Below, piece by piece: positions 1-64,000 of a stretch of 64,000 nt of DNA. The stretch lies in NCBI GenBank assembly GCA_030167865.1, contig JALAGF010006658.1:1-64000 (forward strand), read 5' to 3'. This stretch comes from Craspedostauros australis. Lineage: Eukaryota. How positions within the stretch are numbered: the stretch's first letter is position 1; each line of letters opens with the position of its first letter. Below the pieces are notes generated by a model. That model searched no databases, was not told the DNA's origin, and saw nothing but the letters and a program-made list of their open reading frames with translations. The position numbers and the translations under genes are program-made.

Positions 1-723
1 GGCCTCGCGCACGGAGGGGATGAATGCTCCAAAGATCTTGCGCAGTGGGCTGAGGGACTGAGTGTAGGCGTACTCGCGGTACGCAATCAGGGAGTCGGCC
101 GAGAACTGGTAGTACTCTTCATCGGTGGAGTTGTACTCGAAGCTGGCCTCCATGACGGAGTGGAAGACGAGCTTGGGGAACTCGTGGCCAGGATCGAAGG
201 TCTTGTCGGTATCGGCGAGAGGCTCGAGGACCTCGTCGATGAACTTCTGCGCGTACTTGTTGCAGATGCTGTTCATGCGGCTGATCTCGCTGGATGCGAA
301 GGCTGGCATGACACCCTTACGGAATGGCTTGCATCGTGGATCCTCAAAAGTGCGCGTGATGAGGGAGGGACACCCAACTGCGCCGTCGAACGACTTGTAC
401 AGAGCCCTGGACTTGTCCGTGGTCTTGTCCAAGAAGATCTCGCGCTGCGCTTTGGCATCACCGACGATGTACAGGCCACCTGGCATGGGGATGTTGAGCT
501 TGAAGATAGATGCGCCGGTGGCCTTTGCCGTGTTGAGCAAGAACCATGGCGAATCGCCTCCCATCATGGATGACATGGTCTCGAACATGCCAACCTTTGC
601 ATTCGGAGGGGCATTCTTCGGTTGCGGCTTGTGGACGATGGTGTACAGCGCGAACGTGATAGCTGCGACGAGGACAGCCACGATGATGGAAGTGTCGGAC
701 ATGGAAGAGATGAGGTCGCTCAT
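1..723 (-). CDS. Cytochrome P450, N-terminal part (runs off the window start)
   Basis: Manual translation from ATG 723 is open to base 1: MSDLISSMSDTSIIVAVLVAAITFALYTIV (membrane anchor), HKPQPKNAPP (Pro hinge), IFKLNIP..YIVGDAKAQREIF, then CKPFRKGVMPAF (C-helix 'WxxxRK...PAF'-like). The heme motif lies outside the window. Absent from the ORF track because there is no stop. Confidence 0.75.
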   Translation of the reverse strand, partial: MSDLISSMSDTSIIVAVLVAAITFALYTIVHKPQPKNAPPNAKVGMFETMSSMMGGDSPWFLLNTAKATGASIFKLNIPMPGGLYIVGDAKAQREIFLDKTTDKSRALYKSFDGAVGCPSLITRTFEDPRCKPFRKGVMPAFASSEISRMNSICNKYAQKFIDEVLEPLADTDKTFDPGHEFPKLVFHSVMEASFEYNSTDEEYYQFSADSLIAYREYAYTQSLSPLRKIFGAFIPSVREA

Positions 724-1091
724 GGTGTCTGATGTTGTGGTGATTGTGGTTGTGTGATTTTGTGAGGGGTGGAAATCGTGACAGGAGTATTGATACTCGT
801 GTGCGGGCGGGTGATCGTTGGCTTCGGAATGATTGCGATTGCGGATTATGTCTTGATGAATGGAGCTGGGGATTGATTCCTTTCTCTGTACGCGTATCTA
901 CCCGCAGAAACATGCATGAGATGACGTATTCTCGAAGGTTGTGAATGCGTCAACTCGCCGATGATCATCACGACAGCGGTGCTCCCACCGATCATGATCC
1001 ATCAGGCAACCAAGTCAGCTCGACTCAACGCAACGCAACTCACGTCACTACCAAATCCAAACAGAAGTTAGACAAGGGGGTGCAAATAGGC

Positions 1092-1186
1092 GGAGGAGGA
1101 GGAGGAGGAGGAGGAGGAGGAGACAGAGATGGAGGGAGAGAGTACTGTGGAGGAGACAGAGATGGAGGGAGAGAGTACTGTGGAGG
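1092..1186. repeat. (GGA)n microsatellite followed by a perfect 33-bp tandem duplication
   Basis: ggaggagacagagatggagggagagagtactgt at 1116-1148 and 1149-1181, preceded by a GGA run. Confidence 0.9.
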
Positions 1187-2543
1187 CCTCGAGAGAGCGA
1201 AAGTGACGATGTCGACAGTCTGGTCCATTTTCTGTGATAGCCAATCCTTTCTCGATTTGCTGGTTTGATGGACCATTCGCCTTTTGGAGCAATTTGTCTA
1301 ATTTGACGCACAGAGAAATGTGTAGAAATAGCATAAGTAAATCCGGACAATCGGGATAAATGATGGTGGCAATGGAGCAGAATGATGAGGTTGGATTGGT
1401 TCACTCACTGTGTCAGATGCATATGTGCCTTGTTTCTGTTTAGATTTGTACCTGGTTAATGCAAAAGAGACTATGTCTGATAAATCTCAGCGTTTTCGCG
1501 CAGCTCGCGCGGCATTCACACGTCCACTTGCGCGTGACGCACTGACACAAACGACAATCTCAAAATGACGGTTCGTGTTTGGTTTGAAAGAATCGTCCAT
1601 CGAAGTGCGCGTCATTTGGTGTCCAAGTGTGGCACAGGGAGCGGCGGAATGGATGAATGAGACGCAACAATTGATGAATGCCATAACAACTGCGACGCGC
1701 AAGTGCAATCATGATGGATTCTTTTGTTGCACTGTCGAATTGACTCCATGCGGTGACATGTTCGACATTGCCGACGTTCCCACCACCAACGACGCCGCAC
1801 ATGAATGAGCCTGAGTGATCAGTTGTTCATTCGTCGTCATCTTCTTCTCGTGGCTGCGTGTTGCGGAACTTGTGAAATCGCCCATCTTCCGGTGTTTGTA
1901 ATTGGGTGGTCAGGAGAAGCAGGAGAAGGAGGAGAAGGACGGGGAAGGGGAGGAACACCATGAAGACCAACGACTGCGTGCCGATGTTATCGAACACGGA
2001 CGGGATGGAGTTGACCTGCACTACGCAATCCATTGTCCAGATCGATGCACATCGCAACTGTGGAGCATAGTTGCACCCCTACCAACATCGATCTTCTTTT
2101 CTCAATCAGCTTGAAAATCACGTTGGAAGAGTCGTTGATGGAATCAAACCAATGGACAGGCTGGAGTCGCAAACGTAGCTTTGTGAGAATCTGCCTGTAT
2201 GTTTGGCTGCAGATCTGCTTGTCTGTCTGTTTGAATATGTAGATACTGTAATGACAACGTCTGTCTGTTTGATATGCTCTACTTTCTTCCACGAACCATG
2301 TAGTGTTAGACTATTCTTCTCACAAATTAGGACCAAATATGTGTTACTCCGTGTGAATTACAACCACACTGAACCCGAGTATTCGATTAGCTTCTCAGGA
2401 AATGCAACACAAAACCGATCTGGCGACACGCTTCTCCATCCACGGCCGCATCATCCAAAACTCGTATCAGGGAAGCTGTTGGCATGTGTGCATGTCTCTG
2501 TCTCTCTGCGACGTAGATGGGCAGATGGATGGACGATTGAAAG

Positions 2544-3650
2544 ATGACACTCCCACCACGAACAGCGCTGTCTCGCTGTCTTCTTGCGTTGGCCGCAGCC
2601 GCAGTGTTCATTGCATCAAAGGAATCGAACGCGTTTCCTTTTCAGGCGACGATACCGTGTATGCATCAACATGAGGAATCGTCTACGTATCCGAGATTCA
2701 AGGAGTTTCAAGTACGAAGAGGCGGCCGGCATTCCAATCGACACCGTGTGCTTTCACGCAGTCTGGAACTGGGCCAACCAACGATGACAGTGACCATGAG
2801 GATGGCATCATCGTCGCAAGATCTTCCATCGTTCAGTGCATACGACGATGACGAAGAACGATATGAGCAGCAGTATGAGAATGAGCAACAGCAAGAGGAC
2901 CAACAACACGAGGAGCACCAACGCTCCATGCATTGGGTTCTGTTGGTGGACGACGAAGAGGCCATTCGAAAAGCCGTGGGCCAGCTACTTTACGACTGCG
3001 GGTACCAGGTCACAGCATGCGCTGATGCCTTCACCGCAATGAAAGTCGTCACGAGCCGATCCTCCTCGGATGCGGGCAATGCCAACCACAACCAACTCCC
3101 GGACTGCATCATCAGCGACGTGCGCATGCCGCAAATGGACGGCATTCAATTCTTGCAACAAATCCGGTCGAATCCGCAATTGAATGCCATCCCCGTCGTT
3201 CTGCTGACCGCCAAGAGCATGACGCAGGATCGCATCGCGGGATACGACTACGGTGCCGATGCGTACATCACGAAACCGTTCGATCCAGATGAGCTCATCG
3301 CCATCGTGGACAACGTCATCTATCGCAGAAGTCTGCTGAGCGGATCGGATCTTAACGTGGAAGATCTGCAGTCAGATGTTGCGGAAATGAAGAAGCTGCT
3401 GTTGCAGCAAGGTGGCAGTGGCATCGGGAATGGGTGGGTGGAGCAGACCGACGTCTTCTTGACGGAAAACGAGCAAGCTATATTGGACTACCTGTGCGAG
3501 GGATACAGCAACAAGGAAGTTGCTGGCATGACCTACATCTCCGTGCGGAGGGTGGAGCAACTGTTGACGCAAATGTATCGCAAGACCAAAACCAAAAATC
3601 GAATGGAACTGGTTCGATGGGCGCTGTCGACGGGCAATTCGCAAGCATAG
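2544..3650 (+). CDS. ycf29: Plastid-targeted two-component response regulator, REC + LuxR HTH (Ycf29/Rre1-like)
   Basis: Signal peptide + ESNA-FP; receiver motifs VLLVDDE, IISDVRMPQMDG, LLTAK, GADAYITKPF; LuxR HTH LTENEQAILDYLCEGYSNKEVA...SVRRVEQLLTQMYRKT..KNRMELVRWAL. Confidence 0.85.
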   Translation: MTLPPRTALSRCLLALAAAAVFIASKESNAFPFQATIPCMHQHEESSTYPRFKEFQVRRGGRHSNRHRVLSRSLELGQPTMTVTMRMASSSQDLPSFSAYDDDEERYEQQYENEQQQEDQQHEEHQRSMHWVLLVDDEEAIRKAVGQLLYDCGYQVTACADAFTAMKVVTSRSSSDAGNANHNQLPDCIISDVRMPQMDGIQFLQQIRSNPQLNAIPVVLLTAKSMTQDRIAGYDYGADAYITKPFDPDELIAIVDNVIYRRSLLSGSDLNVEDLQSDVAEMKKLLLQQGGSGIGNGWVEQTDVFLTENEQAILDYLCEGYSNKEVAGMTYISVRRVEQLLTQMYRKTKTKNRMELVRWALSTGNSQA

Positions 3651-4148
3651 CGTATGGAGGAGATCGGGGTCGTTGTGCTGTCCGTGCGGATGGCGCCGCC
3701 GCTTCTTGCGGGAGTAGCTACTGCGATAGTGATCCGGAAGAAGCGACATTGCAGACGCTGCACATGACCCTCCTCCCATTCTCTCGTGACAAACACGTGC
3801 GAGGTTTCAAATAGGCAATCGTATCAACGGCAGATCAATGCAGAGCGCATATATTGCGCAGATCACTCTTACCTCGATGTAGCATGGTGTAATGGCCACT
3901 GCAATGCATTGCGTAGCTGCGGCGTGGCTTTCTGGACGTCGGATGTCGATGAAGGTGGGAACGAAAATGGACGTTATTAATCCGTTAAATGACAGTTTAC
4001 TCAAAACATCCACACGTCACTTTTTTGTGGTTTTGGATCTTTGTTGGCTGCGAGAGCCCTTGGCAGCCACCGGCAACACATCACCTCGTCGACAGCATTC
4101 TGTCATGATCGGCATGCCCATTGACAACCGATCCTCTTCAACAAAACC

Positions 4149-5427
4149 ATGACATTGATGAATGACATCCGGCCATTGACCGTCGTCGCATGGTGCTGCG
4201 TTGCCTCATCGACACATGCATTCGTGAGGAGTTCCTACTTGTTTCAACCAACGTCTTCGGCCAAGACGAGCCTCAACTTGATCCCGTTGGCGTCTGTTGA
4301 CGAATTTGATTCCACCTTCTTCGCATCACCGTTCGACGCACAAGGGAACCTCGTTGACGATGGCAGCGATGACAGCGATCGCAACGATGACGACGCCGAC
4401 GGGAGCAATCTTCAATACACGTTGTCCATTGTCGAAGAACAGGACCTGCCAGATCTCTCGCGGTTCGTCGTCTCATGCTTCGGTGCCGATGCGATACGCT
4501 TGAGCCAGAATATGAATGAGATGGAACGATTCCTGCTATCGCCCGCAACGGATCTTTTGAATGGATACAGCTCCATCGTGGCATTCGCTGAAGTGCTGAG
4601 CGGCATCAAGCAGCGCACATCGCGGCGCATGCGACGTGGCAACGCAATCACCTCGCCGTTGGCAAGTGCCGACTGTTCTGTCGACGACGCTTCGCAAGAT
4701 TCATTGATTCTCGCCGTGGGACGATCGAAAGTGGGCAGCGAATGGCAGACGGATATCATCGCGACGATCGAGCTGCGGTTGCAGGTGAGTGCAGAAAGTG
4801 TGTTGCGTTTTTCTGCGACGAAGTTCAAGTCTCTTGGTTTGGTGATCACGCCCAGATCGATTTGGACCTCACATTCCTGCCATCCTGCTTTCACCTCAAT
4901 TTGCGAATGATCATAATTTGAGTTCATCACATTCGCGCACGAATCGATGATTTCCATCTAAGCCATGCGATGCCAAAATCCCATTCACCTTGCCGTCTCT
5001 GGATCGGCTGGAACGTCGCTTGGCATCGCTCTTGGCAGCTGATGAAGGAAACAATTCCAACAACAGCAACACAGAGAACGCAAGCAGCCTGAAGCCGTAC
5101 CTCAGTAATCTATGCGTCTCCGACGAGTACCGAGGAAAGCGCATAGGAAGGGCGTTGGTGCAATGCGTGGAATACATTGCGTCCGACATTTGGTCGTACG
5201 ATACAATGTACTTGCATGTCGACGAAGACAACGCCCCGGCTCTTGGGTTGTACGTGAGCGAAGGCTACGAAGATGTGGTCGGCAAACGATGGAATCCAGG
5301 TTGGGCCGGCGATGCCGTCGAGATTGGGTACTTCAAGAAGAAGCTGGAGGCTGGTGGGCGCAAGAAAATGATGGGGAGATTGGGGAAAACGGCCTCGAAC
5401 AAGACGCCATGGTGGAAGCTGTCATGA
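4149..5427 (+). CDS. Plastid-targeted GNAT-family acetyltransferase (exons 4149-4784, 4963-5427)
   Basis: Signal + THA-FV; a phase-0 intron GTGAGT..AG joins TIELRLQ to PCDAKIPF; GNAT motifs PYLSNLCVSDEYRGKRIGRAL and MYLHVDEDNAPALGLY. Confidence 0.85.
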
Positions 5428-5839
5428 CAATTGGCGTGAACTCGTGTTGCGGCGAACGAGATGGTTGTCACCCCGTCTGCGATATCTGATGAGAGGCTTA
5501 CTGTCGGCCAATGCATTGGTTATAAAGTTAAAACTGACTATTATACGACCTACTCGGGCAAAGAATGGACGATGACTTCGAACATCCATCTGGTGCGAAC
5601 CATCGCACACTCAAGCTCTGCTACACAAATTGAATCATGAATGAGGATTTCAGTCACGAGCAGTTCCCGCCAAAAACAAACGCGAAATGGACGAATGAAC
5701 GAATGAACTGGCTTGGGCAACAAACGCATCCTCCTGGTGGCCGCGACCGAACCAACGCAGGGTCCCCTGCTCGTCCCCATCACAACACAAGCAGCAGAGC
5801 ACAAGTAACGTAGCACAACCAGAATACGATACAACCAAC

Positions 5840-5877
5840 CACGCACGATCACGCACGATCACGCACGATCGCACGAT
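5840..5877. repeat. 10-bp tandem repeat (cacgcacgat, about 3.5 copies) abutting the CdsA start codon
   Basis: Directly visible in the sequence. Confidence 0.8.
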
Positions 5878-6700
5878 GTCCGACTTCCCACGACGCATCG
5901 CGACCGTATCCATCGGTTTTCCGATCATCTGGCTCATCCTGTCGCACAGCCTCACGGCCTGGCTCTTCTTTGGAGGCAGCCTGGCGATCGCCAGTTGGGA
6001 ATGGTGCGGCTTGGTGCCATGCGATCCTCAATTGCGCGCTGCGTACACCGTGACCTGCCTGCTGCTGGCGGCGGCGTTGCCACAAGAACACTTTCTCATC
6101 GGCTTGTACGTTGCATCGGCGACGTGGTTTGGCTTTGCCAATCAGCCCCATTGCGTGGGTGGCTTGCTGGTGTTGGTCGTGCCATTCCGGGCATGGATGC
6201 AGATGGCGAGCGTTGATTTCGGCAGCACCATCAGCCTTCTGTTGACGGTGTGGAACTGCGACACGGGCGCCCTGTTGGGTGGGCGCTTGGCGAAGAAGCT
6301 GCTGCCAGTACCATCGATGCGGTTGACCGTGCCGCGCAGCATCCAGCGGATATCGCCGGCCAAGTCGATGGAAGGCTTTGGCGGTGGCATACTGCTGGGT
6401 TGGGCGACGGCCGTGTTTGTGATCCCCAAGCTGGCGCCGTACTTTGGGGATACTTCGCAGACCTTCGTTCGCATTTGGATTACGAATACATTCTGGCAAC
6501 GGTCCAAGTTGGGGATCGTGCTGTCGGTGCTCGGTATCTTGGGTGATTTGGTGGAGTCTTCGATCAAGCGCAACTGCGGCGTGAAGGATTCCGGGAAGCT
6601 GCTACCGGGGCATGGCGGTGTGCTGGATCGGTTCGATTCCACGTTACCGGCCGTTATGTTCTACACCGCGATCGTCATGACAGGCAAGGTCGGATGGTAG
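5876..6700 (+). CDS. cdsA: Phosphatidate cytidylyltransferase (CDP-DAG synthase)
   Basis: Multi-TM protein with WNCDTGALLGG, ISPAKSMEG and GDLVESSIKRNCGVKDSGKLLPGHGGVLDRFDS signature motifs. Confidence 0.93.
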   Translation: MSDFPRRIATVSIGFPIIWLILSHSLTAWLFFGGSLAIASWEWCGLVPCDPQLRAAYTVTCLLLAAALPQEHFLIGLYVASATWFGFANQPHCVGGLLVLVVPFRAWMQMASVDFGSTISLLLTVWNCDTGALLGGRLAKKLLPVPSMRLTVPRSIQRISPAKSMEGFGGGILLGWATAVFVIPKLAPYFGDTSQTFVRIWITNTFWQRSKLGIVLSVLGILGDLVESSIKRNCGVKDSGKLLPGHGGVLDRFDSTLPAVMFYTAIVMTGKVGW

Positions 6701-6922
6701 GGACGAGCAACTCGTCCACGTACCATGAAGAATTCCGATAGCTGCGTTGCGTCCGTACGTATAGTGCATAGAGAGTACTTGTATGCTATCAAAACATAGA
6801 CAAGAATAGAGCAAGACAGCACAATCCAGTACAAGTACACGCTAGTGCCATACGCGCAAGAAGCACTCTCTACTCATAGCATCGTTGTATCCCAATTTTG
6901 AATTCTATGCGAATCCGTGTAA

Positions 6923-9553
6923 TTACCCGCTTCGTGACGATTGTGCAATGGATTGGTAGGACGATGGTGCCACTTCGCAGGTCCCTTCCGTGATCAATGG
7001 ACGCCGTTCGGGCGTGGCGCGCCGGCTGTCACCAAATGCTCGGAAGCACAGCACGTTGCGAAAGGGCAGCTCCACCAGTATGGCCGCGATGTAGGCCACC
7101 GCGAAACTCAACGTCGCGATGCTGACGAAGGTCATGGCCAGACTGGAAACTTGAAAGACCAACTTCTCGGCTTTACCCACTTGCCAAATGAGATGGATGA
7201 TGGGATGGATGAGATAGGCGCCGAACGAGAGATGCGCCAACGGGGTCCAGATGCGCCAGCTCAGAATGCCGCCGACCCAGTACCCGTGTCCATCCAAACA
7301 CAGCTTGATGAGCGTCGCGATGCAGAGTGACCACACGGCGCGCGATGTGCCGCTGTAGAGCAACGACAGGAAAGGACTCCACGTGGATCCGCAGGGGTCT
7401 TTGGACGGCCATTCGTAATATTGGCAGGCGCGACGCGCGTAGGCGCCCGTGACGGTGATCAACGACACCGCCGCCAAACCGGCCAAGACGAGGAGCAAGG
7501 TCAGCATCGCATTGCGTTTCGCGTGTGGCGTGCCGTTGGCGAAGATCTTGGATTCCATGAGACCAATCCACATGCCGGCCAAGTAAGCCTGCGCGCGGAT
7601 GTGCGGTTTGGCGTAGCCTTCGATATCGAAGCGCGCGATGGCCGCCCCATCGAAGGTGTTGACGCTCCAACCATTGACGTAGGTGAGGATGACGGTGGCC
7701 GAAACGGAAGATGCAAAGAGTCCTGCGACGATCTTGCGCTGCATGGGTTTGCGGCACAGCAGGAGGATCGGCACGAGCATGATGAAGAGCTGCATGTCGA
7801 CGGCGAGGTACCAGGAATGGCCCAAGCACGCGTCGTCGGATGATTGATCCCACGGAATGAGGTTGTTGATGAAGAGGACGTTGGTCAGCCACATGTGATT
7901 GTGACATGGCTCAAGCAAGCTGTGCCACTGGTACCAGAAGGGCCCGCCCACCGACCCGCAGTGCTTCGCGATGAGTATCCAGAATGCCAGGATGGCCCCA
8001 TACAGCGGAAGGATACGCAAGATGCGCATGAGGGGTATGCAGACGAGGGACGACAGCTTCTTGGCCTGCGCCTCGCGTCCTTGCATCTTGTTTTGGATCG
8101 TGAGGACGACGAGGTATCCGCTGATGCAGAAGAAGGTGTCGACGGCGAATCTTGAGCTGAAGACGAGCTGTCCCATCATCGTCGTCGTGTAGCCATGCGG
8201 AGGGAAGACGTCGGCGGGATTCAGGAAACCCCCTCCGCTGCCGGCTTGGATGGCCAAGCAGTGTCCGTACATGATCCAGAGGATGCTGAAGACCTTGAGG
8301 CCATCCAGACATGCTGTTTCGGGACGCTGTTTGAGGAGCTTGTTTGTGTTGTCGGCGATGTCCCAATGCACGATGATGGACGACAACGATTCCCATGATG
8401 AGGCCAAGGATCTCGCGAGGGATGAGAACATTGGTTTCGCCGACGCTGATGATTGAATTGCATTGCCATTCGTGAGTGCTGGCGTTGTGGGGTATTTGTT
8501 CGTGATGAGGCCCTTGGTTTCCAGTGATGGTGAAAGATCGCTGCTGTCCGTGTCACTCGTTTCATCGATCACATCATCGATGGCATCATCGGCCGTGTCA
8601 TCAGTGGTCGATTGCTGGTGCTTGAGAATATGGGTACTTGATGATGATGATGATTGTGACTGGTGTGACTGCGACTGTTGCGATGACGATTGTTGTTGTT
8701 GTTGTTGTCGCTGCTGCCGTTGCACCCGCACCTGCCGTGACAACAGACAAAAGAGACAGGACACGAGAAGGAAGAGGACGTAGATCGTCGACGGAACGAC
8801 ATCCCACGCAGGAATGTAGGTACCACAGGTCCAACCCGTTCCCAAAAATGAGTTGACCTCGTGAATTTTGGCAAAGATGTGATCGTATTCGTGACAGAAT
8901 TCGCAGGTGTCATCGTTCGTGACGTTGGCCAGCTGGTGCAAGAAGTCGCTGGAGGCCAGGTCGTAGGCCGTGCATTCCTGCACCATGCAGACGGAGGCGA
9001 AGATGACGGACAGCGAGGGAGATGTGCCCGCGATGCAGGTCTGGTAGGGGCATTCCTGCATGTTGCCCAATCCCGGTCCTCCGTACATCCATGGCTGCGC
9101 CCATAGAGACTGAACGCCTGCAGGATGGGAGGAGGATTCCACAACCAACGAAAAGGCGTCGGAGTTGTTGTTGTTCATGAGCTTGGACAGAGAGTCCAGA
9201 CACCTCGGCGATGTGGTGGCAGGCGCACCTCCGTCGTTGAACGCTGCCGTGGACCACAGAGGCAGCGGCGCTGATGGATCGAAGTATGGGTTCGCTCCAA
9301 TGCTGGGGTTGCTGCTGCTCATTGTTGCACTTGTGCTGATGCTTGTGTTCGTGGTGATGTCAGTATTCACGCTGATGCCTGAAGTCAGTCCACGACTGGT
9401 GCGTCCTCTCCGGATGCTCGATCGAAGGAGGTTGCTGTTGCTGTCGCTGTCGCTGTCGCTACCTGCATCTGCTTGTGCATCCGCATTCGTGGCCACTTGC
9501 ATGCTTGTGTTTGGATCGGCGGAGCCAGCATGCGATGAGTTGGACATGGTCAT
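6923..9553 (-). CDS. Acyltransferase family 3 (NRF-6/OACYL-like) multi-pass membrane protein
   Basis: LDGLKVFSILWIMYGH, AVDTFFCISGYLV, RILRILPLY, CLGHSWYLAVDMQLF, LSFGAYLIHP, VELPF; Cys-rich NRF-like N-terminal segment (GLGNMQECP). Confidence 0.88.
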   Translation of the reverse strand: MTMSNSSHAGSADPNTSMQVATNADAQADAGSDSDSDSNSNLLRSSIRRGRTSRGLTSGISVNTDITTNTSISTSATMSSSNPSIGANPYFDPSAPLPLWSTAAFNDGGAPATTSPRCLDSLSKLMNNNNSDAFSLVVESSSHPAGVQSLWAQPWMYGGPGLGNMQECPYQTCIAGTSPSLSVIFASVCMVQECTAYDLASSDFLHQLANVTNDDTCEFCHEYDHIFAKIHEVNSFLGTGWTCGTYIPAWDVVPSTIYVLFLLVSCLFCLLSRQVRVQRQQRQQQQQQSSSQQSQSHQSQSSSSSSTHILKHQQSTTDDTADDAIDDVIDETSDTDSSDLSPSLETKGLITNKYPTTPALTNGNAIQSSASAKPMFSSLARSLASSWESLSSIIVHWDIADNTNKLLKQRPETACLDGLKVFSILWIMYGHCLAIQAGSGGGFLNPADVFPPHGYTTTMMGQLVFSSRFAVDTFFCISGYLVVLTIQNKMQGREAQAKKLSSLVCIPLMRILRILPLYGAILAFWILIAKHCGSVGGPFWYQWHSLLEPCHNHMWLTNVLFINNLIPWDQSSDDACLGHSWYLAVDMQLFIMLVPILLLCRKPMQRKIVAGLFASSVSATVILTYVNGWSVNTFDGAAIARFDIEGYAKPHIRAQAYLAGMWIGLMESKIFANGTPHAKRNAMLTLLLVLAGLAAVSLITVTGAYARRACQYYEWPSKDPCGSTWSPFLSLLYSGTSRAVWSLCIATLIKLCLDGHGYWVGGILSWRIWTPLAHLSFGAYLIHPIIHLIWQVGKAEKLVFQVSSLAMTFVSIATLSFAVAYIAAILVELPFRNVLCFRAFGDSRRATPERRPLITEGTCEVAPSSYQSIAQSSRSG

Positions 9554-11140
9554 GGACTCGGAGGATGTGGTCGGAATGAATGCGAAGATGGAGGTGATGC
9601 AGCAAGGACGTCTCTGACCCAGTGTCCTTTGCCTCAGTTCGTTGCTTCACTCCACTTCACTTCGTCTTGATTGCAATGGTGATTGCAATGGTGATGGTGA
9701 TCGTGAAGTGTTGTCTGTCAGTGAAGTGTGTCAGTGATTGAGCTTTCCTTGATCGTCCCGAGTTCCGTTTCTCCCTGCTCTCTCTCTCTCTCTCTCTCTT
9801 GGTGTGTCTCTATCTAATACACCTGGACTCTCTGCTCAACTCCGTCTGTTCCTCTTGATCCTTGTGGCCTCAATTGATCAACACAGAAACCAGCGAGCCA
9901 AAAGAGCTCTTGTGCATGGATGCAGCACAAAACCAATCACAACAGCGAACCAGGTGCGCATTTGTTCGCGAGTTGCGCGCGAAACGAGAAACTGTTCCGA
10001 CGAGATAACGCACGTCACAAAGGCGAAAACACGTCGACATTGAAGTTGCTACGACGAGAAGCAAGACCATAATTACAAGTGTCTGTGCCAGCGACAAAGT
10101 CACAGTAGCACCTTCGTTGGATGCAATTCGAAACGCTCCGTTGTGCTGCTCTGCTCGTACTCTATTTGGTTTGTCTACCAAACGCTATGGCGTGAACGAA
10201 GCACCACTATCTTGCATTAGCAATAGCTTGCTTCTTTCTATGCGTGCGGTCGCTGTTGTAGTATAAAACATGTATTGGTAGTCTTTTGTCTTTAGTCATT
10301 CTGCTTCGTATTGGTATCAACACTCATGGACTCTTCACTTGCAAAGGACACAGACCCAATCTTCTTGGTTTGCTCTTGCCCAAGGAGGACACCACCATTG
10401 CCACTCTTGTCATTGTCATTGTCGTTGAGTACTTGTGCGACTAAAGCAGTGGGTGCAACCCTCCTCGCCATCGCACACCACAATCGTACATGCCACACTA
10501 AACCAAGTGAGAAGCTTGCGATACTCTCTATCTCAGCATACTCTGTGCAATAGGAATAGCTAAATGTGTGAACCCAACAATGGGAACGCCATTTGGCTTC
10601 ACTTTCACATTCACTTATGATTGGCAGAATCGGTGAGAAAGATGCATCAGAACCAACAGAGGCCCTCCTTGATGGATGTCGAGACAAAGGTCACAGCATC
10701 TCCGCATGTCGATGAAGCTCTTGAGAAAGTTGATGCTCCTGTGGCACGAAGTGATGCGGTGATACTCCCACAATGAGAACTCGATATCTAGTCTCATATG
10801 TAGACTTGCGTCTCCTTTATTGAATCCTGCATGACGTCGTCACACATGATTCCCACGAACGAAGACGAAGATACGAACAAAAACACGACACAACCGACAC
10901 AACGACCAACCACAACAAACGGAATCCTCTGCGTGCGACCTTCCTCGTGACAAGCAACGCAACACACACCCGCGAACACAAACACAAACACGAGGACAAC
11001 TGAACAAGAAAAGGCAAAAGAGATCCTCTGTCATTTGATCCCATTGTTGTTGCTCGAAAGATTGCCCACAATCTTTCCTCCCCCCTCTTTCGATTCTGCT
11101 GCCGCGCAACACAAGAGACAACACAAGAGACAACGCCGCC

Positions 11141-12620
11141 ATGTCGTTGATGGCGAAGCAACAAAAGGCGAAGGCCGAGGAATTCATCAGCGCCGCAGAA
11201 AGCAAGCTGCAGAGTAAAGGATGGAGCATGTTCTCCAGCAAGGAGCGCGATGCGGAAGATGCCGCGGAGGCCTACGAGAAGGCGGCCAACGCCTACAAGG
11301 TCGGAGGTCTGCATCAGGAGGCAGGCGATGCCTACATGAAGGCCGCCGATCTCTACCGCACCAAGGCCAACAGTCCCACGGACGCGTCCAAGTGCATCAA
11401 CAACGCTGGTAGGTCACATGGAGTGCTACGCTCTCAGCGTGCTCGCAGTCGTGCCAACATTCCCATCATCCACAATGATGGAAGGCAGTACGGGTGGAGG
11501 AGTCTTGAGCGCCATGATGATTCGCATCGATCATTGCACCATCCAAGCGAGGCATGGATAGATGGATGGATGCATGCATGCATCTTTCCAACAAAATACA
11601 TGTGCAAGCACAAAGCAAGGCAAAGCACCTGGTCCGCAGAATTCCCGGTCGGCCAAATGTTCTGTCTTCTTCCACTGCACTTGCATTCGGAATTTGTGGT
11701 CGCACCCTGACGCACGTCTTTGCAGCAATGCAGGCACTACTGCGTACTATATGGTTCACTCCATCGGTGCTCTGCCCGACTGTGTTGAGTATCTGCATGC
11801 TTGTATTCTTATTCTGGCACTGTCGTCACTGCATCGCCACGCATCTCATTCGTGCATTTCACCTCATTCATTCGTTCATCATTTCATCGATCATGCCATC
11901 CATTACTCCACGCATCGAATATCCCTCCGCAACAACCGAGCAGCCACCATGTACTCCAAATGCAATCCCGCTGCCGCCGTCGATACCTACAAGCAGGCCA
12001 TCGCACTGTACACCGACAGCGGCCGCATCGTGCAGGCTGCCAAGCTCTCCAAGGAAGTCGCCACCATCTACGAGACTGAACAAATTGACGCTGACGGCAA
12101 GTCCTACGTCGTCCTGGCGATGGAGGCCTACGAGCAGGCATCGCAACTCTTCGAGATGGAGAACTCCAAATCGCAGGCCTCGCAATGCCTGGCCAAGATC
12201 GCCGAGCTCTGCAGCGCGGCCTTGACCCCGCCCGATTACGAACGCGCCGCGCAGATCTACGGGGACATGGGACGCCGGTGCTTGGACTCCAATCTGCTCA
12301 AGTTCAATGCCAAGGGCCATTTCTTGCATTCCATCATGTGCGTGCTGGCCCGCAACGACGCCGTGGGTGCCCAGCAGGCGCTGGCCAAGTTCCAGAGCCT
12401 CGATTACACCTTCGCGGACTCGCGCGAAGGCAAGTTCGCTGCCCAGATTGTGGAGTGCGTCGACGGCATGGACGTGGAAGGCTTTGCCACGGCGTGCTTT
12501 GAATTCGATCGCATCACCAAGTTGGATCCGTGGAAGACATCCGTTCTCAACAATATCCGGCAGCTGATTGCGGATGATGACGGCGGCGACGACGACGATG
12601 ATGATGTCGATCTCACCTAA
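11141..12620 (+). CDS. SEC17: Alpha-SNAP (exons 11141-11408, 11944-12620)
   Basis: EDAAEAYEKAANAYK; a phase-1 intron GTAGGT..CAG restores CINNAATMYSKCNP; LLKFNAK, TFADSREGKF, FDRITKLDPWKT, acidic tail ending DLT. Confidence 0.95.
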
Positions 12621-12920
12621 GCGGATTGGAATTTGGGTGTCGTGGAATACGAGTTGTATGATGGCATTCACTCGACTCCACGCTATCCAAATTACGCCGC
12701 GTCATGAAGACGATGCAGTGCCACACGCCTCCCGTGCTGCAGTAAAGTTGAAATAACATTGAAAATAGCTCCCTCCATACTATTTTATTGCGCATGACAT
12801 GCTATCACAATACTCGTCATAATAATAACACTAACGAGATGCACATTTAGTATTGCAGTTCGTTGGGTGCGGATGTGCAAAATTGGACCGTACCACAAGT
12901 TGTATCACTGTGTGCGTCAA

Positions 12921-14591
12921 CTACACGCTCTCATGCGGACGCAGATCTTCACGACACAACGGACAGCAGGTTTGCTGAGCGGGTCGATACTGCAGATGCC
13001 GTGCCCGCGCCTGCGGTGACAGGTTGGGATCCAATTGCCAATTGCCGCCGATCCATCCCACCAGACACTCCTCGTGAAAGATGTGGCCGCATTTCGTGCG
13101 CACGATGGCATCCTTGCGAACGCGCTGCCATTGTTTCGGCCGTTTCTCGTCGTCGTCTTGCGATTCCTGCGGACCGCCAAAACTGAGCAGCGGCCCCAGC
13201 AACGTCCGCGTCGCGCTGTGCGTGGAGGAATCCGACACCGTCGTCGTTGCATCGTGCTGGTCACCGTCTTCGACATCGCACAGCGCCACATCCAAGCCGT
13301 GCGCGATCGGTGCCGTCACAGGAAAGTCGCACATGCAGATGCAGCATTCTTTGGCAAATTCGATGGACTTGGATTCTGTGGGAGTCGGAGACGAAATGAC
13401 GACGCAGCTGATGGAATCCTGCGATGCGTCGGAAATCAATTGAACACGTTCCAAACTGTCCAGGATTTCTGCCGTCGTGATGCCCGTGGGGTTGTTGGGT
13501 CGGAACATGGAGGAGGCGTCGTCGTGGAACCGCTGCGTCATGGAGTCCGCATCGGCCGACGCGCGGCGACGGAACCACAGGTAGATGCATGGCAGGAAGA
13601 GCAGCGGCAGGATCAACGCGAATGTGAACATCTCCAACGTGGTGACGTAGATGCTGAGCGCCTGGTAGAGGTTGGGGCAGGTCGCCTCGCACGTGTTGAT
13701 GACGGGTGGTATCACGTCCGATTGCGGATCGTCATCCGCCAGCAGCATGTCGCTGTACTGGCTGTAGTACTCGCTGTCCGGCGTGAGGACATCCTCCCGA
13801 CATACCTGAAGGAGGTTGACTCCGGCGTAGACGTAGAGGATACAGATGGTGTGGAAGGTCTGGTCGTAGACGCGCACGGGTATCGGACGGATGGGCCCGT
13901 CGTGCTCCCTGGTGTAGCCGAAGAGGCTCGATCGTATCTGCGCGTGCTGCGGGATGTAAATAACGAGGATCAAGGAGGCGAGGGCGTACAGATGCATGGG
14001 CTGCGAGCACGCCCTCCACATATCGATCGAGGATGCCGTGTAGAGAACCCAGAGCAAGGTGAAGGCGACGAGCGTGCCCAGCGGGACGATGGGCCACGTG
14101 ATGGCGGAGAAGAGACATCGCAACCGCCGCGTGAGCGATCCGATCATGCCATCGCGTGGTGCCGGCGCGTTGCGATCCGTAGTCGTCCGCTGCGGCGTCT
14201 GATCCGCGTCCGATCGTTGTGTTTGTTCGACTCCATCGAGACCGGCATCTGGAAAGGTTTGGTGCTGACCAGTGGCGTTGGGTGGAATGAGCGTGGCCAG
14301 GACATCATCAGCGCCGTTTGAATGAGATAACTGAAGGCTGTCGTCGCTGGTGGCACCGTCGGATTCGGATAGTTGGAGACTGCCGTCGCTGGTGGTGGTG
14401 TCGGATTCGGATAGCTCAAGACTGTCATTGCTGGCGGTGACGTCTGAATCAGATAGTTCGAGGCTGTTGTCGTTGGTGGCACCGTACATCGATCTGCTTG
14501 GCGCTTCCGAGTTCGAGTGGGATGCCATCAAGGACGTTGCGCCTGCCGACGTTGCTGGCAACAGCCGCTGATGTTCTGTCGTGCGTGGCAT
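12921..14591 (-). CDS. Membrane-anchored RING-H2 E3 ubiquitin ligase
   Basis: About four TM segments, then CCIC...TKCGHIFHEECLVGW...CPLCR. Confidence 0.85.
   Translation of the reverse strand: MPRTTEHQRLLPATSAGATSLMASHSNSEAPSRSMYGATNDNSLELSDSDVTASNDSLELSESDTTTSDGSLQLSESDGATSDDSLQLSHSNGADDVLATLIPPNATGQHQTFPDAGLDGVEQTQRSDADQTPQRTTTDRNAPAPRDGMIGSLTRRLRCLFSAITWPIVPLGTLVAFTLLWVLYTASSIDMWRACSQPMHLYALASLILVIYIPQHAQIRSSLFGYTREHDGPIRPIPVRVYDQTFHTICILYVYAGVNLLQVCREDVLTPDSEYYSQYSDMLLADDDPQSDVIPPVINTCEATCPNLYQALSIYVTTLEMFTFALILPLLFLPCIYLWFRRRASADADSMTQRFHDDASSMFRPNNPTGITTAEILDSLERVQLISDASQDSISCVVISSPTPTESKSIEFAKECCICMCDFPVTAPIAHGLDVALCDVEDGDQHDATTTVSDSSTHSATRTLLGPLLSFGGPQESQDDDEKRPKQWQRVRKDAIVRTKCGHIFHEECLVGWIGGNWQLDPNLSPQARARHLQYRPAQQTCCPLCREDLRPHESV
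14298..14465 (-). repeat. Coding tandem repeat, 4 x 42 bp (14 aa, SL[E/Q]LS.SD.....D)
   Basis: SLELSDSDVTASND / SLELSESDTTTSDG / SLQLSESDGATSDD / SLQLSHSNGADD. Confidence 0.85.
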
Positions 14592-14799
14592 GGTGGATGG
14601 TATCTACCGATGTCTCCAAGTATTATATGATCTGTATTAGTACAAGGACGAGTACGAGTATACCCGTGTGTTGTTGGCCCAGTGTTCGGCTGATCGTATG
14701 GCACTCCTCGATGGCGTACGACTATTGGGTACGCGTATGGGTATGGAGTGTATGGGAGCAATGTGCAGACCAGAGCTTCTGATGTGCACGGAAGCGTTT

Positions 14800-14985
14800 G
14801 ATGTGGCCTTGTATGTTGCCTTGTATGTTGCCTTGTATGTGGCCTTGTATGGTGCGAGTATCTGCACGACCACTGACACAAGTCTCACGAATCTCCTGAT
14901 GGTGATGGATGCAGTTGATAGGATGTTGGTTCCTTCGTTGCGACCAATCTGATGCAATCTGGTGCAATCTGATGCAATCTGATGG
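14800..14985. repeat. Two short tandem arrays upstream of the RING gene (12-mer gccttgtatgt[t/g] about 4x; 10-mer caatctgatg about 4x)
   Basis: Directly visible at about 14801-14851 and 14945-14984. Confidence 0.8.
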
Positions 14986-16204
14986 GATGAGGATTGGTTG
15001 CGTCCAGGAGAAGTCCGCTGGTCAATTGGGCGATTCGACAGTGAATCAGTCGGCTGCTTCTCTGGTTCGTCGCTGAGATGATTGAATGCTGCGTTTCTCT
15101 GCGTTCTTTTGGCAGCGGAAGATGAGGATCTGTTCTGTGATCTTCTTCTCTCCGCTCTGGTGTTGCTTGGCAGCAGCTCGCGCAGTTGCTTTTGTGATGG
15201 GTTCCTCTTTCTCTTGCTCGTCTCTGTTCAACTGCCGTCCTTTCCTTCCCTCTTCTCGTTTCTTTGCTGCTGGCTCCTCAAGGCCCGTACGTGCGCGACA
15301 GAGAAGATGAGACAAGGTAAACAGGAGAGTGGTGGTTCGTTGTCCAGTGCGGCTAGTTGTCCAGTGCGACTACTTGCACGAATGCTCTCTCCGCTTGTGC
15401 TCCGCTTCCGTTGTGAGTTTCGCGATTTGTGCGTACTTCTATTTTGTCGTGTTGATGTCCACGTTGATGCCCACGTTGATGTCTGGGTGCTAATTCTGCC
15501 TCCCTTGCATTTCGTCACGTTTGCACTGTTCGTGCGGAACGATTCGCTCCATCGCTCTTCTGTTTTACGGTCTTGTTGTTCTTTTGTGCCATGCCCCATA
15601 GACTAACATAGATATTGATCATACTAAGTCTCATTTTGCTTAAATTCTGATAATAACGTCTCCGTTACGCCAAACGTGCACAGTATTATTTGAAGACGTG
15701 CAGTTCGGTTACGCAAAGGAGTTTGAATCCATCTCACACACAAAAACAACACGACAACAGTACTCGCAAGAGAGAACACCAAGAAACATGCATTTCAATT
15801 TCTTGATTTGAGTTGGCGGATGATTGGTTTCTTCCCACCGATTCCTCTTTTCCATCTGTTCACCCTGTGCGCTACCAAGAAGTGGTCGATCATTGTGCAC
15901 ATGTGACAACACACGAGACGTGACGAAACGAAATGAAACGATCCTTGCGCAAGTACCATACCATACCATACTATGAATACGTGTGCATGTATAGCATAAT
16001 AGAGTACTGGCACCACACAACGCGAGGCGAAACGGGAAAAGGCGAGATCAACCAAGAAAGCACAAAGGCGCCATTGTCACACAATCCATCCTTTGCTTGG
16101 ATTCCATCATCAAGTGAGACTTCAGACTTCGACCACGGCGAGAGTATCAGCAAGAACAACAGCGACGACATTGACGGCAAGAACGGCAACACCAAGGAGC
16201 GACC

Positions 16205-18428
16205 ATGATGGCAACTACTGCATCCAACTTCGCGCTGATCTTCCTCGCTGTCCATGCCATTGCTGGCATCGATGGCGCGAGAATGAGAGGCGTACATTCG
16301 CACCCCCATTCGCACAATGGACAACGAGTCCACTCGAATGTGTTTGGCGCCAAGCATGGCAATGGCAAGACCGGATCGTCCAGTCCACGACGTCGTGCCC
16401 AGGACACGGAATCCACCTATGCCAAGGGGAAAGGCAAGGGCAAAGGGAAGGGACACTGGAGAGAGACGTCGGCACCCACTGCGAATCCAACATCTCTCCC
16501 AACGATACGAACGGATGCTCCATCTTTGACACCGACCATGGCGCCAACAAGCCCGCCATCCGCGGCAACACCCACAGCAGCGCCCACGACGGCAGCGCCC
16601 ACAGCAACACCAACGGCATCAACGGGAACGCCCACGACAGCAACACCAACAAGAACACCGACGCATGCACCGAGCAAGACAACGACCACATCAGCGCCAA
16701 CGGGAACGCCCACGACAGCAACACCAACAAGACCGCCAACGTCGGCACCCACCACGATGCCAAGCTTCGACTTTGGAAGTAGACTCGAAGCACCCACATC
16801 CATGCCCACGGCTGCATCAGTGTCCACTTCCAACACAGCAGAACCATCCAATCCATCGCCGGATACTCAGACGGAGGCACCCACGATGTCGCCAGGGACG
16901 GACCCAACTGAAACGGACGCGCCCACTGTCTCTCCGACAGATGTCAACGGCGGTGGCACTGACAACAGTCCAACCGCCAACCCAACAGCAACCAGTGGAG
17001 GCGACAACGACAACAGCACCACCGCAGCGCCAACACCCACGAATCCATTCAGCTCAGCCCGTAAGTCCACCAAGATGGCTGGAGTTTTCCCCATGTTGTT
17101 TCACTCAACTAGTCTCTCACATCAACCACCTACCTTTGTCGCATCGAACGCTCTCCCTCTCTTCGCATTCTGCTTCCATCATCCAAAACCTTCCATCAAC
17201 AACAACAAAACCACTAACACAACACCAATATGAACAGTGACCTGTCCAGGCCTGCCTGTCGATCGTGAGGAAGTGCTCACCTGGGAGTACTCACTCGAGA
17301 TCGACACGTCCACCACCTCGCTCACTACCGAAGAAGTGCAGAGCCTGTTCGAGATCAGTCTGCTCAGCGAAATGGTAGGCCTGCTCAGCTGCGAACTACC
17401 ATCGTCACGACGGAGATCGCTCGTTTCAGAGGTCGGCGTCAATGGCATCAGCTACGATCCGTCTGATCAATCGTCGACCACCAAGAGTACGTCTGCCCAA
17501 TCCAGCATGTTGCTTCTTGTGTCATCTTCTACTTTCATGCGATGTCGAATCAATCCAGCGCATCAGCTCGTCCCTCATCCTTTCCTTCTTGTCAACACAC
17601 TCCACTGCATTTATCCCGCCATACTCTATCTCCTCTTCTGCTTCACCAGCATGCGCGCCGTCAGTCGATGCATCCAACACCTGCGTCGTCATCAATGGCC
17701 GGATGAACATGTACCTTGACCCAGATGCGGACTTGGCTGCTGCTGAATTCGAAGGACGCACCATCATCAAGGACACCATGGACAAGGCATCCACAGGCGT
17801 TTCGTCCACCGGTGTTGTGGATGCCACCTACCTTGGCCCGGATCTGGGCACAGCCGATGCTGTCACGCGCGGTGGCGACGGGGGTGAAGACGTCGCCGCC
17901 AACAACGGGGTGTCGCTCGGTGCAGTCATCTTCCTCGCCCTGTCCGCCATCGTGGTCGTCGTGGCATTCGTCGTCGGTTACGGATACCGTGGCAGACGAG
18001 GCAATCGGGAGGACCTCACGGTTGCGGCAGCATCCAACCTCTCTGCTCTCAACGAGTCCTCGTTCTCCAACCTCGATCGATCCATGCAGCGTTCCCACGA
18101 GATCGACCAAGTCGATGACCCGGATGCCGACAGCGAAAGATACCTCACATTGCAAGCCTCCGGGTCGAGCGATGTCATGACGATGAGCGCGATCTGGGAG
18201 GAAGATGAAGACGAATCCACCGTCCAATCTCGCAACGGCCTTGTCATGTCCGACTCTGGATACACCACGGAGGAGGATTCCGTGTCGAACCACACGCGAG
18301 TGGACTACGAGAACATGAAGATGCTAGTGGATCAACCGGTGCTCGGGGCGCTCGGCATGGTCGAAGACGACGATGAAATGGATGATGCTGACATGATTTT
18401 CTCGAACGCGCCATCATCCTTGCCCTAG
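16205..18428 (+). CDS. Diatom cell-surface type I membrane protein: signal peptide, KG repeat, Pro/Thr mucin-like stalk, Cys-containing domain, TM (exons 16205-17060, 17238-17486, 17650-18428)
   Basis: Two phase-1 introns (GTAAGT..CAG, GTACGT..CAG) join three ORFs in frame; AKGKGKGKGKG, APT repeats, RRRSL, TM LGAVIFLALSAIVVVVAFVVGYGY followed by RGRR. Confidence 0.8.
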
Positions 18429-19261
18429 AAAGAAGGGAGAGGATGATCTTGCGACGCACATATTACCCCACTCGATGTACCAACTGCCGTTTACAAACTG
18501 TGGATAGATGAAATGTTCCAGAGATACGCTACTATACATGGTGTGGAAAGTGAAGATGCAGCATTCACAGGGCAGATATGATCCAATGTGGACTTTGCCC
18601 TGATACGATGGACGCTCTATCAACATATAGTACGATTACTACTCTACATACACAATGCCACTTTCCAAACGAGTCTCGTACGATCCTTGCACAAACCAAA
18701 CCGCTTTACTGTCCTCGACGAAGGACTCATCCATGGTCTTTTCGACTTTGGATGATCTACTGATGCCTGAGCACTTCACGAAGCCACGGACACACGTCAA
18801 GGATTCGGCGATTGTCAGACGACTTGTGCACAATCCCATGGAGGTGGAGGCATTTTTCGTTCCCTCTGGAGCTCTCATCCATGGAACTCGTGATGAGTTT
18901 TACGTGCAACGCCAGAGTCCAAAATGTTGTATGTGTGTTGCCATACATTTATGTGTGTCACCTGTCTGAAGGCGAGATGATTGCGGTTGGAACAGAAAAC
19001 AAGAGGATTACTTAAGCTAGCGAGCGAATGTATAACGTTCATACACGAATGTTGTTATTATAATCAACGGAGATAGCGTGACGGTTAAATCCCTATGTGA
19101 GCGAGCCAGCCGCGACTTTTCTTGGCAAAAGCATCATGTGACTGGCAGATTGGCAAACGCAAATGTCTGTTGCGGTGTTGTCACAAAGTGGAACGCTTCG
19201 CACAAGCAGCCATAAAACGAGGAACGCCATCGTGAGAAAGGCAGACAAGAAGGAAGGAACG

Positions 19262-20167
19262 ATGCTGAAGCTGACACCAGAACAACGTCTCGAACGCAAG
19301 CGGCAGGCCGCGAGGGTCCGGCAGCAACGATGCCGCGCAAGGAAACGCCAGGCCCTGAAGGATGAACGCCGGAAGTTGGGGGAAGGCAAGATGTTCAACA
19401 ATCCGCTGATAGTCTCCAAGCCCAAAGCGGTGACGCCGGAACGCAGGACGGTGACGGACACCAAGATGCAGGCGTCAATGATCACACCCAGCAAACCCAT
19501 CGTCAAGGCGATATCCTTCGACTCGCACAGATCACCCGAGGACCAGCCGTACTCCCCGCGCTCGGCCATGCACCCACCGTACATGATGTCGCATCCCATG
19601 CCACCCAAGTTCCATCCGACTTACTACCAACCCATCCCGTCGGATCCGCACCAGAGGCAGCACCATCGCCACCGCCATCATCAGCAGCGCCAGCAACCAC
19701 ATCATCGCCAGCCACCTCAGTCGCACTATCTGCCTCATCATCGCGCACAGCAGCACCAGCTTGAGCACCAGCTGGATGAGAAGGACCGCAAGCCCGTCAT
19801 CACAAGGAGCGTATCACAGGAAAGCAACGGAGAATCCAACGGAAGCGCTGACGCCAAGGCTCAATCCGAAGAAGCGGCGGCTATTGAGGCCATGCTCTCC
19901 CTCAAAGCATCACCCACTCAAGGATCTCCATCTCCCAAACAGGAGGAACCCACGCCCCACCATCACGTCACAACCCACCTCCCACCTAAGCCATACCCCA
20001 CATGGAACGTGCCACCGCACTACGGATACAGCAACAACAGCAGTAGCAGCAGCAGCCCCCGCCACGGTTACACGTACCCCAAGCACGCCAGCGGGTATCG
20101 ATATCCTCCTCACATGCGCACGTACGCCTACGATGGATACCATCGACGTGCACCATGCCCGTACTAG
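19262..20167 (+). CDS. Putative transcriptional regulator with a bZIP-like basic region
   Basis: EQRLERKRQAARVRQQRCRARKR basic helix, His/Gln/Pro-rich disorder, AAIEAMLSLK motif. An alternative upstream ATG exists at 19163. Confidence 0.6.
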   Translation: MLKLTPEQRLERKRQAARVRQQRCRARKRQALKDERRKLGEGKMFNNPLIVSKPKAVTPERRTVTDTKMQASMITPSKPIVKAISFDSHRSPEDQPYSPRSAMHPPYMMSHPMPPKFHPTYYQPIPSDPHQRQHHRHRHHQQRQQPHHRQPPQSHYLPHHRAQQHQLEHQLDEKDRKPVITRSVSQESNGESNGSADAKAQSEEAAAIEAMLSLKASPTQGSPSPKQEEPTPHHHVTTHLPPKPYPTWNVPPHYGYSNNSSSSSSPRHGYTYPKHASGYRYPPHMRTYAYDGYHRRAPCPY

Positions 20168-20929
20168 AGCGATTCTGGGATGGGGGAACAGCAATCGAAC
20201 GACGCGTGTGAATAAATGTGGTGTGCAGAGCTAGCAATACATGGTAGGAGTAGGAACAATGTGATACAAACTGGAGTAAATGGATAATGAGCAAAGTAGT
20301 GTAATACGTCCTTGCTCGAGTGAATGTTTGTATCCGTAGCATCATAGGAGACTCACGAGTGAATTCAAGTTTGCTTACTTCAAGTCTCTGTTGGTGCGCT
20401 TGTGTTCTTTCATGCCTCGTCGGCGACGTCCGTTGTGTTGTTCTGCGTTCTCGACACTCACCTCAGCAAGAAGTCTCCATTTCGATGTGATGAGGTAATC
20501 GTTGCATTCGTAAAACAGTCGCGCATCTCCACCAAAGAGGACACCTCAAATTTCGGTCCCTGCTGGTCGCCAACAATTGCCCAACAGACCTGTCGCCAAC
20601 GACTCTATGCACGAAGGCGGCAGAATTGACAAGAAGAATGCGGTGAGGCAGATTGCGGGACTTGAGAGAGAAAGAGTGAATAAAATTACGACGAGTAATA
20701 GTAGTGCTACGCACAGTCCTCGGAATATTTCAACAGTACGCGTGAAACAGGCTTGGGAAAGGTGATTTATTTGCAACACGAAGGTCGAGTGCAATACTCG
20801 ACGAGCTAGAGTACTCAAGAAGCACTCTATGGTACGCGTATGGTACGAGTATGCAGAATGGAGCCGAGAGAGTGCGTGTTGGTGCACTCCAATCCAAACT
20901 CCATCCAACTCGACTCAGCTCTCTACTCT

Positions 20930-22451
20930 CTAGTTGGTAGCGAATCGAATCTTTCGAAGCGCCGCCTTCATGGCGTCCACGCGATCGTTCTTGACGTTGA
21001 ATTCCTCCGCACGCTTGAGTCGTTTCTTGAGCTCCTCTTCCGACAGTTCCTCAAATGGATTGGATGCCTTGTCGCTGTCCATTCTTTGACGCTTGCTTGA
21101 TCGTGTGTTGGAATTGCCACCGGAAAGATTGTTCTTGCCGCCCCGTGCATTCGCCCCCTTCTGTGTCACGACCGGTATGCCGAAACGTTGCGCCCGCAAT
21201 CGCTTCTTCTCTTCGAATGTCATTGTGCTGCCCTTGGTGGCAGGCTTTGGTGCGACAGGATCCGCCTTCTTCTCGGGAGAAGCCTCCTTCTTGACGGGAG
21301 TGACTGCTGCTGGGGCTGCCGCCGCTTCTGGCTTGGCCTCTTCTTCTCCGTCAGCTGGCTTGTCATCATCGGCAGCAGCTTCCTCCTCCTCCTCCTTCTC
21401 TTCCTTGGTATCTACTGCGTCCTTGGGTTCTTCCTTCTTGATGGCAGCAGCGTCGCTGCTCGCGTCCGTTGTCTCAGCGGCCTTCTTTGTGGGCGTGGTC
21501 GATGCAGCACCACCAGCCAGGTCAAGTCCGAATTCTTCTTCGTCCAGCCGGGCTTGCAATCGTATGACGAGCTCCATCTTCTTGCCTGCCGTTGACAGTC
21601 CTTTCTTCTGCAGCTCCGCACGGAGCTCCGTCACTGTTCGTTCGGTGAGTGCAATATAGTGTAGAGTAAAACATTGGCAGTGTGTGAATGCCGAGTGATG
21701 GTGTGGAATGGGATGTCGCATGCATTATCAATATTGTGAAAGCATGATGCGTAGGGCAGAGTATCCCAAAGCAACAAGGGTACGGATTGACGCGATAGGA
21801 TAGTTCCAACCAGGGTGGCCACGAGGTGTGAGTTGTATTGAGGAATTGGCGATGTTGCGTGATATGACACGGGATAGAGTCGCGTAGCACGGTATGATAC
21901 GATGTGATATGATAGAATGATGTGATACGATGCACGAGCAAAGAGAGTGGAGGCTTCATCCGGTGCCCTTGTCGATGTAGTAATCGTTGGAATTGTTCCA
22001 TTCCATTCCGTTCCATTCATCCATTGAGTTGGGCATGATCGTATCATACAATACTCGTACGTGCGTTTGGTGCATGAAGTATTGGTACGTATGGTATGAG
22101 GATGGCATTCTTCGTGGTCGTTGAATATGGAATAGTCAAGGCGTCAAGGCAGCACTCGAGGATGACACGATTGTGTGGTTGATGACCGCCTCGTCTTGCC
22201 TATGAGGAATGGGAATGGACTGCGCTTGTTTCCTTGCTTTGCCTCTTTCTCTTTCTCTTCGCATTGCCTCACATGGCCTCACATCGTAGCGTAGCGCAGT
22301 GCAGTGCATCATACGTAGTGCATCGCACAGAGTCGCGCGGGTGGGTTTTGCCCGTTGATTCAGATGTTCGCCATTTTGATTCGATGACGATTTGATTCGT
22401 TCGTGTAATACTCTATCCCGCACCTTTCATCTTGTTGAGTTCCCCTGCCAT
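20930..22451 (-). CDS. SARNP: SAP-domain ribonucleoprotein, SARNP/Tho1/MOS11-like (exons 22451-22424, 21633-20930)
   Basis: A 28-nt first exon MAGELNKMK+G|GTGCGG splices to CAG|TG, giving KMKVTELRAELQKKGLSTAGKKMELVIRL (SAP domain); C-terminal KKRLRAQRFG and KRLKRAEEF motifs. Confidence 0.85.
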
Positions 22452-22962
22452 CTTGACGGCTTCTGTTGGTGCTTTTGAGTTGTCGTTTGCGTGATTACTG
22501 CTCTTGCTTTGTCTTCTTTGACATTGCTATGGTGTGGTGGAGTGGAGTGGAGTGGAGTGGAGCGGAGTAATTGTAATAGTCAAAGTGGCTTGTGTTTGTC
22601 TTGGATTCAAACGATGATGGTGGAGGGATGCGGGCTGTCGTCAATTTCTTGTGTGTCCTGTCTTCGCCGTTCTCCACAGTGGTGCTGGGTTGTGCTGTTG
22701 GCCTGTATTTTTGGTGTCGTGTCGTTGCGTTGCGTCGTCATGGTCATTTTCATTCTCCACAAAGGACGACGTACAGACCATCCCATGAGTCACGAATCAA
22801 TATGAGTCACGATGATCCAACTCGCGAAAAGGAAACAACACAAATTCAAAAATCTGGAAAATCCATCCACTCCTCTCACTTCTTTCCCCACCATCGCACA
22901 AATGTAGCAACAAGAAGGTCGATGCCGTGGCTAGTCAGCAGTGACAAGGTGTTCCTGGCCAC

Positions 22963-25635
22963 ATGACATCAACCCCACCACAAGCGACGATGGAGGAATC
23001 GGGGGTCCAAGGTTCACAGCAACAAGACAAGAGCCTGCATCCTCAGCCGCAGCCGCAGCAGCAGAACATGAACGCCGACAAAGCACCAGTCACGCCAAGT
23101 GGTCCAAATGGTCCAAATGGCGCAAACGACCAAGACCCCGACCATGACGATAACGATGCGGAACAAGATGCATCGTCGGTGGAAGATGAGGATGAAGTCC
23201 AGCAACCCGACACGTTGCGTCAACGCAGAATGAAGAACATCCAGCGAAATCGGGCATTCCTTGCTGATCTCAACACGCGATTTGATGCTGCTCCTGCGTC
23301 GGCTCACTCCAACGATGGCAACAGCATTCCAACAGCCAAAAGGAAGATTGACGATGTCGCACAATCGAATGTCAAGAAGACGCGGACAGATCTGAACGCG
23401 AGTGCGTCGAATCAACATCACGATGATGATCAAGCACAACATCAAGCACAACACGGCGTGCAATCGTCAAGTGAACTCGGACAGCCAGGTGTCACCACCG
23501 AATCCTCGGCTCAACGATTGCGAAGAGAAATCAAACGAATAAGAGATCGGTATCCGCATAGATCGTTTCAGATACGGACCTTGGCCAGTCAATTCAGCAG
23601 TGCCGTCGCGGCTGCGCAAGTCACTCGAAATAACTTCCATTCGACAACGCAACATGAGCAGCAGAAGCAGCAGCAAGAGAACCAGCTACCACAGAGCCAC
23701 TCTGCGAAACGACCGAGAGTCTTCGTGCCACCGCCAGTCTTCGTCATCGGCCCACCCTGCACGGGCAAGACGAGCTTGGTACGTGATGTCGTGGCTTCGA
23801 TTCAGAGCGCGTCGTCGCATCAGAATCTTGCTGCATCATCTAAGGATTCCACCTTGGGCGTTGGATCTGCGTACGTCAATTGCGCAACGGTGGAGCCGAG
23901 AGGTAGCGATCGAGTGCTCAAACTCATCCACAGACAGCTCATTGATTCTTGTACTGCACTGCCTGAACTTCGGCAGGGAAGAAGCGAGGTCAGACTCGCA
24001 AAATCCGAACCTCCAGCTCACGCTGGTCCTGGCAATTCAGAGGACCCGCAGTCGGCTCAGAGTACCAACCGAAGCAACGGCGACAATGGCAACAGCGAAA
24101 CAGACCATGGTGTCGTCAAAGATCACAAACCCTCCTCACAACAATCCAGCGTTCTTCGTTCCACAAAGCAATCGTTGGGTGGTGGCAGCACCGGCATGAA
24201 CAACAGGACCAGCATCCATACCCATACCCGCGTCGCAGATGGCGGCGGTCGCATATCGACTGCACGGTGTGGTAGAGATCTGAAACCCTACTTCCAGCAA
24301 ACATGCGGATTTGTCATCTTGGACAATGCCGAACGCTTGCTGTCGCTATCCACGAGCCGTCGTTCCAACCTTCTCGCGGAACTCCTTCTCCTGCCCAAGG
24401 ACGCAGTCCTCAATCTCACCATCATCGTCATCACCAGAAATTGCATCTTGGATCACTCCAGTACGTCCAGTGTTGGTGTTGTGCTTGCTTTGCATGTGGT
24501 GCATACTGCTTCATTATCACCATTCTCCCACACATGATGCTCACAAACTGTATCCCACCATACTTCTTCGCCATCTGCAGGTCTGAATAACATTGTTTCC
24601 GGCGACAAGTATGGTACGACACTGAACGGTGCCAGCCATCCAGCCAAGGTATATTTCTCTGCGTATTCCGAAAGTGCAACATTCCAGCAGGTGAGTTGTG
24701 TTGATCCGATGCGTACCGGAGCCTTGCTCGTCGTGTGGTGTAATGATGAGCAACTGAGTTCAAACACAAATGCAAATGCAACTTGCCGTGATTCTCACAT
24801 GTCAATCCCCATACGTACTCGCACCAAACACAAGCAGATCTTGAGTGTGCCGGAAGTGTCCCGTCTCGTGTTTGGTGCCGTCATCCCCCACAAATCAGAT
24901 CAGCAGGGATTGTCACAACGCAGCATGATGCGATCATACCTCAACATCCTGTGCCAAGGATTGCTGGGGTTCACGAAGAACCTGTCGGATTTCATCTATC
25001 TTGGCAGGAAGCTGTGGCCAGTGTACAACCAATCTTCGGATCTGCAAATGAAATCGTCGGCAGATCCTCTCGATTGGAACGCGAAGATACGTGCGGTGCT
25101 GGACAAACGATTCCTGGTGACCCTGCAACGCGAAATCCATCCAAAGAAGCCGAAGCTAGAAGCAACCCGAGGCACGCAGGCGTACGAGTACGTAGATCAT
25201 CTGCAAGTCGCGGCATACATCTGCCAAAACAATCGGCCCGAAGATGACGCCCATTTCTTCTCCCACAACCGCAGCACGCAACGGCGCAAGAGCAGCTCCG
25301 ACATCATCGGCAGCACCACGACCGATGACCACGAGATCGGCCGCAAGGAGTTGAAGAAGCTGCGACCGCGTCCATTCTCGTTGGAACGCATGCTGGCCGT
25401 GTTTGTGAGTCTCGTCCGGTTGCATGCCGCTTGCGATGACACGACGGGCGACAGCCTGGAATCGCCGGCACTGTATGAGACGCTGGGGACTCTGCGCGAT
25501 TTGGGCGTCTTGCAAGATGCGAGTTCCGGGACATTGAACATGATGCAACCCAAGTATTGGTGCATGCTGTCATTGGAGCAGGCGGAGATGCATGCCGAGC
25601 GGGCTGGCATCGATTTGCCCAAGTTTTTGATATGA
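22963..25635 (+). CDS. ORC5: Origin recognition complex subunit 5 (exons 22963-24460, 24581-24690, 24838-25635)
   Basis: Walker A GPPCTGKT, YVNC, VILDNAERL, VYFSAY, AAYICQNNRPEDDAHFF, PRPFSLERMLAVF; two in-frame GT-AG introns. Confidence 0.85.
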
Positions 25636-25979
25636 GACTCCCGCTCCACATGTGATGCGATGTATTGCATTTAGTCGATTGGGTTGGGTTGAATCGAACG
25701 GCATGGTTAGAATATGATAGGAAAACGAATACTTGCGCCACTATTGTGCGAGTATGGTATTCTACTAAATATTGGACTGTGGCGCCCGGACATATGTGTA
25801 AATGCAAAAATATTATATTGTATGAAGCATATGTCTCTTGCCGTGTTGCTGTTGCGGTGGAATGTGTACTGGTGGATCACCATCAACAGCAGCCGGCTAA
25901 TAACGATAATGAGGGAGAGAGAGACAGGTCGGCACCTGTCTCATCTCGTCTAATGCAAGCCAGAGCCAAGTGCGATCCC

Positions 25980-26591
25980 TCAATGGTCCTTCCCCCGCAA
26001 CTGCATGCCGGCCTCGAATGTCTGCACCTCCTCCTCGATCCGCTTGGCCTCCTGCCTTGCCTTGCGCCTCGATGCTGTGGTGGTGTCATGATACACGTCC
26101 GCAATTTGGTCCGGGTTGTTCTCCTCGTACATGAACTGGTACTGCTGCTCCTGCATGACGGTGTCGACGGCACGCACGCGGTTCATCTTCTTCTCCTGCC
26201 GTCCCGCGCCGTACATCTGTGTCAACCCCAGCGTCGTGGTGTTGATGTTGTCGCTGTCCCGCCTGCCCTGCTTGATGCGTTGCACGGTATCCCTCAGCTC
26301 CTGCTTGCGCAGGTAGAATTCTTCCGTGTCGCCCCAGACGGCGAAGATCTCATCGGGCGTGTAGCACTGGCTGACGCGGGAAATGCGCTGGACCTGTTCG
26401 ATGGAGTTGCGAGAATGGAATCGAACGCCCTTCGGTTTGATGGGCGGCATGTCGACGTCTTGCGGGCAATCCATTGCCGGGCTGCTGTTGACCATGAGTC
26501 GGTCGAACTCGTCGTTGGGGATGTCTGATTGGTGGTGTCGTGGAGCCGAGGATGTTGGGACGAAGGGTGGCACTGGGATTGCTGTGTTCAT
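25980..26591 (-). CDS. Diatom-type conserved hypothetical protein
   Basis: Clean 203-aa ORF with coding-like codon use; pattern KGVRF..V...YT.DEI..VW...E...GL...AV..VM.EQ..Q....D.IA..Y, which I recall from an expanded diatom family of unknown function. Confidence 0.75.
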   Translation of the reverse strand: MNTAIPVPPFVPTSSAPRHHQSDIPNDEFDRLMVNSSPAMDCPQDVDMPPIKPKGVRFHSRNSIEQVQRISRVSQCYTPDEIFAVWGDTEEFYLRKQELRDTVQRIKQGRRDSDNINTTTLGLTQMYGAGRQEKKMNRVRAVDTVMQEQQYQFMYEENNPDQIADVYHDTTTASRRKARQEAKRIEEEVQTFEAGMQLRGKDH

Positions 26592-28432
26592 TTCAGTCTG
26601 TTGGACAATGGCGATGGGTGGATGATCTGATGTCTGATGTGTGCGTATTGCGTATTGTGTGTTGTGAACTTGATGTGGTTCGTCACAAAGGGCTCCAGAG
26701 TAGGGTATTCTACGTCAAGCGTTTCTTCTGCAGAAGGAGGATCGATGGATTGTCAGTGAAGAGAGAGAGAGAGAGAGAGAGGGAGGTAGAGAGAGTGGAG
26801 ATACCAGAGTGGCAGACAGATTTCTGTGTGAGCTGGCTGCGTTGCCTCGATCAGAGCCCTACTCTCTGGCGGTCCTCGTACCCGTGCTCGTGCTCGTGTT
26901 CGTGGTCGTACACACACTCCGCAACGATACGAGTCGGGAACGTGCGCGGAACTGATCTCAAGGATTTTGGCGGACGGTACGCAGGCAGGTGTGGGGGTTC
27001 TGATTGAAGGCGTCGTTGCCACCATGGGAACGTTGGTGGCACGGAGTTGGGCTTCTCGGCGCAGCGAGACGGTGTCACCTGACGGGTACAGACATGCCAC
27101 GCTCTGTCCTGCGAGGTACGTCTATCTCACACGAGAACAGTCCGAGCAACGACTACGAATGTGGCAGATCGCATCCTCACATGGATCTCCAACAACAATC
27201 CCACATGTGTCGAGGTCTGCACTCACCAAGACTTCTGCGCTGATAGTGCTTATCATACGGTTACGGATACAGATGCACCATGAAATGAGGAGCTTCCTCT
27301 TGGTGTCTGGATTGTATGGTATCCAGATTGGACGAATGGTGGATGTCTGACTCCTGTGCTGCTCGGTTTCTGCTGCTATTTTGGTTCAGCACATCACTAT
27401 CACACGCAAAGAGGTCTGCTCTCTCTTGTTCTCCTCTCTCTGTGCTGTGTGCGAAGCTTCACAACTTGCTTCGTTTTGTCTCGTTCGCGGTTTTGACGCG
27501 CGTGATTGGGATGTAGTCTGCGTGTCTGCTTGGGCGTCCAACTGAGATTTCGCATTGTTCCTCGCGAAACGAACTTCAAGGAGGACACAGACCACAAACA
27601 AACGCCTCCATGGCGAATCAAGAGTGCTCAGCGATGATGCTCGACAAGTCGGCTTTCCCTCTTTGTAGCTGCGGCTGTTGCCCAGAGAGGGGGAGAGAGT
27701 TCACAACATCATCCACCCAACATGAAACATCCAAAAAGGTGTCCACACACACACAATAGGAAAAACATGCAGACACGACTTGGCAAGAGGTTGCTTGGAT
27801 GGATGATCGTGTTGATTCTCCTCGCTCCGCGATCTCTACCGTTGAATGTCACACCTCTACATACCCATTCATAGACGTTGGAACACATCAGGAGAACAGG
27901 AAACAAACTATATATCTCATAACTGTCTTTTGATTCCGGTCACGAATTAATACAAAGGCTCATAAATATAAACAATTATAATATTGACTTAGCTTCCAAG
28001 AAAGAAAAGAACATTTGCCGAATTCGCCAAACACAAGAAAGAACATCAGATCCATCAGCCAGCCAACCAACCGACAAGGATGATGATGCGGATCTTGATT
28101 GGCACCGGCCGTCTGCGGAAGTCGCGTTTGTTGACGTTTCCCGTACTGCACTGTTGTTGCCACATCCTCCACGACACTCCACAACTGCCGCCGTATCCGA
28201 AAGAAGAATTCTCATTGATTGTGGCTGCCGTTGACAGAGTGGAGACAGGAGAGGCCGCTCTTGATGCATCATTGGCATACTACATGACGAGAACAACCAA
28301 ACAGTGTGCGAAAACGCAAGTCGGCAGAGAGGTCAGACAAAGCAAGAGAGAACTATCCGCATCATCGAGTAGAAAGAACGAGACGACGATAGAGACATCG
28401 AACGAAGAAGCATCATACAGCAATCGAAGACA

Positions 28433-29029
28433 ATGATGATCAATATGGCACGGCAGCAAAGAGAAGGATGCACTGCGTTCCGCATCAGCGCACCGACGAT
28501 CCTCATCATGCTCGCTATGGCTTGCCAGTACTGCGACATGACGGTTGAAGCATTCTCACCGTCCCAATGCATCGCATCAAGGACAAGAGCATCGCACAGG
28601 CGCCATCGCTCCTTCTCTGCCACTTGCATAGGAATGGCCAAAGACGAAGAACAGGACGACGCCAAAACGAATGACAGAGACGATGGCGGCAGCAATGACA
28701 CCTTCCAAGCCGAATTCCAACAACGCGCCGTCGAGGTCACCCGAGACTCGTTGGAACGGCAGAACACGCAGTCCTTCCTGAAACGCCGACCCCGCAAGCT
28801 GCCCTACTCCGATGCGCGGCGGTGGGTGCAGGCCAATCTGGGTGCCGCGACGCAGGAGGAGTTCGATGACATGGTGGCCAATGGCAACCTACGCACACCC
28901 TACATTCCCAAGCGACCGGAAGAGTACTACACGTCGACGCGGGAATGGATCTCGTGGCATCATTTCTTGACGAACGACTCCAAATTGGCAGCGTTCGTTG
29001 TCAAACCTCAGACGGGCGTGTTTGACTGA
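28433..29029 (+). CDS. Plastid-targeted protein with one phage-integrase-repeat-like unit
   Basis: Hydrophobic signal + VEA-FSPS; C-terminal LPYSDARRWVQANLG...EEF...IPKRPEEYY...EWISWHHFL. Confidence 0.7.
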   Translation: MMINMARQQREGCTAFRISAPTILIMLAMACQYCDMTVEAFSPSQCIASRTRASHRRHRSFSATCIGMAKDEEQDDAKTNDRDDGGSNDTFQAEFQQRAVEVTRDSLERQNTQSFLKRRPRKLPYSDARRWVQANLGAATQEEFDDMVANGNLRTPYIPKRPEEYYTSTREWISWHHFLTNDSKLAAFVVKPQTGVFD

Positions 29030-30388
29030 CGCATGCGGCAATCATGGTGAAGGTGGTGGCCATGGCGGTGGCCATGGCGGTGGAGGTCGGATCCATGGAA
29101 ATAGAACTCCAATGAAGATGGGCACATGATGTGATGAAGATCATATAATATCATGTCTTTTGATTTCTTCCAAATGCATCACACCAGTAGTGGATAATAG
29201 CAATTGTAACGCACCATGCTTTACCCTCACGGAGTAGAGTAGAGTAGAGCAGACTGGAGTAGACTGGAGTGCTCCATTTCGTTTTGCACTCGTTGGCACA
29301 GATGAACCTTTAACAGCATCAAATGGGGCCTCCAAGACGCCTGGACAATGTTACAATTGGTGCCATTGGCGAAGGAGCACTATCTATTCTATGTAGTGCA
29401 GTGCCACCAAGAATCACCACACGGCTTGTGACACAACATCCCTCGCGGAATCATGATGTCAGAGGCTCCCCTCCAGCGTCAGTTCGCAAGTGGGGATGTT
29501 TTGTTCGATCGTGATTCGTGGACTGGTGCCTCTTTCGTGAGAGTCGCACAAAATCAAAGAACATCGAGATCGCTCACTCACCAGAGAAGGAAGTTCTCAA
29601 TCTTGGATGAGCACGCGAAAGTTCTCAAAAATATGTGGACTTTGGAAGCTCGGTCAAGTTATGAATGAATTGTATATTATACTGCATGGTTTGAACGATG
29701 ACGACATTCAACATAAGACCAGAATTTAATAGGTATAATGTGTAATTGCCGTACATTTTGACACGATCCTGACACATGCTGACAGGCCCTTCTCCTTCTG
29801 CACAACCCAGAACAGAAACAAGACACCTCACACAAAACCAAGAGGCGCGAAAACTGAACGAGGCGATGACTTTGCGTGCCTGCATCTGGCACATCATTAT
29901 CTTTTGACTTCGAAGGAACACACCTCACCTCATCGCATCTCTGCTCATCTCACATTGCTTCAATTGAACACACTCAAACTCAAGCCAAGAGAGCCAAAGA
30001 AAGGCAAAGAGAAGCTCGGATCCTGGAACAGAACACTGAGAATCCAGAAGGTGGGTCATTCGATTGATTTGGGACGCATGGAAATTGGAACAAATCGAAG
30101 CAACGACCATGGCGATGCTGTCAAGGAATCCATCCTATTGCAAAGCCCTGCGGTTGCCGTCTCGTCCACCGCGCAAAGGACATCATCTGTGAAGAGGAGT
30201 ACTCGAAGTCTGACTCACTTGAAATCGATGCCGTCGTCTGCTTCTTGTTGATTCTTGGTGGTATCGTCATTGTTTTGCGCCTCCACACATCACCGACCAA
30301 CTAACAACCTCCACTCCATTACTCCACTTCTTTCTTTGGGTTACTGGATTGTTTGATTGCGCACTCACAGGTTCACATCAACAACAGC

Positions 30389-32152
30389 ATGACGAAATCA
30401 ACCTTCATCTTCCATCGCAGAGAATGGGTCATCTTCGCTCTCCTCACCATCGGTCTTCTCGTCGCTCGCCAGAAAACGGCGGGCGAATCGGCCAAGCAGA
30501 TGAAAAGGAAGAAGAATCCTGCTGAATACACCCAGTATCGGCTGCGCGATATCGACCCAGTCGGATACCGTCACAAAAGCGACGACCCCCACACAGATGG
30601 CAACCTCTTTGCCAACGAAGACAACGTGTATCGCATGCAGAACGAGCTGCTCAAGGACTACTGCACGCCCACCGCCAAGGCGCTCTGCTGGCAGAAGCTC
30701 TCCATCTTCAGCGCGCCATGCGGATTCAGTAACTCCGCGCCGCACGATCCTGCATTCTCATCCTTCATGCACCCCTTCCTGACCGATCCGTCCAACTGTC
30801 GGTTCACCTTCTGGATCGACGAGAAGCTGCCTCAGGACAAGTACGAACACGAGAAGGAGCACAGGAATGACGCTCTCCGCCATTTTGTGCGCAACATGAT
30901 CGAAGAGCTCTACCTCTTCAGCAGAGAGTACAAGTGGATCACAGAGGAGAATGCGAAGGACAATGGCAAGCCAATCTTCCACATGAAACAGACAAACGAC
31001 ATTCAGCATCTGTTTCGCCTCGTCGTGCAGTCGGTCGAGGAATACTTGAGCAACAAAGACACCATGACGATCCACACCTCGCACGATCCACACCAGATGA
31101 TCATCCGATTGCATTCCAAGCAGTATGATGACACGGACGCGAATCCCATCAACACTGCCGAAGTCCAGATGTCGGGTCGCCATCTGTGGCTTTACACCGA
31201 AGTTTGGGATTTGGTGGCTGAAGTCATTCGGGAATACCAGTCTTGCGCCGCTTCGTCTGCTTCCGAAAGCGGCGACGAAGTCGAAACAAACAGAATCATC
31301 AATGACTGCCTCGCGACTGATTCCAAGTTGCTGGATAGCTTCCAGTCCAATCCTCATGAGTATGACCATGCCTTCCGCAACGATTTCATCTACCTATTGG
31401 ACTTCGCAGCGAAGCACAGGCACGAAGATGAATACGGCCATCGCCACCACAGCGGCCGTGAACACACGAAGCTCGAGCATGACTATCCCACCATCGCAGA
31501 GGTTCATATGGTGAGCAATTGTCTTTGGGGCTACTATGAAGAAGAGAAGATCGTCGATCCCATGTGCGGCGTGGCCATGGAACATGCCGCGATTCGCATC
31601 GAACAGCTGGCAGTGGCATCCCACGAGGAGACGTACGAAAAAGAAAAGAGAAAGTATCACGCCGCACATGACTGGTACTGTCAATGGAGCATCGCATTCT
31701 GCGTGGTCTGCAACATCCTCATCCTCTCCGTCCATCTCAACGAATGGGCCAAGGACAGAGGATTCTTCTCCGTATCGTCCTCCGCCCTCAACAGCGCAGG
31801 TGGCGGGGGCCCGAAGCTACCTGCCATGGTGACGCTGCAGGTCCGACGCCTCCTGCTTCTCCACATCATCGTCACCATCGCTGGATGGTGCGCGTTCTAC
31901 ATCCATTACAGCGAGAGCGAGGACACGAATTGGCCAGAGTACTCGGTGATGTCCGATCGCGTTCCCACTCACATCTACATCAACACATGCCTCTGGTCGG
32001 CGATGACGTTAGTCGCGTCGTACCTGCTGGCACTTTCCACGGACCTTCGTGAGAACAACTCCGCATCCACACGTCGACCATCTTTCATGTTCGGTCAGCC
32101 AGCAGCTCTTGGCTACGAGTTGGCAGTGATGGAGGCGGACCCCGAGAGTTGA
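30389..32152 (+). CDS. Orphan membrane protein (N-terminal anchor, large His/Cys-rich domain, three C-terminal TMs)
   Basis: 587-aa ORF with coding-like codon use; probable 5' UTR intron acceptor at 30370; no family motif recognised. Confidence 0.75.
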   Translation: MTKSTFIFHRREWVIFALLTIGLLVARQKTAGESAKQMKRKKNPAEYTQYRLRDIDPVGYRHKSDDPHTDGNLFANEDNVYRMQNELLKDYCTPTAKALCWQKLSIFSAPCGFSNSAPHDPAFSSFMHPFLTDPSNCRFTFWIDEKLPQDKYEHEKEHRNDALRHFVRNMIEELYLFSREYKWITEENAKDNGKPIFHMKQTNDIQHLFRLVVQSVEEYLSNKDTMTIHTSHDPHQMIIRLHSKQYDDTDANPINTAEVQMSGRHLWLYTEVWDLVAEVIREYQSCAASSASESGDEVETNRIINDCLATDSKLLDSFQSNPHEYDHAFRNDFIYLLDFAAKHRHEDEYGHRHHSGREHTKLEHDYPTIAEVHMVSNCLWGYYEEEKIVDPMCGVAMEHAAIRIEQLAVASHEETYEKEKRKYHAAHDWYCQWSIAFCVVCNILILSVHLNEWAKDRGFFSVSSSALNSAGGGGPKLPAMVTLQVRRLLLLHIIVTIAGWCAFYIHYSESEDTNWPEYSVMSDRVPTHIYINTCLWSAMTLVASYLLALSTDLRENNSASTRRPSFMFGQPAALGYELAVMEADPES

Positions 32153-32535
32153 ATGCATTCCGCCAATGCATGAGCAAACACGATTTTGCGTGAACATCTC
32201 TCGACTGTTCCAGCAACAGTTTTACATAATACTTCCATACACTCCATACTTCGTACTCTCAGGAGTACTCGTGCCATACGTACAAGAAAGCAACAACGCT
32301 GCCACAAAAATGCATAGAGTAAACATAAGCACCTTACCAATAGAAAGCCATCGAGCAAACGAATGAACGAACGAAAAGTCTATCATACTCGCCCATCACA
32401 TCTCTCTATTTTCCGTTCGTCTATTCATGCAGGCATGCATTCATCTCGTATGTTGCTGTTCTTTCCTCCCCCTGAAACTGACGCAAGTACCCTGCCACAG
32501 AAGCTGCCAATGGACATTTTGCAGCATCATTCGAA

Positions 32536-35500
32536 TCACCGCCGTGCCACAGCGATGGAGTGGAAGACATCCATCACGCGCGGCGCAAGGGCTGTGAGAC
32601 TGTCGTTAATCAGCTTCAAAAAGAAACGTTCCGCCTTTTCGTCTGTAAGATCCAATTGGAATCGTTCCTCCACGCGAGCAATCACACCGTCGGGATCGGC
32701 CGTTGGGTTATTGGACAGATCTTCAATGCCAGCATCGCTCATGAGATGCAGCAGGTTCAGGACGAGACCGGCGCTTTTGCGCAACGCGTTGAAGGCTTGG
32801 CAGGACAGGGAGCAGAACTGGCGGTATTCCACAGAATCCAAACCGCCCATGCCTTCCACCATCTCTCGGGTGAGACGGAAGGGAGGGGGTAACGGTTTCG
32901 GGTCTCTTCCGAACATGAATCCAAAGTCGATGTGGAAGAAGCGTCCGGTCGTCGTGATGAGGATGTTTTCCAAGTGCCGGTCACCCACGCCCAGCAGGTA
33001 CGTAATGACGCAATACCCCGCGCAGCTCCGCACGTAGGCGGACATCACGTCAGGCCGGACGTCGTACTTGGCACCCGCTTGCGGGGCGCAAGTCTTGAAG
33101 AATTGCAGGATGGAGTTGTTGTGCTTCGCCAAGATGGCCGCGACGGGGATGGAGTCGTTCACAAAGTCTACCAATCCGGACGTTTGCGACGTTGCGATGA
33201 TGGAGTACGGGGTGAGACACAGATCGAGCGTGGCTCGTTTCAAGAGGCCGTCCATGAGCTGGATCATCATGATCACCAGCTGGTCTTGGCGCAGATCATC
33301 TCCCGTCTTCACGATCACCTTGTACCGCTTCGGCAGGCTCTTGGAGGCGACTTGCTCTGCCGCCACATCCTGCTTGTTGGAAATGGTGGAGGTGGACGCA
33401 GACACGACGTTGAACTCGAGAAGGGCGGGGTACAGCGCGGACTTGAACATCTTGGCGTTGCTCGATTGGACTCCGTTGACGATCAGATCTGGCGCTGATG
33501 GCAGCGGGAACGGCTCCCGTTTGGAATCTGGATCGAAGCTGCCCTCCTCCAGCAATTTGATGAGATTCGCCTCCTTGGCATCCTTCTTGCCTCTCGTATC
33601 GCGACCGGCAAGCTGAGCGTCCATGATCCCGGAAATGAAGACATCCTGATTGGTGAGGACATCCCACATGGACAGTTTGGTCCTGTGCGAGCCGGTCCTC
33701 CCGGTCGCCTTGCTGCTGGCGTTGCCTTCCGCGCCGACCAATGTGACGCCGAGTTTCGACACAGAATTGACGATCGATTTCAGCGAAGACTTCACCTTGT
33801 CGCCACGTGCATCGTGCTGATGCGTCCTCGCTGCCCTGTGCGCCGCGTCCATTGCATCCGGGCCATTCGCTCCCATGACATTGCAGGGTGTCTGCGAGAG
33901 TTTTTGTTGCAGTTCCGCAAACACCTCTCTGTACCGTGCTCCGTACGCCGCGTCCTGCAATTCGACCTTGAGGTACCAGTACAGATAATTGGCCAATTGG
34001 AGGTTCTTGGATGCGCGGTCGATCAAGAAAGTTCCCAACGACGTCGCCGGGGTGTTGTTGGCTCCCGCCGGAATGGCGTTGCCCGCAGCATTGCCGCTGC
34101 TGTTGGTGTCTTGCTGATTCTCGAACTTCAACGCCTGCACCAGCTGCAACAGGTAGAGCCGCAGCTCGTCGTCGGGCGCCGAGGCCAAGGTGTCGATCGC
34201 GTAGGCACGGACAAGGTTGGTCTGGTACGCCACCTGCTTGCCGAGAAGCTTGAGCGCATCCGTGACTTCGATCGGACTCCTCATGCGCCACTGCTCAAGA
34301 AGCTCGGCGGCCTGAACCACCTCCCCCTCGACCGTCCAATCCACGGCGAGCAGAAACTTGGTGAGGGCCCGGCGGTTCTCCACCAGACTGAATCTGAATC
34401 GCCAAAGCAAATCCTTCTCCTCTCTCGTCGGGTGGTGCGACGGCGAGGCGATGATGGCGGCAAGCTGATCCCGCTGCATACGATCTGGCTTCAACGCCGG
34501 ATCCACCATGCCGCGTAGGAGATCGTGCGCCAGCGCGCGGTATTTGTCCTCGAAGACGTTGCCATCGTGATAGTCCAAAAACGGCACCATGTCGAGCGGC
34601 GAAAAGTGGTGATGGTTGGATGACGCATCGTTCATCATGTCCCGCTGCTGGGATTGGGCCCGGTTGTTCTCAAATTCCAACGATGACACGTTGCCTGACA
34701 CGCCCTGGCTGGACAATGCGTAGAACGTCTCCTCGTGCATGATTGGGACAGCGAAGTTGGGCAGCTCCACAACGAGGCAAGATGGGGACCGCTGGTCCGC
34801 GTAGTCTGCGGTGGTGATGGCATTCTGGAGTATGTCATCGCAGTGCTTCGTCGATATCTTGTCGAGCCACGGCACTGCTGGAATCTGGCCGACGACCACC
34901 TTGTTCGTCGCCGACGGTGGCTGATCCTGCAGACGGTTGATGCGGTCGAGAATCAGGGTCGCCTCCCATACCTCGTCGGGCGTGTCCTGCTTGGACTCCT
35001 GGCCTGCAGTAGACGCCGCCGGATGGGCGTGACTTGCTGTGTGGCCTTGGTTGGACGAGTAGCGATCGTCACGGCTTTGCAGCACACCCTCCGCATCATG
35101 GAGCGGAGTGAAATCCAACTTTTGGAGCCCCGATTTGAGCCGCCCAAATTCGTCGAACAATCTCATGGAGACCTCATGGAGCTGCGACAGCAAGCATCAA
35201 TGGAGTAGAGTGTGTTGTTGTTGTTGTTGGATTGTACAGTAAGCACGAGTATGCATACAGTAGATGTTGGTGAGGGATGTACGTCAGTATAGTGGAGGGC
35301 AGGGAGAGCAGGGAGAACAGCAAGGCACAGGCAAGAGCTTCCCACGAACCGCGGCAACTTACCAAGCAATCCGCAACACCCAAAACCTGAAAGTTGAGGT
35401 AAGTATCGCGCGGCAGATCTCTCCAACGCAACGGGATCTGAATGGCTTCGTTCCATTCGCAGCAATGCGTGAAGCTGGCAACGCAGGGCCGCAGGGCGTC

Positions 35501-35782
35501 CATGCTGCCCTTTGGACGCATCGTCGACGTGGAGGTGAACGTGGGCACGGGCACGAGAGGCACGCCTGCTGCGCCGTGCACGCTGACGCGGACCTTCCAA
35601 TCATCGATGTCCCACTGCGGCGCAGGCACAGCGGCATCGAGGCCGTCATCGTCTTTTCCCAAGAGGGCCGACCGCACAACAACGACGACGTGCGACGTTT
35701 GGGAGACCGAAACGTGCGGCATCCATGTGGCGTTCATCCAGCGGTTGTCATGCTTGTTGCTGTGGACGACGCGTCGCGCCAT
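32536..35782 (-). CDS. VPS34: Class III phosphatidylinositol 3-kinase (exons 35782-35363, 35181-32536)
   Basis: C2 region WNEAIQIPLRWRDLPRD, EKDLLWRFR, YLLQLVQALKFE, FKSALYP, KTGDDLRQDQL, GVGDRHLEN, HIDFGFMFGRDPKP; phase-0 intron GTAAG..CAG. Confidence 0.96.
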
Positions 35783-36600
35783 CTTGGACTGCTGCTTGGC
35801 TGCGGTGCTGCTCAGGCCGGATTGCTTGTGGGTCGAGCGTGGTGGGACGTTGTGAGGGTCCAGTGGAAGGCAGCCCTTGGTGTCGTTGGATTCGCTGGGT
35901 TCTTCCAGAATAGTCAAGCAGGGCAGAATAGCAGAGCAGACAGAGCAGAGCATCGCATTGTGTTGTGATCTTCATTTGCGTGCTGATCGTGTCACCTCCC
36001 ACGGTTCTTGATTTCCATCCACGATGCGTTTAGTCGTGGATTCGTTCACGATGCAAGAAGAGAGGACACATTTTACGCTATACCCAGCCAAGACAGCTTT
36101 CGCCTCCATCCATGCCACAGATTCCCATCTCAACAATGACGTCAATGTCTGTTTCCTTGCTGGAGGCAAGGTTGGCGCACATAGTACTCCTGCCACCTTG
36201 CATGAAGACAAAGGAAGGGCATCCTGCGATAGAAATGACGGAAACACTTGGGACGTAACCCCGAAACACATTCTCAGCGCAGGTTACGTGCTTCTCATTA
36301 CCATGCTCTGTTACGTTTACTATGAAGTACATACGGCATGAGAAGATGCCGAATTGGAGGAGGAGACGTGAAAAGGGACAACCGCATCTGACGCAAGGCG
36401 ATCGTCGCGGATATCCCGTATGTGACATTGTAGGTACACTCCTCTGGTCATCCGACGAAGTGTCTCTGAACATATCTGCTTAGGTCGCCACGGTTGCGAC
36501 GTTGCCGGCGTGCGTTCTACTTCGTTTCGGCATGCACATTGGACAGTGATCTGAACAGCTGTGAGCTTGTTGATACTTCAAAGTGCGGCAGTCGCCGTGC

Positions 36601-39600
36601 TTAGAACCCGCCAAATGGCTGCTGTCCATAGGATTGCTGTTGTATCGGCGGCGGCATTTGCTGTCCGTAGGGTGGTTGCTGCTGCTGCTGCTGCATTTGT
36701 TGGCCATACATCTGCTGCTGCTGTTGCTGCTGCGGCGGGTAACCCGGAGCACCCTGTTGTGGGTATTGCTGCTGGAATCCACCAAAGGATTGCTGCTGCA
36801 TCGCTGGTGGCTGCTGCTGTCCGTACTGTTGTTGTCCGTACTGCTGCTGCACGGGTGGTGGCATCTGCTGTCCTCCCCCGTTCATCATCGATGGTGGCTG
36901 TTGGCCGTACTGCTGCTGCATGGGTGGCGCCATCTGTTGTCCCCCGCCATTCATCATCGATGGTGGTTGCTGCGGCGGCAGGCTTCTTTGGCTTTGCTGC
37001 GACATTGTAGTTGAGGCCATGCCATACTGAGCGCCGTAGCCTCCGTAGTTGCCTTGGGTTTGATTGCTCGACAAGACCAACGCGTTCGACTTCATGACCT
37101 CCTTCTTTTGGCCAGAGGACTGTTCCAACAAAGAAGCGGTATGGTGCACAACACAATACAGTACGTCGAATCAAAATTGTGGCAACATAACATTTCAGAA
37201 TAAGAGACATGTGGCAATGCATTGGTGTGGTATGGACGAAGGAAACAAAATGATACGAATTTGCGAAATGGTGAGTCAATGCGTTCATTTCCAGAAGTAT
37301 CAACAAGAGCAAACTTCGAACGAGTCCTTGTGCCGGGTCAAAGTTTTGCACAAGGAATGCGTCACGTTACGTACATCGCTCTTCTTGGCCCGGATATCTG
37401 CCAAGGATGCCGTGTTGTTTTTGGCTGCGGCAGGTGGATCATCGAATGGGTTCTTGACAGAAGACTGTGTGTCTTGCATCAACGAGAAGGAATCCAGGTT
37501 GGCCAATTTCGCGTATGCCTGATCTGCCATCGATCCGTTTTGGGTGCCTGGCGTGGGAGCGACCAGATCCGGTGCTCCTCCAGCCAAAGTCGACATGGTG
37601 AGAGCTGGGTTGGAGCTTGGTGCCGGTGCGCTCTCAGGTGGCTGCGAGAATTGGAGGCCACCTTGCACAGGGGCTGGTGCAGGTGCAGGAGGGGCTGGTT
37701 GGAATCCGAATGCTGCGGCAGATGGATCGACTGCAGGCGCTGGTGCCGGTGCTGGCATTGCCGCTGGCATGGAAGCTGGTGGCTGCTGTGGAGCAAAGGT
37801 GTTGGGGGCAGATTCTGCCACGCCAAAAGGACCTGGCGAGGCAAATCCCAAGCTGGAAGTGGTGGTGTTTGGGGTGAACCCCGGCTGTGGCGCAGTGACG
37901 GACTTTGGCGTGGTGAGGAAATTGGAGGCCGGCGCGGCAGTCGGAGGTGGGACTCGCAGGGAAGCTGGCTGTGGTGGAGCCTGGGTTTGAACTGGTGCCG
38001 GAGCAGCGAAGCTACCGAACGGATTCTCTGGTGCGACTGCCGGAGCTGGTGCTGGAGCTGGCATTGGGGCCGGTGGTTGCGCAAAGCCGTTCATCTGGCC
38101 ATTCATCTGTGCATAGTTCTGGGCTGGTGCAGCTGGTGGCTGTGGTGGTGCTTGACCAAACGGCGCCTGAGCCTGCTGTGGCTGTGGTGGCACAACATTG
38201 GCATACGGATTGGATGTTGGAGCTGGCACGATGGCGCCCGCAGCACCGGCGTGGGCGGTTGGTGGATAAGCGATTGCTGTTGCCATCGGGGGCGGTGCGG
38301 AGTAGGCAGTAGAGTCGAAGCTGGGTGTTGGTGCGATTGCCTGAGGAGCGCCGAACGGGCCGCTAAACGATTGCATGGCACCACCCGCTGCTGGAGGCGG
38401 TGCGCCATACATGTTGTTGTCGAGTGTCGCGACTGCTGTGGCGGTCGCCATTGCCGGTGGGCTGCGAATGTAGGAGGGGAACCAATCACAAATAAAATAG
38501 AGCATGGTGGAATGTTTGGACAACAATGAGGATGACGGAGGGCGCCGAAGCGAATGGAAGGAATTGGAGAAAGCGTGAGGGATGATGTGACGAACAATGC
38601 CATGTTGACAGCAACGACGACACGACGATTCTGACGTGTATCCAATTGCATCGGGTTTGGCGCTCCCAAGTTTCTTCATGTCCACCTCGTCGAACCAGGC
38701 AAGATCTCAAGTGTGCATTTTCAATTGACGTACCCAGTGGCTGCAGGGGCACCAAAGTCCAGCAACAGATCACCGCCACCGGACGGAGGTGGTGCAGATT
38801 GGACCGACGCTGCGGAGGACGGTGCCGCTGCTGGTGGACGTGCTTCGACCAGCGAGTTTTTGATCGCCTCCTGCAAGTACAACTCCTCTTCATCTGGGTT
38901 GTGAGGAGCCTCGAGGGAGGCGATGCCGGTGGCGCTGCGGGTGCTGGCAGGACCACCGGAGCGGAAGCCAGACCCGCGATCGGCCATGGATGGTGGAGAG
39001 CGCGGCGATCGTGCCCGTGGGTCGTTTGGTGCGAGGCCCAAGCGGAAGACCTTGGGGAATGAGAAGAAGCTCTGACCGTCGACGAAGAAGTCGTACTGAC
39101 GGAATCCTGGCGTTGGCGACAAGGGCGGAGATGCGTGCGCGATGATCTTGAGCACATGGTTGCCGCGCATGGTCCAGCTGAATTCAAAAATGTTGTTGCG
39201 GCTGTTGGAATAGTGGATCTCCCTGCCATCCGACAACACCAGTCGCTTTCCCGATGTCAAACTCCACACGATGGTGACATCATGCTCTTCTCCACGGCAT
39301 GCTGTCCCGGTTAGGCCGTTGGCCAGGGCCTGTGGATCCGCAAAGCCAAAACGCCTGTGGTATCATCGAGATCAGCGAAGGTGTGTGGGGACCGCCACAT
39401 CATTTTCCGATTTGTGATGTTATGAGCACGAGTATTGGCATTCGTCAACATGGATCAGAGCCACCGAGGTCGTCAATTTTCCAATCGGTCAATGCATCGA
39501 CCGATGGATTCATGAAGGAGCCGACGAAGAAACCCGCGAATGAAGGAATGGTGTTGATTGATTGATTGATTGTTGCAGCCACAGTGGATGATCCAAAATG

Positions 39601-40260
39601 TCGCACGCGACGAGCATAGCATTGTTGGCATGTGGAGCATCATGATCATCATGGTCACGTCGGACAATGATATCGAGACGGCAAGGCGGTTTCCATTGCG
39701 GGTGTTGATGGGAAGAACAGGCCGATCGAAGCATCATGGCATTGCACGATGGATCCAAACAGAAGATATCACAGCACAGAGTGAGGAAATGTGTGGTGTG
39801 GGTTGAGGTGGTATAGGCACAAAGCATCGCATCGCATACAAACGATACGACACGATAAGATACGTTGCAATACGATGCGCCCACACATGGATCCCTGACT
39901 GCCAAAATGTTGAAATTGTTGGCCGACATTCCTGGTAAAAACATCCCCTCCTGTTGGTTGTGGCTGCAGCCCGCGCCCCTCGGGAAAAGATTCTGCCGAG
40001 CTGCATCTCCCAATTGGATTGGCAAGCAGGTGTGAAGTGGGATGAAAGAGGTGCGAAATATGAAGCTAAAGATGCAGAGAAGTGCGAGCTGACAGCGATC
40101 ACCGCCTGCTCGCATCCCGACAACTTCGCCCCGATTCTTCCCTCTCCATTGCGCAGCCGCGCGAGACGTACCAGCGAACGCGGCGTTTGGTGCTGGCGAT
40201 CCGCTTGCCAGAAGCCACCGCTGTGAAGTCGATCTGGTAGACGTGAATGTTGCGCGCCAT
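36601..40260 (-). CDS. FAIM1-like domain + UIM + clathrin-box/NPF motif protein (exons 40260-40172, 39354-38734, 38461-37375, 37119-36601)
   Basis: Three GTACGT..CAG introns join four segments in frame: MARNIHVYQIDFTAVASGKRIASTKRRVRW|RFGF...EHDVTIVWSLTSGKRLVLSDGREIH...YDFFVDGQSF, EEELYLQEAIKNSL, DLLLDF, ENPF, KNPFDD, Gln-rich tail. Confidence 0.8.
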
Positions 40261-41115
40261 CGTCGCTCGTTGCTCTGTTCGACGGTTGGTGGAGGCTCAA
40301 GTTAGTTGATGGCTCGATTGGTTGGTTGGGTCCTCGATGAATGAATCGAGAGATGTGAGGGAGGAGAAGCAAGGAGGAGGCAAAACAATGGACGAGGTGC
40401 TTGTGTATTGTGTCCGCACCATGCGATCCGAACGATGTTGTTCCCTCTCTCTGCCGCTCACGGAGGATGGTACTGCTCGGCACCGGTTCCCACCCACGAC
40501 AAGCGTTCGTGCACAATTGTACGCGACAACACCTCCTTGTGGGAGTCATTCGACGAATGTTCGGCGCCGTTCGGTCACTTCCGTGTGAAGCGCTGCGCAT
40601 TTGAAAATGTCGAAAAATGCAAATGGCAGTCTTCCGAGTCACGTAAACGAACCACCACCAAAAAAGTCGCATCTTTCGTTTCCCAATCTTGTTTCATGTG
40701 TGAATCCCGGTTGCACATGAACCGTCCATGCGTCGGCGGTGTGACATCAAACCCAAAGATACAAACGACAGCCTTTGAAGGATTCGCCAAGGTGTCAATC
40801 AATCCACGACGTGATTGTTCCGCAAGGGGCGTCTGGCACTTCCACGGTGGCAGTTGTGGCTGCGATCTCGGTGAGGGATTCAACGAGCACGACCTCTGCC
40901 ATTGCCTTCCGCAGTCCTCACAGTTCCCACGCGCACGTACCTGGAGGTGCTCGTGTCTTGCTTCCGCTTCCATTGTCCACACAATGCTTCCACTCGCAGA
41001 ACCATCCTAGACGAGCGCGTGACAAGATATCATTTTAATAGATGAGAGAAGATCAAGTGCAGATAATACTATCCGAGAATCTTGTCCTCATTGTGAGAGG
41101 AGGCGTAATATCTAT

Positions 41116-42876
41116 ATGATGCACCATTGCAGCATGGGAGGACGTGATGGCATTCCATCGCAATCATGCATCATGGCATTGAGTGAGGACGTCCCAACAC
41201 GCAGCAAGTGTTGCGCCAAGATGCATCACAGTGACAAGTGCCAACCGATACGAGGCCGAAAGCGGAGGCTCTTCACGGTGGCATCGGTGGCGATACTGGT
41301 GTCTCATATTCCATCATGCGATGGTGGACGACCGCATCAGCACAGATCCTTCATGTACCAAGGTCGTCCAGCCGCCACAGTGGCCGCACCTCAGTTGGCA
41401 CAATCACACTCTTCCTGGTCCCCAGTCGCAAGCACGCGATCCATGTTCTCGAAGCAAGGTGGCACGCTGGCATCGCTCAGCCCCGCCAACGTGTTCCAAT
41501 CCGTCATGGATCGCTGGAACTCGGCATGGGGCTCGGGTGAGGGAGCTGGCGGTGGCGAATCAAATGCATCCAACATGCGGACGGGTGAGGATGGTGCCAA
41601 GTCGGAGCATGTGGACGGAACCGTCCTTTACAGATTCTACGGACGATCGCGCACGAGATCCGATGCGGCATCCGTGCCGCTCATATTTCTCGGATCCAAC
41701 GTGGATCACTTTCAGCGCGTCGGTCGCCTCATGGCATCCAGGGGGTTCAGCGTCATGGCCTGCGAACAGATCAAGGATTCCTCGTCTCGTGATCAATCAA
41801 CTCGCACGTCTCCACAGCAACACCAGCAGCAGCAGCAGCAGAGCCAACAGCAAATTGTATCAACCACAGGCCGAATCGCGGCACCGCCCCCACGCGGTAG
41901 CGACGGATCCGCGGAGTCCGACCAAAACATCGTCGCCAGAATACTCAAGGAGCTGCGTTGGAATCAGGTCATTCTCGTGGGGTTCGACGATGAGGCCATT
42001 GTTGCGATTGAAAGCGCGTTGCAGCTGGCACCCGATGCTGTCGTCGGTCTCATCCTCAGTGGTGATCTCGTGAAATCTGATCGGTTGGCACGCGACAGAG
42101 GCTTTCCGGTTCTCGACTCCTTCCTACGCAGGACATTGCGATGTCCCTTCATCATCATATGGGACGGGGACACGCCACCCGCGTTGCCCATCGCCGCATC
42201 CACAACCGGCGCAAATCAACTGCGTTCCGATGATCCCAATCCCGATCGGCGTCTCATTCACGGCTCTTCGCCACACAGAACGCAATCCGAACAATTCACA
42301 TGGATCCTCACGCGCTTCATCGAAGAAAAGATCTCCAAGGATCATCGCAACACATCGCTGTCGCCCAAATCTCCGCCCGCCCCGTTGGATCGATTCTTTG
42401 CCACGCTACCGTTCGGTATTGATGCTCTCGTGACGGAGGAGGGGCGTATCGTGATTGGACGGGCCATGGCGACGGCCATCTTCTACATTGCTGTGATGCG
42501 GATACTAGTGGTACAATACGGCTTGCTTTCATCCGGCATCGCCACGATCAAATCGCGCTACGACTCATTCGATGCATTGCGCAAACGCGTCTTTCAGGTC
42601 GTCAAGAATTTCATTCTCAATTTCGGATACTTGCCCCGCTTATTTCGAATCCGAAGGGCGTCAGACGACGAGGACGAAGAGCAATCACCGCCCCAGCAAG
42701 ACAAGGCGGACGGCGGTGATGCTGACGCAGATGCTAAAGATGATACGGACGCGGATGATGCAGAGCCATCTGAATCCAATGACATGGAAGAGTACGACAG
42801 CGACAATGAAGAGAAGGAACAAGAAGAACAACGAAACTTCCGACCACGATTCTTTCTGGATCATGTCATTGCTTAG
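41116..42876 (+). CDS. Divergent alpha/beta-hydrolase-fold protein with a C-terminal TM
   Basis: VPLIFLG..VDHFQRVGRLMASRGFSVMACE, ILKELRWNQVILVGFDDEAIVAI, APDAVVGLIL, LRCPFIIIWDG, SPHRTQSEQF. The true start is uncertain. Confidence 0.65.
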   Translation: MMHHCSMGGRDGIPSQSCIMALSEDVPTRSKCCAKMHHSDKCQPIRGRKRRLFTVASVAILVSHIPSCDGGRPHQHRSFMYQGRPAATVAAPQLAQSHSSWSPVASTRSMFSKQGGTLASLSPANVFQSVMDRWNSAWGSGEGAGGGESNASNMRTGEDGAKSEHVDGTVLYRFYGRSRTRSDAASVPLIFLGSNVDHFQRVGRLMASRGFSVMACEQIKDSSSRDQSTRTSPQQHQQQQQQSQQQIVSTTGRIAAPPPRGSDGSAESDQNIVARILKELRWNQVILVGFDDEAIVAIESALQLAPDAVVGLILSGDLVKSDRLARDRGFPVLDSFLRRTLRCPFIIIWDGDTPPALPIAASTTGANQLRSDDPNPDRRLIHGSSPHRTQSEQFTWILTRFIEEKISKDHRNTSLSPKSPPAPLDRFFATLPFGIDALVTEEGRIVIGRAMATAIFYIAVMRILVVQYGLLSSGIATIKSRYDSFDALRKRVFQVVKNFILNFGYLPRLFRIRRASDDEDEEQSPPQQDKADGGDADADAKDDTDADDAEPSESNDMEEYDSDNEEKEQEEQRNFRPRFFLDHVIA

Positions 42877-42948
42877 GATCGTTCTGTCACTGCCACAATT
42901 ACCTAAGTTTGTTTGTGTATGTTATTTGGTGGTTTGTTTACTCTGTGT

Positions 42949-44496
42949 TCATTTGGTACTGCCACCCAATTTTGACGTGTGTCCCGAGAAGGCGGTGAAG
43001 TCATCCACCATGCTGGTACCATCCGACTGAATGCTAAATTCATCCCCGTTGTCGGCTACCCGTCGGCCCTTCCAGGAGAAAGATGTTGCAGACTTGGCGG
43101 AGGGTCGGCCGGAGAATCCTGATGATGACGACCCGATTGTGCGAGTGCCGTACGGGTGGCGGAATCGTCCGCTCAGATCCTCATGAGCGTAGCCGGAGTT
43201 GCCTGTCTGCTCGATGGCGGAAATGTCGGTGCCGAAGGGGGCCGGCGTGATGGGCGATATCAAGTCGTTGCGCTTGGAGTTGTCAACGCCCAGGTCGATG
43301 CTTGGGAGGTCGAGGTGGAGGTTGGAGACGCTGACGAAGCTGGCGCTCGCTTTCGACGTGTCGGCAACCTGAACCGGGTTGGAGGTGTAGAGACTCGTGT
43401 CGTGGGACATGAAGGACTGCGATGGAGTTGGTCCACGGTTGCTGGATCGAACTGGAGCACCCGCCGCTGGGTTCTGGTTGCGTCGTGCATTCTGCTTGAA
43501 CAGGCTCGTGCGGATATTGTGTGGATTGATGCGATTGACTCTGTATGCGCTGGGCTTGTTGCGGGCCGCATTCTTGCTGGCAGCTGCGGCGGTTGGCTTA
43601 GCGGAGTGCATTCTTGGACTGCCTTCGCCGGATGATTCCGAGCGGGTTGGAGCCAGCTCGAGAGACTTGGGCATGATGTTGCGTTCCACATCGTAATCCT
43701 CATTGTCGTCCTGATCGTCGTAGTCGTCGCCTAGGTACAGGTATCGGGCGAGGAACATGAAGAAGATGCAGAGTGTACCACCTCCGAGGATGGCTCCGAC
43801 GTACATGATCAGACGTACTGTTTCCTCGTCCTTCCAGAACTTGTCAGACTCGTCGCCGTCACCGTCGCCGCTTTTCTTGCCCGACTTCGAAACTTCATCT
43901 TCGCCAGTTTTCGTCACCTGCTGTTGGTCCACTTCGATGATGATGTGCGTAAGACTTTCCATGAAGGGCGACTTCGAGTTCTCCAGAATCATGTCCACGT
44001 AGATCTGTTGGTTGGAGCCGCGGAATGCATTCACGAGAAGATCGTTGATGAAGTCCTCCGTGGGCTTGGTGTCAGAGTTGAAAAAGAGCAACCCGTCGAA
44101 CTCCAACGTCGTAATGAAGCTGCCATCCAGTCCGTGAATACCGAAGGAATCAACCGAAAGCGCAGAATGAGAGAAGACGCTCCCATCTCTATCGGTCGAG
44201 TAGTACGCGGTGAAGTACTGATCCAGGAAGGACGTGGTTGTTGAGAGAATCTCGGAAAGCAGAATGCTGTTGTCCGACTTCACCTCGGATCGGAGCTGCA
44301 TGATGATCTTGCTCAACTCCACTTGTCCTCCCAAGGCGGCATCAAAGTTGGTGGCCATCAGGCAGACGCAGAGCATCGCCTTGAGAATCGTTTTCATTGT
44401 TGTCACCGCCATCGTTGTCGGTTCGTTTGCCTCGGTTGCGTTCGGTTGCGTTTGGTCTTCTGTATCGGGTGTTGCTTGTTGCCGTCGTTGTTCCAA
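42949..44496 (-). CDS. Hypothetical single-pass (type I) membrane protein
   Basis: Signal-like ILKAMLCVCLMATNFDAALG, a compact ectodomain, TM LIMYVGAILGGGTLCIFFMFLA and a Ser-rich tail. Confidence 0.75.
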   Translation of the reverse strand: MEQRRQQATPDTEDQTQPNATEANEPTTMAVTTMKTILKAMLCVCLMATNFDAALGGQVELSKIIMQLRSEVKSDNSILLSEILSTTTSFLDQYFTAYYSTDRDGSVFSHSALSVDSFGIHGLDGSFITTLEFDGLLFFNSDTKPTEDFINDLLVNAFRGSNQQIYVDMILENSKSPFMESLTHIIIEVDQQQVTKTGEDEVSKSGKKSGDGDGDESDKFWKDEETVRLIMYVGAILGGGTLCIFFMFLARYLYLGDDYDDQDDNEDYDVERNIMPKSLELAPTRSESSGEGSPRMHSAKPTAAAASKNAARNKPSAYRVNRINPHNIRTSLFKQNARRNQNPAAGAPVRSSNRGPTPSQSFMSHDTSLYTSNPVQVADTSKASASFVSVSNLHLDLPSIDLGVDNSKRNDLISPITPAPFGTDISAIEQTGNSGYAHEDLSGRFRHPYGTRTIGSSSSGFSGRPSAKSATSFSWKGRRVADNGDEFSIQSDGTSMVDDFTAFSGHTSKLGGSTK

Positions 44497-45382
44497 TGAT
44501 CGTAGTGTGGATCAATGCAGTGCTAGTCTCTGTCAGTCTTGTGGTGGTCGGTGGCTTGGTTGGTTGGTTGGTTGGTTGGTTGGATGGAGAGTTGTTTCAG
44601 TTCGTTTTGTGATATGATGATGTGCTGATGTGAAGGTTGGATGAGCTGAGATGAGATGGTGTGAGATGATGAGCGGAGTCGGAATGAGAGGAGTTGCAGA
44701 GGATACAGCAGAGGGGAAGTTGATGCGTCTCCTTGTTGCTGTTGCTGCTGTTGTTGTCGTCGTTGTCTCTGTTTTCTTTCTGCTGATGATGTTCATCGAT
44801 GTGGTGGCACTTCACAAGTGAGTTGCCAAGGTGGGGCCATACAATCGTCTGGCTGCCATCTTTGGACTCGTCGTCACTTGCGTCGTTGTTGATGTGATGC
44901 TATTGTTGTGAATGCCGTTGTGATCGTTGTTATCATTACTTTCGGTGTTATCATCGATCTCGTTGTTGGTGGTGGTGTGGCCGTTACTGTTGACGAAAGT
45001 TGTGGAGTGTTGTTGGCAGGTCTTCGTTGCACAGAAAACGGTGGTGCTTGTCGCAACTCCACAACGAACAATTTTTGAAATGTGAGTGTCTCAAACGAAG
45101 TTTCTCCACCACCAAAGTAACGGTCATATTTTGGTTCGCTTTGCGTAGTACATTGGCTTCGATACCATGAGAAAACTATCTAGATGGTAGCAAATAGAGT
45201 TCGGAGAAGAAAACCTGATTGTCTATCCTTGGGATCCGTAGGCTAGAAATGAGAATGACAACATCAAAGAGAGAAAAGTCAAGAGCGTCACTCTCTCCAG
45301 ATAAACGTCCATTTAGTTCCTGCTCTATGAGAGTATTATGCTGAATATAGCCATGTTTGGTGTTCGGGCATCCATAGTTTGA

Positions 45383-46976
45383 CTACCCTTTCCGTATCTG
45401 GAAACAAAGCAGTGTCATCTCATCCACGAAGCCGGTGGTCTTGTTGAGAGAGTCCCTGAGATGCTGATGCTCATCGAACTTCCAATCGGAGACTTCGACC
45501 TGCAACTTTTCATCTTTGCAGGCCTGCTCGAACTTGTCGATGCCGAAACGGTGCTTGGAATTCGCGCAGATGATGACTGCTGTGCCTTGTGAATGCAAGC
45601 AGGCATGCAATGTCCGCGCGACGGCGATCGCGTCGCTGACTTGGCAGATGATATCCGCTCCAAGCACCAGATCAACGCACCCATGCGCGGTTCCGCCCAT
45701 ATCCATCCATCCTGGCCGATCGCTTCGCTGTTGATTGAAGTCCAAACCATGCACGGATGCCACTGTTTGCACCTCATTCAACGCAATATTCATTTTGCAA
45801 TTTTCCAGCACCTTCTCGTTGAAATCGGTCATGCTCACGTGGCTCTTTGGCATGGAGCTTACGTCATTCCCGGCCATCTCGAATGCCATGATCCTGGCAG
45901 CGACAAGCCCCACCAACCCACAGCCTGAGCCCAGCTCTAGAATTGATTTTCCAAATAGCTCATCTGTGTTATCGCAAACCCATCGTGACATCGCTACTGC
46001 GGACGGCCACATGACTTTGGGACATGCGTGGATTAGTGAGTCAATTTTTCCAGATTGGCATTGAGATCGGCGATGCAAAGAAGAGCTTTGGTCAGCCAGT
46101 GAATTGTGAATTGTGGATTTTCGGATGGTGTGTATGTGCTCGTCCGGCTGCTTGCATACTCAGCAGGTCTTCGTTGCACATCTACTGAGCATGCTCGATC
46201 TCCACATGTACTCGGGTACGTGAAGGGGAAGTCGTGTTCTTTCGAATGCTGTACGATGGCAGCGCCATGCTGCTGCCGATTCAGGAGGCATGCCCTTCTC
46301 AACATGGAAAGACTATCATCTCCATCAATTCGCACTCACCGAAACCAACATCCTTCTGCTCGCTCTGTTGATCGGATACCTGCCGTATGAGAATTGTATC
46401 TTCGTGCGATTCGTCGCTTGTTGCATCCTTGGATTTCACTTCCGATGCTGCACCCGGTCTCCATTCGATTGAAAATGTGAGAGGCAAACGTTTCTCCACC
46501 TCATCCGGTGAGAAAGATAGAACCCTCAGCGGGAATCTCGGGTTACGCGACGCAATCGCACATGCCTCATCCTGAAGCTCGACGGCATCATCCTGATCTT
46601 CCTCCCGATCCAATGAACCGAAGGTGTCAAACTTGATCAATCGCGAAAGAAGAAAGTGGCCGCCTTCACACCCAATCTCCTCCTCCAGCGTCAGGTCGAT
46701 CTCGGAAATCCGAACGAGGATCTTCAGCAACCTTCGAAGCTGAGTCGTTTCGTGACATTGCCTTAGCAGCCCGTCACGCAACGAATTCCCACGTTTCACC
46801 AAACGGAACCAATCATCAAAGATCTTCTGCAGCAGAGGCTGCCACTTCTTGGCCAGCGTCTGTTGATGGGCATCGTGCCACCGAAGCCGGGCGAAGGCGA
46901 GACCTCGCGCTGTTGATGTCTCATTCTCAATCTCATCCAGTGATGCGACAATGGGATTGTTAGCAGTATTCACCAT
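45383..46976 (-). CDS. SAM-dependent protein lysine methyltransferase, family 16 (exons 46976-46340, 46014-45383)
   Basis: A phase-1 intron GTGAGT..AAG gives QKDVGFVMWPSAVAMSRW; SILELGSGCGLVG, SMTDFN, DLVLGADII. Confidence 0.87.
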
Positions 46977-47559
46977 CGCTAATGTCCTTGAGGTTCTTCT
47001 CTTGCACATGTGCGCTGGTGGGAAAGATGGACAGCACAGCACCGGCAGCAGTGCAACGCAGCCAAAGAACACAGTTGAGCTGAAGACTCCGTCTCACGTG
47101 TGATGGCAACCACCAGCAACATCACTCGTGCTGGTGTCTCTTGTTCGGCAAAACCTCATTTTTCATTTGCGAAGCGATTCGTGGATGTCATGAATCGTGA
47201 CTCAATACCTGGTGGGACTGATAGAAAAACCGTTTGTGGTTCGAGATTTGAAACTGATTCCCAACAAAAATCAGGAAATGCAAACACAGAAGAGAAACAG
47301 AAAGCATCAGGCAGTTCATGAAGACGAGGAGACGAATCGTCATGGGGTGGGTGCTTTCCATGCATACCATGCATACCATACTTCTCCACATTGACAATAG
47401 ACGCACGTGTTTCACTTGACTGCACTCCCCGTTGCAAGCGCCACAATACCAATACCAGTACACATCCCAGGCTCATCCATCAACACTTTGCACCACACTC
47501 AGCCAAAATTCAAAGTCGATCAACATCAATCAACGTCAACCAAGCTCAATCAAAATCCA

Positions 47560-49389
47560 ATGACGCGTCTTCAAAGTCAACGTCGACGGTCGCAACCGAT
47601 CCGAATGAAACAAAAAATTCACGACATCATGAAGGAGTACATTGAGAGGTACTACACCGGCAACAATGGCTTGAATGCATCGCGCAGGAGCATCTCGTCG
47701 CGCCATTCCGTTGGGAGCAACGGCTCGGAAGCGAGTGCGACGGATGGCTTTTGGTCTTTGGATGAAGGCGTCACCAGTCGGCTGCATGGTGCAGCTGGCG
47801 ACGACACACGCGTCAATGTGGACAATGAAAGCACCATTACGTTTGCATCCAATGAAATACGAGTACGCCAAGCTACTGCACAGCGTGAACCAGCTGAGTT
47901 CAACGATGGCGATCGTACAGAGACCAGAAGGTCCAACACCAACAACAACACCAACAACGACGACGCTATCGATGCACCGATCAAGGGCACTGAGCGAACA
48001 GCCATGGGGCAGGCAGGGCCCACGAAGGCCAATCATCCGGGCAACGGTCATCCTGTGGATTCAGATCATCAAAGCATGAAACAGCAGCAACAGCGGCACC
48101 CACATGATGCCCTGCCTCCAAGTCACGCCAGGAAAGAAAGAAGCAGCGAAAATGACAGTGAAAGTGAATATGAAAATGAAAGCAACGGAACATCCAGTCC
48201 AAGTGATGAGCTATGCGAGGGATCATTGCGTGATTTGAGCGTCGACAAACAACGCGTCGGAGAATCATCCCAAGTCTTCATCAAGTCCATTTACGGTGCG
48301 GCACAGAAGAGGAAGAGACAGATGGCGCGATCCAGAGATTCTTTGATTGCGAAAGAGGTGAAGCACAGGCTCTCCTTGGAGGGCATGGCCAATGAAAACA
48401 ACGAGAACAACGATCGTGTTGACGAAAACGAGTCTCGCACCGACAGTCGAAACCTGAAGGGATCATACAATGGCACGCTGTCACCAATATCTGTATCGAC
48501 CACATCAACGGCGACGACGGTGATGGCGAGCAACAACCACCACCACCACAACAACAACCAGTTCAAGGCACGTCCACTGCCACGTACGTCCAGCAAACTT
48601 GGAGGAGCTGGACTTGTCGGCGTGCCGAAGGTTGACAGCAGACCAACGACCACTCCATTCTCGCCGCTGCTAGGCAAACGACGTCCGCAGAAGGTCAAGG
48701 TGAAGGCCTTGAAACGACCACCTAACCAGAGCAAGCATTCTCTGGACAATGTTCATGGCAAGCGAAAGACTGTTTCCACAACCACCGACATCACGACCAA
48801 CAACACAAACGTGACGACTGCGAAAACGAATGCGCATGCGCATGTGAATGTGAAGACACAAACAAAGACAACGAAAATTTCAAGAAAAGCACAAGCTTGC
48901 AGCTCTCGACGACGCTCGACGCCTGCAATGTCAGCATCCGCATTGGCTGCTTCAAGGCAAGGCAACAACAAGGCACGACCCGCCAAAGACCGGAAGTCCA
49001 TCCATTTCGGCCTTTCACAGAAGGAACGCACCAATGTTTCTGTCGGTCGCACGAGGCGAATTTCTGAGGTTGCGACTCCCTCACCACGCAGACATCATCA
49101 ATCCATCGAAAGCCCCATGCTACTTGGATTGCGATTGGTGAAAACACCGCAGGTGAGAACCAAGATCCCCACAAGCATCGAGGAGAAGGAGAATAGCTTC
49201 ATCTCCCCCACCAACTCAACCATCAAACCATTCGAACCCAAGAGCACCATCCGCGCACGCCAACGCGCAAAGTTCGATACGCAACGACGTCGATCATCCA
49301 TCCAACGGCACGAGCATGACATGGAAGAGATGAAGCAACGCATCTCGCAGCTCAAGATCGAACTGAAGACCATGCACCAAGGTTTGTAA
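47560..49389 (+). CDS. TPX2-like microtubule-associated protein
   Basis: Long disordered basic protein with FKARPLP, GVPKVDSRPTTTPFSPLL and KPFEPKSTIRARQRAKFD followed by a terminal coiled coil. Confidence 0.55.
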   Translation: MTRLQSQRRRSQPIRMKQKIHDIMKEYIERYYTGNNGLNASRRSISSRHSVGSNGSEASATDGFWSLDEGVTSRLHGAAGDDTRVNVDNESTITFASNEIRVRQATAQREPAEFNDGDRTETRRSNTNNNTNNDDAIDAPIKGTERTAMGQAGPTKANHPGNGHPVDSDHQSMKQQQQRHPHDALPPSHARKERSSENDSESEYENESNGTSSPSDELCEGSLRDLSVDKQRVGESSQVFIKSIYGAAQKRKRQMARSRDSLIAKEVKHRLSLEGMANENNENNDRVDENESRTDSRNLKGSYNGTLSPISVSTTSTATTVMASNNHHHHNNNQFKARPLPRTSSKLGGAGLVGVPKVDSRPTTTPFSPLLGKRRPQKVKVKALKRPPNQSKHSLDNVHGKRKTVSTTTDITTNNTNVTTAKTNAHAHVNVKTQTKTTKISRKAQACSSRRRSTPAMSASALAASRQGNNKARPAKDRKSIHFGLSQKERTNVSVGRTRRISEVATPSPRRHHQSIESPMLLGLRLVKTPQVRTKIPTSIEEKENSFISPTNSTIKPFEPKSTIRARQRAKFDTQRRRSSIQRHEHDMEEMKQRISQLKIELKTMHQGL

Positions 49390-49837
49390 AGGACGATGTA
49401 CTCTGAAGGTAACCATAATCATGAATATTAATATGCACTGTACTTACGTATTCAGTCGTGCACTTCGTTGAGATTTGACTCTTGCTGGTCCAGGGGGAGG
49501 GAAGGACTAAGGATGCTTCGATGATGATCGCGCCGTGTTTTGCAGACTGGACTTAGTGACCTTGCGTGTCTGACTGTGATCCTCCTGATGCTTATTGACT
49601 GAGTACAACTCTGCTACTCGAACTTCGCATGTCTTGCTGAATCATGCAACCTCCAAAAATTCTGCCCGCTGTCCAACACTCTTACATACTCGGACATGAG
49701 TGTCTGTTACCGTACCAATGGCACGATCTTGTAGATTAACAGAAATGCTACACAGCTACGAGTATAGATGGTGCATCGACTCCTGCGTTCTTTCACACTT
49801 GTACGGTCCTGCACACGCGACACCATGCTGCGCTGTC

Positions 49838-51091
49838 TCAAACGTCCAGGAAATCTGGATTGTTGGCTTTGGGAATCGGGTTGTTGCCTTGTCGTTTCTG
49901 GTTGGATCCATTGGCGAAGTTCCTCATCTCGGCTTCGACATCCCGGATAAAGTTGGCGCTGCCGCAGCTGGGCGAAAAGACGACGGTGAGCTTGGGGCAC
50001 ATGATGAGTCCGAAGCAGAAGGAGCGCTCCGGCTTGCCCGCCGATCGTGGCCACAGCCAGAAGGGCGTGCTGGCGACCGAGGTGATGATGGAAACGCCGT
50101 CATCTGGATTGCTCAAGAAGCCGCGGTCGGTGGGAATGATGGGACACACGCTGCAAGTTCCTGTCGAACTTGTCGTTCTCTTTATGTTGATGATCTTATC
50201 GAATGGAACCTCGACTTCGATGTTGCCGATCCAAAATCGAAGTGCGCCCTCGCTAGTGACATCAACGGATCGCACCAAGTTGTACCACACCCATGCAACG
50301 AGAAGGAGATTCGCCACAGTAATGGCCACGACTGTTCCGTGCGCGCCGATTGGCACCGCCGTGATAACCAGAAGAACGAACAAGGCTTCCACAATGATGA
50401 ATTTGACCTTGAAGGCTAATGTTGTCGTCATCAATAATTCGCATCAATTGGTTGCGACAATGCAGGGTCGAATTGCCACACCGAAGTTGTTTATGCCAAG
50501 TTGAGGACGCCATGGTTCATCCATCGAAATCAGTAGAGTATGTATTACATGCGGGATGGTCCGAAGGAAACCGAGTTCAACCGAGAAGGAGAGCATTGTG
50601 TAGAAGCAAGCAAAGGCGATGTGAGAGGTGTGTTCACGATTTTCCAAACAGGACGAATGGCAGGGCTCGCTCATTCAAGCTTAGATACTCATAGATTCCA
50701 CCTCGCCATGCGTTCAAGAAATACGATTCTAATGCTCTTGCCATCGTCTGCGTCATACACCGAGCAATGATTGCGCTCCGCATCTGCATCTGCAGAAACG
50801 CAACTTGAATGAGCCAATGAATGATAGTGTTGCATGGTACGTACAGAATGAAAACGGTGATGATTGGAAGGAATGCAAGACGCTGCCATCATCCGTGACG
50901 TAGGTGAGAGTTTGCGATATCAACAGCGGGTCCTCGTCAACCAGCTGGCTGGGGTCCACCATGTCCCGTGATCTCGTTCGCTGCATTGGGTCGCCGGGTG
51001 GTATTCCGTTGTTGGTTGTGTCTTTGTTGCTGTGGAGGCTGGTGTTGTTGCTGGTGTTGGGGTCTGCCAAAGGAGCGTTGTCAGCCGTCAT
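49838..51091 (-). CDS. Two-TM membrane protein with a bacterial PH-like domain (exons 51091-50845, 50415-49838)
   Basis: A phase-1 intron GTACGT..TAG gives SPFSFSFKVKFII; two TMs followed by VDVTSEGALRFWIGNIEVEVPFDKIINIKR...VVFSP..SANFI. Confidence 0.65.
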
Positions 51092-52622
51092 TGTCAGTCC
51101 ACGGTATCAGTGTCCTGGGGAAAGGAAGAGACGAATCGGACTATGGTACCAACTCGAGCTCTTGGCGGATTGAGATTGAGATTGGTATCGTATCGTATGG
51201 TATCGTATCTTATGGTATGAACAAGTACGGTACTGGCAGGGATGCGATGGCTTCGTCCTGTTTTGGTATTGATTGCCCGTGCTGGTTGGCGTCTTTCCTG
51301 ACCGCGTTCCAGTCTCCCACGTTCGCTCGTCTTGCAGAAAACGAATGAAGCAATGCAACTCCTGCGTTCGTCTGAAGTGTTTTCGGTATGATGGGGCAAG
51401 CAATTGGTTGGTTGGTGTGCGTAACAGTAGACTTTGTGGCTATCAAAGCAGCACGCTTGGACATGAACAATGCGCAAAGAAGGGAAACCATGAAGCCAAA
51501 GAAGCCAAGGAGGCCAACGACGGACACGGAATCCATCACACACCACGCATCGCCTCCATTTTCCCTTCGTTCACATTTGTCTCTGCGGTTGTCGCTGTGT
51601 GTGTGGGTGCCTGTACCACACGATTGCCTCGCGCAGCAGCGCCGCAGTGACTACTCCGCTTCATCGTTTCGCCCAACAAAGACACAAAACGCACGTACAC
51701 GAACACATCGAAACCGATTCGATATAACCGTTGAAACGCCAATCGAGCCGGCACACCAGAGTTTGAAATGCGGTCGTTCACGACTCGTCTGACATGCGTC
51801 AAGTCTTGCAAATACTCATGTTGTGAGCCTGGCTGTGACTCCGGGTGTGCAGTTTGTCAAACCACCAATCAAATGGTGAGAAAGATACCTGTTCAATCAG
51901 AACACCGCGTGGGCAAGCAATTCACCGAAAAAAGATACCCTTTGTGTAGACTCTACGTTCGCTTGTACCACATCAGAATGCAAAGATCTCTGCGTTCCTT
52001 GAAACGAGTTTGATGTCGTTCTCTTGTCCACTCCTCAACATGTGACCCTGTTGGTTCGAATCTTGCGTCATCGGCGTGCTCGTTGCGTTTACTGTGGTTG
52101 GCCAGCTGCCTCGTGCATGTTCACCATCTGGCGAAACGAAAGATCCAATCAGGGAGGGAGTCATGAGTGCGGGGTGGCCAAGGCGAAGGAGTGCCATCGA
52201 GCCTTGCAGAACGAAGACCCAGGCTGGTGGCTGTGGTGATGGCAATGAGAAGCACGCTGCTTTGTGCACGGTGCTGTTGCGGTCGCCGCCCACCCACCCA
52301 ACAACAGGCATCACCATGCCTCTTTCGCCAACACATCAGCGAAGATCGATGCAGGCAGAGCACGGGTATCTCGTGTGGGCACGATGCGATACGACACGAA
52401 CAGCCGCAGCTGCGAACTCTGCGTGCCTCTCTCGGCCGTGCTTCGCAACAGGCACTGCAGTCGCAACAAGAGTCAGTTCCAATAATAACCACGACAATTG
52501 CACATCACCAACCCATCAAAAAGATAGAGCAGCTCACACATCATTGTCAATACCAATAACCACAACACAAACAGCAGCCAATAGCAAGCAATAGCAACAA
52601 ATAGCAACACATAGCAACAACC

Positions 52623-53336
52623 ATGAAGCTCACTGCCGCCATCACCCTCCTCACTGTCGCCTCTGTCTCGGCCTTCGTGCCACAGCAGCCGAGAGCCTTC
52701 GTGCGCCCGGCTCTGCAGATGGCCGATGACTCAGCCCCAGAGTCAGCCACCAAGGTCGAGACGCCAGCTCCAGCTGAGCCAAAGGCCGAGGCCAAGACAT
52801 CCGCCCTCGTTCCAATCAAGGAGGAGACCATCGAATTCACCGCCGGACTGGTCGGAGGAGCCGCGGGTTTCATCATCGGAGGACCGGTCGTCGGAGCCAT
52901 CACAGCCGCCGCCGCCAACTACGTCTCCAAGATGGACAACGACGCCAGCGGCCTCGTGACCTCCGTCTCCAAGTCCGCCATCGAGGTCTACAACTACCTC
53001 CTCGGCCTCGATGACAAGTACAAGCTCCTCACCACGGCGCAGACATCCCTCGAGAGCGCCGTCGACAAGCTCAAGTCCCAGAACTCCGTCGATGAGAAGG
53101 CCGTCAAGAAGGTCGAGGACGCCCTCAGCTCCACCAAGCAGAAGATCGATGAGGTCAACGACGAGTACGACCTCGTCGGCGCGGGATTCACAACCCTCGG
53201 AGTCATCGGAGACCTCGTGGAGCAGACTGTCAACAAGGCCAGCGAATTGAACGAAGAGTACAAGCTCACATCGAAAGCCAAGGAGGCCCTTTCCGGAGCC
53301 GTCGACAAGGCCAAGGACGCCACCAAGAAGGCATAA
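52623..53336 (+). CDS. Plastid-targeted hypothetical protein with a Gly-rich membrane segment
   Basis: MKLTAAITLLTVASVSA-FVP; GLVGGAAGFIIGGPVVG; very strong C/G-ending codon bias. Confidence 0.85.
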   Translation: MKLTAAITLLTVASVSAFVPQQPRAFVRPALQMADDSAPESATKVETPAPAEPKAEAKTSALVPIKEETIEFTAGLVGGAAGFIIGGPVVGAITAAAANYVSKMDNDASGLVTSVSKSAIEVYNYLLGLDDKYKLLTTAQTSLESAVDKLKSQNSVDEKAVKKVEDALSSTKQKIDEVNDEYDLVGAGFTTLGVIGDLVEQTVNKASELNEEYKLTSKAKEALSGAVDKAKDATKKA

Positions 53337-54910
53337 ACAGGTAAGGTACGCCGCCGTCCCCGCATCAACTCAAACTCCTACTACTTCTCTTACTACTACA
53401 TCAACGACAACTACGATGACAAAACCAGCACCAGCAACAAGGGCACTTCCATGCCCCCGAGTGTTTGCGCTTGTACGAGGACGAGTACTTAGAGCATGTT
53501 GATGCGGAGACTGGGCGGATTTGGCAGGAGGTGGGTGTGCGTCTTCACTGCGCGTTGATCGTTGAATGCGCATGTGGGGTCGGGACATCGCCATGTGGAG
53601 CTGTCCAGATCTCTGTCTACGAGCGCATACAAGTAGACAGAGATGTACTCTAATTTGGAAAAAAAAACAGTCCACCTCCCTGCGTTCCTCGCGAACAGCT
53701 GCCAGTAATTGTGTCAGCTTCCTACGGTACCAAGAGGGCTCTGTTTCTCCTTTGGCTCTTCCTCCACGAGCGTGGACCACAACTGAGCAGAGGGAGACAG
53801 CATCCTTCGACGCATCATGGTCCACGAATACAGTGAACAACCAGCACTCTGCTACACATTCTCTACCGAAACCTGTTTCACCGAGGCGGTTCCAATCAGT
53901 GGTAAATGTATATACCATAAAACACACATACTATATGCATACCTACACATACACATTACTGCCACTATATATTCCAACTCCTCACAAGAACCACTCAGCG
54001 GCAATATTGACTTGGAGTAGTTGTACGTCCCATGGGTACTGTTAGTTCCTGGCTCCAAGGGCACATGGGAGAGCAGCACATCTGTCCCAATACCAGTATT
54101 GCGACTGTGCCCGGCTGCTAGACCGAAGGAAGAGCCTGTGACGAAGGCAACAAGGCGAACCCGAATGCAATCTTCGCGTGAGCAGTTTAGATTGCACTGC
54201 CAATTGGTAGGTGCTCTGCGGATGTTAGGTGCACTTGCAATCGTGTGTAGTCGTTGCAGAGGATAGGAGAACATGTGAAGGTGAGAGTCTTCCCAAGCCA
54301 AGCAAGGTTTATGAAGGTGCGTACCTCGAGATAGAGAGATCTATGGTCGCACAAATCATTGGCGGTTAACTTCCTCCTCTTGGAGTGTTGGCGCTCGTGC
54401 TGAGTGCGGTTGGTCGTCGTGTGGAGTAGACTAACCTGTGTTGGGTTTCGGTAACAAAATCGTCGCTGTTTCTTGCCTGTTGCGCTCTCTGCGATGGTCA
54501 AAGAACAAAGCAGATCTTCCAACAAAAGTCGCGGTAATTACATCTGAACCACAATTATGTACACATGTATTTTGTTCGTTGTTAAGACAACCAATAATTA
54601 GGCTTCTATTTATATCGCCGCAGGCACCACTACAATCAATCCTGGAGGGAGAAAACACGCAACAAACGAGACACGAGACATGACACGACACGATACAACA
54701 ACAAGGCCACGATCAGAAACCAAATCCACGCTGAACACGGCCATCTCTCTACATCACTTGCGGTCGTTTGCGTCCCATTCTCCCATCCGTCCACCCACTG
54801 GCTCTCTGCATCCAGCACAGATCACATCAAGCCGCCACAGACATTCCCATCATACAATAGAATACAATACAATATAATACGTCAAGGAAGCATCCGCCAA
54901 CCGCAGCACC

Positions 54911-56835
54911 ATGGATATCGAGGCCTACATCGACCGGTACAGCGGCGAGACCAAACTGCGGCGGCTGCTGTTCATCGCCCGTCGATGTGAAGACAGGGAA
55001 CTCCATGCCACCGTGTGCGCCAAGATCGAGGAGCATCTGCGGATCAATGAGAATGTCAAGCAGTTCAAGGAAATCGCCCACAGCCACGACGGTAAGTACG
55101 GATTGCAGGGATGTGACATTTGAGCATGTTGGGTGGGTGGATGGGTGGATGGATTGGGATGGATTGGATTCAGTTGGAAGAGGAGGCATCGCCGTCGGTT
55201 GCAAGTGATTTGGCTCCACGTTCTGCAACCATCGCATCTCCGTCTTCTCCTTTCAAACTTGGGTCTGACCACACAATGCTTCTTTCCCACCGTAATCTGT
55301 TCTCCTCGCCACGATGCTTCGATGTCGTTGATGACATTGATGGCGCTGGTCGTGTTGCAATATCTATCTCGACACCGGCACTAATGACAACAACAATAAC
55401 AACAACACTGGCAACACTGGCAACACTGACATTGCGTCATGATCACGATGGCACAAACATCACTCAAGTCATGGCGATGTCGGGCCAAGCCGGCGACGAC
55501 GACGATTCAGCCTGGAAGGGCACCGTGAAGCTGGAGAACGATCACGATTGGGAAAGCCAGACGGCGGCCGCCAACAAGAAGGCGCGGCTCGTGCTGCAGG
55601 GACGTTTGGCCAGCGCACAATCCAACATCAACAAGGAGGCCATCAAGACCGCCTATGTTGCGCTGGCACAGCACAGCGCCAAGACCGGTGCATTGCAGGA
55701 GGCCCTATCCCTGCTCCTGCGTGCCACGGATTACTGCTCGTCACGACAGCAAACAGCCCGCATTTCCTTATCCATCCTGGAGCTCGCTCTCAATTCGCAG
55801 AGCTTCGGTCATGTCTGCGAGTACGTCCGGTACATCGAGTACACTTTGGGTTTCCTCAAGAATACCAACAGCGGAGATAAAGGACAAGGAGGCGGGGATC
55901 ACGGAATGCCGCCGTCGCCATCGTCGTCTGCGCAGCAAGGGATTTCAGAGTCGTCTCCGGAGTACATCGCATCCAAGATGAAGATTGCTTCCAGTTTGGA
56001 GAGACTTGCACGCGGCGACTACGAAGCGGCTGCCAACACCCTCTTCGAGCTGGTGACGTCCTTCCCTTCGGAGCAATGGACGTGGCCCACGGTGATCTGT
56101 GCTGAAGACGTCGCTCTGTACACAGCACTGCTGTGCTTGGCGACGCAGGATCGCAGAAAGATCGTTCAGCTGACGGAGCATCCCGAGGCACTGGAGCTGG
56201 TTCCCGCAGTCAAGGAAACGCTGATCCAATTCACAAGAGCCAATTACAAGATGTGCTGCAAGCCATTCCAGGCTGGAGGATCGCCGGACAACCCCTTTGC
56301 TCAAACCAACGGCATCACGCCCGCCTTGGACATCTACCTCTCCAGCCACTGGGATCGTCTGTGCGGGTTGATCCATGAGAAGTGCATCGTGGAGTACACG
56401 CAGCCATTTCAACGCATCAAGCTGGATCGTATGCAGGCCGAATTCCCCGTTCCAAATCTCCGAGCGATGCTGGTTCGGCTCATTGCGCGCGGCCTCTTGC
56501 CTGGCGCTCGGCTGGATCTGCGCGAAAACATCCTGGTCCGATCCATGCAGCAAACCAGCAGCGACGGGGAGAACGAGGAAGCCGAGAGCAATCTGCGCCA
56601 CAGCGTCGCTCAGACGGAGTGCTCCGTGGTGGATGCGACGTTGGCCTTAGTTGTTCGTCTTGCTTGTGACGAGACTGGGGCCAGCGTGTCGAGCAACTCC
56701 ATGCGGCGTCGTGGGCAGCGACACAAGGGTAGTGGCATGGCGTACATGGGACGAGATCGCATCATCGATGATGAATATGGCGACAGTGACACACCCATGC
56801 TGGACTTTCAACAGAACCCGGAGGAGGGCATGTGA
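54911..56835 (+). CDS. CSN1: COP9 signalosome subunit 1 (exons 54911-55091, 55469-56835)
   Basis: DIEAYIDRYSGETKLRRLLFIA, KEAIKTAY, RATDYC, EDVALYTALLCLATQDR, DIYLSSH, PCI domain ending GARLD; phase-1 intron GTAAGT..AAG. Confidence 0.9.
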
Positions 56836-57410
56836 AGAGTAGTCGCATTATTGGTATGATGGACCATAAGGCAACAAATCGTGGCCACAAAGTGAGAGGT
56901 AGAATCGATTACAGAATATAATCAGACCACAGTCTGGTACACAAACTTTGCCTCCGCTTTACCGGCGAGAACCAAACACAATAGCGAAACGCACAACAAT
57001 CCGCACAAACGCACGTACTCGCAGTTTGTTGTTGGTGAATTTCGCACTCTACTTCAATCGCATGTGTTACGTCGCGTTCTTCTTCATTACTCCTACGGGT
57101 ATCCTTATGTTCCTTGCTTTGCAGATCTCCTCTTTGTGGGATTTCCTCCCCAATCTGTCCGATCTCATTCCGAGTATTGTATTCGTACGGTTGCTCAATC
57201 TTCATGCGTCCTGTGGATTCATGCATCGTGTGTGGCACATGCCCATGGTATGAGTGGGCATGCGTGGCGTTCCGTTTGCATGTCATTTTCTACGCAATGC
57301 ATGCATGCATGCACATATCCACGTTTGTAGGTAGAAATGCGCCATTGTCGACTTTGGTGCACCATCTTCAGCGAAGGCGTGCTAGCGGGCGTCGATACTG
57401 CTCGAGGAGT

Positions 57411-58181
57411 TTACCATCCATCGTCGGCCTCCTCCGCAATTCGCTTCTTCTCTTCCTCCGTCATTTTCAGATCCTTCTCATCCGTTCCACCGGACGCCTT
57501 GAGGGCAGCCTCCAGCTGATCCGTCAACGATCCAATGTCCGCAACGGAGCTGACCTCCACATCCTCCATGAGCATACCGGAGAGCTGCGTGTTCATGTTG
57601 TCGGACAGACCGCTGCCGCGCTCCTTGGCACGTTCCCCCTGCTGTTCCGTGAAGGCGACCAGACCGATGCCCGCCACCAATCCGGCGATGCCGATGCCGG
57701 CACCCATGAGGTAACCATCTGTGTGGGAGGAAAAAGTGAGGCAACAAAGGTTCGTATTGTTGTCATCAAATTAGTTTGTAAAGTGTTTACGTTCCGTCCA
57801 TGGCGTATTGTCACGTGAGGGGCACAGTACACAATACACAAGATGCAACAGAAACCGAGAACATAGCAGAATGGAATGTGTGAGCACAATGGAATGGAAT
57901 GTATTCGATTCGTGAGCCAACCACCAATGCGTGGCGACAATGAACTGATGAATCTGACAAAGCAAAGCCGACAAAGGACGCATCGCAACCGTGGTATTGG
58001 TCGAACGTTCGAATACAGTTGACGCACCATCGATCATTTTCAGCTGCGAAGAGGAGGATGCACTTTGCTGAATTCCGAACGCCGCAGATGGACGGACACC
58101 ACCCACGAAGGAGGATGTGAATGCTTCGCATGTGGAGACTGCACTGAGCAGGAGCAGCGATGACGTTGTTGTGACCTTCAT
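57411..58181 (-). CDS. Small plastid-targeted single-TM protein (exons 58181-58028, 57718-57411)
   Basis: Signal + CEA-FT + transit peptide ending QLKM; a phase-1 intron GTGCGT..CAG gives IDDGYLMGAGIGIAGLVAGIGLVAFTEQQGER. Confidence 0.8.
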
Positions 58182-59050
58182 GATGTGTGTGTATGTATGT
58201 GCGTGGATGGATGGATGGATGGACTGTGTCTTACTCTATTCGATGCGACAAGAAAGTATCTGAGACTGAGAGTGGCGACAATCGAGAATGTTGTTTGTGG
58301 AACCTGTTCGAATTATGATTCTTGCGACGGAGCAGTGTGGGTGGAGTTAGATTCTGCAACAACAGGAAAAGGCGCGACGATGACGGTGGCGACAATGCTG
58401 ATCAGAACTCCTCGCGATGACTGACACGGCCAATGTCAGCAAACATCTCAACAGCACAGCGACCTGGATCAACCACGAGAGATGATGACGGTGGCCACGA
58501 TGGTGATGATGATGGTTACTTGATGATGTGTTCTGTCGTCACTCAACCCAACTCGATGCGTGTTGTTCAAGGTACTGAAACAGTGCCTTATTTTGCCAAT
58601 TCACACACAACCAACCAAAAACAGACAGGTGCCAAAGAGAAACTGAGCAGATGGAGACATCAACGAAACAACGCACACATCAAAACAGAAACGAAGCGAC
58701 AACCAACAGAAAAGAAGAAAAGACGCTCCGATCAGGAAGCAGAGGAACAACCACACACTTGGTGCTGGAGAACGAACAATCGCAAATGCCAGTACTTCGC
58801 CATCTGTGTCAACGATAACACCCTGCCCTGGCTGTCAATGCACGTCATCTCACAACATCACGCACAGCATTCGAATCCTCTGGCATCGTATCATCGCATC
58901 ATTGCAGATCGGACAATCCCCACACACTGAAGCCCAGACGAGACGGCAGCAACAAGCGTGACAGCAGCGTGGCAGAAGCTTGACAACGGAGACTTTCGAA
59001 GCGACATCAACATCACTTCTCGTAGCATGACAACCACAAGATCATCCACA

Positions 59051-59812
59051 ATGCGATTGAGCACCATCATCATCGCGATCATCGGTGCCTGTTGGATCAA
59101 CGCCAATGGCGCATCGGCTTTCGTCCCACAGATCGCCCAGCGCTCACTCTCACAGAACCAACAGAAGCAGCAGCAAGTGTTGCAGACCAGTTACATAGAG
59201 TCACATTCGCCATCCCGGGTCATTCTCCACGCATCTGGTCGATCCTCACCTCGGTACAGCCGCCAAAGCCAGGACCGATCCAAGCGTCAGGAACGTGTCG
59301 GACAGCTCGTGCGCGTCGAACTCGGCAGAATCCTCCACACCGGCCTCATCAAGGGAGACGCGGAAGCGCTGGACGTCGAGCTGCGGCAACGCATCAGCAT
59401 CATCAGCGTCGATGTGTCGCCCGATCTGCGCAACGCCCGCGTTTCCGTATCCGTGCGCGACCATCTGGAACGCAACGCCGCCGTCGACAAACGCCGCGCC
59501 TTCGCTTGGCTGGTGCGCAACGTCAAACCTCTGCGCCACACCCTGGCGCAGCGCATGTCCCACATGAAGGCAAGCCCGAATCTCAGCTTCGTCCAGGTCG
59601 ATGTCGCGGCGGCCGTGGATGTCATGTACCTCATCGACAAGGTGGCGACGGGCTACAAGCGCAAGCGCATCGGAACGTTCGGAGACAATGACAACAACAT
59701 GCCGCGCGGGTACGTGTCCGACATGGACTTTGATGAAGACTTTGAGGATGACGATGATTGGGACTTTGAGGATGTCGATTTTTTCCAAACTGATGCTGGC
59801 AAGCAGGGTTGA
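59051..59812 (+). CDS. rbfA: Plastid ribosome-binding factor A
   Basis: Signal + ASA-FVP; RQERVGQLVRVELGRIL, SVDVSPDLRNARVSVS, LRHTLAQRM...PNLSF. Confidence 0.92.
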   Translation: MRLSTIIIAIIGACWINANGASAFVPQIAQRSLSQNQQKQQQVLQTSYIESHSPSRVILHASGRSSPRYSRQSQDRSKRQERVGQLVRVELGRILHTGLIKGDAEALDVELRQRISIISVDVSPDLRNARVSVSVRDHLERNAAVDKRRAFAWLVRNVKPLRHTLAQRMSHMKASPNLSFVQVDVAAAVDVMYLIDKVATGYKRKRIGTFGDNDNNMPRGYVSDMDFDEDFEDDDDWDFEDVDFFQTDAGKQG

Positions 59813-60563
59813 GAGCGGTGCAGGGGAGGTGCATTGAAGAATCAGATGGATTGGAACATGCTCACTCGTGCATACGCGTACAATTATGAAGAAGATGGTG
59901 GTGATGATGGTGGTGATGATGACAGGCAGACAACACAATGGTCCACACCGCTCAACAACGATTGCTCCCTCGCAAAGGGTGAGCGTTCTTTTGGACGTTC
60001 GGTAGCCACTGGGTGGAATGGAATGAACGCAGGAAACACGAAAGTCTTCTGGGCGAGGATATGATGTGCATCAACGTCATGACTGGGCATCGCAAGATAT
60101 GCCGTACTGTGTTGCATGCAACTGTGATGAAGACGGAGCATGTGACGGCTGGGCAAACTGAAGGGAGACCATGGATAGAATTCGGTTGTTTTGTTCGAAC
60201 ATCGCTTGGCACACATACCATCGATCGTACAGTACCATACAATCAAATCATCTTTCTGCAATCAAGAACTTGCTCGTACTCAGCTCGACCTATCCATATT
60301 CATAATGATCACTGTTGGGACCACACCAGCACTTTGCATACAAGTCGTGAAGCAGCGCAGGAATACTGTGGAAAATGTTTGTATCTCGTGCACACTTTGA
60401 CATCGCTCCACACGACGAGCATGCCGTGCCATACTCATCGACCACATTCCAGGACAAGGTATGACTGGAAACTACTGGTACTCGTATACGAGTATGGCTG
60501 TAACGGGTATGTTCGTCGAGTTTGGTATGGTATGGTATAGTATCGGTTTACGACGACATTGGT

Positions 60564-61807
60564 TTACATCTCGTTCTCTCGCTCCTCCTTGAATTGGTAG
60601 TGCAAGTCATTGACGTCGATGGCGTGGATCTTGACGAATCCGTCCTTCGTCATGTGGTAGAGATTGTTGATACCACCGGAAGCTGCGTCTCTGTGAGTGG
60701 CATGGTAGATTGCTCGCTTGCCCAATTCGATGGCTTCCTCCACCGACATGTCGAATTTGTAATGCGTATCGAGGATACCGTAGGCGTAGGTGGAACCACT
60801 GCCGACGGAGAACATCTTTCCCTTCAAGCGCGTGCCATCGTCGTCGACGTAGTACAGCTGCGGGCCGGTCTCGTCCCAGCCAGCGATCATGGTTCCCATG
60901 GAGAGACCGTAGCCTCGGTACGATCGCATGACGTTGGCGAGGAGCTTGGAGGCACCCGCGACGGAGATTCTGTGACCGTTGCGCAGCTCGTACAGTCGGC
61001 ACTCCATTCCCAGGTTGCGCTCCCAGAAGGAACAGTCGGCGGCGCCACCCGCCATGGTTCCGAGCAGGAATGGGTTGATCTCGATGACCTTCTTGACGGT
61101 TCCGGACGAGATGTACGTCCCCATCGTCGATCGGGAGTCCACACTGACGATGACACCTCCCTGGAACTTGAAGGCGAGGGTGGTGGTACCCTTCATGAAC
61201 TTGACCGCTTGTCCTTCATCGCCTGTACCGCAGACGGACGCGAAGTTGCCGCGGATATATGATGCTGGCTGTTGTTATTCATGCAGATTTGCAATCGAAT
61301 ATAGCCAACACATCATCGTTGGTGTGTGCATTTGTGTGCATTTGGTTGCGTGCAGAGAAGTAGTGAAGAAGCAGCAGAGAAGAGTGCGCGTGTGCGAAAG
61401 TGAGTTGCTGCATCGTCTCACACACACTCTGCCAGTATTGAGCCATGATAACATTCACACCATCACAAAAGCATGACAACGAAGCGATGCTGGGTGGGAA
61501 TACTTTGCGTCTTACTACCAGAGTTCTGCGGTGAAAGCGACAGTAACGAGAATGGCGTAGCGTCCTCCGTTGTGTTGGTGGCGTCTGAGCACGTCGGAGC
61601 TAACATCCATGGAATTATTCGATCCGCACAACTGCATCCCTGCTCATGCGTCTGTCTTACATTTGGAACTCGTGGAAGAGCAAAGTGAGATGGCTTGCGG
61701 CTGGCGCCAGTGCTGATCGTCAACGACACCTCATCGTCGTGTTCTTGCCGTTGCTTCTGCTTGCGTGTCCCGATGTCGAGGACGTCGTTTCCGAGGAGGA
61801 GAGACAT
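60564..61807 (-). CDS. PSMB5: 20S proteasome subunit beta 5 (exons 61807-61661, 61268-60564)
   Basis: Propeptide followed by [46 protein letters not shown]; phase-0 intron GTAAG..CAG. Confidence 0.97.
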
Positions 61808-62467
61808 GTTGGGATTCTGTTGCTGTTGGGAAATTGCGTGACTCCAGTTGATACGGTGGGGGCAGAAGAGATGGAGAGGTCGGTATCCGTCTCGTTCTTC
61901 AAACTTCTCGCTGATTTGTTTGTCGGTTCGATCTTCTCCTTGTTGTGTTGCGAAGGATGCCGCTCATGACCATCCCCATTGTCGCCTCGTTCCGCCATCT
62001 CTCTTGCTCTCTCGTGTGTTCGCGGTAACTCGAAAACAACAAGGATCCTGGCAGAACCCTGAAGAAAAATCGAGCAGATTTCCACGAACGATCTGTCCGT
62101 CCATCCGAAAGAATGGATTCGAAGGGGTCGTGGCGCGATCTTTCTCCTGATTCTGTCCGATCTTGGAGCAATCAATCTGCCAGGAAATGTGAAGAGACGC
62201 CTCTTGTCAAGCCATGTGCGTGTGTTGGCGGCTTCATCGTTTCTGTGTTCGTGGAACCTAAGCACCCATACGACCTACTCGCACTCGCAATCATCACCCA
62301 ACCAGATTACAATAGGTGGGACTTGGGGTGATACTAAAAGTCAATCGAATGGCAGTTGAATGCCAGCCGAATGCCAAATCGACTGCATCACCAGACAAAC
62401 AAACATACGTCCCAGTAGAATAGAGGGAAGACGCGGAAGAGCAACGTGCCGTGCAGCGCACCCTGCA

Positions 62468-64000
62468 ATGATGGGAAACATCGACATCCCACGCGTCGGA
62501 GCCAGCTTCTGGATACTGTTTCTGCTTGTGCTTGTGCCGGTGTCGGTTGCGGGAGACGTGGGCCGAAGCAGAGCAAGCAACAACGGCGTTTCCGATGGAC
62601 GCATGCGCCCGGCCTTGCGAATGAGTGGAGGAGCATCATCATCATCATCATCGAAGAGAGCGAAGGAAGTTCTGAGAGAAGCGTTCAAACCGCTGGCAGG
62701 AGCATTGAAAGGCACAGTCAATGCTGCCGCCAAGAAGGCCCAAGACGACCCCGTCTCCGAGGAAGGCATTCTCAAGGCCTTGGAGGCGATCTCGGCATCG
62801 CAGCTCGCATTGAAGGGCATCGATGGCGCGGCCCACGAGGCCTACCAAAGAACTCACACGGGGGAAAAGGACACGGTCGACACATCCGTGGCTGGCCGAG
62901 CGCAGAGATCCGCGCAGCGCATCGGAGCCACAGGCGAGGCTCTGCTGGCATGCGAGCTGATCGACGCATGTCAGCATCCGTGGCTGCGCGATGAGAGCGT
63001 CTTGGAAAGCAGAGACGTCCTCCTCAACATCACAGCTGTCGCCGACGGCCAGCACGACGAGGAACAGACCGACGACGAACCGCAAACGACGCAGAGTTTG
63101 AGCTTGGGAAAGCGCGTACCGTTGTCCGTGACCGTCCTGCACGAAGCGGACTACGTTGGCGGATCTGGTCTCAACCACGGAAGCATCAAATCTTTGCTGG
63201 AACAGCAGGATCCAACTGAGTCGCCGCCCGGTCGTATCCTCATCGTCATTGCAGGAGATGCCAATGAAAGCTTGAAGGATATCGTGCGATTTCTCAACAA
63301 GAAGCCAAAGAGGATACGCCTTTCCAGTGGCCTCGTGATGGATGAAGTGGCATCTGTCCAACCGGTCCTTTACAAGGCCGCCGTCGACCTGCTGCTCCTA
63401 TTGGAACCTGTGTTGCGAGATCCGAAGTACCGATCGTGCGCCATCCACTTCATCGGTCATTCCCTGTCAGCATCTGTGGCAGCGTTGGCAGCAAACATTG
63501 TGGATGGAACGTTGCCACTGCCCAAGGATGTCGAAGAGGAGATGCTTGCAGCGATCTCCAATAGCACGGAACTGGAAGCGCAAAGTGAACTCGAAAGCTC
63601 GGAACCCTCTGGAGGCGATGCCAACGACGCCAACGACGCCAACGATGCCAACGACGCCAACATGAACACGAATTCGGACACGGCTTCTTCATCACGCAAT
63701 GAAACAGAAGTCGAAAAGCCAATGCCAAAGTCATTATGTGGGATCGGCAGAGGCAGGGCATCTGCCATGTGCCTGGCTCCACCGCCGTGTCTGTCATCCA
63801 ACGTCCTCGCCGCCTTCTGCACATCATTCATTTACGGTGACGATGTTGTCTGCCGCATGACGAAAGATGCAGTGGAAAGGCTCTGCGACCGGATACAATC
63901 CAAGGTGCGCAGCAGCAGCTCCTTCATCCCCAAGCGCATTGGATGGATGGCGGACACGGTCTCCCTCACCATGTCCAACATCCGATCGCACGCGCATGGC
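62468..64000 (+). CDS. Class 3 lipase-like protein with signal peptide (runs off the window end)
   Basis: Frame from ATG 62468 checked at several points and appears open to the end; IHFIGHSLSASVAALAA, MCLAPPPC, SFIYGDDVVCRM. Absent from the ORF track. Confidence 0.8.
   Translation, partial: MMGNIDIPRVGASFWILFLLVLVPVSVAGDVGRSRASNNGVSDGRMRPALRMSGGASSSSSSKRAKEVLREAFKPLAGALKGTVNAAAKKAQDDPVSEEGILKALEAISASQLALKGIDGAAHEAYQRTHTGEKDTVDTSVAGRAQRSAQRIGATGEALLACELIDACQHPWLRDESVLESRDVLLNITAVADGQHDEEQTDDEPQTTQSLSLGKRVPLSVTVLHEADYVGGSGLNHGSIKSLLEQQDPTESPPGRILIVIAGDANESLKDIVRFLNKKPKRIRLSSGLVMDEVASVQPVLYKAAVDLLLLLEPVLRDPKYRSCAIHFIGHSLSASVAALAANIVDGTLPLPKDVEEEMLAAISNSTELEAQSELESSEPSGGDANDANDANDANDANMNTNSDTASSSRNETEVEKPMPKSLCGIGRGRASAMCLAPPPCLSSNVLAAFCTSFIYGDDVVCRMTKDAVERLCDRIQSKVRSSSSFIPKRIGWMADTVSLTMSNIRSHAHG

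Follow-up and report, generated by a model that had tools for sequence, protein, structure and literature searches.

The window analyzed here, a 64,000-nucleotide stretch of Craspedostauros australis contig JALAGF010006658.1, carries on its minus strand a gene whose four exons join into one open frame encoding a protein of 771 aa (Table 1). A preliminary description of this DNA had proposed that four exons not linked by the open reading frame listing belong to a single protein with an N-terminal domain, an acidic helix, DLLLDF, two NPF motifs and a Pro/Ala/Gln tail. Both proposals held: the introns are of the GT-AG type, the joined frame is single, a homolog (P0028) aligns across every junction, and each quoted element is present in the 771-aa protein, with NPF at residues 383 and 574, a Pro/Ala-rich region at residues 241-600 and 33% Q in residues 601-771.

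Table 1. Coordinates of the four-exon gene, its conserved elements and its neighbors in the window.
Feature	Position	Strand	Details
Exon 1	40172..40260	-	ATG at 40260; extra N-terminal strand, basic loop, start of first FAIM-module strand
Intron 1	39355..40171	-	817 nt, GT-AG, phase 2 within Trp codon
Exon 2	38734..39354	-	Remaining head, linker, UIM-like helix, DLLLDF
Exon-2 portion of head	39033..39354	-	Whole head is residues 7-137
UIM-like acidic helix	38844..38894	-	Residues 184-200; helical in both models
DLLLDF, clathrin-box-like/DLL motif	38754..38771	-	Residues 225-230
Intron 2	38462..38733	-	272 nt, GT-AG
Exon 3	37375..38461	-	Disordered Pro/Ala-rich region, first NPF (38025-38017), conserved distal block
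Conserved distal block	37393..37527	-	Short helix ending LANLD, then NPF (37452-37444), then SLADI
Intron 3	37120..37374	-	255 nt, GT-AG
Exon 4	36601..37119	-	Conserved KKxVM...VLSS element (37107-37066), Gln/Gly/Pro/Tyr-rich tail, TAA
VPS34-type class III PI 3-kinase (neighbor)	32536..35782	-	Starts at start codon candidate; outside the feature
Divergent upstream frame	41023-42876	+	617 aa stop to stop; no Pfam match over cut-off; alpha/beta-hydrolase-like by eye

The gene is real. P0028 is an uninterrupted, transcriptome-derived homolog with 61% identity to the 771-aa protein in an alignment that spans all three junctions, the identical residues numbering 29/30 in exon 1, 97/110 in the exon-2 portion of the head and 103/172 in exon 4. 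All six transcriptome-derived proteins that we compared are continuous across junction 1, and the motif at the exon 1|2 junction is uninterrupted in 61 of 74 orthologs. The position of intron 1 is common to 10 of the 13 related genomic loci inspected, the intron being absent from the other three. Around junctions 2 and 3 the sequence is poorly conserved, and support for them comes mainly from P0028 and the splice signals; all three introns have GTACGT...CAG ends. Contigs from run X1, whose kind we guessed, cover exon 4 with its downstream flank, exon 1 into intron 1, and the 3′ part of VPS34, and none of them bridges an exon junction; one stops exactly at 37119, the exon 4 boundary, which we take as a weak hint. 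The X1 contig from exon 1 extends 59 nt into intron 1. The position of this intron recurs across subfamilies A and B and a fifth, RRM-like subfamily (described below), one protein (P0164) retains extra in-frame residues at the site, and retention of intron 1 may be common.

The VPS34-type gene on the same strand starts ~818 nt past the stop codon of the four-exon gene. Its Pfam matches to PI3Ka and PI3_PI4_kinase are over the cut-off and that to PI3K_C2 is below it; the C2 domain is divided between two frames (35968-35174 and 35196-32536), which points to an intron near 35200-35380. This adjacency had been put forward as suggestive. A tblastn search with both VPS34 frames found no match in 72 related metagenome loci, only 11 of which extended 4.4 kb or more past the head (nine after merging near-identical pairs, seven ortholog-like and two paralog-like), and the downstream frames in these long-flank loci are unrelated to VPS34. 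A meaningful linkage is not supported by these loci, and the adjacency looks like chance. The divergent upstream gene also neighbors the related loci L010 (37% identity) and L017 (31%), and not the other loci with long upstream flanks; its recurrence at two loci indicates that conserved neighbors were visible to the search. A strict pattern for the spliced, full-length frame proved too narrow for these loci, matching 1 of the 72. Two further frames in the window, 30305-32152 (+) and 42949-44511 (-), are long, have no Pfam match and contain stretches that look like membrane segments.

The fold of the head was modeled on homolog P0148, which is 70% identical to the C. australis protein across the exon-2 head. 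The AlphaFold2 model (127 sequences) is a beta domain with pLDDT ~90 over residues 41-140, and a full-length model of P0028 contains the same single folded domain, the remainder being low-confidence coil with three short helices. The head had been likened to FAIM1, and the fold searches bore this out by ranking FAIM domains first. In a structure search of 48,161 chains the best match was the human FAIM N-terminal domain (3mx7; Z 8.0, rmsd 2.9, 84/90 residues, 21% identity), followed by the FAIM C-terminal domain (2kw1, Z 6.4), with the next chain reaching only Z 4.4; by the note accompanying the search tool, a Z of 8 on its own is borderline. Foldseek likewise ranked 3mx7 first with a probability of 1.00 and an E of 0.0096, which falls short of the 0.001 mark. 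Pfam FAIM1 (PF06905) gave weak matches in 12 of 86 relatives (E 0.018-0.69), always on the head and starting at profile positions 10-13, the best of them at 15.2 bits, so that none of the 86 reached the cut-off of 22 bits, and exon 2 of the C. australis gene itself had no PF06905 match. In the ESM Atlas the lead for the head was a FAIM1 cluster at 0.86, and once FAIM1 was excluded no score exceeded 0.83; Atlas scores under 0.9 are leads only. Because the structure, profile and language-model leads agree, we regard homology of the modeled head to FAIM as very likely.

As modeled, the head consists of one FAIM-type beta module plus an additional strand at the N terminus and an inserted helical segment. 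It is basic, with 18 K/R vs. 10 D/E in residues 1-137 and a median net charge of +5 across 62 orthologs, a value merely suggestive for PI(4,5)P2 binding. Neither the exons nor the 86 relatives have a Pfam match to ENTH, and the modeled head is all-beta. Querying the PDB by sequence, either with exon 2 or with profiles, returned nothing meaningful, and a genome profile search with PF06905 found no match, its controls included, and is hence uninformative on absence. The Pfam family IcmF_C was also considered for the head and rejected: its matches (17/86, ~30 residues, all below cut-off) outnumber those to FAIM1 and have no backing from the fold searches.

With the exon-2 head as query, a word-indexed search returned 408 proteins at E ≤ 0.001 and a full scan 742 representatives; among the best 120-150 matches all organism names listed are diatoms, and a wider range is possible. 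Of 372 proteins, 357 had a head that was nearly complete, and a tree of the 264 that reached 330 aa or more separates four subfamilies with weak supports (0.62-0.78): A, which includes the C. australis gene, B, C and D. Motif counts were taken on 74 A proteins (at least 500 aa, two B-like tips dropped), 29 B and 34 C proteins (at least 400 aa) and 117 D proteins. DPF/DPW occurs in 25/29 members of subfamily B; no UIM was found in the 34 members of subfamily C, which, judged by sequence pattern, has lost it; and subfamily D has a UIM-like helix in 105/117 and L[LI]SFD in 61/117 and has not kept NPF. A fifth subfamily of at least 30 matches (P0388-P0417) continues after the head with a helical region and an RRM-like domain, for which 13 of the 17 members scanned match RRM_1 (E up to 1), one of them over the cut-off; we found no member of it in the C. 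australis genome. The lack of a UIM in subfamily C and the RRM-like domain of the fifth subfamily indicate that the head is not tied to trafficking. The C. australis genome has four copies of the head family, and the three paralogs vary: in L002 the UIM is more canonical (Pfam E 0.0033), in L003 it is missing, and in L004 a divergent helix goes together with LISFDD.

Beyond the head, conservation is limited to short islands. We counted tail motifs in the 74 subfamily A orthologs and compared them with shuffled tails. The UIM-like helix occurs in 74/74 orthologs (shuffle mean 0.3, maximum 3), the LLDF-type box in 72/74 (2.7, 9), NPF in 74/74 (7.9, 15), DPF/DPW in 50/74 (5.9, 15) and an LxNxD-type element in 36/74 (1.4, 6). 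There was no enrichment of P[ST]AP (21/74 vs. a shuffle mean of 14.5 and maximum of 21) or of PPxY (25/74 vs. 27.2), and YxxPhi and FxxF-type motifs were at chance level. Since the patterns were picked after the family had been seen, and the orthologs share ancestry and are not independent, these counts show conservation, not function. The preliminary description had named conservation of the UIM, DLL and NPF motifs as a check; the motifs are conserved, with the qualification that in subfamily A the UIM and the box depart from consensus, and DPF/DPW and the second, LxNxD element come in addition.

The UIM pattern of subfamily A is L-x-x-A-x-x-x-S in 74/74. An HMM scan, named earlier as a check on the UIM, gave a divided answer: none of the 15 subfamily A proteins scanned, nor exon 2 itself, matched Pfam UIM (PF02809), whereas the helix of three paralog-type proteins of subfamily B (P0173, P0176, and P0182) passes the cut-off. 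The A helix aligns column for column with these Pfam-positive B helices, and a UIM or UIM_2 match at E up to 1 was obtained for 26 of 86 proteins scanned. At one position the A helix has Tyr in at least 80% of rows, the residue there being acidic or small in the UIMs that Pfam recognizes. Among 61 LLDF boxes none has D or E as its fifth residue, and because this final acidic residue is absent the box misses the strict clathrin-box consensus, which in the accessible parts of PMC5694535 and PMC1249560 is given as L-Phi-X-Phi-[DE], final acid included. The box does contain DLL, a motif type that the same part of PMC5694535 describes as used by AP180. The strict pattern occurs anywhere in the tail in 24/74 A, 18/29 B, 27/34 C and 70/117 D proteins; in the C. 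australis copy the clathrin-box candidates are DLL and LANLD. Clathrin boxes bind in extended form, and the LxNxD element closes a predicted helix in the P0028 model. This element, LANLD in C. australis, is LVN[LFIM]D in 20/74 A, 14/29 B and 18/34 C proteins, LVNLD being described as the stronger clathrin box of epsin 2 in the accessible portion of 10.1101/2022.08.04.502746. The distal NPF lies 17-20 residues past the distal helix in 33/33 proteins measured. DPF/DPW is absent from the C. australis 771-aa protein. When the DLLLDF segment, a disordered partner, was modeled in complex with the clathrin terminal domain, the prediction scored 0.02 against a mark of 0.34, and we counted the result neither way.

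Partners for each motif exist in the C. australis genome: it encodes clathrin heavy chain, an Eps15-like protein that combines two EH domains and a coiled coil, a protein resembling EHD, and the C-terminal domain of AP-2 alpha. The ENTH profile has four matches there, three of them over the cut-off, and since ENTH genes are retained the FAIM-like head does not replace ENTH genome-wide. The earlier wording, a FAIM head “instead of ENTH,” is thus right for this protein and too broad for the genome, and the head is also joined to the RRM-like domain. The best ENTH gene, which is only partly assembled, has no UIM in the two frames read, in line with PMC4824007, which in the part available describes ubiquitin recognition by epsin homologs as gained in opisthokonts. 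Genome profile searches were uninformative on absence for VHS (no match, controls included) and for GAT (one sub-threshold match). Three further ENTH/ANTH-like genes of C. australis (L006, L007, and L008) have unusual layouts, L006 placing an ENTH-like domain after a long N-terminal region and L008 having an ANTH/ENTH-like match after a long acidic, Arg/Ser-rich region.

The overall architecture of the protein, a folded, basic, single FAIM module followed by a long disordered tail conserved in short motifs only, invites comparison with several known systems. Epsins have a folded head and a disordered tail with UIM, clathrin motifs, DPW/DPF and NPF (10.1101/2022.08.04.502746, section available), and human EPN1-3 and yeast Ent1/Ent2 resemble the diatom family in this layout, the yeast proteins also in their Gln-rich stretches. 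The diatom head, however, is modeled as an all-beta FAIM module where that of epsin is an all-helical ENTH, one UIM-like helix stands against two or more in epsin, and in the first box the final acid is missing. Homology to epsins was not detected at the sequence level, and true ENTH genes are separate in the same genome; the protein is epsin-like in layout and not an epsin, for it has no ENTH. With FAIM/FAIM1 (PF06905; 3mx7, 2kw1) it shares the beta fold, but has one module where FAIM has two in tandem, together with the extra N-terminal strand, the helical insert and a 630-residue motif tail; it has the FAIM fold and is no FAIM ortholog by architecture or Pfam score. ESCRT-0 Hrs/STAM, TOM1, and GGA are similar in combining a ubiquitin-binding-type element, a clathrin-box-like motif and a Pro/Gln-rich region, whereas the diatom protein lacks VHS, FYVE, GAT and P[ST]AP enrichment and its family has NPF and DPF/DPW; neither the exons nor the 86 relatives gave a Pfam match to VHS, FYVE or GAT. 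EpsinR and AP180-CALM also have DLL-type motifs in a disordered tail (PMC5694535, in the portion available), but the diatom protein differs from them in lacking ENTH/ANTH, in having a UIM-like helix and in its few motif copies.

We consider it probable, from the motif content and by analogy, that the protein is a cytosolic ubiquitin-cargo clathrin adaptor assembled by diatoms independently of epsin. Drawing on epsin biology, the UIM-like helix would capture membrane cargo tagged with ubiquitin, weak contacts to the clathrin terminal domain would come from DLLLDF and the distal LxNxD element, NPF would bind EH domains of Eps15-like or EHD proteins, and the Pro/Gln tail would help clustering at coat sites. 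DPF/DPW, present in most orthologs, would bind the AP-2 alpha appendage. The head, in the place of ENTH, would most likely be a putative anchor to a coat protein surface or acidic lipid. Because non-opisthokont epsins reportedly lack UIMs (PMC4824007, as far as its available text goes), the family is a candidate for the selection of ubiquitinated clathrin cargo in diatoms and would supply the ubiquitin recognition missing there. An adaptor function is suggested by the motifs: four motif kinds for four coat partners co-occur, and the UIM, box and NPF are in epsin order. Against it are the lack of a Pfam UIM match in subfamily A, the missing acid of the LLDF box, the location of LANLD at a helix end and the lack of DPF/DPW in this copy.

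Hrs likewise combines a UIM with a clathrin box and a Pro/Gln-rich tail, and there is a minor chance that the protein is instead a ubiquitin- and clathrin-binding sorter of the endosome or trans-Golgi network, like ESCRT-0 (Hrs/STAM), TOM1 or GGA, that would pass cargo to ESCRT and not act at the plasma membrane. LISFD in 49/117 subfamily D proteins fits such a role, and NPF also serves endosomal EHD proteins, one of which the genome encodes. The protein has no VHS or FYVE domain, however, P[ST]AP and PPxY are not enriched in subfamily A, the enrichment of DPF/DPW points to AP-2, and the adjacency to VPS34, which would favor a PI3P link, is not conserved.

Two other readings depart further from clathrin coats. 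UIM-like elements can bind ATG8, and the conserved Tyr of the A helix, which sets it apart from Pfam-positive UIMs, would suit a proteostasis or selective-autophagy factor whose head and helix recognize ATG8 or proteins that are ubiquitinated or aggregating, whose Gln/Pro tail condenses and whose short hydrophobic motifs serve other partners. FAIM itself is described as recruited to ubiquitinated proteins (PMC7056718, PMC6628066, accessible parts). We consider this reading improbable, as it leaves unexplained the fixed spacing of the distal NPF, the enrichment of DPF/DPW and the two clathrin-box-like motifs. More doubtful still is a scaffold of another process, with the head as a general diatom interaction module and the likeness to epsin partly coincidental; reuse of the head with the RRM-like domain and the two motifs that miss the strict consensus speak for it. 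The joint conservation of several independent kinds of endocytic motif speaks against it, as do the textbook motif forms of sister subfamilies.

The molecular job of FAIM is a long-standing puzzle, and its fusion in diatoms to ubiquitin-, clathrin- and EH-type motifs is a domain-fusion clue to it, the architecture hinting at a FAIM fold working in membrane trafficking. The diatom fusion fits an independent prediction, given in the accessible part of 10.1101/2025.11.10.687652, by which human FAIM binds the beta-propeller of BBS1 in the coat-like BBSome. Tentatively, and as a proposal that we think may well be wrong, the FAIM module could be an old membrane-coat accessory domain and not an apoptosis-related novelty of animals. 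From it diatoms would have made an expanded family of ubiquitin-cargo clathrin adaptors free of ENTH/ANTH/VHS (a convergent epsin), animals having kept the stand-alone tandem form with its predicted BBS1 docking; on this view the surface that FAIM uses would also serve the diatom head, for binding to a coat beta-propeller or an acidic membrane. The domain-fusion clue to FAIM and the candidate role in cargo selection are both testable in diatoms through knock-outs and tags.

In the titles and abstract openings of the literature searched, we found neither a FAIM-domain protein in diatoms nor this architecture, and the sections of PMC9894196 available to us do not mention FAIM. The family is conserved and expanded across diatoms and its domain architecture is apparently undescribed, and orthologs may be listed as unknown proteins in the supplements of diatom papers. 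FAIM has been described as holozoan and without homologs (PMC7056718, PMC6628066, in the parts accessible). The single match to the head in a prokaryote collection, L088 (2998-4723), lies on a contig filed in a bacterial assembly and is an intron-bearing, diatom-like gene of the fifth subfamily; the contig is probably misassigned. In the ESM Atlas, bacterial proteins of only 77-90 aa are similar to the head in features at scores <0.9, a cluster of them being 29% FAIM1, and single FAIM modules may occur in bacteria.
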